A stretch of DNA of 64,000 nt from Spirochaetales bacterium (GTDB lineage: Bacteria; Spirochaetota; Spirochaetia; DSM-27196; SLST01): assembly GCA_046538735.1 (NCBI GenBank), contig JBKHII010000004.1:34393-98392 (forward strand). Direction: 5' to 3'. Below are positions 1 through 64,000 of this stretch, in pieces. Position 1 is the stretch's first letter. Every line of letters begins with the position of its first letter. The notes beneath the pieces were generated by a model that saw only the letters and a program-made list of their open reading frames with translations, had not been told where the DNA came from and did no database searches. A program made the translations under genes and the position numbers.

Positions 1-340
1 CGGTCGAATCGAGTGAGGCCCGAAACTCCTCGAGATCCATTGTGGGCAGCTCCAGGCTGTCTATCAAGATGACATTCTCTTCCTCGATCGCATAGGCCCC
101 GTGGACCATTTCTCCGTTCAGTCGAAGCAGCTCTTCGAAGAACGCCTCACGGTCCTCGGTCGGCACCTCCATGACTTTCGCCCGTAGCGTCACGAGATCG
201 TCCTGAACGTAGACGACGACCGATGAGAGGCCGTTCGCTTCGTCGGAGACGACCCAGAGGTTCTCACCGACTTCCTCGTACACCAGCTCGAGATTGATGA
301 AGAAACCCTCGAGCTTCTCTTTGGCTGACGTTGACATCAT
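1..340 (-). CDS. CesT/YbjN-like (type III chaperone fold) protein, 3' end runs off the window
   Basis: Own translation of the minus strand from ATG at 340 (GGAG upstream): MMSTSAKEKLEGFFINLELVYEEVGENLWVV...REAFFEELLRLNGEMVHGAYAIEEENVILIDSLELPTMDLEEFRASLDS. Small acidic protein with an LLRLN...HGAYA pattern. Confidence 0.65.
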   Translation of the reverse strand, partial: MMSTSAKEKLEGFFINLELVYEEVGENLWVVSDEANGLSSVVVYVQDDLVTLRAKVMEVPTEDREAFFEELLRLNGEMVHGAYAIEEENVILIDSLELPTMDLEEFRASLDST

Positions 341-389
341 GCGGCTCCTAGCTCTGCAAACCATCGGATGCCGTGATCGGCACCCGCAT

Positions 390-941
390 CTATCCGAGGA
401 AAACCTGCCCGGCGGTATCGATCGCGAGAATCGTCTTGCACTCCGAACAGCGGAAACGACCCGCCTTTGTTGCCTTGAGTTTCTTCCCGCAGATCGGGCA
501 CTTGAAGATCTTCGGGAAGACATCCGAACGCTGCGTGGTTCCGCCCTTGGAGAAGAACTCCACGGCCTCATCCAGGCTGTCCTTGATGTTGAAGAACTGC
601 GAGAATCCGAGCAACTGGAAAACCTCGTAGACCTTGGGTTGGATCTCGAGCAGGACGAGGTCGCCGCCGCGTGGCCGTACGGACTTGAGAAACGCGGTGA
701 ACGAACCGATGCCGGTGCTGGAAACATAGTTCAGCCCGGCGCAATGAAAGATCAGCCGCGTGAACCCGACTTCGATCGCACGATTCACCCGTTTCTGGAA
801 GAAGTTACTGTTGTAGGTATCAATATAGCCGGTGAGAAACAGAACGAGACCGCCCTCCACGTTGTCTATCTGCTGGAGTTTGATTTTCAGGCTGTCGTCT
901 TTCTCTTCGTCAAACCCTGCGACGATATCGTTGTTGGCCAT
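390..941 (-). CDS. STAS anti-sigma factor antagonist with C-terminal zinc ribbon
   Basis: LTGYIDTYNS...LNYVSSTGIG STAS motif with phosphorylatable Ser; C-terminal CPIC...CSEC; GGAG RBS. Confidence 0.9.
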   Translation of the reverse strand: MANNDIVAGFDEEKDDSLKIKLQQIDNVEGGLVLFLTGYIDTYNSNFFQKRVNRAIEVGFTRLIFHCAGLNYVSSTGIGSFTAFLKSVRPRGGDLVLLEIQPKVYEVFQLLGFSQFFNIKDSLDEAVEFFSKGGTTQRSDVFPKIFKCPICGKKLKATKAGRFRCSECKTILAIDTAGQVFLG

Positions 942-999
942 GGTTCTCCTTCGGATCCCGAACGTGGGCGGGTCGGTTTTTACATATTTGCCCGATCAC

Positions 1000-1028
1000 A
1001 TATTATGAGAGCGCCCGGGCTTTGTCAA
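1000..1028 (-). promoter_or_regulatory. sigma70-type promoter for the STAS gene
   Basis: Minus strand TTGACA (1028-1023), 17-nt spacer, TAATAT (1005-1000). Confidence 0.6.
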
Positions 1029-1159
1029 ACTTCGCGCTCGTGGGCCGAGACCTTCGAATCTACCACGGAACTGTCCTGCTCTCCGGGTACAGAGTGGTCA
1101 AAGCCGACGGTTCACACAGCCGTATGCCGCTGCTATACTGGAAAAAGCAAGGAGGCGCT

Positions 1160-1657
1160 GTGCGAAAGGCCGTCCAACTACTGCTCGTTGTCTTGATGGT
1201 CGCTTCAGGGCTCCCCGGATTCGCCCAGGAGACTCCTTCCCCGGTGACCCCCGATCAATTCGAGCGCGTCATCAACTTCGCCGATTCGATCCAGACGCTC
1301 TCCGAGCTCGTCCAGGAGCAGCGGTTCGACGAGATCGATCTCTCCCGCTATTTCATCCTCAAAGGAACGGTCGCCTCCACTCAGGTCTACAGTCCCGATC
1401 CGGAAACCTTCCAGGCCATGATCGAGCTCGTGTCGAGCCGGTGGGTGGGACTCGAAGAGATCGAGGTTCATCGCATCTTCATCCTGGTGGACGACCCAAG
1501 CTACGCACCGCGTCTTCCCGAACGCCTACCTCGCGACCCCGGGCCGCAGATCATCCGGCCGAACCAGGAGCTGCTCGTGATCGGGCCCTTTGAAGGCTAC
1601 GGAGAGCTCGAACCGGACGTGTTGGTGCCCGTCGTGCGAGCCGTCAGGATACGGTAG
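1160..1657 (+). CDS. Exported hypothetical protein
   Basis: GTG at 1160 after AAGGAGG; signal peptide ending GFA-QE; TTCACA-17-TATACT promoter upstream. Confidence 0.7.
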   Translation: MRKAVQLLLVVLMVASGLPGFAQETPSPVTPDQFERVINFADSIQTLSELVQEQRFDEIDLSRYFILKGTVASTQVYSPDPETFQAMIELVSSRWVGLEEIEVHRIFILVDDPSYAPRLPERLPRDPGPQIIRPNQELLVIGPFEGYGELEPDVLVPVVRAVRIR

Positions 1658-1662
1658 CACCA

Positions 1663-2799
1663 CTACCCGAGCGTCAGGTCCCGTGCGCGGATCACCTTCC
1701 CCGTCGCGTCTATCATCGCCCGACAGACGACGTTCCGAAGCTCACGCACATTCCCAGGCCACGCGTACTCGGAGAGATACTCGAGCGCGTCCGCCGCGAA
1801 TCGCTCGGCGCTGGAGCTCACTCCCTCTCCCGCGAGGCGACTCATCAGATGGGGAACGAGAATCGGGATGTCCTCCCGACGGTCGCGCAGCGGCGCTACC
1901 TCGATCCGCAAGACGTCTATCCGGTAGTAGAGATCGTCTCTGAACCGGCCCTCCTCGCGCAGGCGGCGAAGGTCGCAGTTCGTCGCCACGACGATTCGTG
2001 CGCTCGTGCGCCGCGGGTGGGTGCCGCCGACCCGGTGGTAGGTGCCCGTCTCGAGCACCCGGAGCAGCTTCACCTGCGCCTGAGGGTTCAGCTCGCCAAT
2101 CTCGTCGAGGAAGAGCGTGCCGGCGTTGGCCAGCTCGAAAGCCCCGGGTCGGCATACCGCACCCGTGTACGCGCCCTTCTCCGTCCCGAAGAGCTCGGAC
2201 TCGAACAAGGTATCCGGAAAGGCGCCGCAGTTGCGCGCTTCGAACGGCCCGGCGGACATCGCCGAGAGACTGTGGATCGCTCTCGCAACGAGCTCCTTCC
2301 CGACGCCGCTCTCGCCGGTGATGATCACCGGCGCCGCCTGCTGCGCAACCCGACGGATCCCGCTGCGGAGCTCCAGCATGCACGAGCTCGATCCAACGAT
2401 GTCCGGTACCGCGAGATGCGCGTCCACCGAAACGGATCGCTGCTGGCGCGCGAGGGCGCGCGTCACGGCGTGGTGAAGATCGCGGTCACGGAGGGGGTGC
2501 GCGAGCACGTCGCACGCGCCTCTTTGAACGGCGTCCACGACGCGTCGCAGGTTGACCGATCCGATCATGGCAACGACCGAAGAGCAACCGGCGCCGAGGC
2601 TCATTTCGCCGAGCAGACCCATCGAATCGCACGCCTCGTCGTCCACGTTCAGAAAGACGACGTCGGGGGCGTGCTCCCGAACGTAGTCCATCGCCAGTCC
2701 CAGATGCTCGTAGTGCTCGACTCGATGCGTGGTTCCCAGAAGATGACTGATCACGCGATAGGACGTCCTCTCGGTATCAATTACGACCATCTGAGCCAC
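1663..2799 (-). CDS. Sigma-54 enhancer-binding protein (NtrC family) with degenerate receiver and no HTH
   Basis: Walker A GESGVGKE, GAYTGA loop, Walker B LFLDEIGE, FRDDLYYR, WPGNVRELRN; GTG start after GGAG. Confidence 0.9.
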   Translation of the reverse strand: MAQMVVIDTERTSYRVISHLLGTTHRVEHYEHLGLAMDYVREHAPDVVFLNVDDEACDSMGLLGEMSLGAGCSSVVAMIGSVNLRRVVDAVQRGACDVLAHPLRDRDLHHAVTRALARQQRSVSVDAHLAVPDIVGSSSCMLELRSGIRRVAQQAAPVIITGESGVGKELVARAIHSLSAMSAGPFEARNCGAFPDTLFESELFGTEKGAYTGAVCRPGAFELANAGTLFLDEIGELNPQAQVKLLRVLETGTYHRVGGTHPRRTSARIVVATNCDLRRLREEGRFRDDLYYRIDVLRIEVAPLRDRREDIPILVPHLMSRLAGEGVSSSAERFAADALEYLSEYAWPGNVRELRNVVCRAMIDATGKVIRARDLTLG

Positions 2800-2927
2800 G
2801 AAAAAACTCCAGCAGCCGAGACTACTACGGGATGCGGTACCGGTCAAGGAAACTACGTATATCCATACGTAATTTCCTGCATGAATTCTCCCTTGCGCGG
2901 CTCACCGTCCAGCGAGTAAGCTCTCGT

Positions 2928-3374
2928 ATGGATCGCCGGCCCCTGCTCTACGGCCTCGTCAACTCGGACACGATGCTTCGGGCGATGCTTGCAGGGCTGC
3001 TTGTTGCGCTCCTGCTGCTCGCGGACGGGTACGTCCTCGTACTCCTCTCGCGGCGCCTCGGAATCTACCTTCTCCTCGCGTGCGCGGCCTCAACCGGACT
3101 GGTCGGCATACTGGTGATTGCATCCGCCCACCGAGCGGAGATCGATTCAATGCGCGCCGCCGTGGGTTCGGGCGACTATCCGCAACGCCAGTTCCGCCGG
3201 TTGATACCGCTCGCGACGTCCGCCGCGCTGCTCCTGATACCCGGCTTCGTCACGGACACACTCGGTGTGCTACTCCTCGTTCGACCGGTCGGCTGGGTCG
3301 TGGGCGCGTTGATCGAACGTCGATATCGGGACAGATTCCGAACCCTCTACGAGCATCTGCGAGTTCACCACTGA
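2928..3374 (+). CDS. fxsA: FxsA family membrane protein
   Basis: LLLIPGFVTDTLGVLLL signature; hydrophobic, about 148 aa. Confidence 0.8.
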   Translation: MDRRPLLYGLVNSDTMLRAMLAGLLVALLLLADGYVLVLLSRRLGIYLLLACAASTGLVGILVIASAHRAEIDSMRAAVGSGDYPQRQFRRLIPLATSAALLLIPGFVTDTLGVLLLVRPVGWVVGALIERRYRDRFRTLYEHLRVHH

Positions 3375-3393
3375 GCCGAACGCCGGAAACGGC

Positions 3394-4152
3394 CTACAGA
3401 CGGAAGAGCTTGAAGATACCGAGCGTGAGCAGGAACCAGAGATAGACGAAGAGCCTGAGCCCGCGCCACGGTCTGCGAAGCAGATCGGGAACGAAGTCGA
3501 GACCCCGTTTGAACGCGGTGCGGGATCCGCGGGCGCGCCGCTCCGAGAAGATATCGAATACCTCCGACGAGTAGAGAAACACGCTCGGACTGAGCCGCGA
3601 GCGATGACGCGCCACCCACCGGTCGCCGCCGGGAGCGCCGGCACCCACGAGGACAAAGTCGGGATTCGCTTTGCGAATCGCGGTGATGATATCCGGTTCA
3701 ACGTGCTTCCCGTAGTAGCCGGTGTACCGCCCAACGAAGCGGAGCCCCGGAAACGTCTCGCGCAGGTTCTGCTCGACTGTCCGGAGCGCCGGCGCCGAGC
3801 CGCCGAGCAGATACACCGAACGGCTGCGCTGCTCGAGCGCGCCGAGAACACGGATCACGAAGTCGAACGGCATGTAGCGATGGGGACGCCGTCTGCGAAG
3901 GAAGCGCGCGGCGAACACGATGCTCTTTGAGACGGGAATGACGAGATCGGCGTCACGCAGACAGGCGCGATACGAACGGTCGCGGCGGGCGCGCATGAAG
4001 TCCCACCACCGGATGAGCGCGATCTGAGCCACGCCGTCCTTCGCAACGAGATCATCGATTGCCGAGGATAACTGCTCCTCGTCCAATACGTCGACCGCAA
4101 CACGCATGACGTCGAGTCGCCGTACGTCCGTTACGGACTTGCCGGTTGCCAC
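3394..4152 (-). CDS. WecB/TagA/CpsF family glycosyltransferase (GT26)
   Basis: VYLLGG...FPGLRFVGRYTGYY...IRKANPDFVLVGAG pattern. Confidence 0.85.
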   Translation of the reverse strand: MATGKSVTDVRRLDVMRVAVDVLDEEQLSSAIDDLVAKDGVAQIALIRWWDFMRARRDRSYRACLRDADLVIPVSKSIVFAARFLRRRRPHRYMPFDFVIRVLGALEQRSRSVYLLGGSAPALRTVEQNLRETFPGLRFVGRYTGYYGKHVEPDIITAIRKANPDFVLVGAGAPGGDRWVARHRSRLSPSVFLYSSEVFDIFSERRARGSRTAFKRGLDFVPDLLRRPWRGLRLFVYLWFLLTLGIFKLFRL

Positions 4153-4910
4153 TGGGCACGCTCCAGTATGAGAATTCGAATCGCAGCGGCTGCGAAGAGC
4201 CCCGCGCTCTCTGCGCGCAACACCTGCGGACCGAGCCAGAGCGACGAGAAACCCGCGCGAAGAAGGTAATCGACTTCCGGAGGCGAGAACCCGCCTTCCG
4301 GGCCGACAACGAGCTCGATCGCTCTCGGAACCTCGCCAAGATAGCCGTGAAGCGAGGTCTGTGCAAGGGGCTCGGGATGGAGAAACAAGGATAGCGCCGA
4401 CGCCGAGGGTTGAACGCGCCCGAGCGACTCCGGCTCGAGCACCCGCGCCGGCTGTCCGGCGCCGCTTTGTTGCACCGCCTCACGGGCGATGCGCTGCCAC
4501 CGATCAAGTCGCGCGCCGCCGCCCTCGGGGCGAACGATGGTTCGCTCGGTCACGATGGGCACGACGGTCGTCACGCCCGCCTGCACGAGCTGCCGGAGCG
4601 GCTCGTCGAACTTGCGCCCCTTCGGGATCGCCTGGTACAGCGTGACAGGAGGAAGGTCGACGACCGTTCCGAGCCCGACCGCGGGCTCGCCGTCGTCATC
4701 CGAGTCGGCCGGCTCGTCCAACCGAATGAGAAAGCGGTCCCCTGCATCGTCCACGACGCAACCGGTCCACCGACGAGCCGCGTCGTCCAGCACCGGGAAG
4801 GTATCGCCGGGGCCCAGGCGAAGGACGCGGGCGAGGTAGTGGTGGTCCTCGCCCGCGATCTCGACCTGCTCCCCCGCGCTGCGCTCGCCCGACAGCAGCA
4901 GTTGCCGCAT
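4131..4910 (-). CDS. rsmE: 16S rRNA m3U1498 methyltransferase
   Basis: HYLARVLRL, EAVQQS, VGPEGGFS, LGPQVLRAESA motifs. Confidence 0.95.
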   Translation of the reverse strand: MRQLLLSGERSAGEQVEIAGEDHHYLARVLRLGPGDTFPVLDDAARRWTGCVVDDAGDRFLIRLDEPADSDDDGEPAVGLGTVVDLPPVTLYQAIPKGRKFDEPLRQLVQAGVTTVVPIVTERTIVRPEGGGARLDRWQRIAREAVQQSGAGQPARVLEPESLGRVQPSASALSLFLHPEPLAQTSLHGYLGEVPRAIELVVGPEGGFSPPEVDYLLRAGFSSLWLGPQVLRAESAGLFAAAAIRILILERAQWQPASP

Positions 4911-6367
4911 CAGCGCCGCGAGACCTCACCGGCGCGCAGCAATCGCACCGCATCCTGAAGCACTTCGTCGAACTCCAGGTCGTATACCATCTGAACGTTC
5001 TGCTGCCGGTTGATCTCGTCGCGAATCGTGATCTCGATCCATCGGTCGCGAAGATCGAACCCGTCGTCCTGGAGCTCCTCCACGAACGCGTCGATCTCCG
5101 CCTCGGTCGCCTGGAGATTCGCGGTCACCCATTCACCCACGCGGTTGCTCGTGATGAGCTGGGCGTACTCGTCCGCCTCATCTTCCGTGAGCTTCGGGGG
5201 TTCCACGACGAGATCGGGATCCACGCCGGCCTCGTCGATGTACCTGCCGCTGGGCAGGTAGTAGCGCGACATCGTCAACCGGAAGCCGCCGTTGCCGATC
5301 TGGCGGACCTGCTGCACGCTACCCTTTCCGTAAGTCGTCTGGCCCACGAGATAGGCGCGGTCGCGGTCCTGCAGCGTCCCGGCGAGAATCTCTGCGGCGC
5401 TCGCGGAGCCGCCGTCGATGAGGACGACGATCGGAAGATCGTCGTCCACGGCGATCCCACGGTCGGCGGTAAACCGTTCGTTCTCCCCCGGGACGCGACC
5501 GGACGTGCCCACGATCGTGCCGCGCTCGAAGAAGAGATCCGCAACGTCCACGACGCTGTCCAGAACGCCACCGGGATTCGAGCGCAGGTCGATGATCATG
5601 CTCTCGAAGTCGTTGGATTCAAAGAAGTCGATCGCTTCCAGCACGCGCTCCTCGGTTCGCGGAGTGAACTGGATGATGCGCAGGAAACCGATCTCGCCCG
5701 GAATCATCTCGAACTTCACCGTGGGTACCTCGATGATCGCGCGCTCGAGCGTGAGCGGGAATTCCGCCCGCGACCCGCGCCGAATACGAATCGTGACCTC
5801 GGTGCCCGGGGTGCCGCGCAGTTGATTCACGACTTCGTCTATCGTGAGGCCGTTGGTACTCGTGAACTCCTCGTCCGACTCGTCGCGTATGCCCACGATG
5901 AGGTCGCCGGCTCGCACGCCGGCTCGAAAGGCGGGTGTATCCTCGATCGGGGAGACGACCTCTACGAACCCGGCGGCCTCGTCGTCCTCCTCGGTCTGCT
6001 CCTTGGCGATGTACATGCCCACGCCGCCGAACTCTCCGGCGGTCGTATCGGTGAGCGCGCGCATTTCGTCGGCGTCCAGGTATGCCGAGTACGGATCGTC
6101 CAGACTCTCGAAGAGGCCTTCGAGCGCTCCTTCGAGCAAGACGTCGGGATCCACCTCTTCAACGTAGTTCTGCTGCACGAACCGAAGGACGCTCTCGAAC
6201 ACGTCCACAATGCGGTCGGTTTCCGAATGTTGTTGCGCGAAGACGTTCGGGGCGAACGCAACGGCGAGAACGGCCGTGATGAGCACGACCGAAACGGTGC
6301 CCCACACCGCCCGTTCACGCAGTTTCCGCCTGTGCGTTGCCTCATTCCCTGATTGATCGTATGCCAT
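4910..6367 (-). CDS. ctpA: S41 carboxyl-terminal processing protease
   Basis: LDDPYSAY, PDZ, DLRSNPGG, SASAAEI (catalytic Ser), TYGKGSVQ (Lys); start chosen at ATG 6367. Confidence 0.93.
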   Translation of the reverse strand: MAYDQSGNEATHRRKLRERAVWGTVSVVLITAVLAVAFAPNVFAQQHSETDRIVDVFESVLRFVQQNYVEEVDPDVLLEGALEGLFESLDDPYSAYLDADEMRALTDTTAGEFGGVGMYIAKEQTEEDDEAAGFVEVVSPIEDTPAFRAGVRAGDLIVGIRDESDEEFTSTNGLTIDEVVNQLRGTPGTEVTIRIRRGSRAEFPLTLERAIIEVPTVKFEMIPGEIGFLRIIQFTPRTEERVLEAIDFFESNDFESMIIDLRSNPGGVLDSVVDVADLFFERGTIVGTSGRVPGENERFTADRGIAVDDDLPIVVLIDGGSASAAEILAGTLQDRDRAYLVGQTTYGKGSVQQVRQIGNGGFRLTMSRYYLPSGRYIDEAGVDPDLVVEPPKLTEDEADEYAQLITSNRVGEWVTANLQATEAEIDAFVEELQDDGFDLRDRWIEITIRDEINRQQNVQMVYDLEFDEVLQDAVRLLRAGEVSRR

Positions 6368-6404
6368 GCAGCTCAAGTATACTGTCACTCGATTGTACAT
6401 TCTA

Positions 6405-6433
6405 TTGACCGCGGCCTACTCGCGCCGTACACT
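6405..6433 (+). promoter_or_regulatory. sigma70 promoter, probably leaderless for the 6441 gene
   Basis: TTGACC (6405-6410), 17 nt, TACACT (6428-6433), 7 nt, ATG 6441; no SD. Confidence 0.65.
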
Positions 6434-6440
6434 CCGCCGC

Positions 6441-6866
6441 ATGGGTGGACACCGTATCGCCATGATAGGAGGGGGCGTCTGGAGCCTCTTCCGATTCGTC
6501 GTCGTCACCCTGCTCGTCCTACGGCTCGTCCCTGAGGATCCGCTCTTCAGGCACAATGTGCTCTGGGTCGGCGCGCCGGCGCTGGTGATCACTGCGCTCT
6601 TCCTGGGAAGCGCATTCTTCCGGCACGCGGCGCGGCACTACGTGCCGCTGCTTCGGATCGGCATGCTGATCGCCGCAGTCACGGACGCCATCGTCGTTCT
6701 CACGGGCAGCTACGTGCCCGCCGCCGAGCGCGCCGGAATAGCTGTGGGCGAGGTATCGCGCCTCATCTTCATTATCACGTATGGGATTCTGGCGGTCGAC
6801 TTGCTCATCTTCGCGGGCCTGATATCATATGGAGACATGGAGCGAACGCGCGGGGAGGCGGAGTAG
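6441..6866 (+). CDS. Hypothetical membrane protein (about 4 TM)
   Basis: Four hydrophobic segments; stop overlaps the start of the next gene. Confidence 0.7.
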   Translation: MGGHRIAMIGGGVWSLFRFVVVTLLVLRLVPEDPLFRHNVLWVGAPALVITALFLGSAFFRHAARHYVPLLRIGMLIAAVTDAIVVLTGSYVPAAERAGIAVGEVSRLIFIITYGILAVDLLIFAGLISYGDMERTRGEAE

Positions 6867-8005
6867 TGCAGATTCTCCCGATTGCGAGCGGGAAAGGCGG
6901 AGTCGGCAAGTCGCTTCTGGCGGCGAACCTCGCGATCGTCCTTTCGCGAGCAGGTAAGGACGTCGTTCTCGCGGACCTCGATTTCGGAGGATCGAACCTC
7001 CACCTCATTCTCGGCGTGCGCGGCGTGAGCGCGGGCGTGGGCGCGGTCGTCAACAACCCGGACGTCGACTTTGCGGACGTGGTCCTGGAGACCGAGTACG
7101 AGAATCTCCGGTTCATTCCGGGCGACGGCGAGATCCCGGGAATCGCCAACCTGGGAGCGGGACAGAAGCGAAAGCTGATCCGACGCCTCCGGTCGCTCGA
7201 AGCGGATTATCTGGTCCTGGACCTGGGAGCCGGGACGAGCTACAACGTGATGGACTTCTTCCTGCTGTCACGGCAGGGCATCGTCGTAACCACGCCTACC
7301 CCCACGGCGCTCGTGAACGCGTACCTCTGCATCAAGAACGCGCTCTTCCGCCTGCTGAACACATCGTTCAAGCGGGGAAGCGACGCGGATCAGGCGCTGA
7401 AGCAGATCACGAAGGACACCGAGCATCTGCAGCGTGTCTATCTGCCCGACCTCGTGTCGCGCCTGGAGAAGTTCGACCCGGAGAGCGTGGCGCGATACCG
7501 CACCACGGCGGGCATGTTCCGGCCACGACTCGTGCTCAACATGCTGGACGACCCGAAGGATGCGGACAAGGTGACGCGGCTTCGCCACAGTTGCTCCCAG
7601 TACCTGGGTCTCGAGCTCGAGCATCTCGGCGTCATGTATCGTGACGATCTGCAGGACATCTCGCTCGGAGCACGTCTCCCAATCGTGCTGTACAAGCCGA
7701 ACAGCGTTCTGTCGCAGGCGATCTTCCGCATCGGAGACAAGATCATGGAGCTCGCTTCCGAGGACGAGGAGGGCTGGTTCAGCTCGGACGAGAGCTTCGA
7801 AGTCGCGGAGGCGGAAGCGGAAGCCGACTTCGAGATCAAGAGCGACTACGTGAATGAGCTGCTCCATACGGGGGCGCTCAGCCACGGAGATCTGCTCGAG
7901 ACCGTGAAGTCGCAGCAGATCGAGATCAACCAGCTCAGAAAACAAAACGACCTCCTGAAAGCGAAACTCGTGAAAGCGGCGAACCAGGGGTTCGACGTTC
8001 GGTAA
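6866..8005 (+). CDS. MinD/FlhG(FleN)-like P-loop ATPase with C-terminal coiled coil
   Basis: Deviant Walker A SGKGGVGKS, DLDFGGSNL, LDLGAG. Confidence 0.9.
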   Translation: MQILPIASGKGGVGKSLLAANLAIVLSRAGKDVVLADLDFGGSNLHLILGVRGVSAGVGAVVNNPDVDFADVVLETEYENLRFIPGDGEIPGIANLGAGQKRKLIRRLRSLEADYLVLDLGAGTSYNVMDFFLLSRQGIVVTTPTPTALVNAYLCIKNALFRLLNTSFKRGSDADQALKQITKDTEHLQRVYLPDLVSRLEKFDPESVARYRTTAGMFRPRLVLNMLDDPKDADKVTRLRHSCSQYLGLELEHLGVMYRDDLQDISLGARLPIVLYKPNSVLSQAIFRIGDKIMELASEDEEGWFSSDESFEVAEAEAEADFEIKSDYVNELLHTGALSHGDLLETVKSQQIEINQLRKQNDLLKAKLVKAANQGFDVR

Positions 8006-8009
8006 GGCA

Positions 8010-10979
8010 ATGGCAAAGCAGAAGGCTGAAGCGACGGGCCATCTCGAGATAGCGCTCGACGACCGGGCTCTCGAGGCGACGGCGAAATTCGTTCCCGGTG
8101 AGGGTGAAACGTGGGACCCTGATCGCCTGATTGAGAAGATGCGTGGCGTGGGGATCGTGGAGGGGTTCAAGCCCGACGATCTGCGCCGCACCTTCGCGCT
8201 GGTACTGCAGAGGGGCAAGGCAGAGCCCTTCGTCGTCGCGCGCGGCGTGAAGCCGGTGGACCCGAAGCCGGAGCGGGCACGCTTCCTGGACATCGGTATC
8301 CCCTCCGATCTCCGCGACCAGGCGAATCTCGTACTCTCACAGGCGGCCCCTCCCGAGATCTCGATTGAGAAGAAAGAGCGGATCAAGAAGCAGAAGACCG
8401 TGACCAGGAAACCGAAGCTTCCCTTCCTCCCGGCGAAGGAAGAGACGGTCTCCTACACGGAGGAGCGGGTCCATCGGGAGCGCGTCTACGTAGACCCAAC
8501 GGTGGAGAAGACCGGCTACGCGACCGAGGGTCAGAAGGTCGGAATGGTGGAAGGAAAGGACGAGGGAGAGGCCGGCAGGAGCGTCACCGGTGAGCTCGTG
8601 CCTTCCCGGAAGCTCGCCGACCCGTACTTCTACTGCGGCACCGGTCTGGAGCGTCGCCGGGACGAGCTCTTCGCGACGTACGAGGGGTTCGTGCGCGTCG
8701 GCACCAACTGGGCGGACGTGGTTCCGTTCGAAACGCACGACTGGGAGGTGACGCTCTCGCAGGACAAGGGAACGTGCTATCTCAGCTTTGACCCCGGACA
8801 CGCGCACGCGCGCCCGCCCACGCCCGAAGAGATACGCGAGGCGGCGGAATCGCAGGGATACCCGAGCGACCGGCTGCTGGACGACCAGTCCCTTGCGGAT
8901 CTCGTGGCGCACGCAGTGGCGAGCCGGGAGCCGATCGAGAAGGAGCCGCTCACGTCCAGTCGGGATGCCGCCTTTGACATCCGTGTTGCGGACGACCGGC
9001 TCCGCGCGGTGCTCGATATCCACAAGGGAACCGGTCACGGAAAGAAGCTCAATCTGAGAGAGCTCGGCACGGCGATTAAGCAGAGCAGCCTCGTCAGGCT
9101 CGACTTCGACAAGATCAAGGCGGACATCGGCGCCTTCCTCCAGAGCACGGATACCGAGCTCATCGGCTACGTGCTCGCGGAGGGAACGACTCCGACTCCG
9201 GGCCCGGAGCGGACGCTCGACTTCAGCGTTCGTTTTCTGCCGGCCGACGAGGCTGCGGAAATGGTGAATCATCTGAAGGAACGACTGGAGCGAGCCGGCG
9301 TTGAGAGTGCCGGGGCGTTTCCGCCGGAGACGATCGAGGACGTGGGCAACGTAGAGCGGGACCAGCGGATCCTCACGGTCTCCCCTCCCGTTCCGGGACA
9401 GCCGGGAGTGGACGTATACGGCCGGCAGACCGCGGGACAGAGCGCTGCAGAGCCTCCAATGGAGCTCTACGAACACCTCGAGCAGAAGGGAAACGTCGTG
9501 ATCTCGACGGTCGCCGGCATGCTGCATCGCGGATGGCGCGAAGGAACGGTTTTGCTGCGGGTCCTTCCGCACGCGGACGGACGCGTGCGCGTACGGATCA
9601 CGGAGAACCGAATGGCGGCGATGATCACGATGGTGCCGCCGGTCGGGACGGGTCGGCCGCTCGACTTCGATCAGGTGCGCGAAGCGATCAAGGAGGCCGG
9701 CGTCTCGAGCGGCGTTCGCGAGGAGATGCTCATCCGCGCGTGGGAGCAGACCGCCGAGGGTCGCGAGATTCGAGACCTCATCTTCGCGCGGGGCAAGCAC
9801 GTGGAAACCGGTGGCGAGGGTGAGCTCGAGATGCTCGTGGATCTCGCTTCCGGGAAGAGCATGACGATCCTCGCGGACGGCAGGGCGGACTTTCGGAACC
9901 AGGATCGAATAACCACGGTCTCGCAGGGGACCGAGGTCGCGCGAATCCGTCCGCCCGCGGACAAGGACCGCGAAGGTTGGGACGTGCTCGGCGCGAAGCT
10001 GAGCCCGGACACGGCGGAGGCGGTCGAGGTTGAGGCGGGTCAGAACGTCGCGATCCGCGAGGAGCCGGGAGGCTCACGCCTGCTCGTCGCCGAGATAGAC
10101 GGCGAGCTCGTCTTCGAACAGAACCGCTTCGAGGTCCGCGCGGCACACGCGGTCAACGGCGACGTGGACCTTCACACGGGCAACGTCAGGTTTCCGGGAA
10201 ACGTCACGGTAAAGGGCTCGGTCCGCACCGGCTTCTACGTGATGGCGCAGGGCGGCATCCAGGTGGGAGAGCTCGTTGAGGCTGCCTTGCTGAGCGCGGA
10301 CGGCGACATCCTCGTGAATCAGGGCGTGAAGGGCGGAGGCAAAGCCGTGCTTCGCACGAAAGGAACCGTCGGCGTGACCTTCGCCGAACAGGCAACGATC
10401 CTCGCGGTGGGAAACGTGCAGGCAAAGAACTCGCTCGTCCACTGCCAGGTGAAGTCGAACGGCAAGGTCCGGATGGTGGGAGACAAGGGAAGCGTCGTGG
10501 GTGGGCGGATCCGGGCGCGGGAGGGCCTGGAGACGTACAACCTGGGCTCCGAACGAGGCGCCAAGACGATGGTCGAGTTCGGCCAGAACTACCTCATCGC
10601 GGACAAGATCGAGAGCGAAGAGCGCGAGATGGAGAAGCTCAAACGTGAGATCACCCGCATCGACATGGAGATGAAGGACATCGAGCGGTCGGGAACTCGC
10701 GCGGCCCTGGACAAGCTTCACGCCCGGAAGCTGCAGCTTCTCAAGCTGCTCGAGCGCCGGGGTCTCCAGGTCTTCACGTACCGGGAGCGCTTCGAGGAGC
10801 ACCACGACTCGCAGATCGTGGTCAAAGGAACGATCTACCCCGGCGTCACGATCGAGACGCACGGTCGTGTCTGGGAGATCACCGAGCCGAAGAAGAACGT
10901 CGTCATCACGTTCAGCCCGGAGACCGGGCGAATCGAGGAACGGAGCGCGTCCAAGCAGGCTGTCGCGGAAGGATCATGA
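8010..10979 (+). CDS. FapA/DUF342 family protein (flagellar assembly protein A-like), long form
   Basis: GRADFRNQDRI, VNGDVDLHTGNVRFPGNVTVKGSV beta-solenoid, GTIYPGVTI C-terminus; repeated N-terminal modules. Confidence 0.88.
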   Translation: MAKQKAEATGHLEIALDDRALEATAKFVPGEGETWDPDRLIEKMRGVGIVEGFKPDDLRRTFALVLQRGKAEPFVVARGVKPVDPKPERARFLDIGIPSDLRDQANLVLSQAAPPEISIEKKERIKKQKTVTRKPKLPFLPAKEETVSYTEERVHRERVYVDPTVEKTGYATEGQKVGMVEGKDEGEAGRSVTGELVPSRKLADPYFYCGTGLERRRDELFATYEGFVRVGTNWADVVPFETHDWEVTLSQDKGTCYLSFDPGHAHARPPTPEEIREAAESQGYPSDRLLDDQSLADLVAHAVASREPIEKEPLTSSRDAAFDIRVADDRLRAVLDIHKGTGHGKKLNLRELGTAIKQSSLVRLDFDKIKADIGAFLQSTDTELIGYVLAEGTTPTPGPERTLDFSVRFLPADEAAEMVNHLKERLERAGVESAGAFPPETIEDVGNVERDQRILTVSPPVPGQPGVDVYGRQTAGQSAAEPPMELYEHLEQKGNVVISTVAGMLHRGWREGTVLLRVLPHADGRVRVRITENRMAAMITMVPPVGTGRPLDFDQVREAIKEAGVSSGVREEMLIRAWEQTAEGREIRDLIFARGKHVETGGEGELEMLVDLASGKSMTILADGRADFRNQDRITTVSQGTEVARIRPPADKDREGWDVLGAKLSPDTAEAVEVEAGQNVAIREEPGGSRLLVAEIDGELVFEQNRFEVRAAHAVNGDVDLHTGNVRFPGNVTVKGSVRTGFYVMAQGGIQVGELVEAALLSADGDILVNQGVKGGGKAVLRTKGTVGVTFAEQATILAVGNVQAKNSLVHCQVKSNGKVRMVGDKGSVVGGRIRAREGLETYNLGSERGAKTMVEFGQNYLIADKIESEEREMEKLKREITRIDMEMKDIERSGTRAALDKLHARKLQLLKLLERRGLQVFTYRERFEEHHDSQIVVKGTIYPGVTIETHGRVWEITEPKKNVVITFSPETGRIEERSASKQAVAEGS

Positions 10980-11953
10980 GTCTCGGTTTCCTGGAGTATC
11001 CATCGTGGCTCTCCCCGCAGATCGCCGAAGGCCTTCCGATCCGGTGGTACGGGGTCATGTACCTGCTCGCGTTCGCGACGACCTTTCTGCTGTTTCGGCT
11101 GGAGGCGCGTCGATCCGGTCTCACGCACGATCGGGACGAAATCGCGACCTTCTTCTACTGGGTCATTCTCGGCGCGCTGCTTGGAGGTCGTCTCTTCTAC
11201 GTCTTCGCGTTCGGCGACACGATGCACTTTCTGCGCCGGCCGTGGCTCATCGTGTGGCCGTTCCAGGATGGCCGGTTCACGGGCATACAAGGCATGAGCT
11301 ACCACGGAGGTTTCCTGGGTGCGGTGCTTGGTGTCGTGCTCTTCTCAATCGTGAAACGCGTGAACGTCCTCGATTGGGGAGACACGCTCGCGGTCGCAAC
11401 GCCGTTGGGCTACACGTTCGGCCGCGTGGGGAACTTCATCAACGGCGAGCTCGCCGGTCGCGTCACGACGGTCTCGTGGGGAATCGTCTTCCCGCGCTCG
11501 CCTCGCTACTCGATCGAGCACGGGTGGGTGCCGGACATCGTTGACGCGACCGGCCTGACGATCCCCGACGGCACGGTGATGGTCAACCTGCCACGGCATC
11601 CCTCGCAGCTCTACGAGGCGCTGCTCGAGGGAGTCGTACTCTGGCTCATCCTCTGGTTCGTCTTCCGGCCGAAGCGGCCCTTTCCCGGAGCGATGATCGC
11701 GCTCTACGTCGCCGGCTACGGCCTGGCCCGGTTCCTCGCCGAGTACTTCCGGGCGACTGACGAGAGCGTGGGGTTCGTTGTTTCGGGCGGCCGGCAGCTC
11801 GCGTTGCCGCAGTTCACGACCTCTGTCGTGCACCTGACGGCCGGCCAGCTCATCTCACTCGGGATGCTGACCTTCGGGCTGGTACTCTTTCTCGTCTTCC
11901 GGCTCATGGCTCCGCCCGACCCGGTCGTTGAGACCTTCGATCACACCGAGTAG
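10976..11953 (+). CDS. lgt: Prolipoprotein diacylglyceryl transferase
   Basis: IRWYGVMY, GMSYHGG, GRVGNFINGEL, RHPSQLYE motifs. Confidence 0.97.
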   Translation: MSLGFLEYPSWLSPQIAEGLPIRWYGVMYLLAFATTFLLFRLEARRSGLTHDRDEIATFFYWVILGALLGGRLFYVFAFGDTMHFLRRPWLIVWPFQDGRFTGIQGMSYHGGFLGAVLGVVLFSIVKRVNVLDWGDTLAVATPLGYTFGRVGNFINGELAGRVTTVSWGIVFPRSPRYSIEHGWVPDIVDATGLTIPDGTVMVNLPRHPSQLYEALLEGVVLWLILWFVFRPKRPFPGAMIALYVAGYGLARFLAEYFRATDESVGFVVSGGRQLALPQFTTSVVHLTAGQLISLGMLTFGLVLFLVFRLMAPPDPVVETFDHTE

Positions 11954-13338
11954 CGCTGCTTGCCCTTCGCAAGGCGCTGGCGGGAGGCTCGGATCTCGTC
12001 CCCGTAGACTCCCAGCAGTCCCTGCAGTTTCTCGCGCAAGACGTTCAAGCCGAACTCGTTCCTGGCGATGCGGAAGTTCGTCTCCGTGATCTCCTCCCGC
12101 TCCTTCGGGTGTGTGAGAACGTAGTGGATCGAATCGAGCGCATCGTCCGGGATCACGAGGAGTCCGTCCTCGCCGTAGCGATCGCGAATCTCGATGTTCC
12201 GGAGACCGGTGATCATGACGTCGGTCTTGTACACGAGGTAGGTCGTCGTGACCACGGGAACGCGCGCGGCGATCGCCTCAAGGAGCGCGTTTCCGAATCC
12301 CTCCCAGATGGGCAGGTAGGTCACGAGGTCGGCGTTCGCCAATACATCGCGGTTCGTAAAGATTCGGCGCCCTTGATCGTCCGTGTCGCGCCTGGACGCG
12401 ACGCGGTCCGAGATCAGGTGGAAGTGAAGGCCGACGGCTTCAGCCAGCGCGCGGATCTGCTCTATGTAGTTCTCGTTCGGCTCGTCGCCTTGGTAAAGCG
12501 AGATGATGTAGTGGAGACGATCCCGAAACTCGGGGTAGCGCTCCACGAACCGAACCAGCAAACGTACCGAGTCCTCGATGCGCTTGCGCGGGACGATACG
12601 GGTGGGCTGGACGACGAGGATGTCGTTCTCCTTGAAGCCGAGCTCCGAGCGGAACGTCGCGTTGTAATCGTCGCGCACCACCGGATGATCGTAGTCCTCG
12701 CAATTCGGGATGATGAACGGCGAGACGCGCTTGAGCGAGCGCAGGATGTGCGCAGCGTACGAGCTGATCACGACGTGCTCGAGCGCAAGATCCACGGGCG
12801 GCATGATCCGGTCGAGCAGTCCCCGGATACGCGTGTCGCTGAACCGGCTCCGCTCCCACCAGAAGTCATGATGGTGAAAGATCGTCGCAACGCGGCGTTC
12901 GGTGGCGACCTTGTGGACTGCGAGTCCGCCGAGAAGCGTCATGGGCATCGCGTTCGTATTCTCGGCGACCAGCACGTCGATATCATGATCGCGCACGATG
13001 TCGTAGAGCGCGTTGGCGACGTCCGCCCCACGGGCCTGGAGCTGGTCCACGACCGCCTGACGCTGTTCGCCGTTGAGCTGCGGCGGGTGCTTGCTAAGGT
13101 GCGGAAACGCGAGCCGTTCGTATTCGCGCTGTTCGCTCGTGTCGAAGCGAATCTGTGGAAGCACGAACTGCCGCTCGAACCCGGGAATCGGAAGTGCGGC
13201 GCAGTACCTGCCGGCGATCGTGAATACGTCGTGGCCGAACGAATCGAGGATCTGGATCCATTTGTCCGCCTCGAGCGAGACGCCGTCTACGTCTCCGAGC
13301 TTGCCGCTGACGACTGCAATGCGAAACGAGGTGCTCAT
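11941..13338 (-). CDS. GT4 glycosyltransferase, mannosylglucosylglycerate synthase (MggS)-like
   Basis: DGVSLEADKW, HHHDFWWER, QPTRIVPRKRIE, WEGFGNALLEA resemble Thermotogales MggS as recalled. Confidence 0.75.
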   Translation of the reverse strand: MSTSFRIAVVSGKLGDVDGVSLEADKWIQILDSFGHDVFTIAGRYCAALPIPGFERQFVLPQIRFDTSEQREYERLAFPHLSKHPPQLNGEQRQAVVDQLQARGADVANALYDIVRDHDIDVLVAENTNAMPMTLLGGLAVHKVATERRVATIFHHHDFWWERSRFSDTRIRGLLDRIMPPVDLALEHVVISSYAAHILRSLKRVSPFIIPNCEDYDHPVVRDDYNATFRSELGFKENDILVVQPTRIVPRKRIEDSVRLLVRFVERYPEFRDRLHYIISLYQGDEPNENYIEQIRALAEAVGLHFHLISDRVASRRDTDDQGRRIFTNRDVLANADLVTYLPIWEGFGNALLEAIAARVPVVTTTYLVYKTDVMITGLRNIEIRDRYGEDGLLVIPDDALDSIHYVLTHPKEREEITETNFRIARNEFGLNVLREKLQGLLGVYGDEIRASRQRLAKGKQRYSV

Positions 13339-13422
13339 TGGGGTGAAGGTAGTGGAAATCACTCGTGGATGTCACGCTCTCTGGGGATTGTAGCGCTGCG
13401 GATCGTGGGCGATAATGGCGAC

Positions 13423-14463
13423 GTGGCTGGTTCGCTCTCCGTGCTCGTGGACAACAAAGAGCTCGTGCCGATTACTCGTCTCCGCGAGGGCGAGAGCGGT
13501 GTCCTGAACCTTACGACGATGCTCCCCGACCAGAACCAGGCGTATATCGAAATCTACTTCAAGAACGGCAGACGCCGGGGCCACATCCAGACGTTCCATG
13601 TGAACCGCTTGCGCCACGGCAAGGAACGGCCGCAGATCGTGGTGTCCGCCCACATCCGCGAGCAACGTGCCACGGTCACCCTCCGCATCGACGGCGAGCT
13701 CATCGCCACCGAAAGCTACCCGATTCCCGCGGAGATGCTCTCCGGACGACCGTGGCCGTGGCTCGCCGCGGCCGCGGCGATCGCGCTCGTTGCGGTCATC
13801 GGCTGGGGCGCGTGGTCGCTCGCCCGCGGCGAGTGGTCGATAGCCGGATCCGCGCCCGCCGATTCGCGAGCAGGAAACGCGGCGGATGCGAGTGGCGAGC
13901 CGGCAGCCGAGACGCGCGACGGGCCTGACACGGCGAGCGCGCCGGAGCAGGAGGCTGAGCCCGCGCGGGCAGTCGCGCCGGAGGGGGACACCGAACCAGA
14001 CACCGAAACGGACACCGAACCTGAGCCGAGCACGACGACCGAGAGCGAGGCTCGGGCGCAGGACGGCGACGAAGAACCGGCCGATGCGCCCCCGGCCACT
14101 CGGGCGGAGGCGATCGTCTACTTCGAACCCGAGAGCGCGGTGCTGCGCGCGGCAACGAAGGAAGAGCTCAACCTCGTGGCCGCCGGGATCGCCCAGTGGA
14201 TCGGCGCGGGCGGCGATCCGGAGACGGTGACGATCGTCGCAGAGGGTCACACGGCGCTCTACGATACGGAGGCTTCGCGGTTGGAGCTGTCACGCGAACG
14301 TGCGGCCGCGGTTGCGGACTATCTGAGCGATGCACTGAACGAACGCGGCATCGGACGCCCGGAGATCGAAACGTCCGGTCGTGGGGGCCAGGAGCCGGTC
14401 ACGCGCACCGAGTCGGAGCAATGGCGGAATCGGCGAGTGGAGCTCACGATCACGGGCGGGTGA
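13423..14463 (+). CDS. Bitopic protein: Hsp70 substrate-binding-like N-domain, TM helix, acidic linker, OmpA-like C-domain
   Basis: C-terminal EGHTA...LSRERAAAVADYL...GRGGQEP...NRRVEL (OmpA); TM WLAAAAAIALVAVIGWGAW; start GTG 13423 after TTGTAG-17-GATAAT (alternative ATG 13369). Confidence 0.8.
   Translation: MAGSLSVLVDNKELVPITRLREGESGVLNLTTMLPDQNQAYIEIYFKNGRRRGHIQTFHVNRLRHGKERPQIVVSAHIREQRATVTLRIDGELIATESYPIPAEMLSGRPWPWLAAAAAIALVAVIGWGAWSLARGEWSIAGSAPADSRAGNAADASGEPAAETRDGPDTASAPEQEAEPARAVAPEGDTEPDTETDTEPEPSTTTESEARAQDGDEEPADAPPATRAEAIVYFEPESAVLRAATKEELNLVAAGIAQWIGAGGDPETVTIVAEGHTALYDTEASRLELSRERAAAVADYLSDALNERGIGRPEIETSGRGGQEPVTRTESEQWRNRRVELTITGG
13987..14022 (+). repeat. 12-bp in-frame tandem repeat (DTEP/DTET/DTEP) in the OmpA-protein linker
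   Basis: gacaccgaacca gacaccgaaacg gacaccgaacct. Confidence 0.7.
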
Positions 14464-14503
14464 GCTCGCCGCCGCTCTACCGCGCTGCGAGTTGCTCGCG
14501 GAC

Positions 14504-15274
14504 CTACTCGACCCACTCCACGGACAGCGACGCGACGGGGCTGCGAACCCCCTGCCACACGGCGACCACGCGGTACTCGGCCGTTGTGGGCTCGGGAGAC
14601 CAGAGATAGGTGCCCTCGCACTTCTGCGTCTTCCAGTAGTTGTCTACGCTCGGTTCGCTGCCGTCCCGCGTGATGTAGAGGTCGGCGGCGGCGTAGTCGC
14701 ACGAGATGCGGAGTTGGGCGGCGGGGTCATCGTTGTTCGAGACAGGTATCGACACGCTTCCCGAGACCTCGCGTCCCGCGACGACGAAGGTGGGACGGGC
14801 AAGGTCCGGATCCTCCTGGTGCTCCCAGATCACGGTGAGCGTGAAGGGATCGCTGTACTGATCGTCCTGCGCCGCGATGACGCGGTAGGAGGCGACGCCC
14901 TCGAGCGGTCTGCTGATCGCCGGCGGATCCGCGGGATCGATCGGTCCTTCCCAGTTGTTGTCCGCCGAGGGGACGCTGCCGTCACGCGTGACGTAGAGCG
15001 TGACGTCGTCGCGGCTGCTCGTGGGAACGAGCCGTCCCGCCGGGGGGCCGCCCGTGGGGAGCGTCACGATCGTCTCGGACTCGAAGGTAGTACCGTCCGC
15101 CGCGACGAACTCGGCGATGCCCGGCTGCGCGAGCTCCGCGGGTGCTTCCTGAGCAGGCTGAGCCTCCGAAGTCTCCTCGGCTTCCGTCGCCTCGGGCGCA
15201 TCCTCCTGGGTCGCGCAGCCCGCGACGAGCGCGATCAGGGCGAGACCAGCGAACACTCTTGCTACCGCCTTCAT
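14504..15274 (-). CDS. Lipoprotein with two chitobiase C-terminal/Fn3-associated-like repeats
   Basis: Lipobox LVAG-C; repeated LYVTRDGSVPS..NNW / LYITRDGSEPS..NYW and YRVIA/YRVVA; GGAGG RBS. Confidence 0.75.
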   Translation of the reverse strand: MKAVARVFAGLALIALVAGCATQEDAPEATEAEETSEAQPAQEAPAELAQPGIAEFVAADGTTFESETIVTLPTGGPPAGRLVPTSSRDDVTLYVTRDGSVPSADNNWEGPIDPADPPAISRPLEGVASYRVIAAQDDQYSDPFTLTVIWEHQEDPDLARPTFVVAGREVSGSVSIPVSNNDDPAAQLRISCDYAAADLYITRDGSEPSVDNYWKTQKCEGTYLWSPEPTTAEYRVVAVWQGVRSPVASLSVEWVE

Positions 15275-15330
15275 GAGGACCTCCGCGTCCTATTCTACCA
15301 CCCCCGCTGTGGTCCGCACAGCGGGCGCGA

Positions 15331-17595
15331 TCATTCGTCGTTCCAGATCTGACGCCAGTCAACGCCCTTCTTCCGGCGTCGCGGCTTCTCCGGCCGTGCC
15401 CGGTCGGTCTGCGCCTTCCGGGCCCGAGGCTTCGCTGCTCGGGGCTCCGCTCTGCGCGCCGGTCGCTTGCGGCGCGTTCGCGCACGGCCGGTCGTACCCG
15501 AGATCGCAAGCGAAACGATCCAGAGCACGAGTAGTGCGCCGCCGGCCGCGAGCGGGAAGTAGTCGCCCCATCGGGTGTAGAGCGTCGTGCGCTGGTCGGG
15601 ATCAACGCGGACCTCCGAGATCATGAACGCGGGCTCGAAGTAGGGACCGGCGGCGAGCACGCGCCCGTACTCGTCCACGTGAGCGGTGACGCCGGACGCC
15701 GTGGAGCGTACGAGCGGACGTCGGTTTTCGACCGCCCTGAAGAGGCCGGCCGCGAAGTGCTGCTTCGCCTGCGCCTCGGTGAGCGACCAGTAGTCGTTCG
15801 AGATGTTGACGATGACCTCGGCCCCGCGCCGGACGAAGCCGCGAACGTAGTCCGGGAAGACGTCCTCGTAGCAGATCGGCGTTGAGAAGGTGAATTGCGG
15901 ATGCTCGAACACGGTCTGCTCGGTTCCCTTCTCCCAGAAGACCATCTCGAACTGCAGCAGGAGCGAGTAGATCCGGGGGAACTGCTCGCGGTACGGGAAG
16001 TACTCGGTAAACGGGACGAGCCGGATCTTGCGGTAGGTTTCGCGCCGGTTTCCCTCGTCATCGAAGAGCACGGCGGCGTTGAACCTCACGCGGTCGATCT
16101 CGTTGCCCTCGGCATCACGGACGAGCTCGTAGTCGTCGTTTCCCGTGAGGAGCCATGTTCCCAGTTGTTCCTGGTATGTGAGAAACCGACGCACCAACGC
16201 ATGGTACCGCCTGCTCGACTCGTCCTCCGACCACCGCCGGATGTTCGGCACGAAGGCGGTCTCCGACCAGACGACGATGTCCGGGTCGGCCGCCATCGCC
16301 TGGTTGGTGAGGCGAATGAGCGTGTTCAACGTGCCGTCGTAGTCGTTCCTGCGGGGATCGGTGTTCTGCTGGATCTGCGCCACGGTCACCGAGCGAGCGT
16401 CCGGATCCGGCCCCACGTTCGCCGCGAGGACGATGCCGCCCCCGAGCGCGACGGCGCCCACGAGTCCGATGACGCCGAGCAACCAGCCGAAGCTGCGCCG
16501 AACCGAAGCGGGGGTCGCGCCACGCCTCGGTTCCGAGCGCGACCATGTCCGTCGCTCGGAGTGTCTCCGGATCGCCGCCCCAACGAACTCGGCGATCGCC
16601 GAGTTGGCGAGCAGGACGAGAAAGCTCACGCCCCACACGCCGGTCAGCTCCGCGATCTGGATAATCGGCAGCACGGAGTACTGCGAGTGCGCTGCGAGCG
16701 CCCACGGGTAGCCGAGGAATCCAATCGATCTCAGGTATTCGAAGAGCGTGAACGCCAGCGGGAGGACGAAGACGCGACCGAACCGAACGCTCCGGTAGAG
16801 ATAGATCGCGATGGGCGTGAAGAGCGCGAAGTAGACGAGGAAGAAGAGAACGGTGACCTGAAGCGCGATGAGGCCGAACGTCCCGAGCCAGTAGCTCGAG
16901 AGCAGCGTGGTGAAGCCACCGAAGGCAACGCCGTAGAGAACTGCGGGACCGAACCGGGCGCTCCGCCATACGAGAAAGAGGGGCACGAAGGCGATCCAGC
17001 CGAGGAGCGGGAATCCGTCCAGGCTGAGAAACGACGGCATTGCGATCGAGACGAGGAACGCGGAGAGCAGAACGAAGAGCAGGCCCCATGGCCGGACCAC
17101 GAGATCGGGTTCCCGCCGCCGCTCGTCGTACGCGGCCCGAACGGCGCGGGGCCGGCCGATTCGCAACAGCAGGTAAGCAACAACGTTGAGCGCGACGAGG
17201 GGGAAGACGCGAACCCAGACCAGGAGACGTTCGGTACGCGTGTCCAACGCGAGCCTGACGTTGCCGCCGGACGCGATGAATCGCTGCACGTAGTCGAGGT
17301 TGGCGTTCATCGCGTAGATGAAGCTGAACAGAAAGAGGAGCAGCGACGCAACCGCGAGGAGCTCGGGGACGAGCAGGAGCCGGCGGAGATTGGGTGCTGT
17401 CGGATGCGGACGCCGGAACGCAGAGACGAGCAGGACGATTCCCCACACGTAGTGGAGCGCGAGGATGATGGAGAAAAGGAAATCGGAGGCGAGCGGGGCG
17501 GCGATTGCGACCGGGCTCCACGCCACGACATAGGTGACGAGGAGCGAGACGCCGAGGTAGACCGCCGCGAGCACGCGCCCGGGATATCGCAGCAT
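15331..17595 (-). CDS. lnt: Apolipoprotein N-acyltransferase with extra N-terminal TM region
   Basis: VVWSETAF (Glu), YRKIRLVPFTEY (Lys), PICYEDVF (Cys), NISNDYW, RAVENRRP. Confidence 0.95.
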   Translation of the reverse strand: MLRYPGRVLAAVYLGVSLLVTYVVAWSPVAIAAPLASDFLFSIILALHYVWGIVLLVSAFRRPHPTAPNLRRLLLVPELLAVASLLLFLFSFIYAMNANLDYVQRFIASGGNVRLALDTRTERLLVWVRVFPLVALNVVAYLLLRIGRPRAVRAAYDERRREPDLVVRPWGLLFVLLSAFLVSIAMPSFLSLDGFPLLGWIAFVPLFLVWRSARFGPAVLYGVAFGGFTTLLSSYWLGTFGLIALQVTVLFFLVYFALFTPIAIYLYRSVRFGRVFVLPLAFTLFEYLRSIGFLGYPWALAAHSQYSVLPIIQIAELTGVWGVSFLVLLANSAIAEFVGAAIRRHSERRTWSRSEPRRGATPASVRRSFGWLLGVIGLVGAVALGGGIVLAANVGPDPDARSVTVAQIQQNTDPRRNDYDGTLNTLIRLTNQAMAADPDIVVWSETAFVPNIRRWSEDESSRRYHALVRRFLTYQEQLGTWLLTGNDDYELVRDAEGNEIDRVRFNAAVLFDDEGNRRETYRKIRLVPFTEYFPYREQFPRIYSLLLQFEMVFWEKGTEQTVFEHPQFTFSTPICYEDVFPDYVRGFVRRGAEVIVNISNDYWSLTEAQAKQHFAAGLFRAVENRRPLVRSTASGVTAHVDEYGRVLAAGPYFEPAFMISEVRVDPDQRTTLYTRWGDYFPLAAGGALLVLWIVSLAISGTTGRARTRRKRPARRAEPRAAKPRARKAQTDRARPEKPRRRKKGVDWRQIWNDE

Positions 17596-17690
17596 TGCGC
17601 AGAAAATCTAACGGATTCGTTCGCGCCGCGCAAACACTTTGCTTCGGGGTGGCCCACGGGATAGGGGGTCGACTATACTGAAGCGGTACT

Positions 17691-18986
17691 ATGAGTGACG
17701 CTCGATCGGACCGGTACGCCCGGCTTCGCCGCAGACGCCATGCGCGGCGAGCACGACGTCGGTCTACTGCCTCCAAAGCCCTGCATCGGATTCTCAGGAT
17801 GACGCTCGCACCGATCATCATTCGGTTGTTCAACGTGCGCGGAGAGAACCTTGAGCTGATTCGGCGATTGCGGCCGCCGTACGTCGTGCTGCCGAATCAC
17901 GCGTCGGTGTGGGATCCGTTCTTCGTGAACATCTTCGTCCCGGGCATGATCCACTACGTGGTCTCGGACGCGAACTTCAGGTCCAAGGCCGTCGAGTTCC
18001 TCCTGGGCCTGGTGGGCTCCATCCCGAAAACCAAGGTCATGTCGGACATCGATACGGTGAAGAGCATCATGCGCATCCGGGACGCGCGAGGCATCGTGGG
18101 GATCTTCCCGGAAGGTCAGAACACGTGGGACGGCCACAGCCTTCCGATCTACTACTCCACGGCGAAGCTCGTGAAGGTGCTCCGGGTTCCGGTCGTGACC
18201 GTGCATATCTCGGGGTCGTTTCTCTCGAAAGCGCGCTGGGCGAAGCGAAGGCGTCGCGGGAAGGTGATCGTTCGGTTCGATCTGGCGCTCTCACCCGAAC
18301 AGCTTCGGAAGGCGAGCGTATCCGAGGTGGACGCGAGGATCGCCGAGATGCTCGAGCACGACGAGTACGAGTTCAACCGGATCGAGCAACAGAAGTACTA
18401 CGGAACCGATCGCGCCGAATACGCCGAGATCGCGCTTTTCGCATGTCCACAGTGCGCTGCGCTGAGTACGCTGCGATCTCACGGAAACATCCTCGAGTGC
18501 ACCGGCTGCGGCTACGCCGTCCGCTACAACCTGCACGGCTTCTTCCGACCCGTCCGCGGGTCCGTCCGCGGGTCCGTCTCGGGTTCGGTGCGATTCGACA
18601 CCGTGCGGGCCTGGAATCTCTGGCAGATGGACGAGCTTCGCCGAAGGTTGCACGCCTTCACCCACGCAGCCGAGCCGGAACCGCTCTTCGTGGAACCGGA
18701 GGTCACCGTGGAGATCGGCTACAAGTCGACGCCGCTCGAACCGTTGGGCACGGGAAGCCTGGAGCTGCTGCCGGACCGTATCCTCTTGCGGACGCCCGAG
18801 ACGGTGGAATCGTTCCCGATCGCCGAGATCGAGGGGAGCAACGTGCAGAACGGCGAGCGGCTCGAATTCTACTTCCGAGACAGCCTCTACCGCGTGACGA
18901 TCCTCGACCCGCGCGGCTGCACCTACAAGTGGGACCTTGCCGTCCGCATGATGAGAGAGCTTGCGGCCTCGACCGCGGCGGTGTAG
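17691..18986 (+). CDS. PlsC-type lysophospholipid acyltransferase with C-terminal zinc-ribbon extension
   Basis: NHASVWD (HX4D), IFPEG; CPQC...CTGC in the C-terminal half. Confidence 0.85.
   Translation: MSDARSDRYARLRRRRHARRARRRSTASKALHRILRMTLAPIIIRLFNVRGENLELIRRLRPPYVVLPNHASVWDPFFVNIFVPGMIHYVVSDANFRSKAVEFLLGLVGSIPKTKVMSDIDTVKSIMRIRDARGIVGIFPEGQNTWDGHSLPIYYSTAKLVKVLRVPVVTVHISGSFLSKARWAKRRRRGKVIVRFDLALSPEQLRKASVSEVDARIAEMLEHDEYEFNRIEQQKYYGTDRAEYAEIALFACPQCAALSTLRSHGNILECTGCGYAVRYNLHGFFRPVRGSVRGSVSGSVRFDTVRAWNLWQMDELRRRLHAFTHAAEPEPLFVEPEVTVEIGYKSTPLEPLGTGSLELLPDRILLRTPETVESFPIAEIEGSNVQNGERLEFYFRDSLYRVTILDPRGCTYKWDLAVRMMRELAASTAAV
18550..18585 (+). repeat. 12-bp in-frame tandem repeat (about 3 units; VRGSVRGSVSGS)
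   Basis: ccgtccgcgggt ccgtccgcgggt ccgtctcgggtt. Confidence 0.75.
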
Positions 18987-19095
18987 AAGTATGAGCTATT
19001 AGAGCTCATTGGCTCGCCGATGTAAAGAAAATCCAACGCACCCCGACAACTCTGGCCGACAATAGAGTCGGGGGAATGTCATTCGACGGGGACAT

Positions 19096-20352
19096 ATGGC
19101 TACCAAGCTGGACAAACTCAAGAACGTCATCGGCGCTGACTCGGTGCTCAACAAGATCCAGGACCTCGACATCCTGCTCGAGACGATCCTGTCCGAAGCT
19201 CGGCACGTACTGCGAGCCGACGCCGGCACGATATACATCAAGAAAGGCGACGAGCTGGCGGCGACGTATGCCCAGAACGACACGAAGGCTGCCGAGCTCA
19301 AGCCGGGCGAGAAGCTCATCTACAACGTCTTCCGCATTCCGATCGGCACCGGGACCCAGTCGGGCTACGCCGCCGCTACGGGCGACATCATCAACGTGCG
19401 CAACGTCTACGAAATACCGGACGATGCACCGTACGGATTCGATCCAAGCTACGACCGGGCGTCCGGGTACCGTACGGTATCGGCGCTTTCCATTCCGCTG
19501 AAGACGAACATGGGTGACATCCTCGGCGTGCTCCAGTTGCTCAACAAGCAGGACACGCGGGGTCGCACGATTGCGTTCAGCAAGGACGACGAGCTCGTCG
19601 CGGGCCACTTCGCTACGAACGCGACGATGGCGCTCCAGCGCGCGCAGATGACCCGCGCCATCCTGCTCAGGATGACGAAGATGGCCGAGCTCCGCGATCC
19701 CAAAGAGACCGGTACGCACGTCAACCGGGTGGCAGGGTACGCGCTGGAGATCTACGAACGCTGGGCGAACCGAAGTGGGATTCCGGCGCATGAGGTCGAG
19801 CGAACCCGAGACAGCCTCCGCATGGCCGCGATGCTCCACGACGTGGGCAAAGTCGCGATCAGCGACACGATCCTGAAGAAACCCGGCCGCTTGACGGAGT
19901 CCGAGCGCGAGATCATGCAGACGCACACGTGGCAGGGCGCGCGCCTGTTCACCGACCGACAGAGCGAGTTCGACGAGATCGCTCAGCAGGTCGCGCTCAA
20001 TCACCACGAGAATTGGGATGGAACGGGATATCCTGGTCACGTGGATGTCATGACCGGAGAACCGACTCGGAAAGACACACGCGGCAGACCGCTCGGCAGA
20101 AAGGGCAGGGAGATCCACGTCTTCGGAAGAATCGTGGCGATCGCGGACGTCTACGACGCGCTTCGCAGCAACCGCGTCTACAAGCGGGCATGGACGGAGG
20201 AAGACAGCCTGCGGGAGATCAGGAGCCTCTCCGGCACGAGATTCGATCCTGAGCTCGTGGAGGACTTCTTCGCGGCGCTCCCGAGCATCAACACGGTCTC
20301 GAGCCGGTTCGCCGAGGCCCCTGCCGAGCTCTCCACGGATTCGGAGCAGTAG
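19096..20352 (+). CDS. GAF domain plus HD-GYP phosphodiesterase (c-di-GMP type)
   Basis: GAF (FDPSYDRASGYRTVSALSIPL...VLQLLNK); ETGTHVNRV, LHDVGK, HHENWDGTGYP, ADVYDAL. Confidence 0.92.
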   Translation: MATKLDKLKNVIGADSVLNKIQDLDILLETILSEARHVLRADAGTIYIKKGDELAATYAQNDTKAAELKPGEKLIYNVFRIPIGTGTQSGYAAATGDIINVRNVYEIPDDAPYGFDPSYDRASGYRTVSALSIPLKTNMGDILGVLQLLNKQDTRGRTIAFSKDDELVAGHFATNATMALQRAQMTRAILLRMTKMAELRDPKETGTHVNRVAGYALEIYERWANRSGIPAHEVERTRDSLRMAAMLHDVGKVAISDTILKKPGRLTESEREIMQTHTWQGARLFTDRQSEFDEIAQQVALNHHENWDGTGYPGHVDVMTGEPTRKDTRGRPLGRKGREIHVFGRIVAIADVYDALRSNRVYKRAWTEEDSLREIRSLSGTRFDPELVEDFFAALPSINTVSSRFAEAPAELSTDSEQ

Positions 20353-21174
20353 ATGGGCTCACGCGCCGTTCGAGCACCACGCACGATCGTGATCGCACTC
20401 CTGGCGCTCGCTTCCGCGGGGTGCTCAGGACTGCTCGACAGCGAGCTCTATCTCCTGGAGAGCGCCCGCGAGGCGTACTTCATCTACCGTTTCCAAGGCT
20501 GGGACGATCAGCGGTGGCGATACGGCGCGGAGTACGACTACGCGCCCGATTTCGACATCCGCGGCGGACGATTCATCGCGAACGACTTGCGCCAGTTCGT
20601 CGCCACCAGGGACGAGGTGCCCGGCGATCTCGAGATCTGGTTGGATTGGGAAGTATGGCACCCGCTCGCGACGCAACCCGCGGACCGGCGGGACAACGGA
20701 GACGTCTTCGACTTTCGGATCGCGCTCCACACCGACGGCGATCCGGGTGAGGGAGTGAACGGACCCGCGGTTGACCTCAAGCTGTTCGACTCCTCCGCCG
20801 CCCCGGCGGTGGATCGGTTGGTCGTCGGCGAGGACGCGGCGTCGCTGGACGAGCGGAACCTCGCCTCGGCGACGACCGTCTCGACCGAAAGTGTGCTGCT
20901 CCCACGGGCCGGCTCATTGCGCGTGGTGTTCTCGCGCTCCTCCGAGCCGCCCACGGTGAGCGCGGAGGTGTTCGTAGGATCCGCGGACAACGGGACCGTC
21001 ACGCTCACCGGGGATGCCGTGCTGGAGGTCACCAGGGAGTTCTCCGAGCCGTGGGCCGAAGAGGCGCATTTCGTGGTGGAGACGTCCGGGCTCCTCAGCA
21101 CCTCGATCCCCGATCTGGAGTCGCCGCGTGTGCTCGACCGGCTCTATGCTTTCCGACCGGAGGTGCGGCGATGA
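20353..21174 (+). CDS. Hypothetical lipoprotein
   Basis: Lipobox LASAG-C; beta-rich acidic body; starts immediately after the HD-GYP stop. Confidence 0.7.
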   Translation: MGSRAVRAPRTIVIALLALASAGCSGLLDSELYLLESAREAYFIYRFQGWDDQRWRYGAEYDYAPDFDIRGGRFIANDLRQFVATRDEVPGDLEIWLDWEVWHPLATQPADRRDNGDVFDFRIALHTDGDPGEGVNGPAVDLKLFDSSAAPAVDRLVVGEDAASLDERNLASATTVSTESVLLPRAGSLRVVFSRSSEPPTVSAEVFVGSADNGTVTLTGDAVLEVTREFSEPWAEEAHFVVETSGLLSTSIPDLESPRVLDRLYAFRPEVRR

Positions 21175-23039
21175 CAACAACCCATTCCGCACGGCCCTGC
21201 AGCGCGCTGAGCGTGGGACTCGCGCTCGCGCTCGCTACGCTCTCCGGTTGCGACCTGGACTTCGGCTCACGGCGGACGCCGCAGGCGAGACTCGATCCTC
21301 CTCCGGGAACGTACGATCACCACCTCTACGTGCAACCGGCCGGGGATTGGGACGACACCTACTACTGGTCGCGCGACCCGCAGGCAACGTTCAACGAGTT
21401 CGAGCGCTTCCACGGCACCGATGTTTCTCGGAGCACGTCGTTCCGGTACTTCGTGGTGGGCCCGGACGGCGCGCGAAGCCCGATCCTGAACGCGGAGTAC
21501 GCGATAGACGACGGTACAGCGCCCTCGATCTCCGACCCGACCGTTCGGACGGTCGACATGAGCTACTACTCCTACTGGATCGCGTGGAACGCACGTCCGG
21601 AGCCGGGATCCGACACCTTCGGAACCGAGGTTCCGCAGAACCCGACCGACGATGTGACGGGTGGCTGGGACCTCGAGTATGCGGTCTTCTCGTCCGAAAC
21701 GGACAACATCGGGACTTCGAGCGACGCGGTCGCGAACGGTACGATGGAGCTCGCGTGGCTGCCCTACCATGAGCTTGAGGAGTTGTCGTCGTGGGGCGGA
21801 GCGGACGCGGGAGTGCGCGTGGACCGCGACCTCGGAACGATCGCGTTCCGTCACCGTGCCGGCGGCCCGGGCGAACGGCGGTACTTCCACGTCCTCGTAC
21901 GGGACCTGGAGGGGAATATCGCGGGGTATGGGGCCGTGGCGACCGCGACTCCCCTCGCGCTGGATATCTATACGGGGGTGCCCGGATCAGGCTACGACGA
22001 AATCTCTCTGAATCCGGCAGATGGTTTTCAGGGCGCCGGCTCCGCCTTCGTCCACTTCCAAGCTGCCCACCACCTCGCGAACACACGAGCCGTCGCGCTT
22101 GGTCGGATCAACGACGATGCGTACGATGATCTTGCGATCATCTACGAGAGCAGCGACACGGTCGCGGTGAACTGGTTCTTCGCGGACGGCAAGGGAACGC
22201 TGGCGGGAACGCCGGCCAATGCGACAGATCTGTCGCAGGAAGGCTTCTTTGCAGTCCCGCGATCCATTGCCGTGATGGACATGACCGGCGACGGTCGTTC
22301 GGAGATCGTGTCCAACACCGAGTCCGGCTACCTCAGGGTCCATGACCGCGACGGAAACGAGATCTCCGCGCTGGGCATTACGTCCGTTGGCGATATCCAC
22401 GCGTTCGTGCTCGGCGACGTGAACGGGGACGGATACCCGGACGTCGCCACGCGGGGACCGTCCTCCGGCGCCACGACGATTCGCGTGTTCGTGAGCTCCG
22501 GGGGCGAGTCGCTCGCCCAGACCGAAACGCTCTCGCTCTCGGGCGTGACCGACATCGACCTCGCGGATCTCAACAACGACGGCCGCGACGATCTCATCGT
22601 TGCGGGGAGATCTCGGGACCCGTCCGTGGAGATCTACACGGCAAATTCGGACGGGACTCTGACGGCGTGGCCCGTGAGCTTCGAGTCAACCGTCGATCTC
22701 ACCCACAATGTCTGTCCGGCGGACTTCGATCGGGACGGCGACGTGGATCTCTTCCTCGGCCGGAGCGATCCCGGCGGCACGCTCGGTTCGGCGATCGTCT
22801 GGAACAATGGAGACGGCACGTTCTCGGCCGGCCCCGAGATGGCCCCGCTCGGGAGCGGGTCGCTCTCGTCCACGGCCGCCGATCTCTCGGGTGACGGCCA
22901 CCCGGACGTGATCGAGACGCTCGATTCCGTACCTCCCCGGATCCTCGTATTCGTACCTGAGACGGGTGACATCCAGGAAGCCGGATCGTTCGGGTCGAGG
23001 TCCGGCGATGTGCTGATCGCGGTCGGGAGGCTCAGGTGA
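21171..23039 (+). CDS. Lipoprotein with Fn3-like N-region and FG-GAP/VCBS repeats
   Basis: Lipobox TLSG-C; GDVNGDGYPDV, ADLNNDGRDDL, ADFDRDGDVDL, ADLSGDGHPDV repeats. Confidence 0.85.
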   Translation: MTTTHSARPCSALSVGLALALATLSGCDLDFGSRRTPQARLDPPPGTYDHHLYVQPAGDWDDTYYWSRDPQATFNEFERFHGTDVSRSTSFRYFVVGPDGARSPILNAEYAIDDGTAPSISDPTVRTVDMSYYSYWIAWNARPEPGSDTFGTEVPQNPTDDVTGGWDLEYAVFSSETDNIGTSSDAVANGTMELAWLPYHELEELSSWGGADAGVRVDRDLGTIAFRHRAGGPGERRYFHVLVRDLEGNIAGYGAVATATPLALDIYTGVPGSGYDEISLNPADGFQGAGSAFVHFQAAHHLANTRAVALGRINDDAYDDLAIIYESSDTVAVNWFFADGKGTLAGTPANATDLSQEGFFAVPRSIAVMDMTGDGRSEIVSNTESGYLRVHDRDGNEISALGITSVGDIHAFVLGDVNGDGYPDVATRGPSSGATTIRVFVSSGGESLAQTETLSLSGVTDIDLADLNNDGRDDLIVAGRSRDPSVEIYTANSDGTLTAWPVSFESTVDLTHNVCPADFDRDGDVDLFLGRSDPGGTLGSAIVWNNGDGTFSAGPEMAPLGSGSLSSTAADLSGDGHPDVIETLDSVPPRILVFVPETGDIQEAGSFGSRSGDVLIAVGRLR

Positions 23040-23752
23040 TCCGGATGATCCGCGTCGCAGCGCTGTGCATGCTTCCGCTCCTCGCCCTCTCCGGCTGCCT
23101 TCTCCAGTTCTCAACGCCGAGGATCGAGCTGTTCGCCGAACCGGCGTACAACGACCCGGAGATCCTCATCCCGTACGAGCTCTGGGGCGACGGGCCGGAT
23201 GCGCACGCGCGGTGGACGCTCGAGGTGTACACCGGTAGCGCGTGGGAGCTTCTCGAATCGCGCGAGGTCCGAGTACCGAGCGGGAGCGCGGGTGTGCTGA
23301 GCCTGGGACACCTCGGCGAGGCACAGTACCGGCTGACCTTCGAGATGCTGACCGTCCGAAACGGGTCGTACGAGGCGGCGTCGTACCTGACGATCGTGCG
23401 GCGCTTCTACGTGGACAAGACGGCCCCGACGGTCGGCGACATCGTGGTAGCCGAAGGCGGTGGTGCCGCGTCGAGCGACGAGACGCAGGAGGCCTGGATC
23501 ACGCTCGAGAACACCTCGCCGCCGAACGCGGACTACGAATCGCCGGAGTATTTCATTGCGGTCGTCGACGACGTCCGCCCTCCCACGCTGGACGAAAGAG
23601 TAGAGCACGACCCGGGCCGCATGGCGCCGACCGTCTGGCTGTGGCCGGCGAGCCCGCCGGGCACGACCTACTCGTTCCCCGTATCGATTGCCCTCGTTGA
23701 CGAGGCCGGAAATCGAAGCGACGTCACAACGCGATACTACGGAGCGCCGTAG
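23036..23752 (+). CDS. Hypothetical lipoprotein (Ig-like folds)
   Basis: Lipobox ALSG-C; VDKTAPT and VDEAGNRS Ig-like motifs. Confidence 0.72.
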   Translation: MIRMIRVAALCMLPLLALSGCLLQFSTPRIELFAEPAYNDPEILIPYELWGDGPDAHARWTLEVYTGSAWELLESREVRVPSGSAGVLSLGHLGEAQYRLTFEMLTVRNGSYEAASYLTIVRRFYVDKTAPTVGDIVVAEGGGAASSDETQEAWITLENTSPPNADYESPEYFIAVVDDVRPPTLDERVEHDPGRMAPTVWLWPASPPGTTYSFPVSIALVDEAGNRSDVTTRYYGAP

Positions 23753-23754
23753 CC

Positions 23755-24816
23755 ATGAAGAGAGCCCTCGTGTGCATCTTGTGCATCTTCGCCCCACTCG
23801 CCACGACGCCGGCGCAGACCGCGCTCTTCGTGAGCTCCGCGCCGATCGAGGCGGAAGTAACCGTGAACGGGACCGCGCGAGGCGCGACACCGCTGCTGCT
23901 CCGCGATCTCGAGCCGGGGACCTACGAAGTGACCGTGGTCAAACCGGGACACGTCCCTGCGACCGAGCGCGTTGAGCTCGGCGAGAACGAAACACGCGCG
24001 GTAGAGCTCCGTCCCGAGCCGAGCGCGTTCGTTGGGGCGTTCTCGGCGGACGAGACGATCGTGGGCGAGCGAAGCTACTCGCGACAGCAGGCGGTCCTCG
24101 AGCTGCCGGCGGGCACGTACGAGCTCTCGTCCCGCGGACGAACGCTGAGCCTGCAGCCGGTCTACCCGAACGAGGGGGCACTCTCCGCCGCAAGAATCGT
24201 GACGATCGCGGGAGGCGCCGCCGCCGCGCTCGCGACGATCGAGGACGTCCTGGTGACGGACGCCCGATCGTACTTCACGAGCTACATGCCGTCGCCCGGA
24301 ACCATCGCCGTCTGGGGAATCACAGTAGCTGCCGGCGGCTTCTGGATCGCGCTCGAGGCGGAAAAGGCCGACTATGTGGCGCGCATGGAGATTCGCGCGT
24401 ACGAGGGCGACCTGACGGCGGCGGAGGCCGAACGCGTCTACCGCAGCGCGGACGAGTTCCTTGAGGCCGGCAACCTCTCGCGGGCGCTGGACGACTACAC
24501 GACCATCGTCGCGAACGGCGGAGACAGCGAGTACGTACCGGACGCGCTCTACAAGGCCGCCGAGATCTACAGCGTCTCGGGCGATCTCGTGCTCTCCTCC
24601 CAACTGCTCGAGCTTCTCATTTCCGACTATCCCGCGCCGGATGTCTACGATCGCGCGCTCAAGTCGCTCTCGGACGCCTACGTGGCACGCGGCCGGTACG
24701 ACGACGCGATCGCGCGGCTCGAGATGATGCTCTTCTACGATCCGACCTACTCGCGGGACGACATTGCCGACGAAATCGGCGAGATAGAGGAACTGAGAGA
24801 GGGGGATCGACGATGA
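23755..24816 (+). CDS. PEGA domain plus C-terminal TPR protein
   Basis: Signal peptide; VSSAPIEAEVTVNG...GATPL...LEPGTYEVTVVKPGH (PEGA); YVPDALYKAAEIY TPRs. Confidence 0.85.
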   Translation: MKRALVCILCIFAPLATTPAQTALFVSSAPIEAEVTVNGTARGATPLLLRDLEPGTYEVTVVKPGHVPATERVELGENETRAVELRPEPSAFVGAFSADETIVGERSYSRQQAVLELPAGTYELSSRGRTLSLQPVYPNEGALSAARIVTIAGGAAAALATIEDVLVTDARSYFTSYMPSPGTIAVWGITVAAGGFWIALEAEKADYVARMEIRAYEGDLTAAEAERVYRSADEFLEAGNLSRALDDYTTIVANGGDSEYVPDALYKAAEIYSVSGDLVLSSQLLELLISDYPAPDVYDRALKSLSDAYVARGRYDDAIARLEMMLFYDPTYSRDDIADEIGEIEELREGDRR

Positions 24817-25913
24817 CTCGCGCCGCGCTCCCGCTCCTCGTCCTCTCGCTCCTGGTTGCCGCCGCGGCACCGGTCGCAGCGCAGGAGTCGCTGCTTCCCA
24901 TGCCACCCGAGGAGATCGAGACGATCATCGAGCTCCTGGACGCCGTGGAAGCCGCCGAGACGGTCGTCCTCGCAAACGGCGAGCTGACGGATACGCACCG
25001 CGCCGAGCTCGAAGAGCTCACGACCGTGGCCGAGCGCATCGGCGCACCGGACGTCGCCGCGCGCGCCCGAACCCTCCTCGTTCTCTCGAGACCACCACGC
25101 GACCCGATCGCGCCCCAACCGAGCGTCGACGTGCCGCTCGGTCCTGCGGTCGACCGCGCCTTCGCGCGGGGCGACGACGCCTTCACGACGCTCACCACCG
25201 CCTTTGCGGTCGCGGGCGGTACGGCACTCGCCTTGTCCGGCGTCTTCTACGCGCTGGCAGAACGCGACTACCGGAGGTGGCAGACCGCCGTTGATCCTGA
25301 CCATGCCGACGAGCTCTACCAGGCGTGGCGCGGGTACGAGCTCCTCAGCTTGGGGATGGGCGGCGCCGCGGTCGTGAGCGCCGGGGTGGGACTCCCGGTT
25401 CTCTACGCGCTCGCGGAGACGCCGGCGTCGCTCGTCACGGCGCCGTCCACCGCGGTCTACACCGAGCAGGAGCGTCAAACGAGACTCGCCGCGCTCTACG
25501 CCGAACGGGCGCGGATCGTCGCGTCCCTGAACGGACTTCCCGAAGGACCGTCCGCTGCAGAGCTGATATCGACGGTTGCACTCACGACGGGAATCGCGGG
25601 CGCGATAACCTCGGTGACGATGTTCTACCTCGCGGAGGAAACGTATCAGGAATACCTTGAGGCACCGTTCTCGGAGGACGCGGAGGCACTCGGACGCCGA
25701 GTCGAGCTCTTCGACTTCATCGCGATCGTGAGCGGCGGGCTCGCGGCCGGCGGCTTCGGCACGAGTGCGGGGGTTGCGCTCTTCACTCCCGACCGAGAGA
25801 CGCTCGAGGCACAGCTGCGCCGGACGAACGAGGCGATCATCGATCTGCGTATGGCGGAGACGATGACCGTGCCGGAGACTGCGTCGGGCGAGCCTGATGA
25901 GGAGGGATCGTGA
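24813..25913 (+). CDS. Exported or membrane hypothetical protein with duplicated Gly/Ala-rich hydrophobic hairpin
   Basis: Signal peptide; two similar units FYALAERDYRRW..A / FYLAEETYQEY..A flanked by hydrophobic helices. Confidence 0.72.
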   Translation: MTRAALPLLVLSLLVAAAAPVAAQESLLPMPPEEIETIIELLDAVEAAETVVLANGELTDTHRAELEELTTVAERIGAPDVAARARTLLVLSRPPRDPIAPQPSVDVPLGPAVDRAFARGDDAFTTLTTAFAVAGGTALALSGVFYALAERDYRRWQTAVDPDHADELYQAWRGYELLSLGMGGAAVVSAGVGLPVLYALAETPASLVTAPSTAVYTEQERQTRLAALYAERARIVASLNGLPEGPSAAELISTVALTTGIAGAITSVTMFYLAEETYQEYLEAPFSEDAEALGRRVELFDFIAIVSGGLAAGGFGTSAGVALFTPDRETLEAQLRRTNEAIIDLRMAETMTVPETASGEPDEEGS

Positions 25914-26692
25914 TGCGGCGGCTGGTCGCGACAGTCATAGCACTCGGTCTCGCAGTATTGACGGCCGGGGCGTTGCTCGGCTGCCACGCGCTGACGAACC
26001 CGGTGGACCCGCGTTCCAGGTCCTTCACGGGCGAGACGGTCGGCGAGGATCAAGAAGAGGCTCCCCGCGTCCTCCCGGAGATCGTGCGGTGGGAGATCGT
26101 CTTCGAGCACGGTCCCGGCAGATTCCTCGGACTGGAGATCACACCGGACGGGAGCTTCGTGGAACCGCGGGATACGTACATCTATTCAGAGACCAGGGGC
26201 GTACCATTCGCTCTGGTGATGACGTTTGCCGAACCGGTCTTCTGGCGCGACCTGGAGGGCGGCGTCTATCTCTTCGGCTATCGCAACGAATGGGAGATCA
26301 GCGTTCGCGAGATTGGCGATCGTTGCCAGGTGCGACCGGAGACATCCCAGGTGGTGTGCACGTTCGAGGCGCATTCGGATGAGATGCTCCAAAGAGCACG
26401 GGCGCGGGTGGTGATCGTTGACCGAAACGGTCGGACAGCCGGGGCGATCAACTTCAGTTTCCTGCAGGGCGACGTCACGGGCGACGGCGTGATCAACACG
26501 AGCGAAGAGCAGGCGGCGATGTCGAGCGTCACGGCGATGCCGCCGAACCGGGAGAGACCGGCGACGATTCGTGCCGACCTGAACACGAACGGGCTCGTGG
26601 AGGGCGGCACTCCTGCCAGTCCTACTGACACGTTCCTCATCGGCGGTTTCAGCCCAAGCAACCTCGAAGGCCTCGACTTCCCCGACTTCTAG
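25910..26692 (+). CDS. Lipoprotein with C-terminal dockerin-like Ca-binding pair
   Basis: Lipobox ALLG-C followed by TNPVDP; GDVTGDGVIN...RADLNTNGLV. Confidence 0.7.
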   Translation: MMRRLVATVIALGLAVLTAGALLGCHALTNPVDPRSRSFTGETVGEDQEEAPRVLPEIVRWEIVFEHGPGRFLGLEITPDGSFVEPRDTYIYSETRGVPFALVMTFAEPVFWRDLEGGVYLFGYRNEWEISVREIGDRCQVRPETSQVVCTFEAHSDEMLQRARARVVIVDRNGRTAGAINFSFLQGDVTGDGVINTSEEQAAMSSVTAMPPNRERPATIRADLNTNGLVEGGTPASPTDTFLIGGFSPSNLEGLDFPDF

Positions 26693-26712
26693 CCCGGGGT
26701 CCATCGTCGACC

Positions 26713-28383
26713 TTACTTCGTCGTCATGATGTTCACACCGTTCCAGTCTTCCGGCGGAGGCGCGGCTATGTAGCGATCGCAGCGCTGGATGTACTCGCGG
26801 GAGAGCCAGTCGGACGGGATGTACTCGAGCACCTTGCGGAAGTGGGTCCGGGCGCGGTCGAACCGGCGTCCGAAGAAGAACCGGATGCCGTCGTGGTAGA
26901 CCTTCCAGCCCTGCTTCTCCGCCTGCGTCAGGTCGGCCTTCACGGTGTAGATGCTCTGCCCGATCGTCTTGCCCTTCGCCTGCACGAAGTCGAGGAAGCG
27001 CGTGGGCAGGTGGTCCTTCACCTTCCGGAAGATGCTCTTGGAGACGATGATGTCCTGCCGGTACGCCTTCGTCAGTCCTTCGAGCCGTGAGCCGTAGTTC
27101 ACCGGGTCGCCGATGATCGTGTAGTCCATCTTCTTCGGGCTGCCGATGTTGCCCACGATGACGCGCCCGTAGTTCACGCCGATGCCGGTCTTGAACACCG
27201 GGCGTCCCTCCCGGATGTGCGTCTCGTTGACCTCCGCGATCGCCTGCTGCATCTCGAGCGCCGCGAGCACCGACTGCACTTCTTCGTTGCCGGTCCATGT
27301 GGGCGCGCCGAAGAACGCCATGAGCGCGTCGCCCACGTACTTGTCCACGATGCCGCCGTGATTCACGATGATGTCCACGAGCGGCTCGAAGTAGCGATTG
27401 AGATACGAGACGAGATCGTACGGGTTGAAGCCTTCCGAGAGCGTGGTGAAGTTGCGGATGTCCGTGAAGAGGATCGCGAGGCTTTCGTCGCGGCCCATGA
27501 GCGCCATCTCGGGGTCGTCGAAGACGCTCTTGATGACGTCCGCCGGAACGTAGCGCTGAAACATGCTCCTGATCTTCCGCTCGTTGCGCTGCGAGATCAC
27601 GGCGCTCAGGGCGAAGGTCCGGATCTGACGGTTTGCGCTCTCGAGCTTCGCGAGCATCTTGTTGAAGGTCCGGGCCATGGCGCCGATCTCGTCACGGTAC
27701 TCTACCGCGACGCGTTCCGAGAGATCGTTCGTCTGCGTGATCGTGAGCATCGTACGGACCATTCGCGAGAGCGGCCGCGTGAGGATGCCGGCGAAGACGA
27801 GGAGCAGGAGCACGGCAAGGAGCAGGGCCCCACCGAGGATGTAGTAGGTTCGGACGCTGATCGCCTCCACCTCGGCGTAGAAGTTGTCCTGCGTGTCCGT
27901 GACGAGCACGTACCATCCGAAGGGCTCGAAGACGAAGGCCTGCCCTACTCTGGGTTCGTCCGCGACGACGAGCTCCTGCCAGCCGATCGAGCCGGCGGCG
28001 GCGCGGCGGGCGAGCGCGTCCACTTCGCCGGGGTCCGTGAGCTCGAGGTCGCGGCTGCTCATCTCGAGCCTGCCGTCGGCATTGACCGCGAAAATCAGCT
28101 CGGAACCGCTGCGGACGAGCGTTTCGGCGTACGACTCCACGGCGCGTCTCGTGACCGAGAGGTAGTCGGGATCGACCGCGAGATCGTTCGTGACAAGGAG
28201 CTCCCACTGATTATCCGCGTACTTCTGAAGCTCCTGCGCCTTGAAGCCGAGCGCCTCGATCGCAACCCGCGTGATGCCCGCGCGTGCCGAGTACGCGGAC
28301 GTGAAGCCGACGAGCAGGATCGTGACGATGAGGAGCGGCAAGACAACGAGAATGATCTTCAGGCGGATGCTCATTCTCTTCAT
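26713..28383 (-). CDS. Class III adenylate cyclase with periplasmic sensor and HAMP domain
   Basis: 2 TM; HAMP (RPLSRM...DEIGAMARTFNKM); LFTDIRNFT, DKYVGDA, DYTIIGDPVNYGSRLE (Lys/Asp pair implies ATP specificity). Confidence 0.92.
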   Translation of the reverse strand: MKRMSIRLKIILVVLPLLIVTILLVGFTSAYSARAGITRVAIEALGFKAQELQKYADNQWELLVTNDLAVDPDYLSVTRRAVESYAETLVRSGSELIFAVNADGRLEMSSRDLELTDPGEVDALARRAAAGSIGWQELVVADEPRVGQAFVFEPFGWYVLVTDTQDNFYAEVEAISVRTYYILGGALLLAVLLLLVFAGILTRPLSRMVRTMLTITQTNDLSERVAVEYRDEIGAMARTFNKMLAKLESANRQIRTFALSAVISQRNERKIRSMFQRYVPADVIKSVFDDPEMALMGRDESLAILFTDIRNFTTLSEGFNPYDLVSYLNRYFEPLVDIIVNHGGIVDKYVGDALMAFFGAPTWTGNEEVQSVLAALEMQQAIAEVNETHIREGRPVFKTGIGVNYGRVIVGNIGSPKKMDYTIIGDPVNYGSRLEGLTKAYRQDIIVSKSIFRKVKDHLPTRFLDFVQAKGKTIGQSIYTVKADLTQAEKQGWKVYHDGIRFFFGRRFDRARTHFRKVLEYIPSDWLSREYIQRCDRYIAAPPPEDWNGVNIMTTK

Positions 28384-28452
28384 TCTTCGGCGTGCGGCGA
28401 TAGCCGCTTAATCGCTATTGCGGACGCCGGCGGCTACCGATAAGGGGGACGT

Positions 28453-31359
28453 ATGGCCGACTCACGCAGCCTCCCTCCGGCCGATGACGTAGCCGAGGCG
28501 AACGAAGACTACGGCATCAACGAGGAAGAACGTGCCGAAATAGAACGCGAGATCGACGCGCTCGTCGCCCGGAGCGGTCGCGAGTTGCGCGTCGCGCGCG
28601 AGCACCTCCAGCCGCGGAAGAGCGGCGTGGGCCTGCCGCTGTTCATCTGGCTCCTCTCGGCTGCGGCGATCGCAGCCGGTTTCTACCTGCTCACGCAATA
28701 CTTCGAGGTTCGCGAAGAGACGATCGTGCTCGAGAGCCGGGCCTACTTCACGACCGAGGCACAACTCATCCAGGAGATTCTCCGCGAAAGCGAAGAGCGG
28801 CTTGCGGAGAAGGACGAGGAGATCACCGACATCCAGGACCGGCTTGCTCAGCTCAACGCGGAGAAGACGAGCCTGGAGGAGAACCTGGAGGAACAGGTCT
28901 CGCGGCGTGCGGCGGAGCTGCGCGCGGAGCTCGAAGCGGAGCTCGCGGCCGAGCGCGAGCGACTCGCGGAGGCGGGCCGGAGCGAGACTGAGATCGACGA
29001 GCGACTCGCGGAGCTCGAGGCCGAGCGGGAAACCGAAGTCGAGGAGCAGCTCGAAACGTTCCGCGCCCAGGCGGAGGAAGAGGTCGCCGAGCTCCAGACC
29101 CAGCTTGAGCAACAACAGGCTCAGCTCGAACAGACGCTCGCCGCGAGTCGCGAGGAGCGCGAGCGACTCGCCGAGGAAGCGGCCGAACGAGAGGCGGAGC
29201 TCAGGCGTCAGTTCACCGAGGAGCTTCAGGCGCTCGAAGAGTCGGAGCAGGCGGCGCTCGCGCGCATCGAGGAGCTTCAGGCGCTCCGCGAGCGCGAGCT
29301 GCTCCTCACCGACCGCGTCCTCGGAAGCTTCGCCGTGATCGTCCAGGACATCGAGCAAGGCATGACGGACGAAGCGCTCGCCGGTCTCGAGTCGCTCGAG
29401 CGCCTGCTGCTGGACGAGAGCGCCGCGGCCGGCTCGCTGGGACAGCAGCGGCGGACCGAGCTCGCACTCGTCTCGACCCTCCGGAGCCTCGTCCGCGACG
29501 TGGACGTTCTTCGCCGGAATATCGCGGTCCGTGACCTCACGACGACGGAGGCCGAAACCGCCCAACTCGAGCAGGAACGCGCAGCCGAGCTGATCGAGAC
29601 GGCACGCAACACCGTTGCGCTCGCCGAGGAGGCTCGTACCGCGGGCCGCTTCTCGGAGGCGCGCTCGCTCTACCAGCAGGCGCTCGCGACGATTCCGTCG
29701 CTCGAGCAGGTCTACCCCGGCATTCTCGACCTCGAGTCCACGCGGCGCCGGATCGCGCTGGAGACCGCCGTGAGCGAGGCCGAGACGCTGCTCGCCGAGG
29801 GCGAGACTCGCGCTGCGGTCGACCGCTACCTGGGCTCGCTGGAGACGCTCGCGGCGGACGAGGACGATCCGCTGCTGGAGGTCGCCGCCGGTATCGATGT
29901 GGCGGTCGCGCGAGCAACCGAGCAGCTGCAGGCCGCCCAGGAATCGCTGGACGCGGAGTACCGCGAGCAGCTCGCCGCGCAGTCGCGGAGCGTCACGCAG
30001 CTGAACCGCGATCTGAGCGCCGCGCAGAACGCGCTCGCCACGGCCCGGGCGACGACGGATTCGCTGCGGGCGCAACTCGCCGATCTGCAATCGCAGCTCG
30101 AGGCGGAGCGGACGCTCTCGTCCGACCGGGGAACGGCGCTCGCGACGCTGCGCCGGCGGATCTCGGATCTCGAGGGGGAGATCGCCGGCGCCGAGACCGA
30201 GCTCGCCGCGGCGGAGGGACGGTCGGAGAGCCTGGAGACGACCCTGACGGACGCGCAGGCGCGAGTCGGCGAGCTCGAGGCGGCGAACGGGAGACTGCAG
30301 CGGCAACTCGCGGAGGCAACGTCGGCCCGGGACCGGCTTCAGAGTCGGATCGACTCGCTCGAGGAGGAACTAGCCGCGCGGCCCGAGCCGGCTGACGAGA
30401 CGGCCGTCCCGCGCGCGACGCAGGAGCAGCTCGAGGAGCTCCGGCAAACGGTAACGGCTCGCGAGGAATCGATCGCCGGGCTCGAGCGGGAGCTCGGCGA
30501 GGCGCGCGACGAGCTCGCGCAGAGCCGGTCGACCGTGGACGAGCTCCGGGCGGACCTTGAGGAGACGGAGGCGCAGGTGTCGGGTCTCCAGGAGCAGGTC
30601 GCCGAGCTTCGGGAACGCAGGGAGGCGACAAGCGGGGAGGCCGAGGAGCTACAGGAAGAGCTCGAGACCGCGCGTCGGCGCGTAGCGGAGCTCGAAGGGC
30701 TCGAGAGTGACGTGAGTCGCCTGGCGAGTCTCTATGAGGAAGCTGTCGCCCGCGCGCAGAACCGCCTCCAGGCGGGGAACTACGCGCTCGCTCGGAACGC
30801 GATACTCGATCCGTTCGACAGCACGCAGGGCCGCGAGCTCTTCCCCGGCTTCCTCTCCACGCTGTCGACCGCGCACGACCGGCTCGTGGACGAGGCGGAA
30901 GCCACTACTACTCAAGACGCGCGAGCGAGCACGCTCGAGGACGTTGTGGCCCTCGCCACCGAAGTCCAGCAGAACATCGACGGACCGCGCGAGGCGGTGA
31001 GCGTGCAGACCTACCTCCGTCGCCAACCCGAGCTCCGGGAGGTAGCGAGCGAGCTGTTCGAGCTCGTGGAGCTCTCGCGCCGCTCGATCTCGGCGCCGGA
31101 GATCGAGTATCGCTTGTTGGGAAGCGTCTCGCGCGTGACCGGCAACCTCGTCGTTGTCGAGCGGCTCGTCGCGCTCGAACCGGAGGTCGGCGACGGCGTG
31201 GAGATTCGCCGGGCGCCCACACTCGGCCAGGAGGTCCCGATCGCGTTGGGGACCATTCTCGAGGTCACCAACCGGCGCGTGGTCGTGAGCGTGGACGAGA
31301 TCTACGAGCTCGCGCAGTCGCCTGCGACGCGCGACCTCGTGTACATCGCGGTCGAGTAG
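28453..31359 (+). CDS. Membrane-anchored long coiled-coil protein with central TPR-like segment
   Basis: TM near residue 60-80; extensive E/L/A/R heptads; AGRFSEARSLYQQALA; beta-rich C-terminal domain. Confidence 0.8.
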   Translation: MADSRSLPPADDVAEANEDYGINEEERAEIEREIDALVARSGRELRVAREHLQPRKSGVGLPLFIWLLSAAAIAAGFYLLTQYFEVREETIVLESRAYFTTEAQLIQEILRESEERLAEKDEEITDIQDRLAQLNAEKTSLEENLEEQVSRRAAELRAELEAELAAERERLAEAGRSETEIDERLAELEAERETEVEEQLETFRAQAEEEVAELQTQLEQQQAQLEQTLAASREERERLAEEAAEREAELRRQFTEELQALEESEQAALARIEELQALRERELLLTDRVLGSFAVIVQDIEQGMTDEALAGLESLERLLLDESAAAGSLGQQRRTELALVSTLRSLVRDVDVLRRNIAVRDLTTTEAETAQLEQERAAELIETARNTVALAEEARTAGRFSEARSLYQQALATIPSLEQVYPGILDLESTRRRIALETAVSEAETLLAEGETRAAVDRYLGSLETLAADEDDPLLEVAAGIDVAVARATEQLQAAQESLDAEYREQLAAQSRSVTQLNRDLSAAQNALATARATTDSLRAQLADLQSQLEAERTLSSDRGTALATLRRRISDLEGEIAGAETELAAAEGRSESLETTLTDAQARVGELEAANGRLQRQLAEATSARDRLQSRIDSLEEELAARPEPADETAVPRATQEQLEELRQTVTAREESIAGLERELGEARDELAQSRSTVDELRADLEETEAQVSGLQEQVAELRERREATSGEAEELQEELETARRRVAELEGLESDVSRLASLYEEAVARAQNRLQAGNYALARNAILDPFDSTQGRELFPGFLSTLSTAHDRLVDEAEATTTQDARASTLEDVVALATEVQQNIDGPREAVSVQTYLRRQPELREVASELFELVELSRRSISAPEIEYRLLGSVSRVTGNLVVVERLVALEPEVGDGVEIRRAPTLGQEVPIALGTILEVTNRRVVVSVDEIYELAQSPATRDLVYIAVE

Positions 31360-31364
31360 GAGCA

Positions 31365-31401
31365 GCGTACAAGGAGGCGCGCCTCACGCCTCCTTGTACG
31401 C
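31365..31401. terminator. 15-bp perfect inverted repeat between convergent genes, overlapping the pntB stop
   Basis: gcgtacaaggaggcg (31365-31379) / cgcctccttgtacgc (31387-31401); no poly-U tail. Confidence 0.55.
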
Positions 31402-32799
31402 CGCCACGAGATCCTCCATCGCCGCCTTGCCGTCACCGAAGTACATCAACGTGTTGTCCGCGGCGAAGAGCGGGTTCGCGATGCCGGCGAAGCCGGGACT
31501 CAGGCTGCGCTTGATGACGACGACGGTCCGCGCCTTGTCCACGTCCAGGATGGGCATGCCCGCGATCGGGCTGCCGGCGCTCTCGCGCGCGAGCGGATTC
31601 ACCACGTCGTTGGCGCCCAGGACGATCGCGACGTCCGTGTTCGGGAAGGTCGGATTGATCTGGTCCATCTCGCGAAGCTTGTCGTAGCTGATGTTCTCCT
31701 CCGCGAGGAGGACGTTCATGTGCCCGGGCATCCGACCGGCGACGGGGTGGATGCCGAACTCCACGGTGATGCCTTCCTGCTCGAGCTGCTCGGTGAGCTG
31801 CCGCACGGCGGTCTGCGCGCGCGCCACGGCCATGCCGTAGCCGGGTACGATCACCACGCGCTGCGCCGTCTTGAGAATCATCGCGACCTCTTCGGCGCTC
31901 GTGCTCTTCACGCGACCGGCGTAGATGTCTCCTTCGATCGAGTCCTCGACCACGGCGCCCACGCCGCCGAAGAGCACGTTCGCGAGCGACCGGTTCATCG
32001 CCCGGCACATGATCTGCGTGAGGATGACGCCGGAGGCGCCCACGAGCGATCCGGCGATGATGAGAATGTTGTTCGAGAGCACGAATCCGGTCGCCGCCGC
32101 GGCGATGCCCGAGTAGGAGTTGAGCAGCGCGACAACGATCGGCATGTCCGCCCCGCCGATCGGAATGACGAGGACGATGCCGAGCACGCTCGCGATCGCG
32201 ACGAGGATCCAGTAGGAGGCGATCTCGGCGGGGTCGAGCACGACGAAGACGCCCGCCGCGATCGCACCGGCGAGCAGAAGCACCTTCACGACCTGCTCGC
32301 CGGGGTAGCGGACCGGCTTCTCGGTAACGATGCCCTGGAGCTTCCCGAAGGCGATGAGCGAGCCGAAGAAGGTAACCGCGCCCACGAGCCCGGACGCGAC
32401 CGTGGCGATCGTAACCTGGAGGTCGCCGGCGGCAGCGGAGCTCGCGTCGGCCCCGACCACGACATCAAGAAGCTGGATGAGCACCACGCCCGCCACGAGG
32501 ATGGAGGCGCCGCCGCCGAATCCGTTGAAGAGCCCCACGAGCTGCGGCATCGCAGTCATCTTGATCGTGACCGCGAGGATCGTCCCGGCCACGGTCCCAA
32601 CGGCGATTCCGATGACGATGAACTCCCAGTTCATCACGTCCTGGTCAACGAGCGTGACGACGATGGCGAGCAGCATGCCGAGCGCCCCGAGCATGTTCCC
32701 GCGGACGGCGCTCCGTGGGTGCGAGAGCCCCTTGAGCCCTACGATGAAGAGCACCGCGGCGAGCAGATAGGCGGCGTCCACGATGATGTCGGTGCTCAC
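31384..32799 (-). CDS. pntB: NAD(P) transhydrogenase subunit beta
   Basis: IGGADMP, LNSYSG, MCRAMNRS, VPGYGMAVA, HPVAGRMPGHMNVLLAE. Confidence 0.97.
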   Translation of the reverse strand: MSTDIIVDAAYLLAAVLFIVGLKGLSHPRSAVRGNMLGALGMLLAIVVTLVDQDVMNWEFIVIGIAVGTVAGTILAVTIKMTAMPQLVGLFNGFGGGASILVAGVVLIQLLDVVVGADASSAAAGDLQVTIATVASGLVGAVTFFGSLIAFGKLQGIVTEKPVRYPGEQVVKVLLLAGAIAAGVFVVLDPAEIASYWILVAIASVLGIVLVIPIGGADMPIVVALLNSYSGIAAAATGFVLSNNILIIAGSLVGASGVILTQIMCRAMNRSLANVLFGGVGAVVEDSIEGDIYAGRVKSTSAEEVAMILKTAQRVVIVPGYGMAVARAQTAVRQLTEQLEQEGITVEFGIHPVAGRMPGHMNVLLAEENISYDKLREMDQINPTFPNTDVAIVLGANDVVNPLARESAGSPIAGMPILDVDKARTVVVIKRSLSPGFAGIANPLFAADNTLMYFGDGKAAMEDLVAAYKEA

Positions 32800-33080
32800 T
32801 TGTCCGCCCCCTTCCTGAACTTCTGCAGCATCCGGTGCGTCACGAGGAATCCGCCCACGACGTTGATCGTCGCGAAGGCGAGCGCCGCGGTCCCGAGGAC
32901 CACGGTGAGCGTCCCGCTTCCGCTCGAGACGGCGACGAGCGCGCCGATGATCGTGATGCCGGAGATCGCGTTCGATCCGGACATCAACGGCGTGTGCAGG
33001 ATCGGCGGTACCTTGGTGATCACTTCAAAGCCCACGAAGATCGCGAGCACGAAGATCGTGATGATGTTCAAGAGACTCAT
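32796..33080 (-). CDS. pntAB: NAD(P) transhydrogenase subunit alpha part 2
   Basis: KVPPILHTPLMSGSNAISG, INVVGGFLVTHRML. Confidence 0.95.
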   Translation of the reverse strand: MSLLNIITIFVLAIFVGFEVITKVPPILHTPLMSGSNAISGITIIGALVAVSSGSGTLTVVLGTAALAFATINVVGGFLVTHRMLQKFRKGADK

Positions 33081-33083
33081 GGA

Positions 33084-34211
33084 TCAACCTCCCAGCCGCT
33101 CGCGCAGTTCGTCGTTCGCGAACTCCCCGTCTCGCAGCACGAGCGTGGCGGCGACGATTTCGTCGTTCGTGTCGATGTTCAAGTCGCCGCCTTTGACCAT
33201 GGCGAGCAAGAACGTCGTGATGTTCTTCGAGTAGAGCCGGCTCGCATTGTTGGCCAGGGCCGACGGTATGTTCGCGGGTCCCACGATCGTGACGCCGTGC
33301 TTCACGACGGTGGTGCCTGCTTCGCTGAGCTCGCAGTTTCCGCCCCGCTCGGTCGCGAGGTCTACGATCACGGAGCCCGGCCGCATCCGCCTCACCATCT
33401 CCTCGGTCACGAGGACCGGGCTCGGCTTGCCGGGGATCGCCGCGGTCGTGATGACGACATCGCTCTCCGCAACGACCTCGCGCATGAGCTCGCGCTGCTT
33501 CCGGTAGAACTCCTCGCTCATCTCCTGCGCGTACCCGCCGGAACCCTCGGCGGTCCCGAGCTCCATCTCAACAAACTTCGCTCCCAGGCTCTCCACCTGC
33601 TCCTTGACCGCAGGTCGCACGTCGTACGCGCTCACGACCGAACCGAGCCTGCGCGTCGTGGCGATTGCCTGCAGCCCGGCGACACCGACACCCACGACGA
33701 GCGCCTTCGCGGGAACGATCGTCCCCGCCGCGGTCATCATCATCGGAAACATCTTCGGAAGCGCCTCCGCGGCGAGAATCGCAGCGCGGTACCCGGCGAG
33801 GTTCGCCATGGAGCTGAGCGCGTCCATGCTCTGCGCGCGGGTGATGCGCGGGATCAGCTCCATGCCGAACGCCGTGGCGCGCCGGTCACGGTAGGCGGAG
33901 AAGCTCGCGTGCGGAGCGTACGGCTCGAGGAAGCCCACGACGATCTGGCCGTCCCGGCCGGGCCCCGGGTCGCGGTCACCTGCGGCCGCCGCCGAGCGCA
34001 CGGTAAGCAGGATGTCCGCCCGGCCGCGAGCATCGTCTGCGAGCGTCGCCCCGCGCTCCTCGAACGCCGCGTCGGCATACCCTGAAGCTTCGCCCGCTCC
34101 TCGCTCCACGAGTACCTCGAGACCGGCCTTCGTGAGCTCCTGGACGTGCGCCGGAACGAGCGCGACGCGCCGTTCTCCGAGGAATCGTTCCCTGGGGATT
34201 CCTACGGTCAT
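33084..34211 (-). CDS. pntAA: NAD(P) transhydrogenase subunit alpha part 1
   Basis: ERRVALVP, PRITRAQSMDALSSM, GVGVAGL, GGNCE. Confidence 0.96.
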   Translation of the reverse strand: MTVGIPRERFLGERRVALVPAHVQELTKAGLEVLVERGAGEASGYADAAFEERGATLADDARGRADILLTVRSAAAAGDRDPGPGRDGQIVVGFLEPYAPHASFSAYRDRRATAFGMELIPRITRAQSMDALSSMANLAGYRAAILAAEALPKMFPMMMTAAGTIVPAKALVVGVGVAGLQAIATTRRLGSVVSAYDVRPAVKEQVESLGAKFVEMELGTAEGSGGYAQEMSEEFYRKQRELMREVVAESDVVITTAAIPGKPSPVLVTEEMVRRMRPGSVIVDLATERGGNCELSEAGTTVVKHGVTIVGPANIPSALANNASRLYSKNITTFLLAMVKGGDLNIDTNDEIVAATLVLRDGEFANDELRERLGG

Positions 34212-34329
34212 ACGTACCCCTTCATGCTATGATGCTGACAAAAATACTCGTCCTCAGAGACGGGCTTCAAGAAGAATCTGCGGGCTCGTTTGCCGACGCG
34301 ACTCGCACGGTGGTATGCTCTGGTCTTCT

Positions 34330-35712
34330 ATGCCGCCACGACCCGCCGCCGATGACCTCGCGAGACCCGAGAGCAACGCATCGCTCTACCGGGGTCTCGT
34401 CACGCTCGCGGTTCCGATCATGCTGAACAACCTCCTCCAGATGCTCTACAACCTTGTGGATGCATGGTACCTCGGAAGGATCGGCGCGGCGGCGGTGTCC
34501 GCCCCTACGATCTCGTTCACGCTGATCTTCTTCCTCGTCGTGTTCGGGATGGCGTTCTCCATGGCCGGCACCACGCTCATCGCGCAGTCGAAGGGCAAGG
34601 GAGACATGGAGCGCGCCAACTTCTACGCCGGGCAGACAACCACGATCCTTTTCGCGATGTCGATCGCGATCTCCGCGATCGGTCTGGTCGCAACACCCAC
34701 GCTGCTGCGGCTGATGCAGGTTCCGGCCGAGACCTTCGAGTACACGCGCCAGTACATGACGATCATCTTCGCCGGTCTACCGTTCATGTTCGTGAGCTTT
34801 CTGCTGCGCGCGGTTCTGCAGGGAGTGGGCGACAGCATGACGCCGCTCATCGTGCAGATCGTCACGATCGTGCTGAACGTCGTCCTCGATCCGATTCTCA
34901 TCTTCGGCTGGGGCCCGATTCCCGCGCTCGAGGTAGCCGGCGCCGCCTACGCGACGGTCTTCGCGCGCCTGGTCGCGGCGGTGATCTCGGCGTGGCTCCT
35001 GCTGCGTGGGACACGCGGGATTCGCATCACCGCGGCCAACCTTCGACCGGACCGGGGCGCGATGCGCCGAATCGTCGATATCGGTTTGCCGTCCGCGATC
35101 GGGCAGGCGGTACCGGCCTTCGGATTCACGGTTCTCCAGGGCATCGTGAACACGCTGGGCACGGGGGTCGTCGCCGCCTTCGGCATCGGCAACCGAATCG
35201 TGAGCCTCTTCAACATGCCGGCAATCGGCTTCTCGCAGGCGACCACGAGCATCGTGGGCCAGCGTCTGGGAGCAGGACGGAAGGATCAAGCGATCACCGC
35301 GGTGAGGCAGAGCGTGCTGACGGTCTTCATCTTCATCGCCACCGGCATGACGCTGACCTTCTTCTTCGGCAGCAGCTTCGTCCGCTTCTTCGTGGACGAC
35401 CCGGAGGTGATTTCGCACGGCCGGGAGCTCTTCCGCATCCTCTCGCCGAGCGTGGTGATCTTCGCGCTCTTCATGGTCACGACCGGAGCGTTCCAGGGCG
35501 GGGGCGATACGAAGCCGGTTATGGTGTTGAACGTGACGAGACTCTGGGGTATTCGCGTTCCCCTCGCCTACGTCCTGAGCATGGCGCTCGGGTGGGGCGC
35601 GCCCGGCATCTGGTGGGCTATGTTCGCGTCCAACCTCGTGACCGCGACCGCCGGCTTCTACTGGCTGAGCCGGGGACGTTGGCTCCACAAGATCGATCCG
35701 GCAACGATCTAG
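34330..35712 (+). CDS. MATE family efflux transporter
   Basis: LYNLVDAWYLG, GVGDSMTP, NVVLDPILIFG, GAAYAT; about 12 TM. Confidence 0.93.
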   Translation: MPPRPAADDLARPESNASLYRGLVTLAVPIMLNNLLQMLYNLVDAWYLGRIGAAAVSAPTISFTLIFFLVVFGMAFSMAGTTLIAQSKGKGDMERANFYAGQTTTILFAMSIAISAIGLVATPTLLRLMQVPAETFEYTRQYMTIIFAGLPFMFVSFLLRAVLQGVGDSMTPLIVQIVTIVLNVVLDPILIFGWGPIPALEVAGAAYATVFARLVAAVISAWLLLRGTRGIRITAANLRPDRGAMRRIVDIGLPSAIGQAVPAFGFTVLQGIVNTLGTGVVAAFGIGNRIVSLFNMPAIGFSQATTSIVGQRLGAGRKDQAITAVRQSVLTVFIFIATGMTLTFFFGSSFVRFFVDDPEVISHGRELFRILSPSVVIFALFMVTTGAFQGGGDTKPVMVLNVTRLWGIRVPLAYVLSMALGWGAPGIWWAMFASNLVTATAGFYWLSRGRWLHKIDPATI

Positions 35713-35740
35713 AGTCACGCCGATCGCCGTTCCGCTTGGG

Positions 35741-35996
35741 AAGCTCCGACAAGGAGAGAGTCTCCGGATCGAGGAGGCCGATCCGACCGGCGTCTTCAGG
35801 TGGCGAAGCAAACGGGTGCGTGCTGGACCCCGGCCTGCTCCGCCTTGCTCGGCAGATCGAGCGAGACGTAGTCGTCGGGGAAACAGTGACGCAGGAGCGT
35901 CGTCTTGCCCGTCTGACGCGCGCCGGAGATAGCGACCGCCGGAAAGAAGCGGACGAGGTGTCGGAGACGCTGTTCGAGCTCTCGCGGGAGGTACAT
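35741..35996 (-). pseudogene. Eroded AAA_14/DUF4143-type ATPase remnant
   Basis: MYLPREL...GARQTGKTTLL...YVSLDLPS; then VQHAP / LLRHLK (frameshift) and AGRIGLLDPETLSLSEL in other frames, collinear but with intervening parts missing. Confidence 0.75.
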
Positions 35997-36066
35997 GTGA
36001 CAATTTGCACCGTGCGAGTTGAAATCACCAACTCCTGAGAATGTGAACAGACCCGGCGGCTCCGTC

Positions 36067-36792
36067 TCAGCGACGTCGGCCCCTGAGAAACCGTACGCCT
36101 ACGAACGAGAACCACACCATGAGCAGGAGCGCGCCCGGCATGATCACGAGCAGCGCAGCGATCGCCGAGGAGGTGACGAACTGCCTGACGAAGTCGAGCA
36201 GCGAGAAACCGAACGCGAGGTACCCAAGCGTCGCGAGGCCGCGACCGAAGGCGGCGTGCCTGGTCATGCACGAGGCGATCAGCAGCCCGCCGACGTTCAC
36301 GAGGAGCAGCCCCACGTTGAACCCGCCCATGGCGCGCTGGCCGGTGCCCGCGATCACGGCCTCCCCCGCGGCGAGGAAGAGCTCCCGAGAACCGGCGTCC
36401 GCCGCGGCCTCGTATCGCGTGGCGAGCGACAGCATCGTGAACGGGTTATTTGTGGCGAAGAAGACCGCGGCGCCGATCCCCACGAAGAGGAGCGCGATCG
36501 CGGTTCTGGCGGGGCCGTGGAGGCGAAGCTCAACGAAGAGCCCGAGGAACACGACGACGAACGCCGCGTACATCGGAAGCTCGAGCCCCCAGAAGCTCAC
36601 GATCCCCGCGAACGGGTCGTTCGTGAATACGCGGAACCACTCCGCCGCGGTGGCGGGCTGGGGCGCGAGCGCGAACGCGACTACCTCGGCGAGCGTCAGC
36701 ACGACCACCATCAGCGCCGCGATACCCGCAGCCGCCGCGAGACCGCGCACTCCCGTTCCCTGAGCTTCGAATCGATCCTCGATCATTGGCAT
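36067..36792 (-). CDS. DUF4386-like integral membrane protein
   Basis: About 6 TM; MLSLATRYEAA...LAAGEAVIA pattern; ATG after GGAG and TACAAT. Confidence 0.65.
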   Translation of the reverse strand: MPMIEDRFEAQGTGVRGLAAAAGIAALMVVVLTLAEVVAFALAPQPATAAEWFRVFTNDPFAGIVSFWGLELPMYAAFVVVFLGLFVELRLHGPARTAIALLFVGIGAAVFFATNNPFTMLSLATRYEAAADAGSRELFLAAGEAVIAGTGQRAMGGFNVGLLLVNVGGLLIASCMTRHAAFGRGLATLGYLAFGFSLLDFVRQFVTSSAIAALLVIMPGALLLMVWFSFVGVRFLRGRRR

Positions 36793-36831
36793 CTCCGCGG
36801 GCGATTGTAGCACGGGCGGCGACAACCTGCG

Positions 36832-36860
36832 TTGACGATTGCACGAGCCTCGTGTACACT
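36832..36860 (+). promoter_or_regulatory. sigma70 promoter of the TA operon with palindromic operator in the spacer
   Basis: TTGACG (36832-37), 17 nt, TACACT (36855-60); CACGAG-c-CTCGTG at 36842-36854. Confidence 0.75.
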
Positions 36861-36866
36861 ATGTTC

Positions 36867-37091
36867 GTGAAGAACATCACCCTGAGCGCGGATGAGAGGC
36901 TCATCGAGGCGGCCCGCAAGAAAGCCCGGGCGGCGAACCGGACGCTGAACGAAGAGTTCCGTCGCTGGCTCGAGATGTACACGGGCGGCGACGACCGCGC
37001 TGCCGAGGCCGAAGCCGTCATGGAACAGATCTCGGCGTACACCGGCACCGGTGGTCGGAAATTCTCGCGAGGCGAGATGAATGAGCGCTGA
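36867..37091 (+). CDS. Ribbon-helix-helix-type antitoxin
   Basis: MKNITLSADERLIEAARKKARAANRTLNEEFRRWL...KFSRGEMNER; overlaps the PIN gene. Confidence 0.8.
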   Translation: MKNITLSADERLIEAARKKARAANRTLNEEFRRWLEMYTGGDDRAAEAEAVMEQISAYTGTGGRKFSRGEMNER

Positions 37092-37506
37092 GTTTCTGGA
37101 CTCGAACGTCTTCGTCTATGCCTTCGACGAGACGGACGACCTGAAGCGAACGGCCGCGAAGGACCTCATCCTGCGCTGTTTGCGCGACGCGTCCGGGGTA
37201 ATCAGCTACCAGGTCGTGCAGGAAGTGCTCAACGTCCTCACCTCGAAGATCGCCAACCCGGTTCACCACGACGACGCCCTGCGATATTTCAGGTCAACGC
37301 TGGAACCCATGTGGTCGATCTACCCCGGCACCGACCTCTTCGTACGCGGGCTCGAGATCCGCACACGATACGGCTACGGATTCTACGACTCATTGATCGT
37401 CTCGGCCGCTATCGAAGGCGGTTGCTCGGTGCTCTACTCGGAGGACATGCAGCACGGTCAGCTCGTTGAGACGGTCCGCATCGTGAATCCGTTTCGATCC
37501 GGCTAG
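37081..37506 (+). CDS. vapC: PIN-domain (VapC-like) toxin
   Basis: FLDSNVFVYA, QVVQE, FYDSLIVSAA, LYSEDMQHG. Confidence 0.88.
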   Translation: MSAEFLDSNVFVYAFDETDDLKRTAAKDLILRCLRDASGVISYQVVQEVLNVLTSKIANPVHHDDALRYFRSTLEPMWSIYPGTDLFVRGLEIRTRYGYGFYDSLIVSAAIEGGCSVLYSEDMQHGQLVETVRIVNPFRSG

Positions 37507-37574
37507 TTCGCCCCGAGTCGCCGCCTCCGGACGGATCGGGCCGGAGCTCGCTCAAGCTCGACTCGCCTCCCGCA

Positions 37575-38480
37575 TCACCCGCTGCCCCGCGTCCGGGTCC
37601 TCCCCGGCTTCGCGTTCTTCTCAACGTGCTCCACGATCGCGCCGGCGATGTCCGTCCCGGTCGCGGTCTCGATCCCTTCCAGACCCGGCGACGAGTTCAC
37701 CTCGATGACCACCGGCCCGTGGCTGGTTCGCAGGAGGTCAACACCGGCCACGTTCAGCCCCATCACCTTCGCCGAGCGAACCGCGGTCGACCGCTCCTCC
37801 GGCGTGATCCGCACCCGCTCGGCGTAGCCGCCGCGGTGAAGATTGGCGCGGAAATCGCCCTCCCTCCCGGTCCGTTTCATGCTCGCGACGACGCGATCGC
37901 CAACGACCAGGCAGCGGAGGTCCGAGCCCTTGGCCTCCTCGATGAACTCCTGCACGAGGATGTTCGCGTGCAGCCCGCGAAACGCCTCAATGACGCTCTC
38001 GGCGGCGCCGTCGGTCTCCGCGAGGACCACGCCGATTCCCTGCGTCCCCTCGAGCAGCTTCACGACGACGGGCGTGCCTCCGACCATCGCGATGAGATCG
38101 TGCGTGTACTTCGTGGAGTGCGCGAATCCCGTGACGGGCAACCCGATTCCCTTCCGGGCGAGGAGCTGGAGGCTGCGAAGCTTGTCGCGCGAGCGGGTGA
38201 TCGCGACCGACTCGTTCACCGAGTAGACGCCGATCATCTCGAACTGCCGCACGACCGCCGTCCCGTAGAAGGTGATCGACGCGCCGATCCGGGGAATCAC
38301 CGCGTCCACGTTCGTGAGCACCTCGCCGCGGTAGTGGATGCTCGGATTGTGCGAGGTGATGTTCATGTAGCACTGAAGCGGGTCTACGACGAGCACGTCG
38401 TGCCCGCGTTCGCGAGCGGCGTCCGCGAGTCGGTGCGTTGAGTAGAGCCGAGGATTTCGCGAAAGGATGACGAGCTTCAC
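37575..38480 (-). CDS. rimK: Ribosomal protein S6 glutamate ligase (ATP-grasp)
   Basis: [68 protein letters not shown]; 301 aa from GTG 38480. Confidence 0.95.
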
Positions 38481-38935
38481 GGATGGCTCTCCACACCGTC
38501 GTAGGCGTGGTGATGCCGGATGCCGGTAAGGTACGAACGTCCCGCGTGGATCAGCACATGGTCCCTGAGCGCGGTGCGGCCGAGCAGCATCCGGAACGTC
38601 ATCGTCTCGCGGTTCGCGAGCGAGACCTCGATCGGCCAGACCTGAGTCCCGATTCGAATCGGCGTGCGGATGACGTAGCGTTCTTCGCTCGCGCCACCGG
38701 AGTTCGTGATCGTCCGGAAGTCCACCACGTCCGCCTCGCACACGAGCTCCACGTCGGTCGTCTCCTGGAGCGGGTGGAGGACGAATCGCACACGCTGCCG
38801 GCCGGCCTCGGAGAACGGTTCAACGGACGCGGTGTGCAGCGAGGAGGTTCTCGCCCCCGTATCCACCTTCGCCTTGACGGTCGTCACGCCAAGGTCGGGG
38901 AGCGAGACCCACTCTCGCCAGCCGATTGTGATCAC
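38477..38935 (-). CDS. RimK-associated retropepsin-like protease (RimB/PF05618 type)
   Basis: [39 protein letters not shown]. Confidence 0.9.
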
Positions 38936-39537
38936 TCCTTGACCTTGTACGTGCTCACGATGATCTTGTGCAGCTCGGTCAGGTAGGGACTCTGCGCCGA
39001 GTTGATTCCAGCATCCGCGAGCAAGTCGCTTCGCTCACGCTCGAACCATCGGAAGAGACTCCGCGCGCCGGCGCGCTCCCCTTTCGCCTTGTGCGAGAGG
39101 CGGGTGAGCTCACGCATCTCGCCACGATTGAAGAAGACGCGCACGTCGTCCATCTGGATGATGAAGAAGTCGTCCTCCGTCCGCTCGACCGCAACCCGGA
39201 AGTTGGGTCGGCCGGCCGCCCGGCGCGCCTCGATCGCCTCCCTCGCGGCGACGTTCAGCCTGCGGTTGAACTTCTCGATCTTGCCCTTGTACTCGACCGT
39301 CTTCGCCTGCTCGAGCAGCAAGTCGAGCCCGTCGTCCTCGAGCCCTTCGGCGATCGAAACGATCTCGGAGATGATCTTGGATCGACGATCACTCGTCACC
39401 GGCGCCCGCTCAGCGGCCGCCGAACCCGACCCCTTCTTCGCCGCGGAGGACTTCTTGCTGCGAGACGAGGTGCTCGTTCCGGACCGTTTCGTGGTGCCGG
39501 TCTTCTTCTCGTCGCTCTCGGTCTTCTTTCTTGCCAT
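38932..39537 (-). CDS. Hypothetical protein with Lys/Ser-rich disordered N-terminus
   Basis: AGGAGG RBS; MARKKTESDEKKTGTTKRSGTSTSSRSKKSSAAKK; overlaps the protease gene. Confidence 0.75.
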   Translation of the reverse strand: MARKKTESDEKKTGTTKRSGTSTSSRSKKSSAAKKGSGSAAAERAPVTSDRRSKIISEIVSIAEGLEDDGLDLLLEQAKTVEYKGKIEKFNRRLNVAAREAIEARRAAGRPNFRVAVERTEDDFFIIQMDDVRVFFNRGEMRELTRLSHKAKGERAGARSLFRWFERERSDLLADAGINSAQSPYLTELHKIIVSTYKVKE

Positions 39538-39562
39538 TCGGTCCCTCCTACGGGTAATCCTA

Positions 39563-41095
39563 CTACGCGTAGTCGTAGCCTATCAGGTCTGCAGCGATCT
39601 TACCGGAGAGCATCACGAGCGGCATGCCGCCTCCCGGGTGAGCGCTTCCGCCGCAGAAGTAGAGGCCGGCGCAGTCGGGGCTCCGGTTCGGGTGTCGGGC
39701 GAAAGCCGCGAGCCTGGAATTGGACGAGATTCCGTAGAGCGCGCCGCGATAGCTCATCGTCTTTCGCTCGATGTCCGGCGGCGTCATGATTCCCTCTTCC
39801 TCGATCAGCCCGGAGACGTCGCGACCGAGCGTCTCGCTCAGTCGGCGAACGACGACGGCGCGCGTGTGCTCGACCTCGCGCGTCCACTCCTGCCCGTCCT
39901 CGTAGGGCGCATTTGCGAGCACGAACCAGTTTTCGCCTCCCTCGGGCGAGTCACCCGGTGTCACTTTCGAGGTGATGTTGAGGTAGATCGTGGGATCGTC
40001 CGGGCACCGGCGCTCGGTGAAGATCTGCCGGAATTCCGAGCGGTAGTCCGCGCTGAAGAAGATGTTGTTCACGGTGAGCTCGGCGAACTCCCCTCGCACG
40101 CCCCAGTAGAAAACGAGTCCGGACGACGAGGGCTCAAGCCGACGGTAGCGTTGGAGTTGCTTCGCGTCTTCGTCGCCGAGCAGCTGCGGATAGGCGACCG
40201 AAACGTCCACGTTGGAGACGACTGCGTCCGCCGGTTCAAAGCGACTCCCGACCTCCACGCCGGTAGCCACGGCACGGCGCCGGGTGCGCGACTGCGTAAC
40301 GATCCGGTCCACTCGTTCGCCGTAGCGAACCTCCACGCCCAGCTCGAGCGCGAGCCGCTCGAGCGCGCGTGGCAACGAGTGAATACCGCCCACGACCGAA
40401 TACCCTCCGTGGACGTACTCCACGAAGGGGATGATGTTGAGCGTGGCGGGAGTCTGGTACGGGCTCGATCCGTTGTACGTGGCGTAGCGGTTGAAGAGCT
40501 GGACGAGGCGGGAATCGCGGAAGAACGACTCGTTCGCGCGGTTCATCGTGCGCATCGCGTCGATACGCCCGAGCTTCCAGACGCGGCTCCAGAAAAGGCG
40601 GGACAAGTAGGTCCTGCGGTCGTGCAGGCTGTGCCGGAGGAAGATTTCCGCCGCCGTATCGTGTATCCGCCCGGCGTACTGCAGATACCTTCGCACGTGC
40701 TCCGCGGGCTCGCCGAGCTGCTCCTCGACCTCCGCGGCGAATCTGTCCGGATCGCCGTACGCGTGAAGGCGCGTACCGTCCGGCCAGAAGTAGTTGCAGA
40801 TCACCTCGAGGCGTTCGACCTCCAGATAGTCCCGCCAATCGCGTCCGGCCTCCGCGAAGAGCTCCTCCACTACGTACGGCATCGTGAGGAGCGAGGGCCC
40901 GGTGTCGAACCGGTAGCGCCCGCGCGCCTCGCTGCCCGCCTTGCCGCCGGGGATCCTCTGCTGCTCGTAGACCGTCACGCGCCATCCCGCTGCCGCGAGA
41001 CGGATCGCCGCGGAGAGCCCGCCGAGACCGGCGCCCACGACGATCGCCCTCCGTCCGGCGGGCGAGACCGACTCAGAAACTCGAGCTCCGCTCAT
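39563..41095 (-). CDS. Phytoene desaturase family, CrtD/CrtP-like carotenoid desaturase
   Basis: GAGLGGLSAA FAD motif, FDTGPSLLTMP, FNRYATYNGSSPY, DPTIYLNITSK, GGSAHPGGGMP. Confidence 0.88.
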   Translation of the reverse strand: MSGARVSESVSPAGRRAIVVGAGLGGLSAAIRLAAAGWRVTVYEQQRIPGGKAGSEARGRYRFDTGPSLLTMPYVVEELFAEAGRDWRDYLEVERLEVICNYFWPDGTRLHAYGDPDRFAAEVEEQLGEPAEHVRRYLQYAGRIHDTAAEIFLRHSLHDRRTYLSRLFWSRVWKLGRIDAMRTMNRANESFFRDSRLVQLFNRYATYNGSSPYQTPATLNIIPFVEYVHGGYSVVGGIHSLPRALERLALELGVEVRYGERVDRIVTQSRTRRRAVATGVEVGSRFEPADAVVSNVDVSVAYPQLLGDEDAKQLQRYRRLEPSSSGLVFYWGVRGEFAELTVNNIFFSADYRSEFRQIFTERRCPDDPTIYLNITSKVTPGDSPEGGENWFVLANAPYEDGQEWTREVEHTRAVVVRRLSETLGRDVSGLIEEEGIMTPPDIERKTMSYRGALYGISSNSRLAAFARHPNRSPDCAGLYFCGGSAHPGGGMPLVMLSGKIAADLIGYDYA

Positions 41096-41111
41096 GCCGC
41101 ATTGTAGTCCG

Positions 41112-41687
41112 TCACAGGGGGAAGGTGTAGAGAACGCCGAGCTTGAGATGGAGGAGCGCAACAACCCGCTCCAGGATGGCGGCCCAGTCGCCGGGAGGGT
41201 CCCACGACCGGACGAGCTCCTCGATCGGGGTTCCGATCCCCGGATCGCCGTTGGGAAAGAAGGCCTCGATTCCCGCGTCGATCCCGAGCCGTCCGGGGCC
41301 GAACGCAATGAGATCCGGGGCGATTCCTGCGGCAACGAAGGGTCCGCCGGTGATCGGCTGGTAGCGGTCGGCGCCGCCCAGCATCTCGAAGTCCCATCCG
41401 GCGTTCGCGTAGAGCCAGAGGAGCTCCGCGCGAACGAAGGGTGCGGCGTGCAGGTCGAACTGCGAGGTTCCCGCGAGCAGTTTTGCGCCCACGCCGAGCC
41501 CGAACCACGACGGCCGCCACACGAGATGAGGCTCGGCGGCGACGTACGCGCCGAAGAACGACATCGTCATGCTCACGTTGCTCTCGGCGTAGAGCTCCGC
41601 GGATTGCTCGCGGGCGGGATCGGTCCGGCCGCTCAGCGTTCCGAAACCGAGCAGGAGCAACGCGAGGACGAAGCATGAGCGTCTCAC
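41112..41687 (-). CDS. Exported protein, probable outer-membrane beta-barrel
   Basis: Signal peptide MRRSCFVLALLLLGFG; alternating hydrophobic strands; ends LKLGVLYTFPL; GTG 7 nt after TATGCT. Confidence 0.6.
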   Translation of the reverse strand: MRRSCFVLALLLLGFGTLSGRTDPAREQSAELYAESNVSMTMSFFGAYVAAEPHLVWRPSWFGLGVGAKLLAGTSQFDLHAAPFVRAELLWLYANAGWDFEMLGGADRYQPITGGPFVAAGIAPDLIAFGPGRLGIDAGIEAFFPNGDPGIGTPIEELVRSWDPPGDWAAILERVVALLHLKLGVLYTFPL

Positions 41688-41760
41688 TCTGCGGAGCATA
41701 GCGTAGTGTCGCCAGGATTGCCAACGTGTCACTGACCTTGCAGGTCGCAGCAGGACGTCG

Positions 41761-43242
41761 CTAAATGACGTCCGTGTAGAAGTCGGCCGTTGCTCTCTCC
41801 CGGTGGGCGCGCCACGCGAACTCGATGACGGTCGCGACCGGCGGAACGAAGGAGCCGGGCACGTCAACGACGACCGCGTCCGCCTCCCGTCGCCACTCGA
41901 TCGACCGCTCGGAGCCGATGAGGCGGACCGAGAGCTCGTACCCCCCGCTGGTCGCCTCTCGCGGGGCAGTCAGCTTTCGCAGATCGAGCCCCATGAGCCC
42001 GATCGAGAGCATGCTGGGCGACCCGAGGACGATGGCGTAGAGCGTGTGCCGCTTGCGCGTGTAGCGCACGGGAAGACCTTCGCGCGTCCGACCTTCGGCA
42101 ACGTGCCACGGACGCGTCCCGTAGATCGCCTCGCGGTGAACGCGCAGCCACGCCGTGAGCTCGGAGAGCGCCGAGCGTTGCTCGTTGGAGATGGAGCCGT
42201 CCGCACGCGGCGCGATGTTGAGCAGCAGATTGCCGTTCTTGCTCACGACGTCCACCAGGAGATGGATGAGATCGGTGCCCGAGAGGTAGCTCTCGGACGG
42301 TTCGGCCGCGTTGTAGCAGAACGAGCGCCCGATTCCGCGGACGAGCTCCCAGGGCTTGCGCCGCATGCACCGGACCGGGGCGTACTCGATCGTGGACACG
42401 TCGCCGCGTCCGCCGACCGGCTTGCCCTCGAGCAGCGCCTTCCGGGCGCGGCGACGGAGGATCGCTCTGCCGATCGGCGTGCCGGCGAGCCGGCGCGCGG
42501 GACCGGCGAGTTGGTCCCAGCGGTCGTTGAGCACGCCGTCCGGAACGGCGCGTCGATACGTCTTGAAGAGGGCCCGTCTGCGGATACCCGGCGGAAGCCC
42601 GATGTCGTTCCAGAGCAGATCGGGCGAGTACTGCCGAATGAGCTCGTTGAAGTGCGCCTCCGCGTAGCGAACGTAGTCGCGCGGCGTGGCTGCGAGCGGC
42701 AGATCGGCGTAGTCGCGAACGGGTTCGTGCTGCACTGTCCAGTCGAGTTGTCCCGAGTAGTAGACCCCGTACTTCAAGCCACGCTCGCGTACGGCCGTCG
42801 CGAGCTCACCCACCACGTCGCGGGAGGCGACGAAGTTCTCGCTCGGCGGCGTGCGGTCGGAGGGCCACATCAGGAACCCGTCGTGGTGCTTGCCGACCAT
42901 CACGACGTAGCGAGCCCCGACCTCCTTGAACAGATCGGCCCACTCGTTCGGGTCCCACGCGGCAAGGTCTTCCTTGAACCGACGCGCGAGTCGCTCGTAC
43001 GGCTGCGACCCGTAGTGCTTCCGGTGATACGCGCGCGCCGGCGAGTCGGGGATTCGGATGGAGTTCGCGTACCACTCGGCGTACGGGTTGTTCGCGAAGT
43101 AGAATCGCCAGTCGTGCTCCCGCAGGATCTCGACGATCCCGCCGTGTTCGACCGGCGCGTATGCCGGCACGGTGGGAACGCCCCAGTGCACCATCACTCC
43201 GAGCTTCGCATCTCGATACCATTCGGGCACGCGGTGTCTCAC
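41761..43242 (-). CDS. Alpha-L-fucosidase (GH29)
   Basis: PEWYRDAKLGVMVHWG, KHHDGF, LLWND, DVVSKNGNLLLNI, AIYGTRPW. Confidence 0.92.
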   Translation of the reverse strand: MRHRVPEWYRDAKLGVMVHWGVPTVPAYAPVEHGGIVEILREHDWRFYFANNPYAEWYANSIRIPDSPARAYHRKHYGSQPYERLARRFKEDLAAWDPNEWADLFKEVGARYVVMVGKHHDGFLMWPSDRTPPSENFVASRDVVGELATAVRERGLKYGVYYSGQLDWTVQHEPVRDYADLPLAATPRDYVRYAEAHFNELIRQYSPDLLWNDIGLPPGIRRRALFKTYRRAVPDGVLNDRWDQLAGPARRLAGTPIGRAILRRRARKALLEGKPVGGRGDVSTIEYAPVRCMRRKPWELVRGIGRSFCYNAAEPSESYLSGTDLIHLLVDVVSKNGNLLLNIAPRADGSISNEQRSALSELTAWLRVHREAIYGTRPWHVAEGRTREGLPVRYTRKRHTLYAIVLGSPSMLSIGLMGLDLRKLTAPREATSGGYELSVRLIGSERSIEWRREADAVVVDVPGSFVPPVATVIEFAWRAHRERATADFYTDVI

Positions 43243-44621
43243 TCTCGTTCTCCTGCCAGTTCCATGATGCGTTCCACGACCTCTCGGTGCGCGGACGAGC
43301 CGAGCACGTCGTACGCGTCGTGCACGTTGGGGAGCGGTTCGCCGCCGATCGCGATATCCGCCCGCCCACAGGGACGTAGCGGCATCAACCCCAACCGGCG
43401 CTTCACGCGCAGTATCCGGCGAACCGACTGCTCCAGGCGAGCCCGATCGAGCCTCCCGATCCGAAGCGCATCGAGCAGCGCGTCCCTCGCCGCGCGCGCG
43501 TTCAGCGGCTTGAGCACCATGTCCGCGCCCGACTCGATCGCCCGGACCACGAGCTCCGGCTCCGGAGCCAGGGCGGTGAGCGCCCGCATGTTGAGCGCGT
43601 CGGCTATGATGAGCCCTCGAAACCCGAGCTCGTCGCGGGCAATCGCGGTGATCGCCGCCGAAAGACTCGCCGGATCATTGGTTCCCGTGAGGCCGGGGAC
43701 GGCGAGGTGCGCGGTCATGATCGCCTCGGGCTGTGCCGCAAGCGCAATTTCGAACGCTGCGAGCTCCCTCGTACGAATCAGCGTACGCGGTGCCGCGAGC
43801 ACGGCGAGCTCGTCGTGCGAGTCGGTCTCAACCGCACCGTGTCCGGGAAAGTGCTTCAGGACGGCCGCAACGCCTTCGTCCTGGAGTCCCGTCGCGATCG
43901 CCGCGCCGACTCGACCCACGTGGACCGGATCGTCTCCGTAGGTCCGCTCGTGCCGCCCGATCGCGCCGGTCGCCCCGGCCGGATCCACATCCACGACCGG
44001 CGCGAAGTCCATGGTAACACCGAGCGCGCGAAGCTCGCTGCCCATCACGCGGCCGAGCTCGCGAACGGCGAGGAGCTCGCGATCGCCGTCCTCCTCGAGC
44101 CGCTGCGCCGCTCGCCCGACCACGGCCGCGCTGGGTATCCGCGTGGCCGGAATGCCACCGGTCGTGGTGAGACGAGAGACGAGCCCGCCCTCGTAGTCGG
44201 TCGCGACGATCGGCGGTATCGCGCTCGCGTCGTGGAGATCGTGGACCAGACCCACGACCTGGTCGACCGTTGCGAAGGTCTGCCCGAAGAGCACCGCCGC
44301 TCCCGGCCGCACGTCCGCGATGAGCCGGCGGGTCTCCTCGTCCAATCGGAGCACCGGACCGCCGTCCGAGCGGTTCTCGATCCCGATGATGACCAGCTGC
44401 CCGGCGAGCGCGTGCGCCGGGAGCGCAGCGGTCATCCGCCCGATTGCCCACTCCTCGAGCCGGCCGCGCGTGGGGATCGAAACAGCAGGCGGCGACTCCG
44501 CGCAGGAGACCGCGGCGGCCGCAATTGCGAAGACCGTAGTGAATTTTGAAAAGACGAGTATGGAAAAGTGAACGACACGACGCGCAGACCGGCGCTCCCG
44601 CTCCTGCGCGCGGACTATCAT
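43239..44621 (-). CDS. GH3 beta-N-acetylhexosaminidase (NagZ-like), probable lipoprotein; start uncertain
   Basis: TDYEGGLVSR, FAPVVDV, KHFPGHGAVETDSH, IMTAH; AAAVS-C lipobox. Confidence 0.85.
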   Translation of the reverse strand: MIVRAQERERRSARRVVHFSILVFSKFTTVFAIAAAAVSCAESPPAVSIPTRGRLEEWAIGRMTAALPAHALAGQLVIIGIENRSDGGPVLRLDEETRRLIADVRPGAAVLFGQTFATVDQVVGLVHDLHDASAIPPIVATDYEGGLVSRLTTTGGIPATRIPSAAVVGRAAQRLEEDGDRELLAVRELGRVMGSELRALGVTMDFAPVVDVDPAGATGAIGRHERTYGDDPVHVGRVGAAIATGLQDEGVAAVLKHFPGHGAVETDSHDELAVLAAPRTLIRTRELAAFEIALAAQPEAIMTAHLAVPGLTGTNDPASLSAAITAIARDELGFRGLIIADALNMRALTALAPEPELVVRAIESGADMVLKPLNARAARDALLDALRIGRLDRARLEQSVRRILRVKRRLGLMPLRPCGRADIAIGGEPLPNVHDAYDVLGSSAHREVVERIMELAGERE

Positions 44622-44758
44622 ACTACCAAGTATAGATTTATTCGATCGCGATGTTCGCGCAGATCTTGGCATGACGTTTGCTATAGAAGTAGAAAGACGG
44701 AGAGCTGTGTCCCTGCCAGGGGATGCTTGGAGTATACATCGTGGTGGACTACAAAGCA

Positions 44759-45394
44759 ATGACGACAACACCGGCGATCCTCGTGCCGGCCGGAGCGCAA
44801 AGCATCGCACGCGAGACAACGGGTGGGATTCGCGGCGAGCTCGTTCGGAAGGCTCTTCATATGCTCATTGCTCTCGTTCCCTCGATCGCGACCGTTGCCG
44901 GCGTCGTGCCCGCGCTCGGCATTCTCTCGCTCGGCGTTCTTGCTTACTCCGGCGCCGAATACGCCCGTCTCCAGGGACGCTCCGTCCTCCTGATCTCAGC
45001 GCTCACCATGCTCGCCTCACGCCCCCGCGATCGCGGGCGTTTCGTGGCGGGTCCGGTCACGCTGGGCGTGGGAGCGATGCTCGCGCTGCTCCTCTACCCG
45101 GCGCCTGCGGCGTTCCTCGCCATCTACGCGCTCGCGTTCGGGGACGGCGTAGCAAGCCTCGTGGGTCGGGCGTTCGGCCGTACCACGATTCTCCCGGGGA
45201 CGACGGTCGAGGGCAGCCTCGCGTGTTTCGTCGCGGTCTTCGCGGCCGCACTGACGGTGACCGGCGCGGCGCGTCCCGCGCTGATCATTGCGACCGTTGC
45301 GACGGTGCTCGAAGCGATTCCCACGGACGACATGGACAACATCATCCTGCCCGTAGGTGTCGGTCTGGTCACCACGATGCTGCTCAATCTCTAG
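44759..45394 (+). CDS. SEC59/DGK1/VTE5-family CTP-dependent polyprenol or diacylglycerol kinase
   Basis: ELVRKALH, GDGVASLVG, TVEGSLACF, DMDNIILP. Confidence 0.85.
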   Translation: MTTTPAILVPAGAQSIARETTGGIRGELVRKALHMLIALVPSIATVAGVVPALGILSLGVLAYSGAEYARLQGRSVLLISALTMLASRPRDRGRFVAGPVTLGVGAMLALLLYPAPAAFLAIYALAFGDGVASLVGRAFGRTTILPGTTVEGSLACFVAVFAAALTVTGAARPALIIATVATVLEAIPTDDMDNIILPVGVGLVTTMLLNL

Positions 45395-45398
45395 AGCT

Positions 45399-46229
45399 TC
45401 AGTACCACAAGTAGTAGGATCGGTTCACGAGCAGGAAGCTCGCCGTTCCCGCGGCAACGAGCGCGAGCCCCACGCTCAACGCGACGATGGCGGGCACGTG
45501 GAGAACGAGTTGCGATCCCACGACGAGCGCCGCGGCGGCAAGGGCGATCGTGCCCCCGCGCTCGCGGTGGCCTCGCGACCAGCCGATCACGTAGTTCACG
45601 ATCGTCCCCAGGCTCAGGAACCCGAGCATCAGGTCGATTGCCTCGCGGTCGCCCGTCACGTGCACGAAGGTCGCGCTGATCTCGCGGCTGTCCACCGGGA
45701 CGAAGTAGACGATTAGAAAGGAGAGCGCGGCGAGCAGGAGCGTCACGCTGCCGATGCGCGGATAGTCGGCACCGGCGGAGTAGATGCCGGCGGAGAAGAG
45801 CGCGAGCGATCCGAAGAGGCGCCAGAAGAGCACGATCCGCGAAAGCACGACGCCCACGTACGGCGGCACCCCCGCGATATCCACGAGCGGCTGCCCGATG
45901 CGAACGAGCTCGGCGGCGAGGGAGATCAGGAAGGCGGTCATGAAGTAGATCTCGGCCGAGCTCACGCGCCGGAAGAGACGAACGGAGAGCGCGACTCCGA
46001 ACGTAGCGATCAACCCCAGGATGCCGGCCGCCGCGAGCGAGCGATACGCGGCGAGCGGCCGCACACTCCACTGCAGTCCGAACCAGGTCTGATACTCACC
46101 CACGCGGAACGGTTCGTTCGCGTACGCCCCGAACAGGAGCGTGTAGCCGGATGCCGCGTAGGCGAGGACCAGCGCGCCGGTGAGAATCGCTCCGGCGATG
46201 AGGATGGAATTGCGAACGGCGAGCGTCAT
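45399..46229 (-). CDS. Hypothetical polytopic membrane protein
   Basis: About 8 TM; ATG 7 nt after TG-n-TATAAT. Confidence 0.75.
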   Translation of the reverse strand: MTLAVRNSILIAGAILTGALVLAYAASGYTLLFGAYANEPFRVGEYQTWFGLQWSVRPLAAYRSLAAAGILGLIATFGVALSVRLFRRVSSAEIYFMTAFLISLAAELVRIGQPLVDIAGVPPYVGVVLSRIVLFWRLFGSLALFSAGIYSAGADYPRIGSVTLLLAALSFLIVYFVPVDSREISATFVHVTGDREAIDLMLGFLSLGTIVNYVIGWSRGHRERGGTIALAAAALVVGSQLVLHVPAIVALSVGLALVAAGTASFLLVNRSYYLWY

Positions 46230-46305
46230 CGGAGGAATTATAACAGCACGAAAAGGCTACAGTAAGCGGTCGTTCGTCTCGATAGTAAAGGAGGGAGGAG
46301 GTCCC

Positions 46306-46983
46306 ATGAGACGATGGTTCACCCTCATTGCGCTCCTTGGCCTCGTTGGTGCAAACGCCTTGGGGGGTGATATCGCGATGTTCGAGAATCTCGGGTTCAG
46401 CGACTCTGCAGACGTCTTCGTCTTCGGGCAGTACGGCGTCACGAGCGAGGAGTCGAATCCGTTCGCCGAGATCTACGTTGTAGACGTTGCGCGCAACGCA
46501 TTCGTCTCCGGCGGAACCTTCTCGTACTCGTCCACCGATCCGCTCACACTCGGCCAGGACGGCCGCGGCGCGCTCTACACGCTCCTGAACGAAGCGCGCC
46601 CGCTGCTTCAGCGTGAGGCCGTGAACCACCTCTCGACCGGCAGACCGATCTACATCCTCGTAGACGGCGAGGAGCCCCGCTCGCGACTGACCTTCCGCGA
46701 CTTCATCTCCGATCGACGCTTCGACGTGCGCCTCGAGCAGGACACGCGCGGTTCCGGCGATCGTACCTCCGCCGCCTTCCACATCGAGCTCACGATCACT
46801 CGGGCGGACGAGTCGGTGCGGACAATCACGGTTGGACGCCCCTCGTACTATCGCGACGGCATCTCGAGCTACCGGATCACGCAGATCCTCGTGGGACCGG
46901 ACGAAGACTCGGTTGTGTTCGTGGTCGAGCGAAGGGCACCGGACGGATCGATCCGCTACATGGTCGAGACCGCACCGCTCTGA
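46306..46983 (+). CDS. DUF2259 secreted protein
   Basis: GGAGG RBS; signal peptide; GDIAMFENLGFSDSADVFVFGQYG...IRYMVET. Confidence 0.8.
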   Translation: MRRWFTLIALLGLVGANALGGDIAMFENLGFSDSADVFVFGQYGVTSEESNPFAEIYVVDVARNAFVSGGTFSYSSTDPLTLGQDGRGALYTLLNEARPLLQREAVNHLSTGRPIYILVDGEEPRSRLTFRDFISDRRFDVRLEQDTRGSGDRTSAAFHIELTITRADESVRTITVGRPSYYRDGISSYRITQILVGPDEDSVVFVVERRAPDGSIRYMVETAPL

Positions 46984-47007
46984 GCGGCCGCCGATCGGGG
47001 CGGCCGC
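46984..47007 (+). terminator. GC hairpin after the DUF2259 gene
   Basis: gcggccgcc-gatcgg-ggcggccgc, 9-bp stem, no U-tract. Confidence 0.4.
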
Positions 47008-47068
47008 GATGACAACGCACCACCATCACGCCGGCGAAACCATCCGGACGTGGTATAGTAGGTATCAG

Positions 47069-47887
47069 ATGACAGGCCGACGTCTTCTCGTCAGCATCCT
47101 CGTCCTCGCGTTCGTCCCGACCGCGCTCTTCGGGCTCGGCCTCGAAGCGATTACCCTCGGCTTCGCCGAGGCGTGGACCGGCAACGGCTACGTTCCCACG
47201 CCGAACGATCCCGGCGGCGAGTACCACTTCCCGGTGACCGGCAGCGAACGGACGCCGATCGATCCCTTCGGCTCGATCGGCGTCCGGATCGGGGTTCTGA
47301 ACGCCTTCGATTCGGGCGGCGTGCTCACGATCTCGCCGGCGCTGGAGATCGGATGGCGGCGCTATCTGCTCTACGCTTCCGGGAGAGTCGTTCCGGCGCA
47401 GATCGAGACCGCGCTCGGCGACGAGGATAACGTGGCCGGCATCGGATCGGCGGACGTGCTGACGCTTCGCGTACCGATCCCGATCGGCTTCGAGTTCCGG
47501 TTCGGCGACCAGGCGTTGCTCATGAGCATCTCGCCCACGTGGCAGTTCCGCTTCCCGCTCGCCGGATTCGAGATCGCGGAGGAGACCGGAAACCTCTCCG
47601 GCATGACCGAGTTCTTCATGAGCAATCTTCGCTTCCTGATGCCGGAGCTCGCACTGGGCTACCGGTTCAGCATGAGCGACTACCTGGACGCGACGATCCG
47701 CGCCACGGCCGGAGTCAGCGTGCTCGACCTCATGGACACGAGCCTGCCGTGGTACGACCAGATGCGCGTCTCGCTGGGCGTTGAGCTCGGGTTCCGCCCG
47801 CCCTTCGGCGGGATCGCGCGCGAACGAGAGGGCGAGCTTCCCGAAGGGATCGAGCCGTTTCCCGGCAGCGACGACGAAGCGGAGTAG
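47069..47887 (+). CDS. Exported protein, possible outer-membrane beta-barrel
   Basis: Signal peptide; amphipathic strands (ELALGYRF, VSLGVELGF); TG-n-TATAGT upstream. Confidence 0.6.
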   Translation: MTGRRLLVSILVLAFVPTALFGLGLEAITLGFAEAWTGNGYVPTPNDPGGEYHFPVTGSERTPIDPFGSIGVRIGVLNAFDSGGVLTISPALEIGWRRYLLYASGRVVPAQIETALGDEDNVAGIGSADVLTLRVPIPIGFEFRFGDQALLMSISPTWQFRFPLAGFEIAEETGNLSGMTEFFMSNLRFLMPELALGYRFSMSDYLDATIRATAGVSVLDLMDTSLPWYDQMRVSLGVELGFRPPFGGIAREREGELPEGIEPFPGSDDEAE

Positions 47888-47921
47888 GCGTCCGAGCCGG
47901 CGAACCCTCGCGTCGATCTAC

Positions 47922-49154
47922 CTAGACGAAATCCAACGGATCCACGATGCGCCGCTTGCGCTCCCACTGTGCGACCATGAATGCGACGGCCGCCGCGGTC
48001 ATCGTGTCCACGAGAACGGCGATTCCCGTGAGAATCGGGAGCGCGGGCAGCAGAATCAGGTAGATGTCCTGCATCCCCTCGCCGTAGCTCTGCGCGAGCA
48101 GCGACAGGCCTACGATGACCGTTGAACCGGGGGCGCGCCCGAGGAGGAAGGAGAAGAGAAACGAGGCGGCGATGATCCAGATCACCTGACCCGCGGTGAT
48201 TTCGAGCGCCGTGTACGAGCGGAAAACCGTAATGAAGGCTGCCGAGACGACCATCGCGCTTCCGGACTTGCCGAACAACGTGGAGAGCGAGAGAACGGGA
48301 GCCGCCGCCTCGCGCGAGATGCCGAAGTTCTCCTTCGCCACGCGCGTGAGCGGCCCGAGCGTGAAGTAGGAGTCGCCGGAGAAGAATCCGAGAATCGCCG
48401 GTCCGATCGTCGCGTACAGCCACGCGAACGGGTTGTAGCGAGCACCCCAGAGGAAGGCGACGAGCGGGAACCCCACGACCACGAAGAGCGCCGCGAGACC
48501 AACGAGCACCCAGATGAGCGGCGCGAAGAGCGCGAGATCGCTCACGCTGCGCAGCTGCATCACCCAGTACGCCGAGACCGCGATGAGTCCCACGCCGACC
48601 GCGTCCGTGATCCACGCGTTCAGCCGGTAGAAGACGCGGGTGAGCGAGTCCATGAGATCCACGGCCGGGCCCACGACGCTTCCCTCGCGGTAGAGGCTCA
48701 GGCCGATCAGAACGGCTGCGACGACGACGGGAAGCAGGAAGTCGCCCGGGGAGGCGAAGAGCGCGAAGAAGTTCCGTGGGAACACGGACTGCAGGAGCTC
48801 GGGAACCGGAGGCAGGCTGGGAATCATGGCCTCCTGGAAGATGGGCGGAATGCGCCGCGGGGCAAGGAGCAGCGTCACGAGCGTCGTGAGGACAACCATG
48901 ACACCGGTCACGGTCACGATGCTGAGCGCCGCTTTGCCGTAGACGCGGAGGGTCATTTTGTCCTCGCGCAGCTCGTGAAGCCCGATCACGAGGCCGAAGA
49001 AGATGAGCGGGAAGACGGCGTACCGCCCCACGCTGACGACGAGCGCGGCGACGGTTTCCATGAAGGCGATCGTGTCACCGCCTCCGATGGGAAGGTACAC
49101 GCCGAGCACGATCCCGAGAGCAGCACCGATAACGATCCGCATCCACAGCTTCAT
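47922..49154 (-). CDS. Dicarboxylate/amino acid:cation symporter family
   Basis: MKLWMRIVIGAALGIVLG, VFPRNFF, GFFSGDSYFTL; about 10 TM. Confidence 0.85.
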   Translation of the reverse strand: MKLWMRIVIGAALGIVLGVYLPIGGGDTIAFMETVAALVVSVGRYAVFPLIFFGLVIGLHELREDKMTLRVYGKAALSIVTVTGVMVVLTTLVTLLLAPRRIPPIFQEAMIPSLPPVPELLQSVFPRNFFALFASPGDFLLPVVVAAVLIGLSLYREGSVVGPAVDLMDSLTRVFYRLNAWITDAVGVGLIAVSAYWVMQLRSVSDLALFAPLIWVLVGLAALFVVVGFPLVAFLWGARYNPFAWLYATIGPAILGFFSGDSYFTLGPLTRVAKENFGISREAAAPVLSLSTLFGKSGSAMVVSAAFITVFRSYTALEITAGQVIWIIAASFLFSFLLGRAPGSTVIVGLSLLAQSYGEGMQDIYLILLPALPILTGIAVLVDTMTAAAVAFMVAQWERKRRIVDPLDFV

Positions 49155-49221
49155 GGACGCGAAGCCTACTCAATCACCGTTCCACATGTCAATGAAGGCA
49201 AGAGCACGCCCTCCATGACGG

Positions 49222-49362
49222 AGTCCACGAGGATCATGCGGATGTCCATGCTGTCAAGGAAGTGCTTCATCTTCTGACTCGCGTGGTTGAGCTCCTCGTT
49301 CGTCCCTCGAGCTCCTCCACTGCGGTCTGGAGCCGGCTGCGTTTCCGACTCGAGGCGTTCGT
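49222..49362 (-). pseudogene. Remnant of the coiled-coil/PAS region of a CheB/CheR fusion-type gene
   Basis: Across frameshifts: ERLESE / RSRLQTAVEELE / TNEELNHASQKMKHFLDSMDIRMILVD. Confidence 0.55.
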
Positions 49363-49378
49363 GAGATCCCGGGTCGGG

Positions 49379-50533
49379 TCATACGTCCACTTCGACCACG
49401 TGCTCGGCGCCGCCTTCAGGGTGGTTGCGTCGTATCCAGGTTCCGCCGAGCTGTTGCTCTGCGAGCTGCCTCACGAGCATGAAGCCGAGACCGCTACCGG
49501 CACGCTCCTCGGCGAGGAGGTCCGGAGGGAGCCCCGGACCGGAGTCGGTGACGTGCAGGCGCACCGGTCGTTTCTCGCCGGCGCCGTTCCCCGAAACCTC
49601 GAGGCGAACGACGATCGAGCCGTCCGCGCTCGCGCCGAACGCGTGTTTGAGCGCGTTGGCCACGAGCTCGTTCGCGACAAGCGCGAGTGAGAGCGCGGCG
49701 TCGCCGTCCACGACGAGGTGGTCGAGCGTCGCGGAGAAGTCGATCGAGATCCCGTGCTGCGCGCGAAACTGCCGAACGAGCGTCGCGAGGAGCTCCACGA
49801 GGTCCGCCCCGCCGCTCGTCGCGCCCGACTTCAGCGTCTCGTGCGAGAAGCTGACCGCGCGCACGCGGTCTTCGACCGCAGACAGTGCCTGCACGGTAGC
49901 TTCGTCCGACGAGCGGTTTCGCTGCAGCATCACGAGCGAAAGAAGCAGTTGGAGGTTGTTCTTCACGCGATGATTGAGCTCCCGGAGCAACAGATGGTTG
50001 TGCTCGGCCGCCTCGCGCGCGCGTTCCTCCGCCTCCTTCTGCCGCGTGATGTCCGTGAAGCAGAGCTGAATCTCCTGTGGAGCGTTGCCGCGTCCATCGC
50101 GGCGAACCGCTTCCACGCGGACTACCTTCGGCTCGTTCGTTGCCAGGCGCAGCTCCGCGGAGACTCGTTCATCCGTCACGGAGGCGAGATGCTTGAGCAG
50201 GTGAATCATTGCGGGTCCGTCATCGCCGTGAACGAGGCCGAAGACCCCTTCCCGCAGGACCGAATCACGGTCCCGCCCGGACAACTCACAGATCGCGAGG
50301 TTCGCAGAGAGGATCTTCCCGTCCGGTCGGACCGTGATGTACCCCACCGGAGCGTACTCGTAGAGCGCGTAGTAGCGCCGCTGCGCCTCATCCGCCTCCT
50401 GCTGCGCGCGGCGAAGCTCCCCATTCTGGATCTCAAGTTCGATCTGGTGAATCCGAAGCTCTTCAAGCGAACCTGCGCCGTGTTCGTTACGATAGCGGCG
50501 TTCAGCTTCTCGGCGTACCTCGTCCTGATCCAT
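49379..50533 (-). CDS. PAS sensor histidine kinase (HisKA_2/HWE-like)
   Basis: ELRIHQIELEIQNGELRRAQ coil, YEYAPVGY PAS, ELNHRVKNNLQ, NELVANALKHAF, DSGPG, GLGF. Confidence 0.92.
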   Translation of the reverse strand: MDQDEVRREAERRYRNEHGAGSLEELRIHQIELEIQNGELRRAQQEADEAQRRYYALYEYAPVGYITVRPDGKILSANLAICELSGRDRDSVLREGVFGLVHGDDGPAMIHLLKHLASVTDERVSAELRLATNEPKVVRVEAVRRDGRGNAPQEIQLCFTDITRQKEAEERAREAAEHNHLLLRELNHRVKNNLQLLLSLVMLQRNRSSDEATVQALSAVEDRVRAVSFSHETLKSGATSGGADLVELLATLVRQFRAQHGISIDFSATLDHLVVDGDAALSLALVANELVANALKHAFGASADGSIVVRLEVSGNGAGEKRPVRLHVTDSGPGLPPDLLAEERAGSGLGFMLVRQLAEQQLGGTWIRRNHPEGGAEHVVEVDV

Positions 50534-50657
50534 CCTCCCCCCGTGAAGGTGGTCTCCGATTCCGCGCGCGCTCGCCGGGCCGTCGCCGGGGAAACCGTCT
50601 CACGCAAGAAACGGCCCACATACCGATTGGCGAGTGGCCACCGACGACCGTTTCTCC

Positions 50658-50686
50658 AAGATGGGGCACAATCTGTGGCCTGTCAA
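50658..50686 (-). promoter_or_regulatory. Putative sigma70 promoter of the kinase gene
   Basis: Minus strand TTGACA, 17 nt, CATCTT; CACA-atc-TGTG palindrome in the spacer. Confidence 0.45.
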
Positions 50687-50774
50687 GGTCGGAAACTGAA
50701 CTTCGCGTTATCGTGATCGGGTCGGTCGAACGACGGCGCATTCCGCCGATCGGCCGCTCGGCGCGGTCGACGAG

Positions 50775-51422
50775 TCAACGCGGCCGATTGAAGAAGCCCC
50801 CTCGAGCACCGAAGCGAAGCCAATCGTTTCTCGGGCGGCGCGGGCGGGGCGCTTCGAGCGCATCCGCGATGAAGCCGGCGTAACCGGGCGTATCGCTCGA
50901 GCGAGAGGAGCAGAGACGAATCTCGAGCGGCTCGTTCCGGTAGTAGCCCACGAGCGACTCCGCCGCGCCCACGAAGCTGCCGAGCGAGATCGCCTCGAGC
51001 GGGGGGCGAAGCTCGTCGTCCGGCTCCTGGAGCGCGAGGAGCAGCCGTCCCGACCGCTGCTTCTGGAACATGGCGACGATCTCGCGGATGAGGAAGAGGT
51101 AGCCCTTTACCTCGGCGTCCGTGCGATTCTCAATGCTCACGATCGAGCTCTCGTGAAAGGGAACGCTCTCGCGCACCGGCGAGAAGACGACGACCGCTTC
51201 GTCCAGCCGCCCGTAGAGGTTCTGCGCGTGCAGCACGACCGATCGCGCAGAGAGCGCCGAACGGCGGTTCCACGAGACGGTGGAAATGTTCTCGGCGCCC
51301 GAGTCCACGTCCAGCGGACCGCTGCGCGCAACCAGCGTCCTCCGCCCGCGGGCGGCGACTTCCTGCACGACATCGGCGAGCAGCTCGTTTGACTTGCCGG
51401 TGACGAGGCAGGCCTGTTCCAT
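50775..51422 (-). CDS. Degenerate SDR/Rossmann-like hypothetical protein
   Basis: ACLVTGKSNELL start, LYGRLDEAVVVF, MFQKQRSGRLLL; lacks GxxxGxG and YxxxK. Confidence 0.65.
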   Translation of the reverse strand: MEQACLVTGKSNELLADVVQEVAARGRRTLVARSGPLDVDSGAENISTVSWNRRSALSARSVVLHAQNLYGRLDEAVVVFSPVRESVPFHESSIVSIENRTDAEVKGYLFLIREIVAMFQKQRSGRLLLALQEPDDELRPPLEAISLGSFVGAAESLVGYYRNEPLEIRLCSSRSSDTPGYAGFIADALEAPRPRRPRNDWLRFGARGGFFNRPR

Positions 51423-51478
51423 GACTCGTGATAGTATAGCCGGCCCAGCAGCGGGTCAACGGGCGCGTCGGCCGGAGT

Positions 51479-51632
51479 CCGAGTCAACGCGTCTGCGCTG
51501 GTACGTTCCCGCGCCTGTAGCCTGCGAGCACGCGCGCCTCGCTGGTCCTCGGCCTGCGGCCTGCGGATTCGCTCGGGCGCGTGCTCTCCGGCACGGCGCG
51601 AGGCCGACCGCTCGACAGACGCATTGACTCGG
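51479..51632. repeat. Structured intergenic fold-back element, copy 1 (REPIN-like)
   Basis: Stems 51479-95/51616-32 (16/17), 51510-15/51595-600 and 51526-35/51577-86 (10/10); 40-nt core 51538-51577 shared with copy 2. Confidence 0.85.
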
Positions 51633-51700
51633 CGCGCCTTCGCAATTGGGGGCACGGAGGGCTCCGCTGGAGCCGTTTGGGTGGGAGAGGCGGCGGGGGG

Positions 51701-52474
51701 TCAGGTGGCGCGGGGGTGCCAGGTGAGCGTGCCGCGGACGGCGGGTTCGCCGGTGGGGCCGCGGGTGATCTCGAAGTGGTCGGTGGGGCCGGGTTGGGAG
51801 GAATCGGACTGGAGGCGGACGGTGTAGGTGTCGCCGAGGAGGGTTTCCTTGAGGAAGTCGATCGCGAGATCGGAGACGCAGGCGGTCATCGCGCGGTCGG
51901 GGTCGGCGGCGTCCAGGACCCACTCGAGGTAGGAGGCGTTGTTCACGTGGCGGTACTGGTCGATGTCGCGGTACCGGACGGGCTGCGGGCCTACGGCTCG
52001 CACGTGGTCGGCGGTCGGCGAATCGGCGGTCGGCGGATCGGCGGCGCGGTCAAGGTCTGCGGGGAACTCGCGGTCGGCGAGGACGAGGTCGCTCACAACG
52101 CGCTCGGGGCGCACGGGGCGGCCGCGGCCGCCGTCCACGACGAGCCAGCCGCTCGTGGCACGGGCGATGATCTCGTCCGCCTCGTCGTGAAGCGCGAACT
52201 CGCGGACGGCGAAGAGCTTCTCGGTGCCGACCGGGTAGGTCCGCACGGTAAACGCGTCGCCCCAGCGGGGGTAGCGGTCGATGTGGAGCCGGAGGCGCGA
52301 CAGGACCCAGAAGAGCGCGCCCTCCTCGCGGTGGTGGAACCCCTTGCCCAGGATGTGGGCGTGTTGCCAGGCGGCTTCCTGGAGCATGCGCACGAGCACG
52401 ACGAGCCTGAGCCGGCCGTCCGGGTCGACCTCGTAGGAGCGTACGGTGAAGTGTTCTCGATGCGTGCTATCCAT
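51701..52474 (-). CDS. Acyl-ACP thioesterase (double hotdog)
   Basis: FTVRSYEVD, LQEAAWQHA, WVLSRL, YRDIDQYRHVNNASYLEW. Confidence 0.92.
   Translation of the reverse strand: MDSTHREHFTVRSYEVDPDGRLRLVVLVRMLQEAAWQHAHILGKGFHHREEGALFWVLSRLRLHIDRYPRWGDAFTVRTYPVGTEKLFAVREFALHDEADEIIARATSGWLVVDGGRGRPVRPERVVSDLVLADREFPADLDRAADPPTADSPTADHVRAVGPQPVRYRDIDQYRHVNNASYLEWVLDAADPDRAMTACVSDLAIDFLKETLLGDTYTVRLQSDSSQPGPTDHFEITRGPTGEPAVRGTLTWHPRAT
52008..52044 (-). repeat. 15-bp in-frame tandem repeat (ADPPT ADSPT AD) in the thioesterase linker
   Basis: Plus strand tcggcggtcggcgaa tcggcggtcggcgga tcggcgg. Confidence 0.7.
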
Positions 52475-55400
52475 TCGTGACTCCCAGCCCCGCGAGCAGC
52501 GCGTCGACCCTGAACCCGGAGGCGCGTTGTGCCCGTTCGAGCCGTTGGACGAGCTCGAAGAGGCCGACCACGTCTGCAACGAGCCGATCGTGATCGGCGG
52601 CGGTCTCGGGCGGAACCTTGTCCATCGTAACAAGCGCGGTGGCGAAGATCCACCATCTCAGCTCTTCGAATCGTTCCTGGTTGAACCAGATTTCGCCCTC
52701 GTAGCGGTTGAAGCCGAGGTAGGTCGTGACGTCGCCGTCCGAGAGGAGCTCGTGCATGAGCCCCTGGAGAGGATCGTCCTCGGAGACGTGGCGCTCCCAC
52801 CACTCGCCGTGGCCGAGGAGCACCTTCATGAGGTAGACCCAACCGGGGTCGTGCGTCTCGGCGGAGAACGCGCGGGCGGCGCGCGTGATGAGACCCCACT
52901 CCTCGCAGATGCCGGCGGCCGACTCGTAGACGGCGCGGAGCGGGCGCAGGACGAGCCAGGCGGCGAGCAGGTCGCGGCGATCGCCACGTTCTTCGATCGC
53001 GGCGGTGTAGTACCGGACGGCGCTCCGATACGCGACAGGCGCGGCGTGCGGGGTCTCGAGTCGCAGGAACGGCAGCCGCTCAACGGCGCGAACTCCTCGC
53101 TCGAACGACGCGACGGCGGCGTCGATCGCGGCGTCGATCTGGTCGCGACCGGACGCGGTGCCGCCCTTCGTCGCCGGTTCCTGACCGCCGGTTCCCGCTC
53201 CCGCGACGAACGGTTGGTACTGCGCGCCGACCTGGAGGAATGAGCGGTAGGCGTGCGCGAGGCGGGCGACCGCCTCGCGGAGGAGTGCTGCCTTGCCGAG
53301 CATCGCCTCCTGGAGCTGGAAGAAGGTGTGGCTGTTCGCGACGCGCGCGTAGAGATCCAGGAGCGGCTTGAGCGCGATGTCGCGGATCGCCTCCTCCACG
53401 TCCGTGACGCCGCGTCCCCGGAGCTCGTCCACGAGCTGGGCGTAGTGGCCGTACGCGTTGTCCGCGGTTTCGTAGATGTCAACGTACACCTGACTCTGGT
53501 AGCCGGAGAGGTCCACGAAGAGCCCGCGCTCGTGGAGCTCCCTGCTCTCGCGGACGAACCAGAGCCCGTTGCGCTCGTCGCGAAGGAGGCAGTAGTAGCC
53601 GTGCTCCGCGTGGAGGCCGAGCGCGGAGGCGAGCTCGCCGCGGCGGTGCTGCTTACGCCCGCCGGGGAGTTTCTCCACGTAGCCGGCGGAGCTCTTGATC
53701 CAGCCGTACGCGCGCTCGTACGCGTTGTTGTAGAGGACGAGCGCGCGGTCGTCGCCGAAGGAGTTCGAGTAGGCGAAGACGTTCTCGTTCACGGTGCCGT
53801 CTTCGGTATAGAGGTCGTAGAGGAAGAAGCTCGCGACGCCGCTGAAAAGCCGGCGCCGGCGCATGAGCGGGAAGATCTCGGCTTCGTGGCGCGCGACGAG
53901 CTCGCGGTCGGGTTGCTCGCCGAGATACGCGCGTTTGTACTCCATCCCGTACTTCTCGGTAAAACCTTCGATCTGGCCGTGGCCGAACATGGGGAGGCCG
54001 GGCATCGTGACCATGAGCGTGCAGATGCCCACGTACTTGTCGCCTTTGCCGAACTGCGCGACGGCGGTCTCCTCGTCCGGATTGTTCATGAAGTTGACGA
54101 AGCGCTTGAGGATCTCCTTGTCGAACTCGATCGTGTTCTTGATCGTCTGGCGGTACTTCGCGTTCTCCTCCGCCTTGAGCATGTTCATGAACGCCGAGTT
54201 GTAGACGCGGTGCATGCCGAGCGTGCGCACGAAGTAGCCTTCCATCATCCAGAACGCCTCGGCGAGCAGGAGCGTGTCCGGGACTTCGGCGGCCACGCGG
54301 TCCACGACCTCGCGCCAGAACTCCGTTGGGATGCGCGCGTTGAACTCGTCCGCGCTCATGCCGTGCTCGGCGCGCGAGGGGATATCGCCGCCGTGGCCGG
54401 GCTCCGGGTACCAGAGGCGCTGGATGTGGCGCTTGGCGAGCGTCATCGCGGCGTCGAAGCGGATCACGGAGAAGTTGCGCGCGACGTGGAGGATGGTTTG
54501 AATGACCGCCTCGCGCACCTCCGGGTTCAGGTAGTCGAGCTGCGCGGTGTCGTTCCACGGCATGCTCGTGCCGTCGTTGCCGTGATAGATGAAGCGCTCG
54601 CGTCCGCTTCCGAAGTCGACGCGCTTGAAGACGACCGCGGCGTCCGACCGCGAGTAGTAGTGGTCCTCGAGATAGATGCCGACGTGCGGCACGCCGGAGA
54701 GGTTCTCGCCGGTGTACGTGTACGACGGGAACGGCGGATGGTCGAGCTGGACGTACCAGTCCGGGTGCTCGATGACCCACCGACCGTCTATGCCGGTATG
54801 GTTCGGCACCATGTCGCTCGCGATCCGGATGCCGCGCGCCTCGCACCGTTCGCGGAGGCTCGTGAGCGCGTCCCACCCTCCGAGCGACTCGGCGATCTCG
54901 TAGTCGGCGAGCGCGTACGCGGACGCCTCCGCCTCCATGTTTCCCATGACGTTCTTGATCCGCTTGGAGGCGGCGCTTCGCTCCCAGATACCGATCAGCC
55001 AGAGGCCGGTGAACCCCCACCCGGCGAGCCGGTCGAGCTCCTCGTCCGGGATCTGGTCGAGACGGGCGATCGTTCTCTCGTACGCGCGCGAGAGCTGGTC
55101 GAGCCAGACGAGCGTGCTCTTCGCGATAAGCACGAGCCGCGGCATCCAGTCGCGGTCGGGCGAGTACCGTTCCTCGTCGCCGCCCTCGTAGCGGTAGACG
55201 CGCGTGGGACCGGGACCGCCGAACCCGGCCTTCGCCTCCTCGCGCAGAACGTCCATGCCGCGGAGCAGCCGGAAGAGATAGCCGCCGAGAAGACTCCCCC
55301 ACCGTTCGCGGATGTAGGCGAGCTGGTCCTGCAGGCTGTTCGGAAAGAGCTCCGCCGGCGTGCGGAGCATCTCCACGAGCGGCTGGTCGTCCGGCCCGAA

Positions 55401-56036
55401 CCGCGGCTTGTCCGCGAAGTGGTCGGCGACCGCGCCGATGAGCTCGCGGTAGCCCGCCGCCTCGTCCAGCTCGTCGTCCGCGAAGAGCTCGGAGAAGGGC
55501 GAGAAGGCGGGATTCTCGTTCTCGAGCCGGAGCATGAGCATCTCTTCGAGCATCACCTCGCGACCGGACCGGCCCGCGTGCTCGGAGGCGAGGTAGTCGT
55601 CCAGCGACTGCTCGCCGGAGTAGACCGTGCTCGGCGGGAACTCGGCGGCGAACGCCCGTACCGCACTGTCAACGCGTTCCTCACCGAAGCGGGCGACGAG
55701 CGCGGACGCCGCCTCCGCGACCGTCTCCTCGCCGTACTGGTCGCGGTAGAGCTCCACCACGTAGTGGAGGATCTCATCGATCAGACCCATCGCGTTGATG
55801 TCGCCGGCGCGGACGACCGAGTCGGGGTCGTGGACGAGATCGCGGCCCTTGTTCATCTCTTCAGCAAGCCGACGGGTCGCCTGCAAGTCGGCGAGGACGA
55901 CGTTGCCGCTCAGCGCGTAGAGCGGCCCGGCGACGCGGTACTTCTCCCTCGCGCTGCGCCGCACGTGGAACTCGCGCAGGAGCTCCGGCCGTCCGTCCAG
56001 CGGCGTGATGCGAAGCTCGTCGCGTGACCGTTTCAT
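52467..56036 (-). CDS. Large GH13 alpha-amylase family protein
   Basis: DMVPNH, IRFDAAMTL (nucleophile), LLAEAFW (acid/base), FMNNPDE. Confidence 0.9.
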   Translation of the reverse strand: MKRSRDELRITPLDGRPELLREFHVRRSAREKYRVAGPLYALSGNVVLADLQATRRLAEEMNKGRDLVHDPDSVVRAGDINAMGLIDEILHYVVELYRDQYGEETVAEAASALVARFGEERVDSAVRAFAAEFPPSTVYSGEQSLDDYLASEHAGRSGREVMLEEMLMLRLENENPAFSPFSELFADDELDEAAGYRELIGAVADHFADKPRFGPDDQPLVEMLRTPAELFPNSLQDQLAYIRERWGSLLGGYLFRLLRGMDVLREEAKAGFGGPGPTRVYRYEGGDEERYSPDRDWMPRLVLIAKSTLVWLDQLSRAYERTIARLDQIPDEELDRLAGWGFTGLWLIGIWERSAASKRIKNVMGNMEAEASAYALADYEIAESLGGWDALTSLRERCEARGIRIASDMVPNHTGIDGRWVIEHPDWYVQLDHPPFPSYTYTGENLSGVPHVGIYLEDHYYSRSDAAVVFKRVDFGSGRERFIYHGNDGTSMPWNDTAQLDYLNPEVREAVIQTILHVARNFSVIRFDAAMTLAKRHIQRLWYPEPGHGGDIPSRAEHGMSADEFNARIPTEFWREVVDRVAAEVPDTLLLAEAFWMMEGYFVRTLGMHRVYNSAFMNMLKAEENAKYRQTIKNTIEFDKEILKRFVNFMNNPDEETAVAQFGKGDKYVGICTLMVTMPGLPMFGHGQIEGFTEKYGMEYKRAYLGEQPDRELVARHEAEIFPLMRRRRLFSGVASFFLYDLYTEDGTVNENVFAYSNSFGDDRALVLYNNAYERAYGWIKSSAGYVEKLPGGRKQHRRGELASALGLHAEHGYYCLLRDERNGLWFVRESRELHERGLFVDLSGYQSQVYVDIYETADNAYGHYAQLVDELRGRGVTDVEEAIRDIALKPLLDLYARVANSHTFFQLQEAMLGKAALLREAVARLAHAYRSFLQVGAQYQPFVAGAGTGGQEPATKGGTASGRDQIDAAIDAAVASFERGVRAVERLPFLRLETPHAAPVAYRSAVRYYTAAIEERGDRRDLLAAWLVLRPLRAVYESAAGICEEWGLITRAARAFSAETHDPGWVYLMKVLLGHGEWWERHVSEDDPLQGLMHELLSDGDVTTYLGFNRYEGEIWFNQERFEELRWWIFATALVTMDKVPPETAADHDRLVADVVGLFELVQRLERAQRASGFRVDALLAGLGVTNG

Positions 56037-56037
56037 C

Positions 56038-58029
56038 TTACCTCCCGGCGACGCGTCGTCTGCGGTCGCGCAGCATCGGAGCGAGGACCGCATGGAGCTC
56101 ATGGTTCGCGTGCAGGTCCTCGATCGGGACGCTCATGCGATAGCTCCAGTTCGCCTCGGTCATCGTGCCCGGCACGTTCACGCGCTCGTCGTCCGGATTC
56201 TCCGGCGCGAGCCCGTCCACGAGGGCGAGCAGGTCCTGGATCTGGAAGACGCAGAGCGCGGAGCCCGTGTGGAACATCGCTTCGGTCACCTTGCGCGCGG
56301 TCTCGGCGTCGTACTCCGCGGGCGGGTCTCCGGGCAATCCCAGACTCCTCCAGAACGGGCGGCGGTCGGGTTCCTCGCGCCACCAGCCGCGCATCGAGGA
56401 GGTGTCGTGCACCGAGGGCGCGCACACGGTGAGGAAGGGGTACTCGGTCGGCGGGATGTACGGTTGGCCCGGCTCGTGCCAGAGGCGTGTCCAGCGCGGG
56501 ATGCGCAATCCAAGGATGCGGAGCTCGGAGAGCACGCCCGGTACGCAGGCGGGAATCGCGCCAAGGTCCTCGGCGCACGGGAGCATCCCGGTCGCTTCGC
56601 GCATGAAGGCGAGTAACCGTTTCCCCTGTTCCTCCCAGAGCCGCTCCGACTCCCGCGCGAGCTCGTCTGCAAGCGCGCGAAAGCGGTCCTGCTCGTCCGG
56701 GCCGAGACCCTGGAAGCGGGAGCACGCTCCGTACGACCAGACCGGGACGAAGGTGTCGCGCTCGAGACGAATGAGCGCGCGATCGCGGTACTGCTCGAGC
56801 AGCCACTCGCGAGCGCGGTCGGAGCAGTCGAGCGCGAGAATGTCTCGCTCGCCCCGGATGGTCGGGGCGAGGAGGTAGAGGTCTTCGCCCTCGATGCGGT
56901 TGAGCGCGAGGCGGATGACCGTCTGAGCCTCCTCCCCCAACGTGTCACGAAGAGTGGTGCCCGATACGTGCGGCTCGGCGAGCCACTTGATTCGGCCGTT
57001 GTCCATGCCGGCGGCGTGCAGCCGGTCGCGGTCGGCGACCGCGGTCGGGTTGAAGTGACCGAGATAGCCGGTCACGTCGTCTGCGGGGATGCTCCACACG
57101 CGGAAGAAACCGAGCACGTGGTCGATGCGGTACGCCTTGTAGTATCGGGCTGCATGACGGAGGCGGTCCTTCCACCACCGGTAGCCGTCGTGCTCGAGCT
57201 GCATCCAGTCGTAGATGGGCAGACCCCAGTTCTGTCCCACGGCGCTCTGCGCGTCCGGCGGCGCGCCGGCCCGGAGCCACGAAGAGAAGTAGGAGCGGTG
57301 CGCCCACGTGTCCACGCTGTCTTCGTTGATGAGGATCGGGAGATCGCCCTTGAGGACGATCCCGAGCTCGGCGACGGCGTGTGCCGCGGCGCGGAACTGC
57401 TCGTCCAGCCGCCGCTGCACCCAGACGTGGAAGACGAGCTCGCGCTCGTTGGCCGGATCCGACCAGAGCGCGCCGAGCCGCTCGGGAGTCGGGTCGCGGT
57501 AGTCCGGCCACTCCTTCCACGCCGCGCCGCCGAACCGCGCCTTGAGCATCTTGTACGCCGCGTACTCGCCGACCCACGGATTGTCGTCCACGAAGGCGCG
57601 CGCCTCGCGCCGGAGCGTTTCGTTCCCCGCGACATCGTCGTAGACGAGGCGAAGCAACTCGGTCTTCGCGTCCACGAGCGCGCCGTAGCGCAGCCGGGGG
57701 GCGTCTGCGTGCTCCGCGCGAAGCGCCTCGAGCGCATCGTTCACGCGCGCCGCACGCGATGAGGAGAGCGCGCCGAACTCGGGAAGATCGGCGATCCGAA
57801 GGTAGAGCGGATGGAGCGCGAAGGCGCTCAGCGCGCTGTAGGGCGAGGCCTGCCACCCCGTGTCGTTGACGGGCAAGATCTGGATGAGGTCGAGCCCGAT
57901 CTCCGCGCACCATGCCGCGAGCCTCGGGAGATCGGCGAACTCGCCCACGCCCACGGAGGCGTCGCTGCGAAGCGCCGAGACCGGAACGAGGACGCCGGAG
58001 AGGTACCTCGTGAGCCCGGAGAACATCAT
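56038..58029 (-). CDS. malQ: 4-alpha-glucanotransferase (GH77)
   Basis: QILPVND, SPYSALSAFALHP, GDLPI, GQNWGLP, YRIDHVLGFFR, AEDLG, VHDT. Confidence 0.95.
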   Translation of the reverse strand: MMFSGLTRYLSGVLVPVSALRSDASVGVGEFADLPRLAAWCAEIGLDLIQILPVNDTGWQASPYSALSAFALHPLYLRIADLPEFGALSSSRAARVNDALEALRAEHADAPRLRYGALVDAKTELLRLVYDDVAGNETLRREARAFVDDNPWVGEYAAYKMLKARFGGAAWKEWPDYRDPTPERLGALWSDPANERELVFHVWVQRRLDEQFRAAAHAVAELGIVLKGDLPILINEDSVDTWAHRSYFSSWLRAGAPPDAQSAVGQNWGLPIYDWMQLEHDGYRWWKDRLRHAARYYKAYRIDHVLGFFRVWSIPADDVTGYLGHFNPTAVADRDRLHAAGMDNGRIKWLAEPHVSGTTLRDTLGEEAQTVIRLALNRIEGEDLYLLAPTIRGERDILALDCSDRAREWLLEQYRDRALIRLERDTFVPVWSYGACSRFQGLGPDEQDRFRALADELARESERLWEEQGKRLLAFMREATGMLPCAEDLGAIPACVPGVLSELRILGLRIPRWTRLWHEPGQPYIPPTEYPFLTVCAPSVHDTSSMRGWWREEPDRRPFWRSLGLPGDPPAEYDAETARKVTEAMFHTGSALCVFQIQDLLALVDGLAPENPDDERVNVPGTMTEANWSYRMSVPIEDLHANHELHAVLAPMLRDRRRRVAGR

Positions 58030-58102
58030 GGGAGTCGCCTCGTCGTGCCTCGCTGCATGAGCCTAGGATAGCGGTTTTCGTCCGGATCAGGAATGGGTGG
58101 GC

Positions 58103-58281
58103 GCGATTCGCGGCCCGGAGCCGAGGTGCCCGGGGTTGGCCGATCTGGACGCCTGTAGACGGGGCGCGCACCCGCTCGCTGGTCCTCGGCCTTCGGCCTG
58201 CGGGTTCGCTCGGGGTGCGCGCCCCGTCACGGCGTCCGTGCCGCCGGGCTCCCGGGCACCTCGGCTCCGCACGCGAGTCGC
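58103..58281. repeat. Structured intergenic fold-back element, copy 2 (REPIN-like)
   Basis: Stems 58103-12/58272-81, 58117-34/58251-68 (18/18), 58147-53/58231-37 and 58158-73/58213-28 (16/16); core 58175-58214. Confidence 0.88.
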
Positions 58282-58335
58282 TTCTGGGATGGGAGGAGCG
58301 ACGCAGAAGCGTTAGCCGAGACGCACCGGCGGGTG

Positions 58336-59304
58336 TTACCCTCGGCGTGCTCGCTTCCGCCCGACCAACACGCCCGCTACGAAGAGCTCCCAGGGGTGGT
58401 AGATCACGAGCGGGAGGAGCGCGACGCCGAGGAGGTCCTGGCCGGCGAAGAAGATCGTGAGGAGCGGGGCGCCGAGGGCGAGCGTCTTCTGGGGGGCGAC
58501 GAAGAGGACGGTCGTGCGATCGGCGCGTTCGAGCTTGAGGAGGCGGGCGCCGAGCGCGGCGAGAGCGAGGAGGAGGATGTGCGAGACGAGGAGGTAGAGG
58601 ATCGGGAGCGGGAGCTCGGCCGCGTAGCGACCGAAGGCGGGGTTCGCGGCGGTGTGCGCGAAGGCGAGGAGCACGATCAGGAGGATGAGGAGGTTGCTCG
58701 CGAAGGAGAGCGATGCGCTGCGGCGCGATACCCAGGTGCGGAGCTGGAGCCGGAGGAGCTGGCCCGCGACGATCGGCACGAGCATGTTGAGCGCGAGCCC
58801 CTGGAGCGTCGCGAGAAGCTGGGAGACCGGAAGCGCGCGGCCCGTGGTCGAGAGGAGGAGCGAGAGCAGGAGCGGCGAAACGAAGATGCCCGCGGCGTTC
58901 GCGAGCGCCGCGTTGAAGACCGCCGCGACGGTGTTGCCGCCGGCGCTCTGCGTGAAGACGATGCAACTCGAGACGGTGGTGGGAAGGACCGCGAGCGCAA
59001 AGATGCCCACGACGAGCTTGCCGTCCATCGCGCCCGAGAAGAGCGGCACGGCGGTGAGGAAGTAGAGCGGCGTGACCACGAAGATGAAGAGCTGGAGGAA
59101 GAGGTGCAGGCGCGGCGTGGCGAGGTCTCGCCCGATTCGATCGGACGGCAGCTTGAGCCCGGTGATCAGGAAGAGCACGAAGACGATGACCCGGTTCGTC
59201 CACCCGTCGGGATTGAGCAGCGCGCCCCGCTCGGCGAGCACGAAGCCGATCGCCATCGCGACGACGAGCCCTACGAGGAACCAGTTCTTCTTGAGCCAGG
59301 GCAT
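58336..59304 (-). CDS. Bile acid:sodium symporter family (SBF-like) transporter
   Basis: LFLITGLKL, LPTTVSS, AGGN...AVFNA, QKTLALG. Confidence 0.9.
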   Translation of the reverse strand: MPWLKKNWFLVGLVVAMAIGFVLAERGALLNPDGWTNRVIVFVLFLITGLKLPSDRIGRDLATPRLHLFLQLFIFVVTPLYFLTAVPLFSGAMDGKLVVGIFALAVLPTTVSSCIVFTQSAGGNTVAAVFNAALANAAGIFVSPLLLSLLLSTTGRALPVSQLLATLQGLALNMLVPIVAGQLLRLQLRTWVSRRSASLSFASNLLILLIVLLAFAHTAANPAFGRYAAELPLPILYLLVSHILLLALAALGARLLKLERADRTTVLFVAPQKTLALGAPLLTIFFAGQDLLGVALLPLVIYHPWELFVAGVLVGRKRARRG

Positions 59305-59356
59305 GATCCCTTATACACTATGGAAAAGCACTTCGCCATAGTGTAGGGTTGGCACC

Positions 59357-61210
59357 GTGACACGCCGCCACTCCATCGTTTCCATCGTCGGCCTCCTTCT
59401 TCTTCTTCTCCCGCTTCAGGTCGGCGCGCAGTTCGCCAAAGGCCCCGATCAACTCCCCGACCGCGCGGTCGTGGCGCGCCGTTCCGCTGGGACGCTCGAA
59501 CGATCGGTGGACGGCGGTCTCACCTGGGAACAGGTCGGAGGTATGCCGACGCGTGTGCTCCCGGCCTATCGGGCGGGCGAGCCGCTTCCCGTCACGGCGT
59601 TCGCTGTGCCCGCCCCGGATCCCGCCGACGCGGCCGCCCGAACCGCGCTCGCCCGATCGCCCGGCGTGAAGCAGCCCGGCTACCACGTCGTGAGCGCGGA
59701 CGCGCCCGCGCTCGCCGCGGTGGGCAGGCAGCTCTTCGTGAGCCGCGACGGACTCGAGACGTGGCACGAGATCCGGCTCCCGGACGTGGTCAATCAGTCG
59801 ACCTACATCACCGCGCTCGCGATCGACCCGGCCGACCACGCCCACTGGCTCGCGGCAACCTCGTACGACGGCGTCTATCGCACGCAGGACTCCGGCGCCT
59901 CGTGGACCGACCTGACCGCCGATCGCGCCGCGTGGCCGACCTACCTGGGCGCCGGTTTCCACGAGGAGATCTCCGGCCTCTGGTTCACCGCGCACGACTA
60001 TCTGATCGCGCGCGCCGGCTTCGGCCAGGGCTTCCTGCGCATCGAGCTCGATCCGCTTCGCGTGCGCCGGCTGCTCCCGCTCGCGGACGGCGAGCAGGCG
60101 TACGCGGCCGCCGCCTTCGCGCTGGGAGCCACGAGCGCGGCAGGCAGCGGCGCGAGCCGCAATCCGGCCGCGACCGCGGGCCCGGCGACGGACGCAGCGG
60201 CCCGGCGCGCGGCTGCCGCCGACCGGACCGGAATCTACCTCACCGCGGTGAACGCGACGCCGGAGAAGCTCCCCGCCTACTTCGACTACATCGAACGCCA
60301 CGGGTTCAATAGCGTGGTCGTCGACTTCAAGGACGACCACGGTCGGCTCACGTACGCGAGCGAGCTCCCAACCGCGCGCGCGGCGGGCGCGGTCCGGCCC
60401 GTCATCAACGCGGCGGAGCTCGTGGAGGCGGCGCACGCGCGCGGCATCTCCGTGATCGCGCGGATCGTCGTCTTCAAGGACCCGATCCTCTACGCGTACG
60501 ACGACCATCGCCTCGCGCTCTGGGACGGCAGGCTCGACCGGCCGTGGGGCGTCTACCGGAGCTACACGGACGAGGAGACCGGCGCGGCGCGAACGGTCCA
60601 GGTCGAGCATTGGGTCGACGCCTACTCGCCGGAGGTCTGGGAGTACAACGTCAACGTTGCTCGCGAGGTGGCGGACCTCGGCGTGGACGAGATCCAGTTC
60701 GACTACATCCGCTTCCCCTCCGACGGCCGCGCCGAGGACATCGTGTCGCGCTTCGCGGTGCCGGGGGCGAACCGCGTCCAGGCGCTCGAGGGCTTCCTCG
60801 CGTCGGCCCGCGACGCGATCGACCTCCCGATCAGCATCGACGTCTTCGGCTTCAACGCGTGGTCGCGGATGAGCTACCTGGGACAGGACATCACGCGCCT
60901 CGGACGCTACGTGGATGTGATCAGCCCGATGTTCTACCCGTCGCACTTCGTGACGTCGTTTCTGCCGCAGTTCGGCTACCTCGAGCGCGCCCGCCTGATC
61001 TACGACCTGGGAACGCGCCGCGCGCACGAGCTCGCCCCCGAGCCGCTCATTCGTCCCTACGTGCAGGCATTCCTGATCGGCCGCGAGCTCGATTTCGAGG
61101 AGCCGACCTACCGCAGGTATCTCGACCTCCAGGTGGAGGCGTCGCTCGAGGCCGGGTCGAGCGGCTACACGCTCTGGAACGCCTCGGGTCGGTACTACAT
61201 GCTTCCCTGA
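59357..61210 (+). CDS. Exported putative glycoside hydrolase (DUF4015-like) with N-terminal BNR/Asp-box repeats
   Basis: SVDGGLTW, SRDGLETW, TQDSGASW; VVDFKDDHG, IARIVVFKD, DEIQFDYIRFP, PMFYPSHF. Confidence 0.85.
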   Translation: MTRRHSIVSIVGLLLLLLPLQVGAQFAKGPDQLPDRAVVARRSAGTLERSVDGGLTWEQVGGMPTRVLPAYRAGEPLPVTAFAVPAPDPADAAARTALARSPGVKQPGYHVVSADAPALAAVGRQLFVSRDGLETWHEIRLPDVVNQSTYITALAIDPADHAHWLAATSYDGVYRTQDSGASWTDLTADRAAWPTYLGAGFHEEISGLWFTAHDYLIARAGFGQGFLRIELDPLRVRRLLPLADGEQAYAAAAFALGATSAAGSGASRNPAATAGPATDAAARRAAAADRTGIYLTAVNATPEKLPAYFDYIERHGFNSVVVDFKDDHGRLTYASELPTARAAGAVRPVINAAELVEAAHARGISVIARIVVFKDPILYAYDDHRLALWDGRLDRPWGVYRSYTDEETGAARTVQVEHWVDAYSPEVWEYNVNVAREVADLGVDEIQFDYIRFPSDGRAEDIVSRFAVPGANRVQALEGFLASARDAIDLPISIDVFGFNAWSRMSYLGQDITRLGRYVDVISPMFYPSHFVTSFLPQFGYLERARLIYDLGTRRAHELAPEPLIRPYVQAFLIGRELDFEEPTYRRYLDLQVEASLEAGSSGYTLWNASGRYYMLP

Positions 61211-61228
61211 CATGGTATAGTGGCGCCC

Positions 61229-62185
61229 ATGCAAGCTGTCGCGGAGTGGGCACGCAGGATCGTGGAATCGGTCGAGACGGTGTTCTTCGGCAAGCGCGCG
61301 GTCATCGAGCGGTTGCTCGTCGCGCTGCTCTGCAGGGGGCACGTGCTGCTCGAGGACGTCCCCGGGATGGGGAAGACGATCCTCGCGCGCGCGCTCGCGG
61401 CGAGCCTGGGCGGGAAGTTCACGCGAATCCAGTGCACGCCCGACCTCCTTCCGGCGGACATCTTGGGCGTGAGCGTCTACAACCCGAGCGACGGTACCTT
61501 CCGCTTCCGCAAAGGGCCGATCATGGCGAACATCGTCCTCGTGGACGAGATCAACCGCGCGACGCCGCGGACGCAGTCGGCGCTGCTCGAGGCAACCGGC
61601 GAGGGCCAGGTAAGCGTGGAGGGCAAGCGGATGGAGCTGCCCGAGCCGTTCTTCCTCATCGCCACCGAGAATCCGGTCGAGTTCGAAGGCACCTTCCCGC
61701 TCCCCGAGGCGCAGCAGGACCGCTTCCTGCTCTCGATGAGCATCGGGTACCCCGAGCGGACGGTCGAGCAGCGAATCGTGGACAGCCAGCGGCGCCTCAC
61801 GCACCCGGTGGTGGACGTGGAGCCGGTCACCGAGATCGCGGACGTGCACGAGCTGCAGAAGCAGGTCGTGGAGGTCCACGTTGACCAGGAGGTGATGGAC
61901 TACGTCAGCGCTCTCGTGGAGGCGAGCCGCGGTCACCAGCAGGTGCGCATCGGCGTGAGCCCGCGCGGGACGCTCGCGCTCTACAAGTCGGCGCAGGCGC
62001 TCGCGGCGGTGCGGGGCCGCGACTACGTCATCCCGGAGGACGTGAAGGAGCTCTGCCGCCCGGTCTTCGCGAAGCGGATCATCCTCACGAGCCAGGCGGT
62101 GATCCGCGGCATCGCGGTGGACACGGTGATCACCTCGCTCCTCGATTCGGTGCCGACCCCCGTGGTGCCGGAGCAGCGGGCGTGA
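61229..62185 (+). CDS. MoxR family AAA+ ATPase
   Basis: HVLLEDVPGMGKT, RIQCTPDLLPAD, DEINRATPRTQSALLE, GTFPLPEAQQDRF; ATG 7 nt after TG-n-TATAGT. Confidence 0.95.
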   Translation: MQAVAEWARRIVESVETVFFGKRAVIERLLVALLCRGHVLLEDVPGMGKTILARALAASLGGKFTRIQCTPDLLPADILGVSVYNPSDGTFRFRKGPIMANIVLVDEINRATPRTQSALLEATGEGQVSVEGKRMELPEPFFLIATENPVEFEGTFPLPEAQQDRFLLSMSIGYPERTVEQRIVDSQRRLTHPVVDVEPVTEIADVHELQKQVVEVHVDQEVMDYVSALVEASRGHQQVRIGVSPRGTLALYKSAQALAAVRGRDYVIPEDVKELCRPVFAKRIILTSQAVIRGIAVDTVITSLLDSVPTPVVPEQRA

Positions 62186-63360
62186 AGGGACGGGGCATCG
62201 CGCTCATCGTCGTGGGCCTGTTCCTCGCGCTCTTCCTCGATTCGTACGTGGTCCAGTGGATCGGCTACGTGCTCGTCACCGTCGTGGTCCTGAGCTACGC
62301 CTACACGCGCGCCGTCGCCGCGGGGCTCGAGGTCACGCGCGACGAGCCGATCCTCCGCGCCTACCAGCACCAGATCGTCCCGGTTCGCATCCGCATCGCG
62401 AACCGGAGCCCGCTTCCCGTTCCGCACCTCGTAGTCACGGACAATCCGGGCAGCCTCTACACGGGGAACGAGAACGCGCGCCTGATGAGCCTGCGACCCG
62501 GCGAGCGCACCGACCTGGAGTACGAGATCCGGGGCATGAACCGCGGCGCGTACCGGCTTGGACCCGTCTCGGTTCGCTTCGCCGACCCGCTCGGCCTCTA
62601 CCCGGAGGCGCGGATCAAGTTCGAGGAAACGCGCCTCGTCGTCTACCCGAGGATCCATCCGGTCGAGCTCCCGGTCCACCGCGGCCTGCCGGCGGGAAGC
62701 ATCACGACCACGAGCAGGATCTACGAAGACCCCACACGCTACCGCTCGGTGCGCGAGTACGTCCCCGGAGACGAGATCCGCCGCATCAACTGGAAGGCGA
62801 GCGCCCGCCTGGGAGCGCTCCACTCGACCGAGTGGCTCCCCACGATCAACGTCCCCGTCATGATCCTCCTCAACCTCACGGCGAGCACGTACGCGCAGCG
62901 CGCACGCTACGGCCACACCGAGCGCACGATCGACGCCGCGGCGAGCCTCGTCCACCACCTCGCGACGCGCGGACAGGAAGTCGGGCTCGTCACCACCGGC
63001 GTGATCAAGGGCGCGCCGGAGAAGATCATGCCGTGGATCCGCGTGGGCTCGGGGATGCAGCACGCGGTCGGCATCCTGGAGACGCTCGCGCAGCTCACGA
63101 TCAACGAGGCGGACGACGACCCGGTCGCCCGCTTCCTCGAGCGCGGCTCGCTCTCGTACGGCACCCGGCTCTTCTACCTGGGCGCGCCGCTCCCGGAGGA
63201 CTCGGTCGCGGCGCTCGTCGCGTCCATGGGCGACCGGAGCCTCCTCCGGCTCTACTATACCGACGAGGGAGTCACGAGCTGGGACGAGCTTTCGATCGAA
63301 TCGGTGCGCGTCTACCGCATCACGGAGCACGGAGATGAGCTCTTCGCAGCACAAGGCTGA
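62182..63360 (+). CDS. DUF58 (vWA-like) protein
   Basis: RGAYRLGP...DPLGL, VREYVPGDEIRRINWKASAR. Confidence 0.92.
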   Translation: MKGRGIALIVVGLFLALFLDSYVVQWIGYVLVTVVVLSYAYTRAVAAGLEVTRDEPILRAYQHQIVPVRIRIANRSPLPVPHLVVTDNPGSLYTGNENARLMSLRPGERTDLEYEIRGMNRGAYRLGPVSVRFADPLGLYPEARIKFEETRLVVYPRIHPVELPVHRGLPAGSITTTSRIYEDPTRYRSVREYVPGDEIRRINWKASARLGALHSTEWLPTINVPVMILLNLTASTYAQRARYGHTERTIDAAASLVHHLATRGQEVGLVTTGVIKGAPEKIMPWIRVGSGMQHAVGILETLAQLTINEADDDPVARFLERGSLSYGTRLFYLGAPLPEDSVAALVASMGDRSLLRLYYTDEGVTSWDELSIESVRVYRITEHGDELFAAQG

Positions 63361-64000
63361 GATCTACCGCGTCCTCATCCATCCCGCGATGAGCATCGCG
63401 ATCGCCACGACGAGCGTGCTCTCGCTCATCTGGCTCGTGAACGTGAACATCGGCGTGGCTGCTCCGCGCGCGGGCACGATCGCGGCGGTGATCCTCGCAC
63501 CGATCCTGGAAGCCGTGGTGGGCAACATCCTCTTCCGCGAGCGCGCCGGCATCGGTAACCGCGTCCGCGAGCTCGTGCTCTTCCTCGCGGTGCTCTACGC
63601 CGTGTTCTCCGCCGTCCGCGGTGGACCGTTCGGCCGGCGGTTCGAACCGTCGGCCGACCAAATCCTCCCGATGCTCGCCGCGACCGTCGCCTGGCTCATC
63701 GCCTTCGTCTTCCACAACCGCCTCCGCGGCCGCGAGGCGCTCCTTCGCTCCTTCCACGGCCTCCACGGCGCCGAGCTCCGCCACGCGGTCCTCGAACGCC
63801 AGCACGAGATGGCGATCACCGTGCGCGCCATGCGCAAAGCCCGCGGCCTGATCGGCGGGCTCTTCGTGACGCTCTGCATGCTCGCGGTACTCGCGACGCT
63901 CGATCCGTTGGACGTGAGCGTCCTCCGGCCCGGCTCGGGCGCCTTCGCGATGCTCGTCCTCTACGGCATCGCGAGCATCGTGATCATCGGGAGCCTGAAC
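63335..64000 (+). CDS. Polytopic membrane protein of the MoxR/DUF58 operon, truncated by the window end
   Basis: Own translation MSSSQHKAEIYRVLIHPAMSIAIATTSVLSLIWLV..., open to 64000; overlaps the DUF58 stop. Confidence 0.75.
   Translation, partial: MSSSQHKAEIYRVLIHPAMSIAIATTSVLSLIWLVNVNIGVAAPRAGTIAAVILAPILEAVVGNILFRERAGIGNRVRELVLFLAVLYAVFSAVRGGPFGRRFEPSADQILPMLAATVAWLIAFVFHNRLRGREALLRSFHGLHGAELRHAVLERQHEMAITVRAMRKARGLIGGLFVTLCMLAVLATLDPLDVSVLRPGSGAFAMLVLYGIASIVIIGSLN

Follow-up and report, generated by a model that had tools for sequence, protein, structure and literature searches.

Intergenic palindromic repeats of bacteria are normally limited to one genus or family. The REP, BIME and REPIN sequences of proteobacteria, which are paired with the RAYT (TnpA-REP) transposase, are imperfect palindromes whose REP units measure 20–40 nt and occur in hundreds of copies. 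ERIC/IRU of enterobacteria, Correia (CREE/NEMIS) of Neisseria and bcr1 of Bacillus cereus are transcribed fold-back repeats of about 100–150 bp, each confined to one genus or family and conserved over its full length, some with target duplications. Integron attC sites carry basal R''/R' boxes (RYYYAAC/GTTRRRY) and form cassette arrays beside an integrase, and their apex is not conserved. Here, we describe an apparently undescribed repeat family with features of several of these systems. As with REP sequences, its members are imperfect palindromes that lie between genes, at gene 3' ends; they are multicopy in some genomes, occur in inverted doublets and tandem clusters and have a hairpin that is presumably read folded. 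As with ERIC, Correia and bcr1, they occupy transcribed intergenic regions in either orientation, relatives differ in copy number, and an influence on the ends of messages is to be expected. Nevertheless, there are clear differences. The first is the architecture: the unit is far longer than a REP (140–180 nt), and it is an asymmetric cap at its tip that is conserved, whereas the arms are locus-specific in several genomes. The second is the distribution, as a genome holds 0–56 copies and the same cap occurs in several phyla.

The window analysed here is a stretch of 64,000 nt, in which an initial annotation had proposed two intergenic fold-backs as a candidate new element family (Table 1). The plus strand of an element is defined as that on which the core reads CGCTGGTCCTCG...CTGCGGA.

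Table 1. Features of the two fold-back elements and their neighbouring genes (window positions).
Feature	Positions	Strand	Basis or remark
Element 1, whole fold-back (outer stem, basal motif, middle stem, apical core)	51481..51630	+	Folds and covariance-model match, 58.1 bits
Element 1, basal motif 5' half, CGCCTGTAG	51512..51520	+	Read from sequence
Element 1, conserved apical core	51538..51577	+	Two conserved halves flanking a short GGCC-TGC-GGCC hairpin
Element 1, basal motif 3' half, CACGGCG	51592..51598	+	
Element 2, whole fold-back	58103..58281	+	Folds and covariance-model match, 43.8 bits
Element 2, basal motif 5' half, CGCCTGTAG	58150..58158	+	
Element 2, conserved apical core	58175..58214	+	Apical hairpin GGCC-TTC-GGCC; 38/40 identical to element 1
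Element 2, basal motif 3' half, CACGGCG	58228..58234	+	
215-aa protein gene (hyp215)	50775..51422	-	No Pfam family; directly beyond element 1
Promoter-like site, TTGACC-17-TACTAT	51459-51431		Conserved in congeners
Acyl-ACP thioesterase gene	51701..52633	-	Pfam PF01643, PF20791; element 1, antisense to the gene, lies ~70 nt from its stop
4-alpha-glucanotransferase MalQ gene, GH77	56038..58029	-	Pfam PF02446; start ~75 nt beyond element 2
SBF-like transporter gene	58336..59304	-	Pfam PF13593; element 2, antisense to the gene, lies ~55 nt from its stop

A direct read confirmed the two cores, which differ at 2 of 40 positions, and their basal motifs. The spacing from CGCCTGTAG to the core is 17 nt in element 1 and 16 nt in element 2, and that from the core to CACGGCG is 14 and 13 nt, respectively; the stems in between pair in both elements with unrelated sequences. 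Allowing up to three mismatches, the core has exactly two matches in the window and none in 100 dinucleotide shuffles. Element 1 folds at -91.8 kcal/mol on the plus strand (z -3.49) and -103 on the minus strand (z -6.66), and element 2 at -144.5 (z -9.01) and -139.8 (z -9.88). Both minus-strand folds show the loops first annotated, c-GCA-g in element 1 and c-GAA-g in element 2, with GAGCGAA opposite AGCGAG. In the 3.14-Mb assembly of 130 contigs no third copy was found by regular expression (up to eight substitutions), blastn-short or the covariance model, for which the next best score was 12.8 bits; the BLASTN comparison with the full genome that had been proposed thus returned just the window copies. 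With only two copies, the element is not REP-like in number in this genome. In low-depth metagenome contigs, the match within 51436-51893 is restricted to 51538-51577.

Both elements lie among minus-strand genes, as annotated. The order hyp215, thioesterase, amylase, malQ is retained in congeners G002, G005 and G008; in G007 the hyp215–amylase–malQ order is retained and the thioesterase is absent. The 215-aa protein gene and the promoter-like stretch are kept in congeners. A comparison of empty and filled sites, suggested at the outset, showed the element 1 site to be empty in four congeners (G002, G005, G007 and G008), where the spacer is about 50–100 nt compared with 278 nt in the window's genome. 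The malQ–transporter spacer measures 1.6–1.75 kb in G002 and G007 and 306 nt, element 2 included, in the window. The open reading frame in the G002 spacer encodes a 508-aa gamma-glutamyltranspeptidase, and element 2 occupies the place of this gene of two congeners. The window elements look like old, isolated copies and are at most hairpin insulators, one separating the thioesterase gene from the promoter that follows, the other the transporter gene from malQ.

Beyond this genome, a covariance model built from the core (R1) had matches in 19 of the 99 genomes examined from the same order (0–28 copies each) and in none of 150 other Spirochaetota genomes. Copy number within the order is uneven (28 in G012, seven in G014 and 1–4 in the other carriers). 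Five carriers outside the order hold 56 (G099), 37 (G101), 17 (G100), 17 (Enorma massiliensis) and 4 copies. In a Clostridia order 16 of 121 genomes matched R1, with 1–31 copies; overall, Clostridia reach 56 copies per genome and Coriobacteriia 4–17. The cap is thus found in Spirochaetota, Clostridia, Coriobacteriia and one MAG labelled Fibrobacteraceae, and its carriers are microbial-mat spirochaetes, rumen and gut Clostridia and Coriobacteriia. Viral contigs yielded no clear family member. Rfam 15 gave no match at the gathering threshold in the window, tRNAs only at 14 loci with clear instances, and in E-value mode a single 4.8-bit chance match in 51400-51700. The proposal of a new family is therefore upheld: relatives exist, they covary and no Rfam family covers them. 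The Ro-binding stem of Y RNA is GCUGGUCC; a Y RNA/Ro (Rsr) identity was rejected, as the TROVE domain (PF05731) was not found in five of five high-copy genomes and Rfam gave no Y_RNA match.

The unit is a long hairpin with variable but paired arms and a conserved tip of about 45 nt. The tip is asymmetric, reading (Y)CGCT[G/T]GTCCTCG, a variable mini-hairpin and then CTGCGGnnnCGCTC; in the seed copies the gap between the two conserved halves ranges from 9 to 43 nt. Relatives of the basal motif occur in other genera of the order (GCGCCTGcc.., GCTTGCGCAGG). Among 48 distinct relatives, 82.9% of cells are paired compared with 67.6% in shuffles, and double-sided changes number 130 compared with 50.6; neither value was reached by any of 500 shuffles, which substantiates the earlier claim of selection for structure, although such family counts overstate independence because copies in one genome share descent. 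One core pair is G-C in 39, A-U in eight and G-U in one, with none unpaired. The apparent conservation of the core itself is inflated because the seed alignment was chosen by exact pattern. The 12 G101 and nine G100 copies held in loci have in common only the cap and the A-rich/T-rich composition of their arms, and 3' of one orthologous gene the cap is present in two of ten related genomes with unrelated arms. In Collinsella, the arms are perfect inverted copies over at least 60 nt, and orthologous loci in other species retain the right arm only.

The statistics also dispose of the idea that ordinary terminator hairpins merely resemble one another by chance or base composition, without forming a family. 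Many of the 119 pattern matches in public genomes are indeed chance hits inside coding regions of high-G+C genomes. However, no match is expected in the window, model scores reach 30–72 bits in low-G+C genomes, pairs covary, and the first 30 nt of the element 1 core are identical in a rumen Clostridiales copy (L268). We consider the probability of such a coincidence negligible.

Several observations point to recent multiplication. In G012, two copies from separate loci share 98.6% identity over 214 nt and have different 5' flanks, a composite of about 500 nt made of two inverted hairpins occurs at least three times in the same genome, and tandem arrays are present in some genomes. No target-site duplication was found at 20 G012 and G014 copies, nor did a gene-bearing parent element come to light. 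Searches for Y1_Tnp (PF01797) were negative in the window's genome (G000), in G079 and in the high-copy genomes G099, G101 and G100, and at six Y1 loci in G012, G014 and G077 no element lies within 1.5 kb (best 9.7 bits). Neither Y1_Tnp nor TnpB, IS110 or reverse transcriptase tracks the element; no mobilising enzyme or linked transposase was found among the enzyme types searched. Copies in the window, G014 and G016 carry the tetranucleotide GTAG; in G077, G075, G079, G039, G032 and G012, GCCACG, GCTGAC, GCAGG and similar sequences stand in its place. The link to REP sequences and RAYT nucleases drawn in the initial annotation consequently failed: high-copy genomes lack a detectable Y1 gene, the Y1 loci are not flanked by copies, GTAG is not conserved and the window's genome has two copies.

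Integron-type attC sites, or the ends of a known IS or MITE, would share with the family a folded, imperfectly palindromic form, a place at gene 3' ends and an apical structure that varies. The likeness to attC extends to bulged bases and to a functional strand that would be antisense to the gene, and G012 units are bounded by inverted CAGGGCRAACGCACA. Nevertheless, the conserved part here is the apex and not the base, no GTTRRRY/RYYYAAC boxes stand at the hairpin bases, and the copies are dispersed without cassette arrays. A MITE is likewise rejected: the outer ends of units vary between genomes, and neither a duplication nor a linked transposase was seen. An origin of this kind is very improbable.

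The genomic position of the copies is informative. They lie immediately 3' of genes for GroEL (twice), PFL, GlmS, Pta, LeuA and ABC transporters, and in one case at the 3' end of a tRNA. In Clostridia and Coriobacteriia (n=52), the upstream open reading frame is on the same strand in 31 cases, on the opposite strand in 14 and absent in seven. In the spirochaete order (n=48) the corresponding counts, 13, 23 and 12, run counter to this sense rule, although these reading-frame calls are crude and unreliable at 65% G+C. Copies antisense to the adjoining gene include both in the window and about one third of those elsewhere. Neighbouring copies at most 700 nt from one another form 12 convergent, no divergent and eight tandem pairs; the 12 inverted pairs are spaced by 55–337 nt, and in at least four loci such a pair lies between convergent genes with each copy sense to its own gene.

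Like intrinsic (Rho-independent) terminators, copies directly follow stop codons, and two Clostridia genomes have A-tract/T-tract arms: a T-run of at least four lies downstream of 15 of 21 G100/G101 copies and upstream of two. The T-run is not enriched in G099 (6/16) or Coriobacteriia (1/10), and the U-tract is absent there and in the window. For the window elements a terminator was rejected, as neither has a terminator-like site and both are antisense to their genes. A conserved internal-loop module in a terminator-like stem recalls terminator-embedded aptamers such as the HMP-PP riboswitch (PMC6478431). Dozens of copies follow unrelated genes, however, so the element is not a gene-specific switch.

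These positions also fit a host-beneficial, cis-acting RNA module, in which the plus-strand cap in message 3' ends would be a putative site for a host RNA-binding protein or RNase acting in stability, termination or processing; copies would reflect selection and spread would be secondary. The 3'-end location with its sense bias of 31 to 14, the uniformly convergent inverted pairs, the placement after a tRNA and highly expressed genes and the retention of the cap while arms turn over at orthologous sites all agree with such a role, for which the small aptamer inside a terminator of the HMP-PP riboswitch (PMC6478431) is a precedent. At core pairs the plus strand shows G-U more often than A-C (37 to 14 and 56 to 29), although 37 of the 56 G-U cells of the second set come from a single conserved position. 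Against this, the distribution is patchy among close relatives (0 to 56 copies) where a host function should be more even, near-identical copies and tandem arrays resemble selfish spread, antisense copies are common, and C-UUC-G loops and pyrimidine–pyrimidine mismatches of the plus strand are not known stable RNA motifs. We regard a purely host-serving module as possible, but rather unlikely.

The loop chemistry favours the other strand. Among 110 distinct instances, C-GNA-G occurs on the minus strand in 42 and on the plus strand in three, so that the triloop first noticed in the window generalises; the GCGNAGC mini-hairpin is found in 27 and none, respectively, and the minus strand is the more stable fold in 73 of 94 instances. 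Strand-selective enzymes acting on single-stranded DNA make use of mismatches and bulges, as established for attC and IS608, and mismatches and bulges are conserved here. The minus strand could thus be a single-stranded DNA substrate, with GNA triloop and sheared G-A pairs, that is cut or copied by an HUH nuclease or recombinase encoded elsewhere, the strict form being a REP/REPIN with its RAYT. The multicopy state with inverted doublets is consistent with this, and unusual stability in DNA is reported for d(GNA) triloops and GCGNAGC mini-hairpins (PMC3201870, PMC13037366), which are structural motifs and not genetic elements; DNA folding of the repeat in the cell is putative. RAYT in particular fails, GTAG is not conserved, and no candidate enzyme was found among those searched. 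Moreover, in most copies the upstream gene is transcribed from the minus strand, which is thus not the lagging-strand template for co-oriented genes, and both members of a convergent pair cannot follow replication polarity. A single-stranded DNA substrate therefore appears unlikely. Position and orientation favour a transcript with the plus strand; the chemistry of loops and mismatches favours the minus strand.

With roughly even confidence, we favour a horizontally spreading palindromic repeat at transcript ends, whose cap is recognised only when folded and which likely has a 3'-end role. In this spirochaete, the two window hairpins alone would represent the dispersed family, which spans several phyla. 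The repeat multiplies in some genomes, is rare or was not found in close relatives and is present in unrelated phyla; it therefore appears to behave as non-autonomous mobile DNA moving between lineages. Copies would persist at the 3' ends of transcription units, with the hairpin transcribed into the message end, where it would most likely act as a terminator, 3'-end protector or insulator. The conserved halves, split by the variable mini-hairpin, would be brought together only once the single strand folds, and the cap would therefore have to be read folded by a trans-acting factor. A bolder possibility, which we hold to be doubtful, is that the cap serves a new, gene-less mobile element as its recognition module: the asymmetric tip would be copied to, or seed, long palindromes where transcripts end, a host or other enzyme would read it as a folded single strand, and the element would cross phyla, its arms arising from local sequence by inverted duplication, as the Collinsella loci suggest.

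A module of about 45 nt that is near letter-for-letter constant on top of unrelated hairpins across spirochaetes, Clostridia and Coriobacteriia, with dozens of copies per genome in some species, points to a conserved reader of folded RNA or single-stranded DNA, be it a protein or a process. The covariance model provides a direct handle on the family, and pull-downs and 3'-end mapping are feasible in cultivable carriers such as Enorma massiliensis and Collinsella. For annotation, the family accounts for contig breaks and very long perfect palindromes in carrier assemblies. In common gut bacteria, the repeat may shape the ends of many housekeeping transcripts, among them groEL, pfl, pta, glmS and tRNA.

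The window holds two fold-backs whose cores differ at two positions over 40 nt, as the initial annotation had described; these cores are the only such stretches in the window at three or fewer mismatches, and none appeared in 100 shuffles. Each fold-back carries a cap, the ~45-nt asymmetric hairpin tip in which a variable mini-hairpin separates two conserved halves, set on stems that we call arms. The stems between core and basal motif are paired in both elements and unrelated in sequence. The caps are 95% identical, and since the arms are common only in the basal motif, the two copies are not recent duplicates of each other. Both elements fold far beyond shuffles on both strands: element 1 reaches -91.8 kcal/mol on the plus strand (z -3.49) and -103 on the minus strand (z -6.66), and element 2 reaches -144.5 (z -9.01) and -139.8 kcal/mol (z -9.88), respectively. 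The plus strand, defined by the core reading CGCTGGTCCTCG...CTGCGGA, is in both cases antisense to the flanking genes, which all lie on the minus strand in the order SBF-like transporter, element 2, MalQ, amylase-domain protein, acyl-ACP thioesterase, element 1 and 215-aa protein. The 215-aa protein and an 872-aa protein have no Pfam match, and both are kept in congeners. The window's DNA is present in microbial-mat metagenomes and in no listed RNA sequencing run; contig depth approximately doubles, with many variant positions, over part of the amylase-domain gene, probably a conserved or repeated domain common to other mat organisms.

Features of the two elements, their surroundings and related loci
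Feature	Location	Detail
Element 1, fold-back	51481-51630
Element 1, core	51538-51577
Element 2, fold-back	58103-58281
Element 2, core	58175-58214
Basal motif, 5' half, CGCCTGTAG		17 nt (element 1) or 16 nt (element 2) upstream of core
Basal motif, 3' half, CACGGCG		14 nt (element 1) or 13 nt (element 2) downstream of core
Predicted promoter, TTGACC-17-TACTAT	51431-51459, minus strand	8 nt before ATG of 215-aa gene
215-aa protein	50775-51422, minus strand
872-aa protein	59318-61936, minus strand
Doubled metagenome depth	53900-54400	within amylase-domain gene
malQ-transporter spacer, window	58030-58335	306 nt
malQ-transporter spacer, congeners G002 and G007	L366:7085-8611; L367:11525-13275	1.6-1.75 kb
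Tandem array	L252:2809-3092	period 75 nt
Tandem array	L026:2342-2596	period 100 nt
Tandem array	L254:1611-1729	period 61 nt
Reverse transcriptase genes, G100 and G101	L371:5012-6238; L372:3774-5021	stand-alone, ~410 aa

The gene order hyp215, thioesterase, amylase, malQ is kept in the congeners G002, G005 and G008, and in G007 without the thioesterase. Above hyp215 the congener spacer is ~50-100 nt and element-free, and that of the window's genome is 278 nt. The promoter-like TTGACC-17-TACTAT, the only sigma-70-like site in 51300-58450, is kept in congeners beside the insertion point, with element 1 ~20 nt upstream. The window's short malQ-transporter spacer holds element 2; in G002 the corresponding spacer holds an ORF for a 508-aa gamma-glutamyltranspeptidase (Pfam-checked in that genome). 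Upstream of malQ, synteny in the window's genome differs from that in congeners, so this site offers no simple empty/filled pair. Because the congener spacers differ from the window's at both sites, the two copies are lineage-specific to the window's genome, either gained there or lost from the congeners. Within 51436-51893 the only stretch matched by low-depth metagenome contigs is 51538-51577; a related strain therefore carries the same cap with other arms at the same site. No clean empty-site joint was found among the metagenome DNA contigs, the X1 joint from 51436 to 51893 included.

No third copy was found in the window's assembly (3.14 Mb, 130 contigs, 64.5% G+C, 91% complete) by regular expression with up to eight substitutions, by blastn-short or by covariance model, which scored the two copies at 58.1 and 43.8 bits and the next best at 12.8. 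Thus, only these two copies exist in the window's genome, but the family extends well beyond it. The strict 40-nt core pattern had no match in public genomes. Among relatives, labelled Spirochaetaceae or Spirochaetales, blastn returned three homologues with both conserved halves around a variable mini-hairpin, and a looser two-halves pattern matched at least 119 stretches in public genomes. Of the pattern matches listed, the majority fell by chance in coding regions of high-G+C genomes such as Streptomyces, and ~30 were clear hairpins, hosted by rumen Clostridiales, Ruminococcaceae, a genome labelled Roseburia sp. CAG:303, Mageeibacillus, Collinsella, Enorma and one MAG labelled Fibrobacteraceae. 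The rumen Clostridiales locus L268 (genome G100) equals window 51538-51567 over 30 consecutive bases, the 'variable' mini-hairpin GGCCTGCGGCC included.

A covariance model of the cap, R1 (61 positions, 18 pairs), was built on 29 distinct instances, drawn from 23 loci together with the window and kept for paired arms and the 3' motif; the seed was picked by exact pattern, so core conservation is inflated in it and R1 matches are less biased. Of 99 genomes in the window's order, R1 matched 19 (E <=1e-3), and did so very unevenly, with 28 copies in G012, seven in G014 and 1-4 in the others. The 11 congeners gave one weak match, 150 other Spirochaetota genomes gave none, and in the Clostridia order to which the high-copy carrier G101 belongs, 16 of 121 genomes held 1-31 copies. 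Five carriers had 56, 37, 17, 17 and 4 matches. Viral contigs yielded no clear member; of 78 pattern matches only four were recognized by the model, weakly (<=21.4 bits). Neither the window nor 14 loci with clear instances matched any Rfam 15 family. The literature, as far as its accessible text goes, yielded no description of this family, PMC11109978 and PMC8632094 included, although the supplementary motif lists of these two papers might hold one, and the core strings matched only primers and unrelated text. The family is real and apparently undescribed, as had been proposed.

Across 48 distinct spirochaete copies the consensus is yyCGCT[G/T]GTCCTCG, mini-hairpin, CTGCGG[A/G]G[T/A]CGCTCC. 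Cells in helices are paired in 82.9% of cases against 67.6% in shuffles, and double-sided changes number 130 against 50.6; none of 500 shuffles reached either value, and sliding the 3' partners by 1-3 columns lowers pairing to 30-51%. One core pair is G-C in 39 copies, A-U in eight and G-U in one, never unpaired; another alternates between U-A (20), G-U (13) and other combinations (14). Several of the mismatches (U-C, G-R, U-C and a bulged U) are conserved, too. This covariation bears out the earlier suggestion of selection for structure. As the mini-hairpin varies in length (in the seed, the halves lie 9 to 43 nt apart), the conserved halves are adjacent only in the folded strand, from which we infer recognition as a hairpin rather than as duplex DNA.

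The arms vary far more freely. In G012 and the high-copy carrier G099 they, too, are conserved from copy to copy; in G100 and G101 the copies have in common only the cap and arms rich in A on the 5' side and in T on the 3' side. Downstream of an orthologous gene in 10 related genomes (C-terminal 120 residues 88-98% identical), the cap is present in two with unrelated arms, a degenerate cap in one, a perfect palindrome from the cap's 5' half in one and other sequence in the rest. In L269 (genome G104), 3' of the ortholog of L251:22-1485, lies the terminator hairpin GCGGTCCTCGGC-AATCCC-GCCGGGGACCGC, which looks like the cap's 5' half turned into a near-perfect palindrome, a hint that one arm of a hairpin can serve to 'correct' the other.

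There are also signs of multiplication within genomes. Many R1 matches in the window's order lay at contig ends. In G012, 214 nt are 98.6% identical between two copies that lie at different loci with unrelated 5' flanks; the unit there is ~142 nt with inverted CAGGGCRAACGCACA at both bounds, and no target duplication was seen at 20 copies examined. A ~500-nt composite of hairpin, 220-nt spacer and inverted hairpin was found at least three times. Units of left arm plus cap also form tandem arrays with periods of 61-100 nt; in the three tabulated, the right arm follows the last unit only, and in two of them the junction lies directly after AATCGC. Comparison of loci suggests that arms can arise by inverted duplication of one flank. 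In Collinsella and a related MAG (L056:5100-5360, L108 and L104:1540-1653), the left and right arms are perfect inverted repeats of each other for at least 60 nt; L087 and L122, which are orthologous loci, have a similar right arm beside a non-complementary left one. At L104:1627-1960 the element stops after CTGCGGAA, followed by unrelated sequence of lower G+C with inverted CGATTCCGCAG ~130 nt on. This sequence had no other occurrence in the genome collection, and the truncation may reflect an inserted sequence or else an assembly chimera or artefact at a long palindrome.

Five candidate partner families were searched in 5-10 genomes. The initial annotation had linked the elements to RAYT/HUH nucleases through a 5' GTAG hallmark. 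Y1_Tnp (RAYT/IS200) had no match in the window's genome, in G079 of the same order, or in G099, G100 and G101, and where Y1 genes are present the element does not flank them; this mechanism, RAYT and GTAG alike, is wrong, and of the earlier interpretation it is structure selection and a real, apparently undescribed family that stand. TROVE, considered for a Ro/Y RNA idea that was then rejected, was not found in any of five high-copy genomes, TnpB gave nothing above cut-off in five of five, and IS110 occurred in G012 only. Reverse transcriptase is found in four of the five high-copy genomes and is absent from G099, with inconsistent placement of the element relative to it. In the two related rumen Clostridiales genomes G100 and G101, the reverse transcriptase genes adjoin trkA/trkH and are unlinked to the element. 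No candidate partner is left among the families tested. Resemblances to SRP-RNA domain IV, the sarcin-ricin loop, the K-turn, the hammerhead and the hairpin ribozyme were dismissed, as their defining nucleotides do not match; Rfam returned nothing.

With respect to genes, the element tends to lie at 3' ends. All ten checked upstream genes, encoding GroEL (twice, in two phyla), PFL, GlmS, Pta, LeuA, two ABC transporters, a glycerate-kinase fusion and an ABC1 kinase, are on the element's plus strand and end just 5' of it; one copy directly follows a tRNA. Of 52 copies in Clostridia and Coriobacteriia, 31 have their longest upstream ORF on the same strand, 14 have it on the opposite one and seven have none. 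At no fewer than four moderate-G+C loci with clear genes, two elements lie between convergent genes, each in sense orientation to its own. Neighbouring pairs within 700 nt comprise 12 convergent, no divergent and eight tandem. A T-run of at least four follows 15 of 21 G100/G101 copies and precedes two; downstream it is found in only six of 16 G099 copies and one of 10 Coriobacteriia copies. A sense rule is weakened because both window copies and other clear cases (L229 twice, L240, L256) are antisense, and because in the window's order upstream ORFs (n=48) are on the opposite strand in 23 cases, on the same strand in 13 and absent in 12, ORF calls being doubtful at this G+C, though not to be set aside.

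The evidence on the acting strand is split, and all counts are non-independent, since copies share descent. Counted for the plus strand are these orientation data and an excess of G-U wobble: 37 G-U against 14 A-C in one set of core positions, and 56 against 29 in a second, where 37 of the G-U come from one position. Counted for the minus strand are its stable folding and its loops. It is the more stable strand in 73 of 94 instances (mean 3.8 kcal/mol), because the mismatches there are tandem G-A/A-G in CGAG context and single G-A. Of 110 distinct instances, 42 have a C-GNA-G apical loop on the minus strand and three on the plus strand; for the full GCGNAGC mini-hairpin the numbers are 27 and none, respectively. 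This asymmetry is present in all three phyla. GCGNAGC DNA mini-hairpins and C-G-closed d(GNA) loops are described as exceptionally stable in PMC13037366 and PMC3201870.

Our preferred reading, to which we give roughly an even chance, is a mobile palindromic repeat that would spread horizontally and settle at transcript 3' ends, with its cap read in folded form by a putative factor. Its first rival is an RNA site that would serve the host alone, and its second an ssDNA substrate of a putative enzyme. The repeat works like REP/BIME, ERIC and Correia elements, yet by their membership tests it belongs to none of them, and it differs from them by conservation that is apical and crosses phyla.
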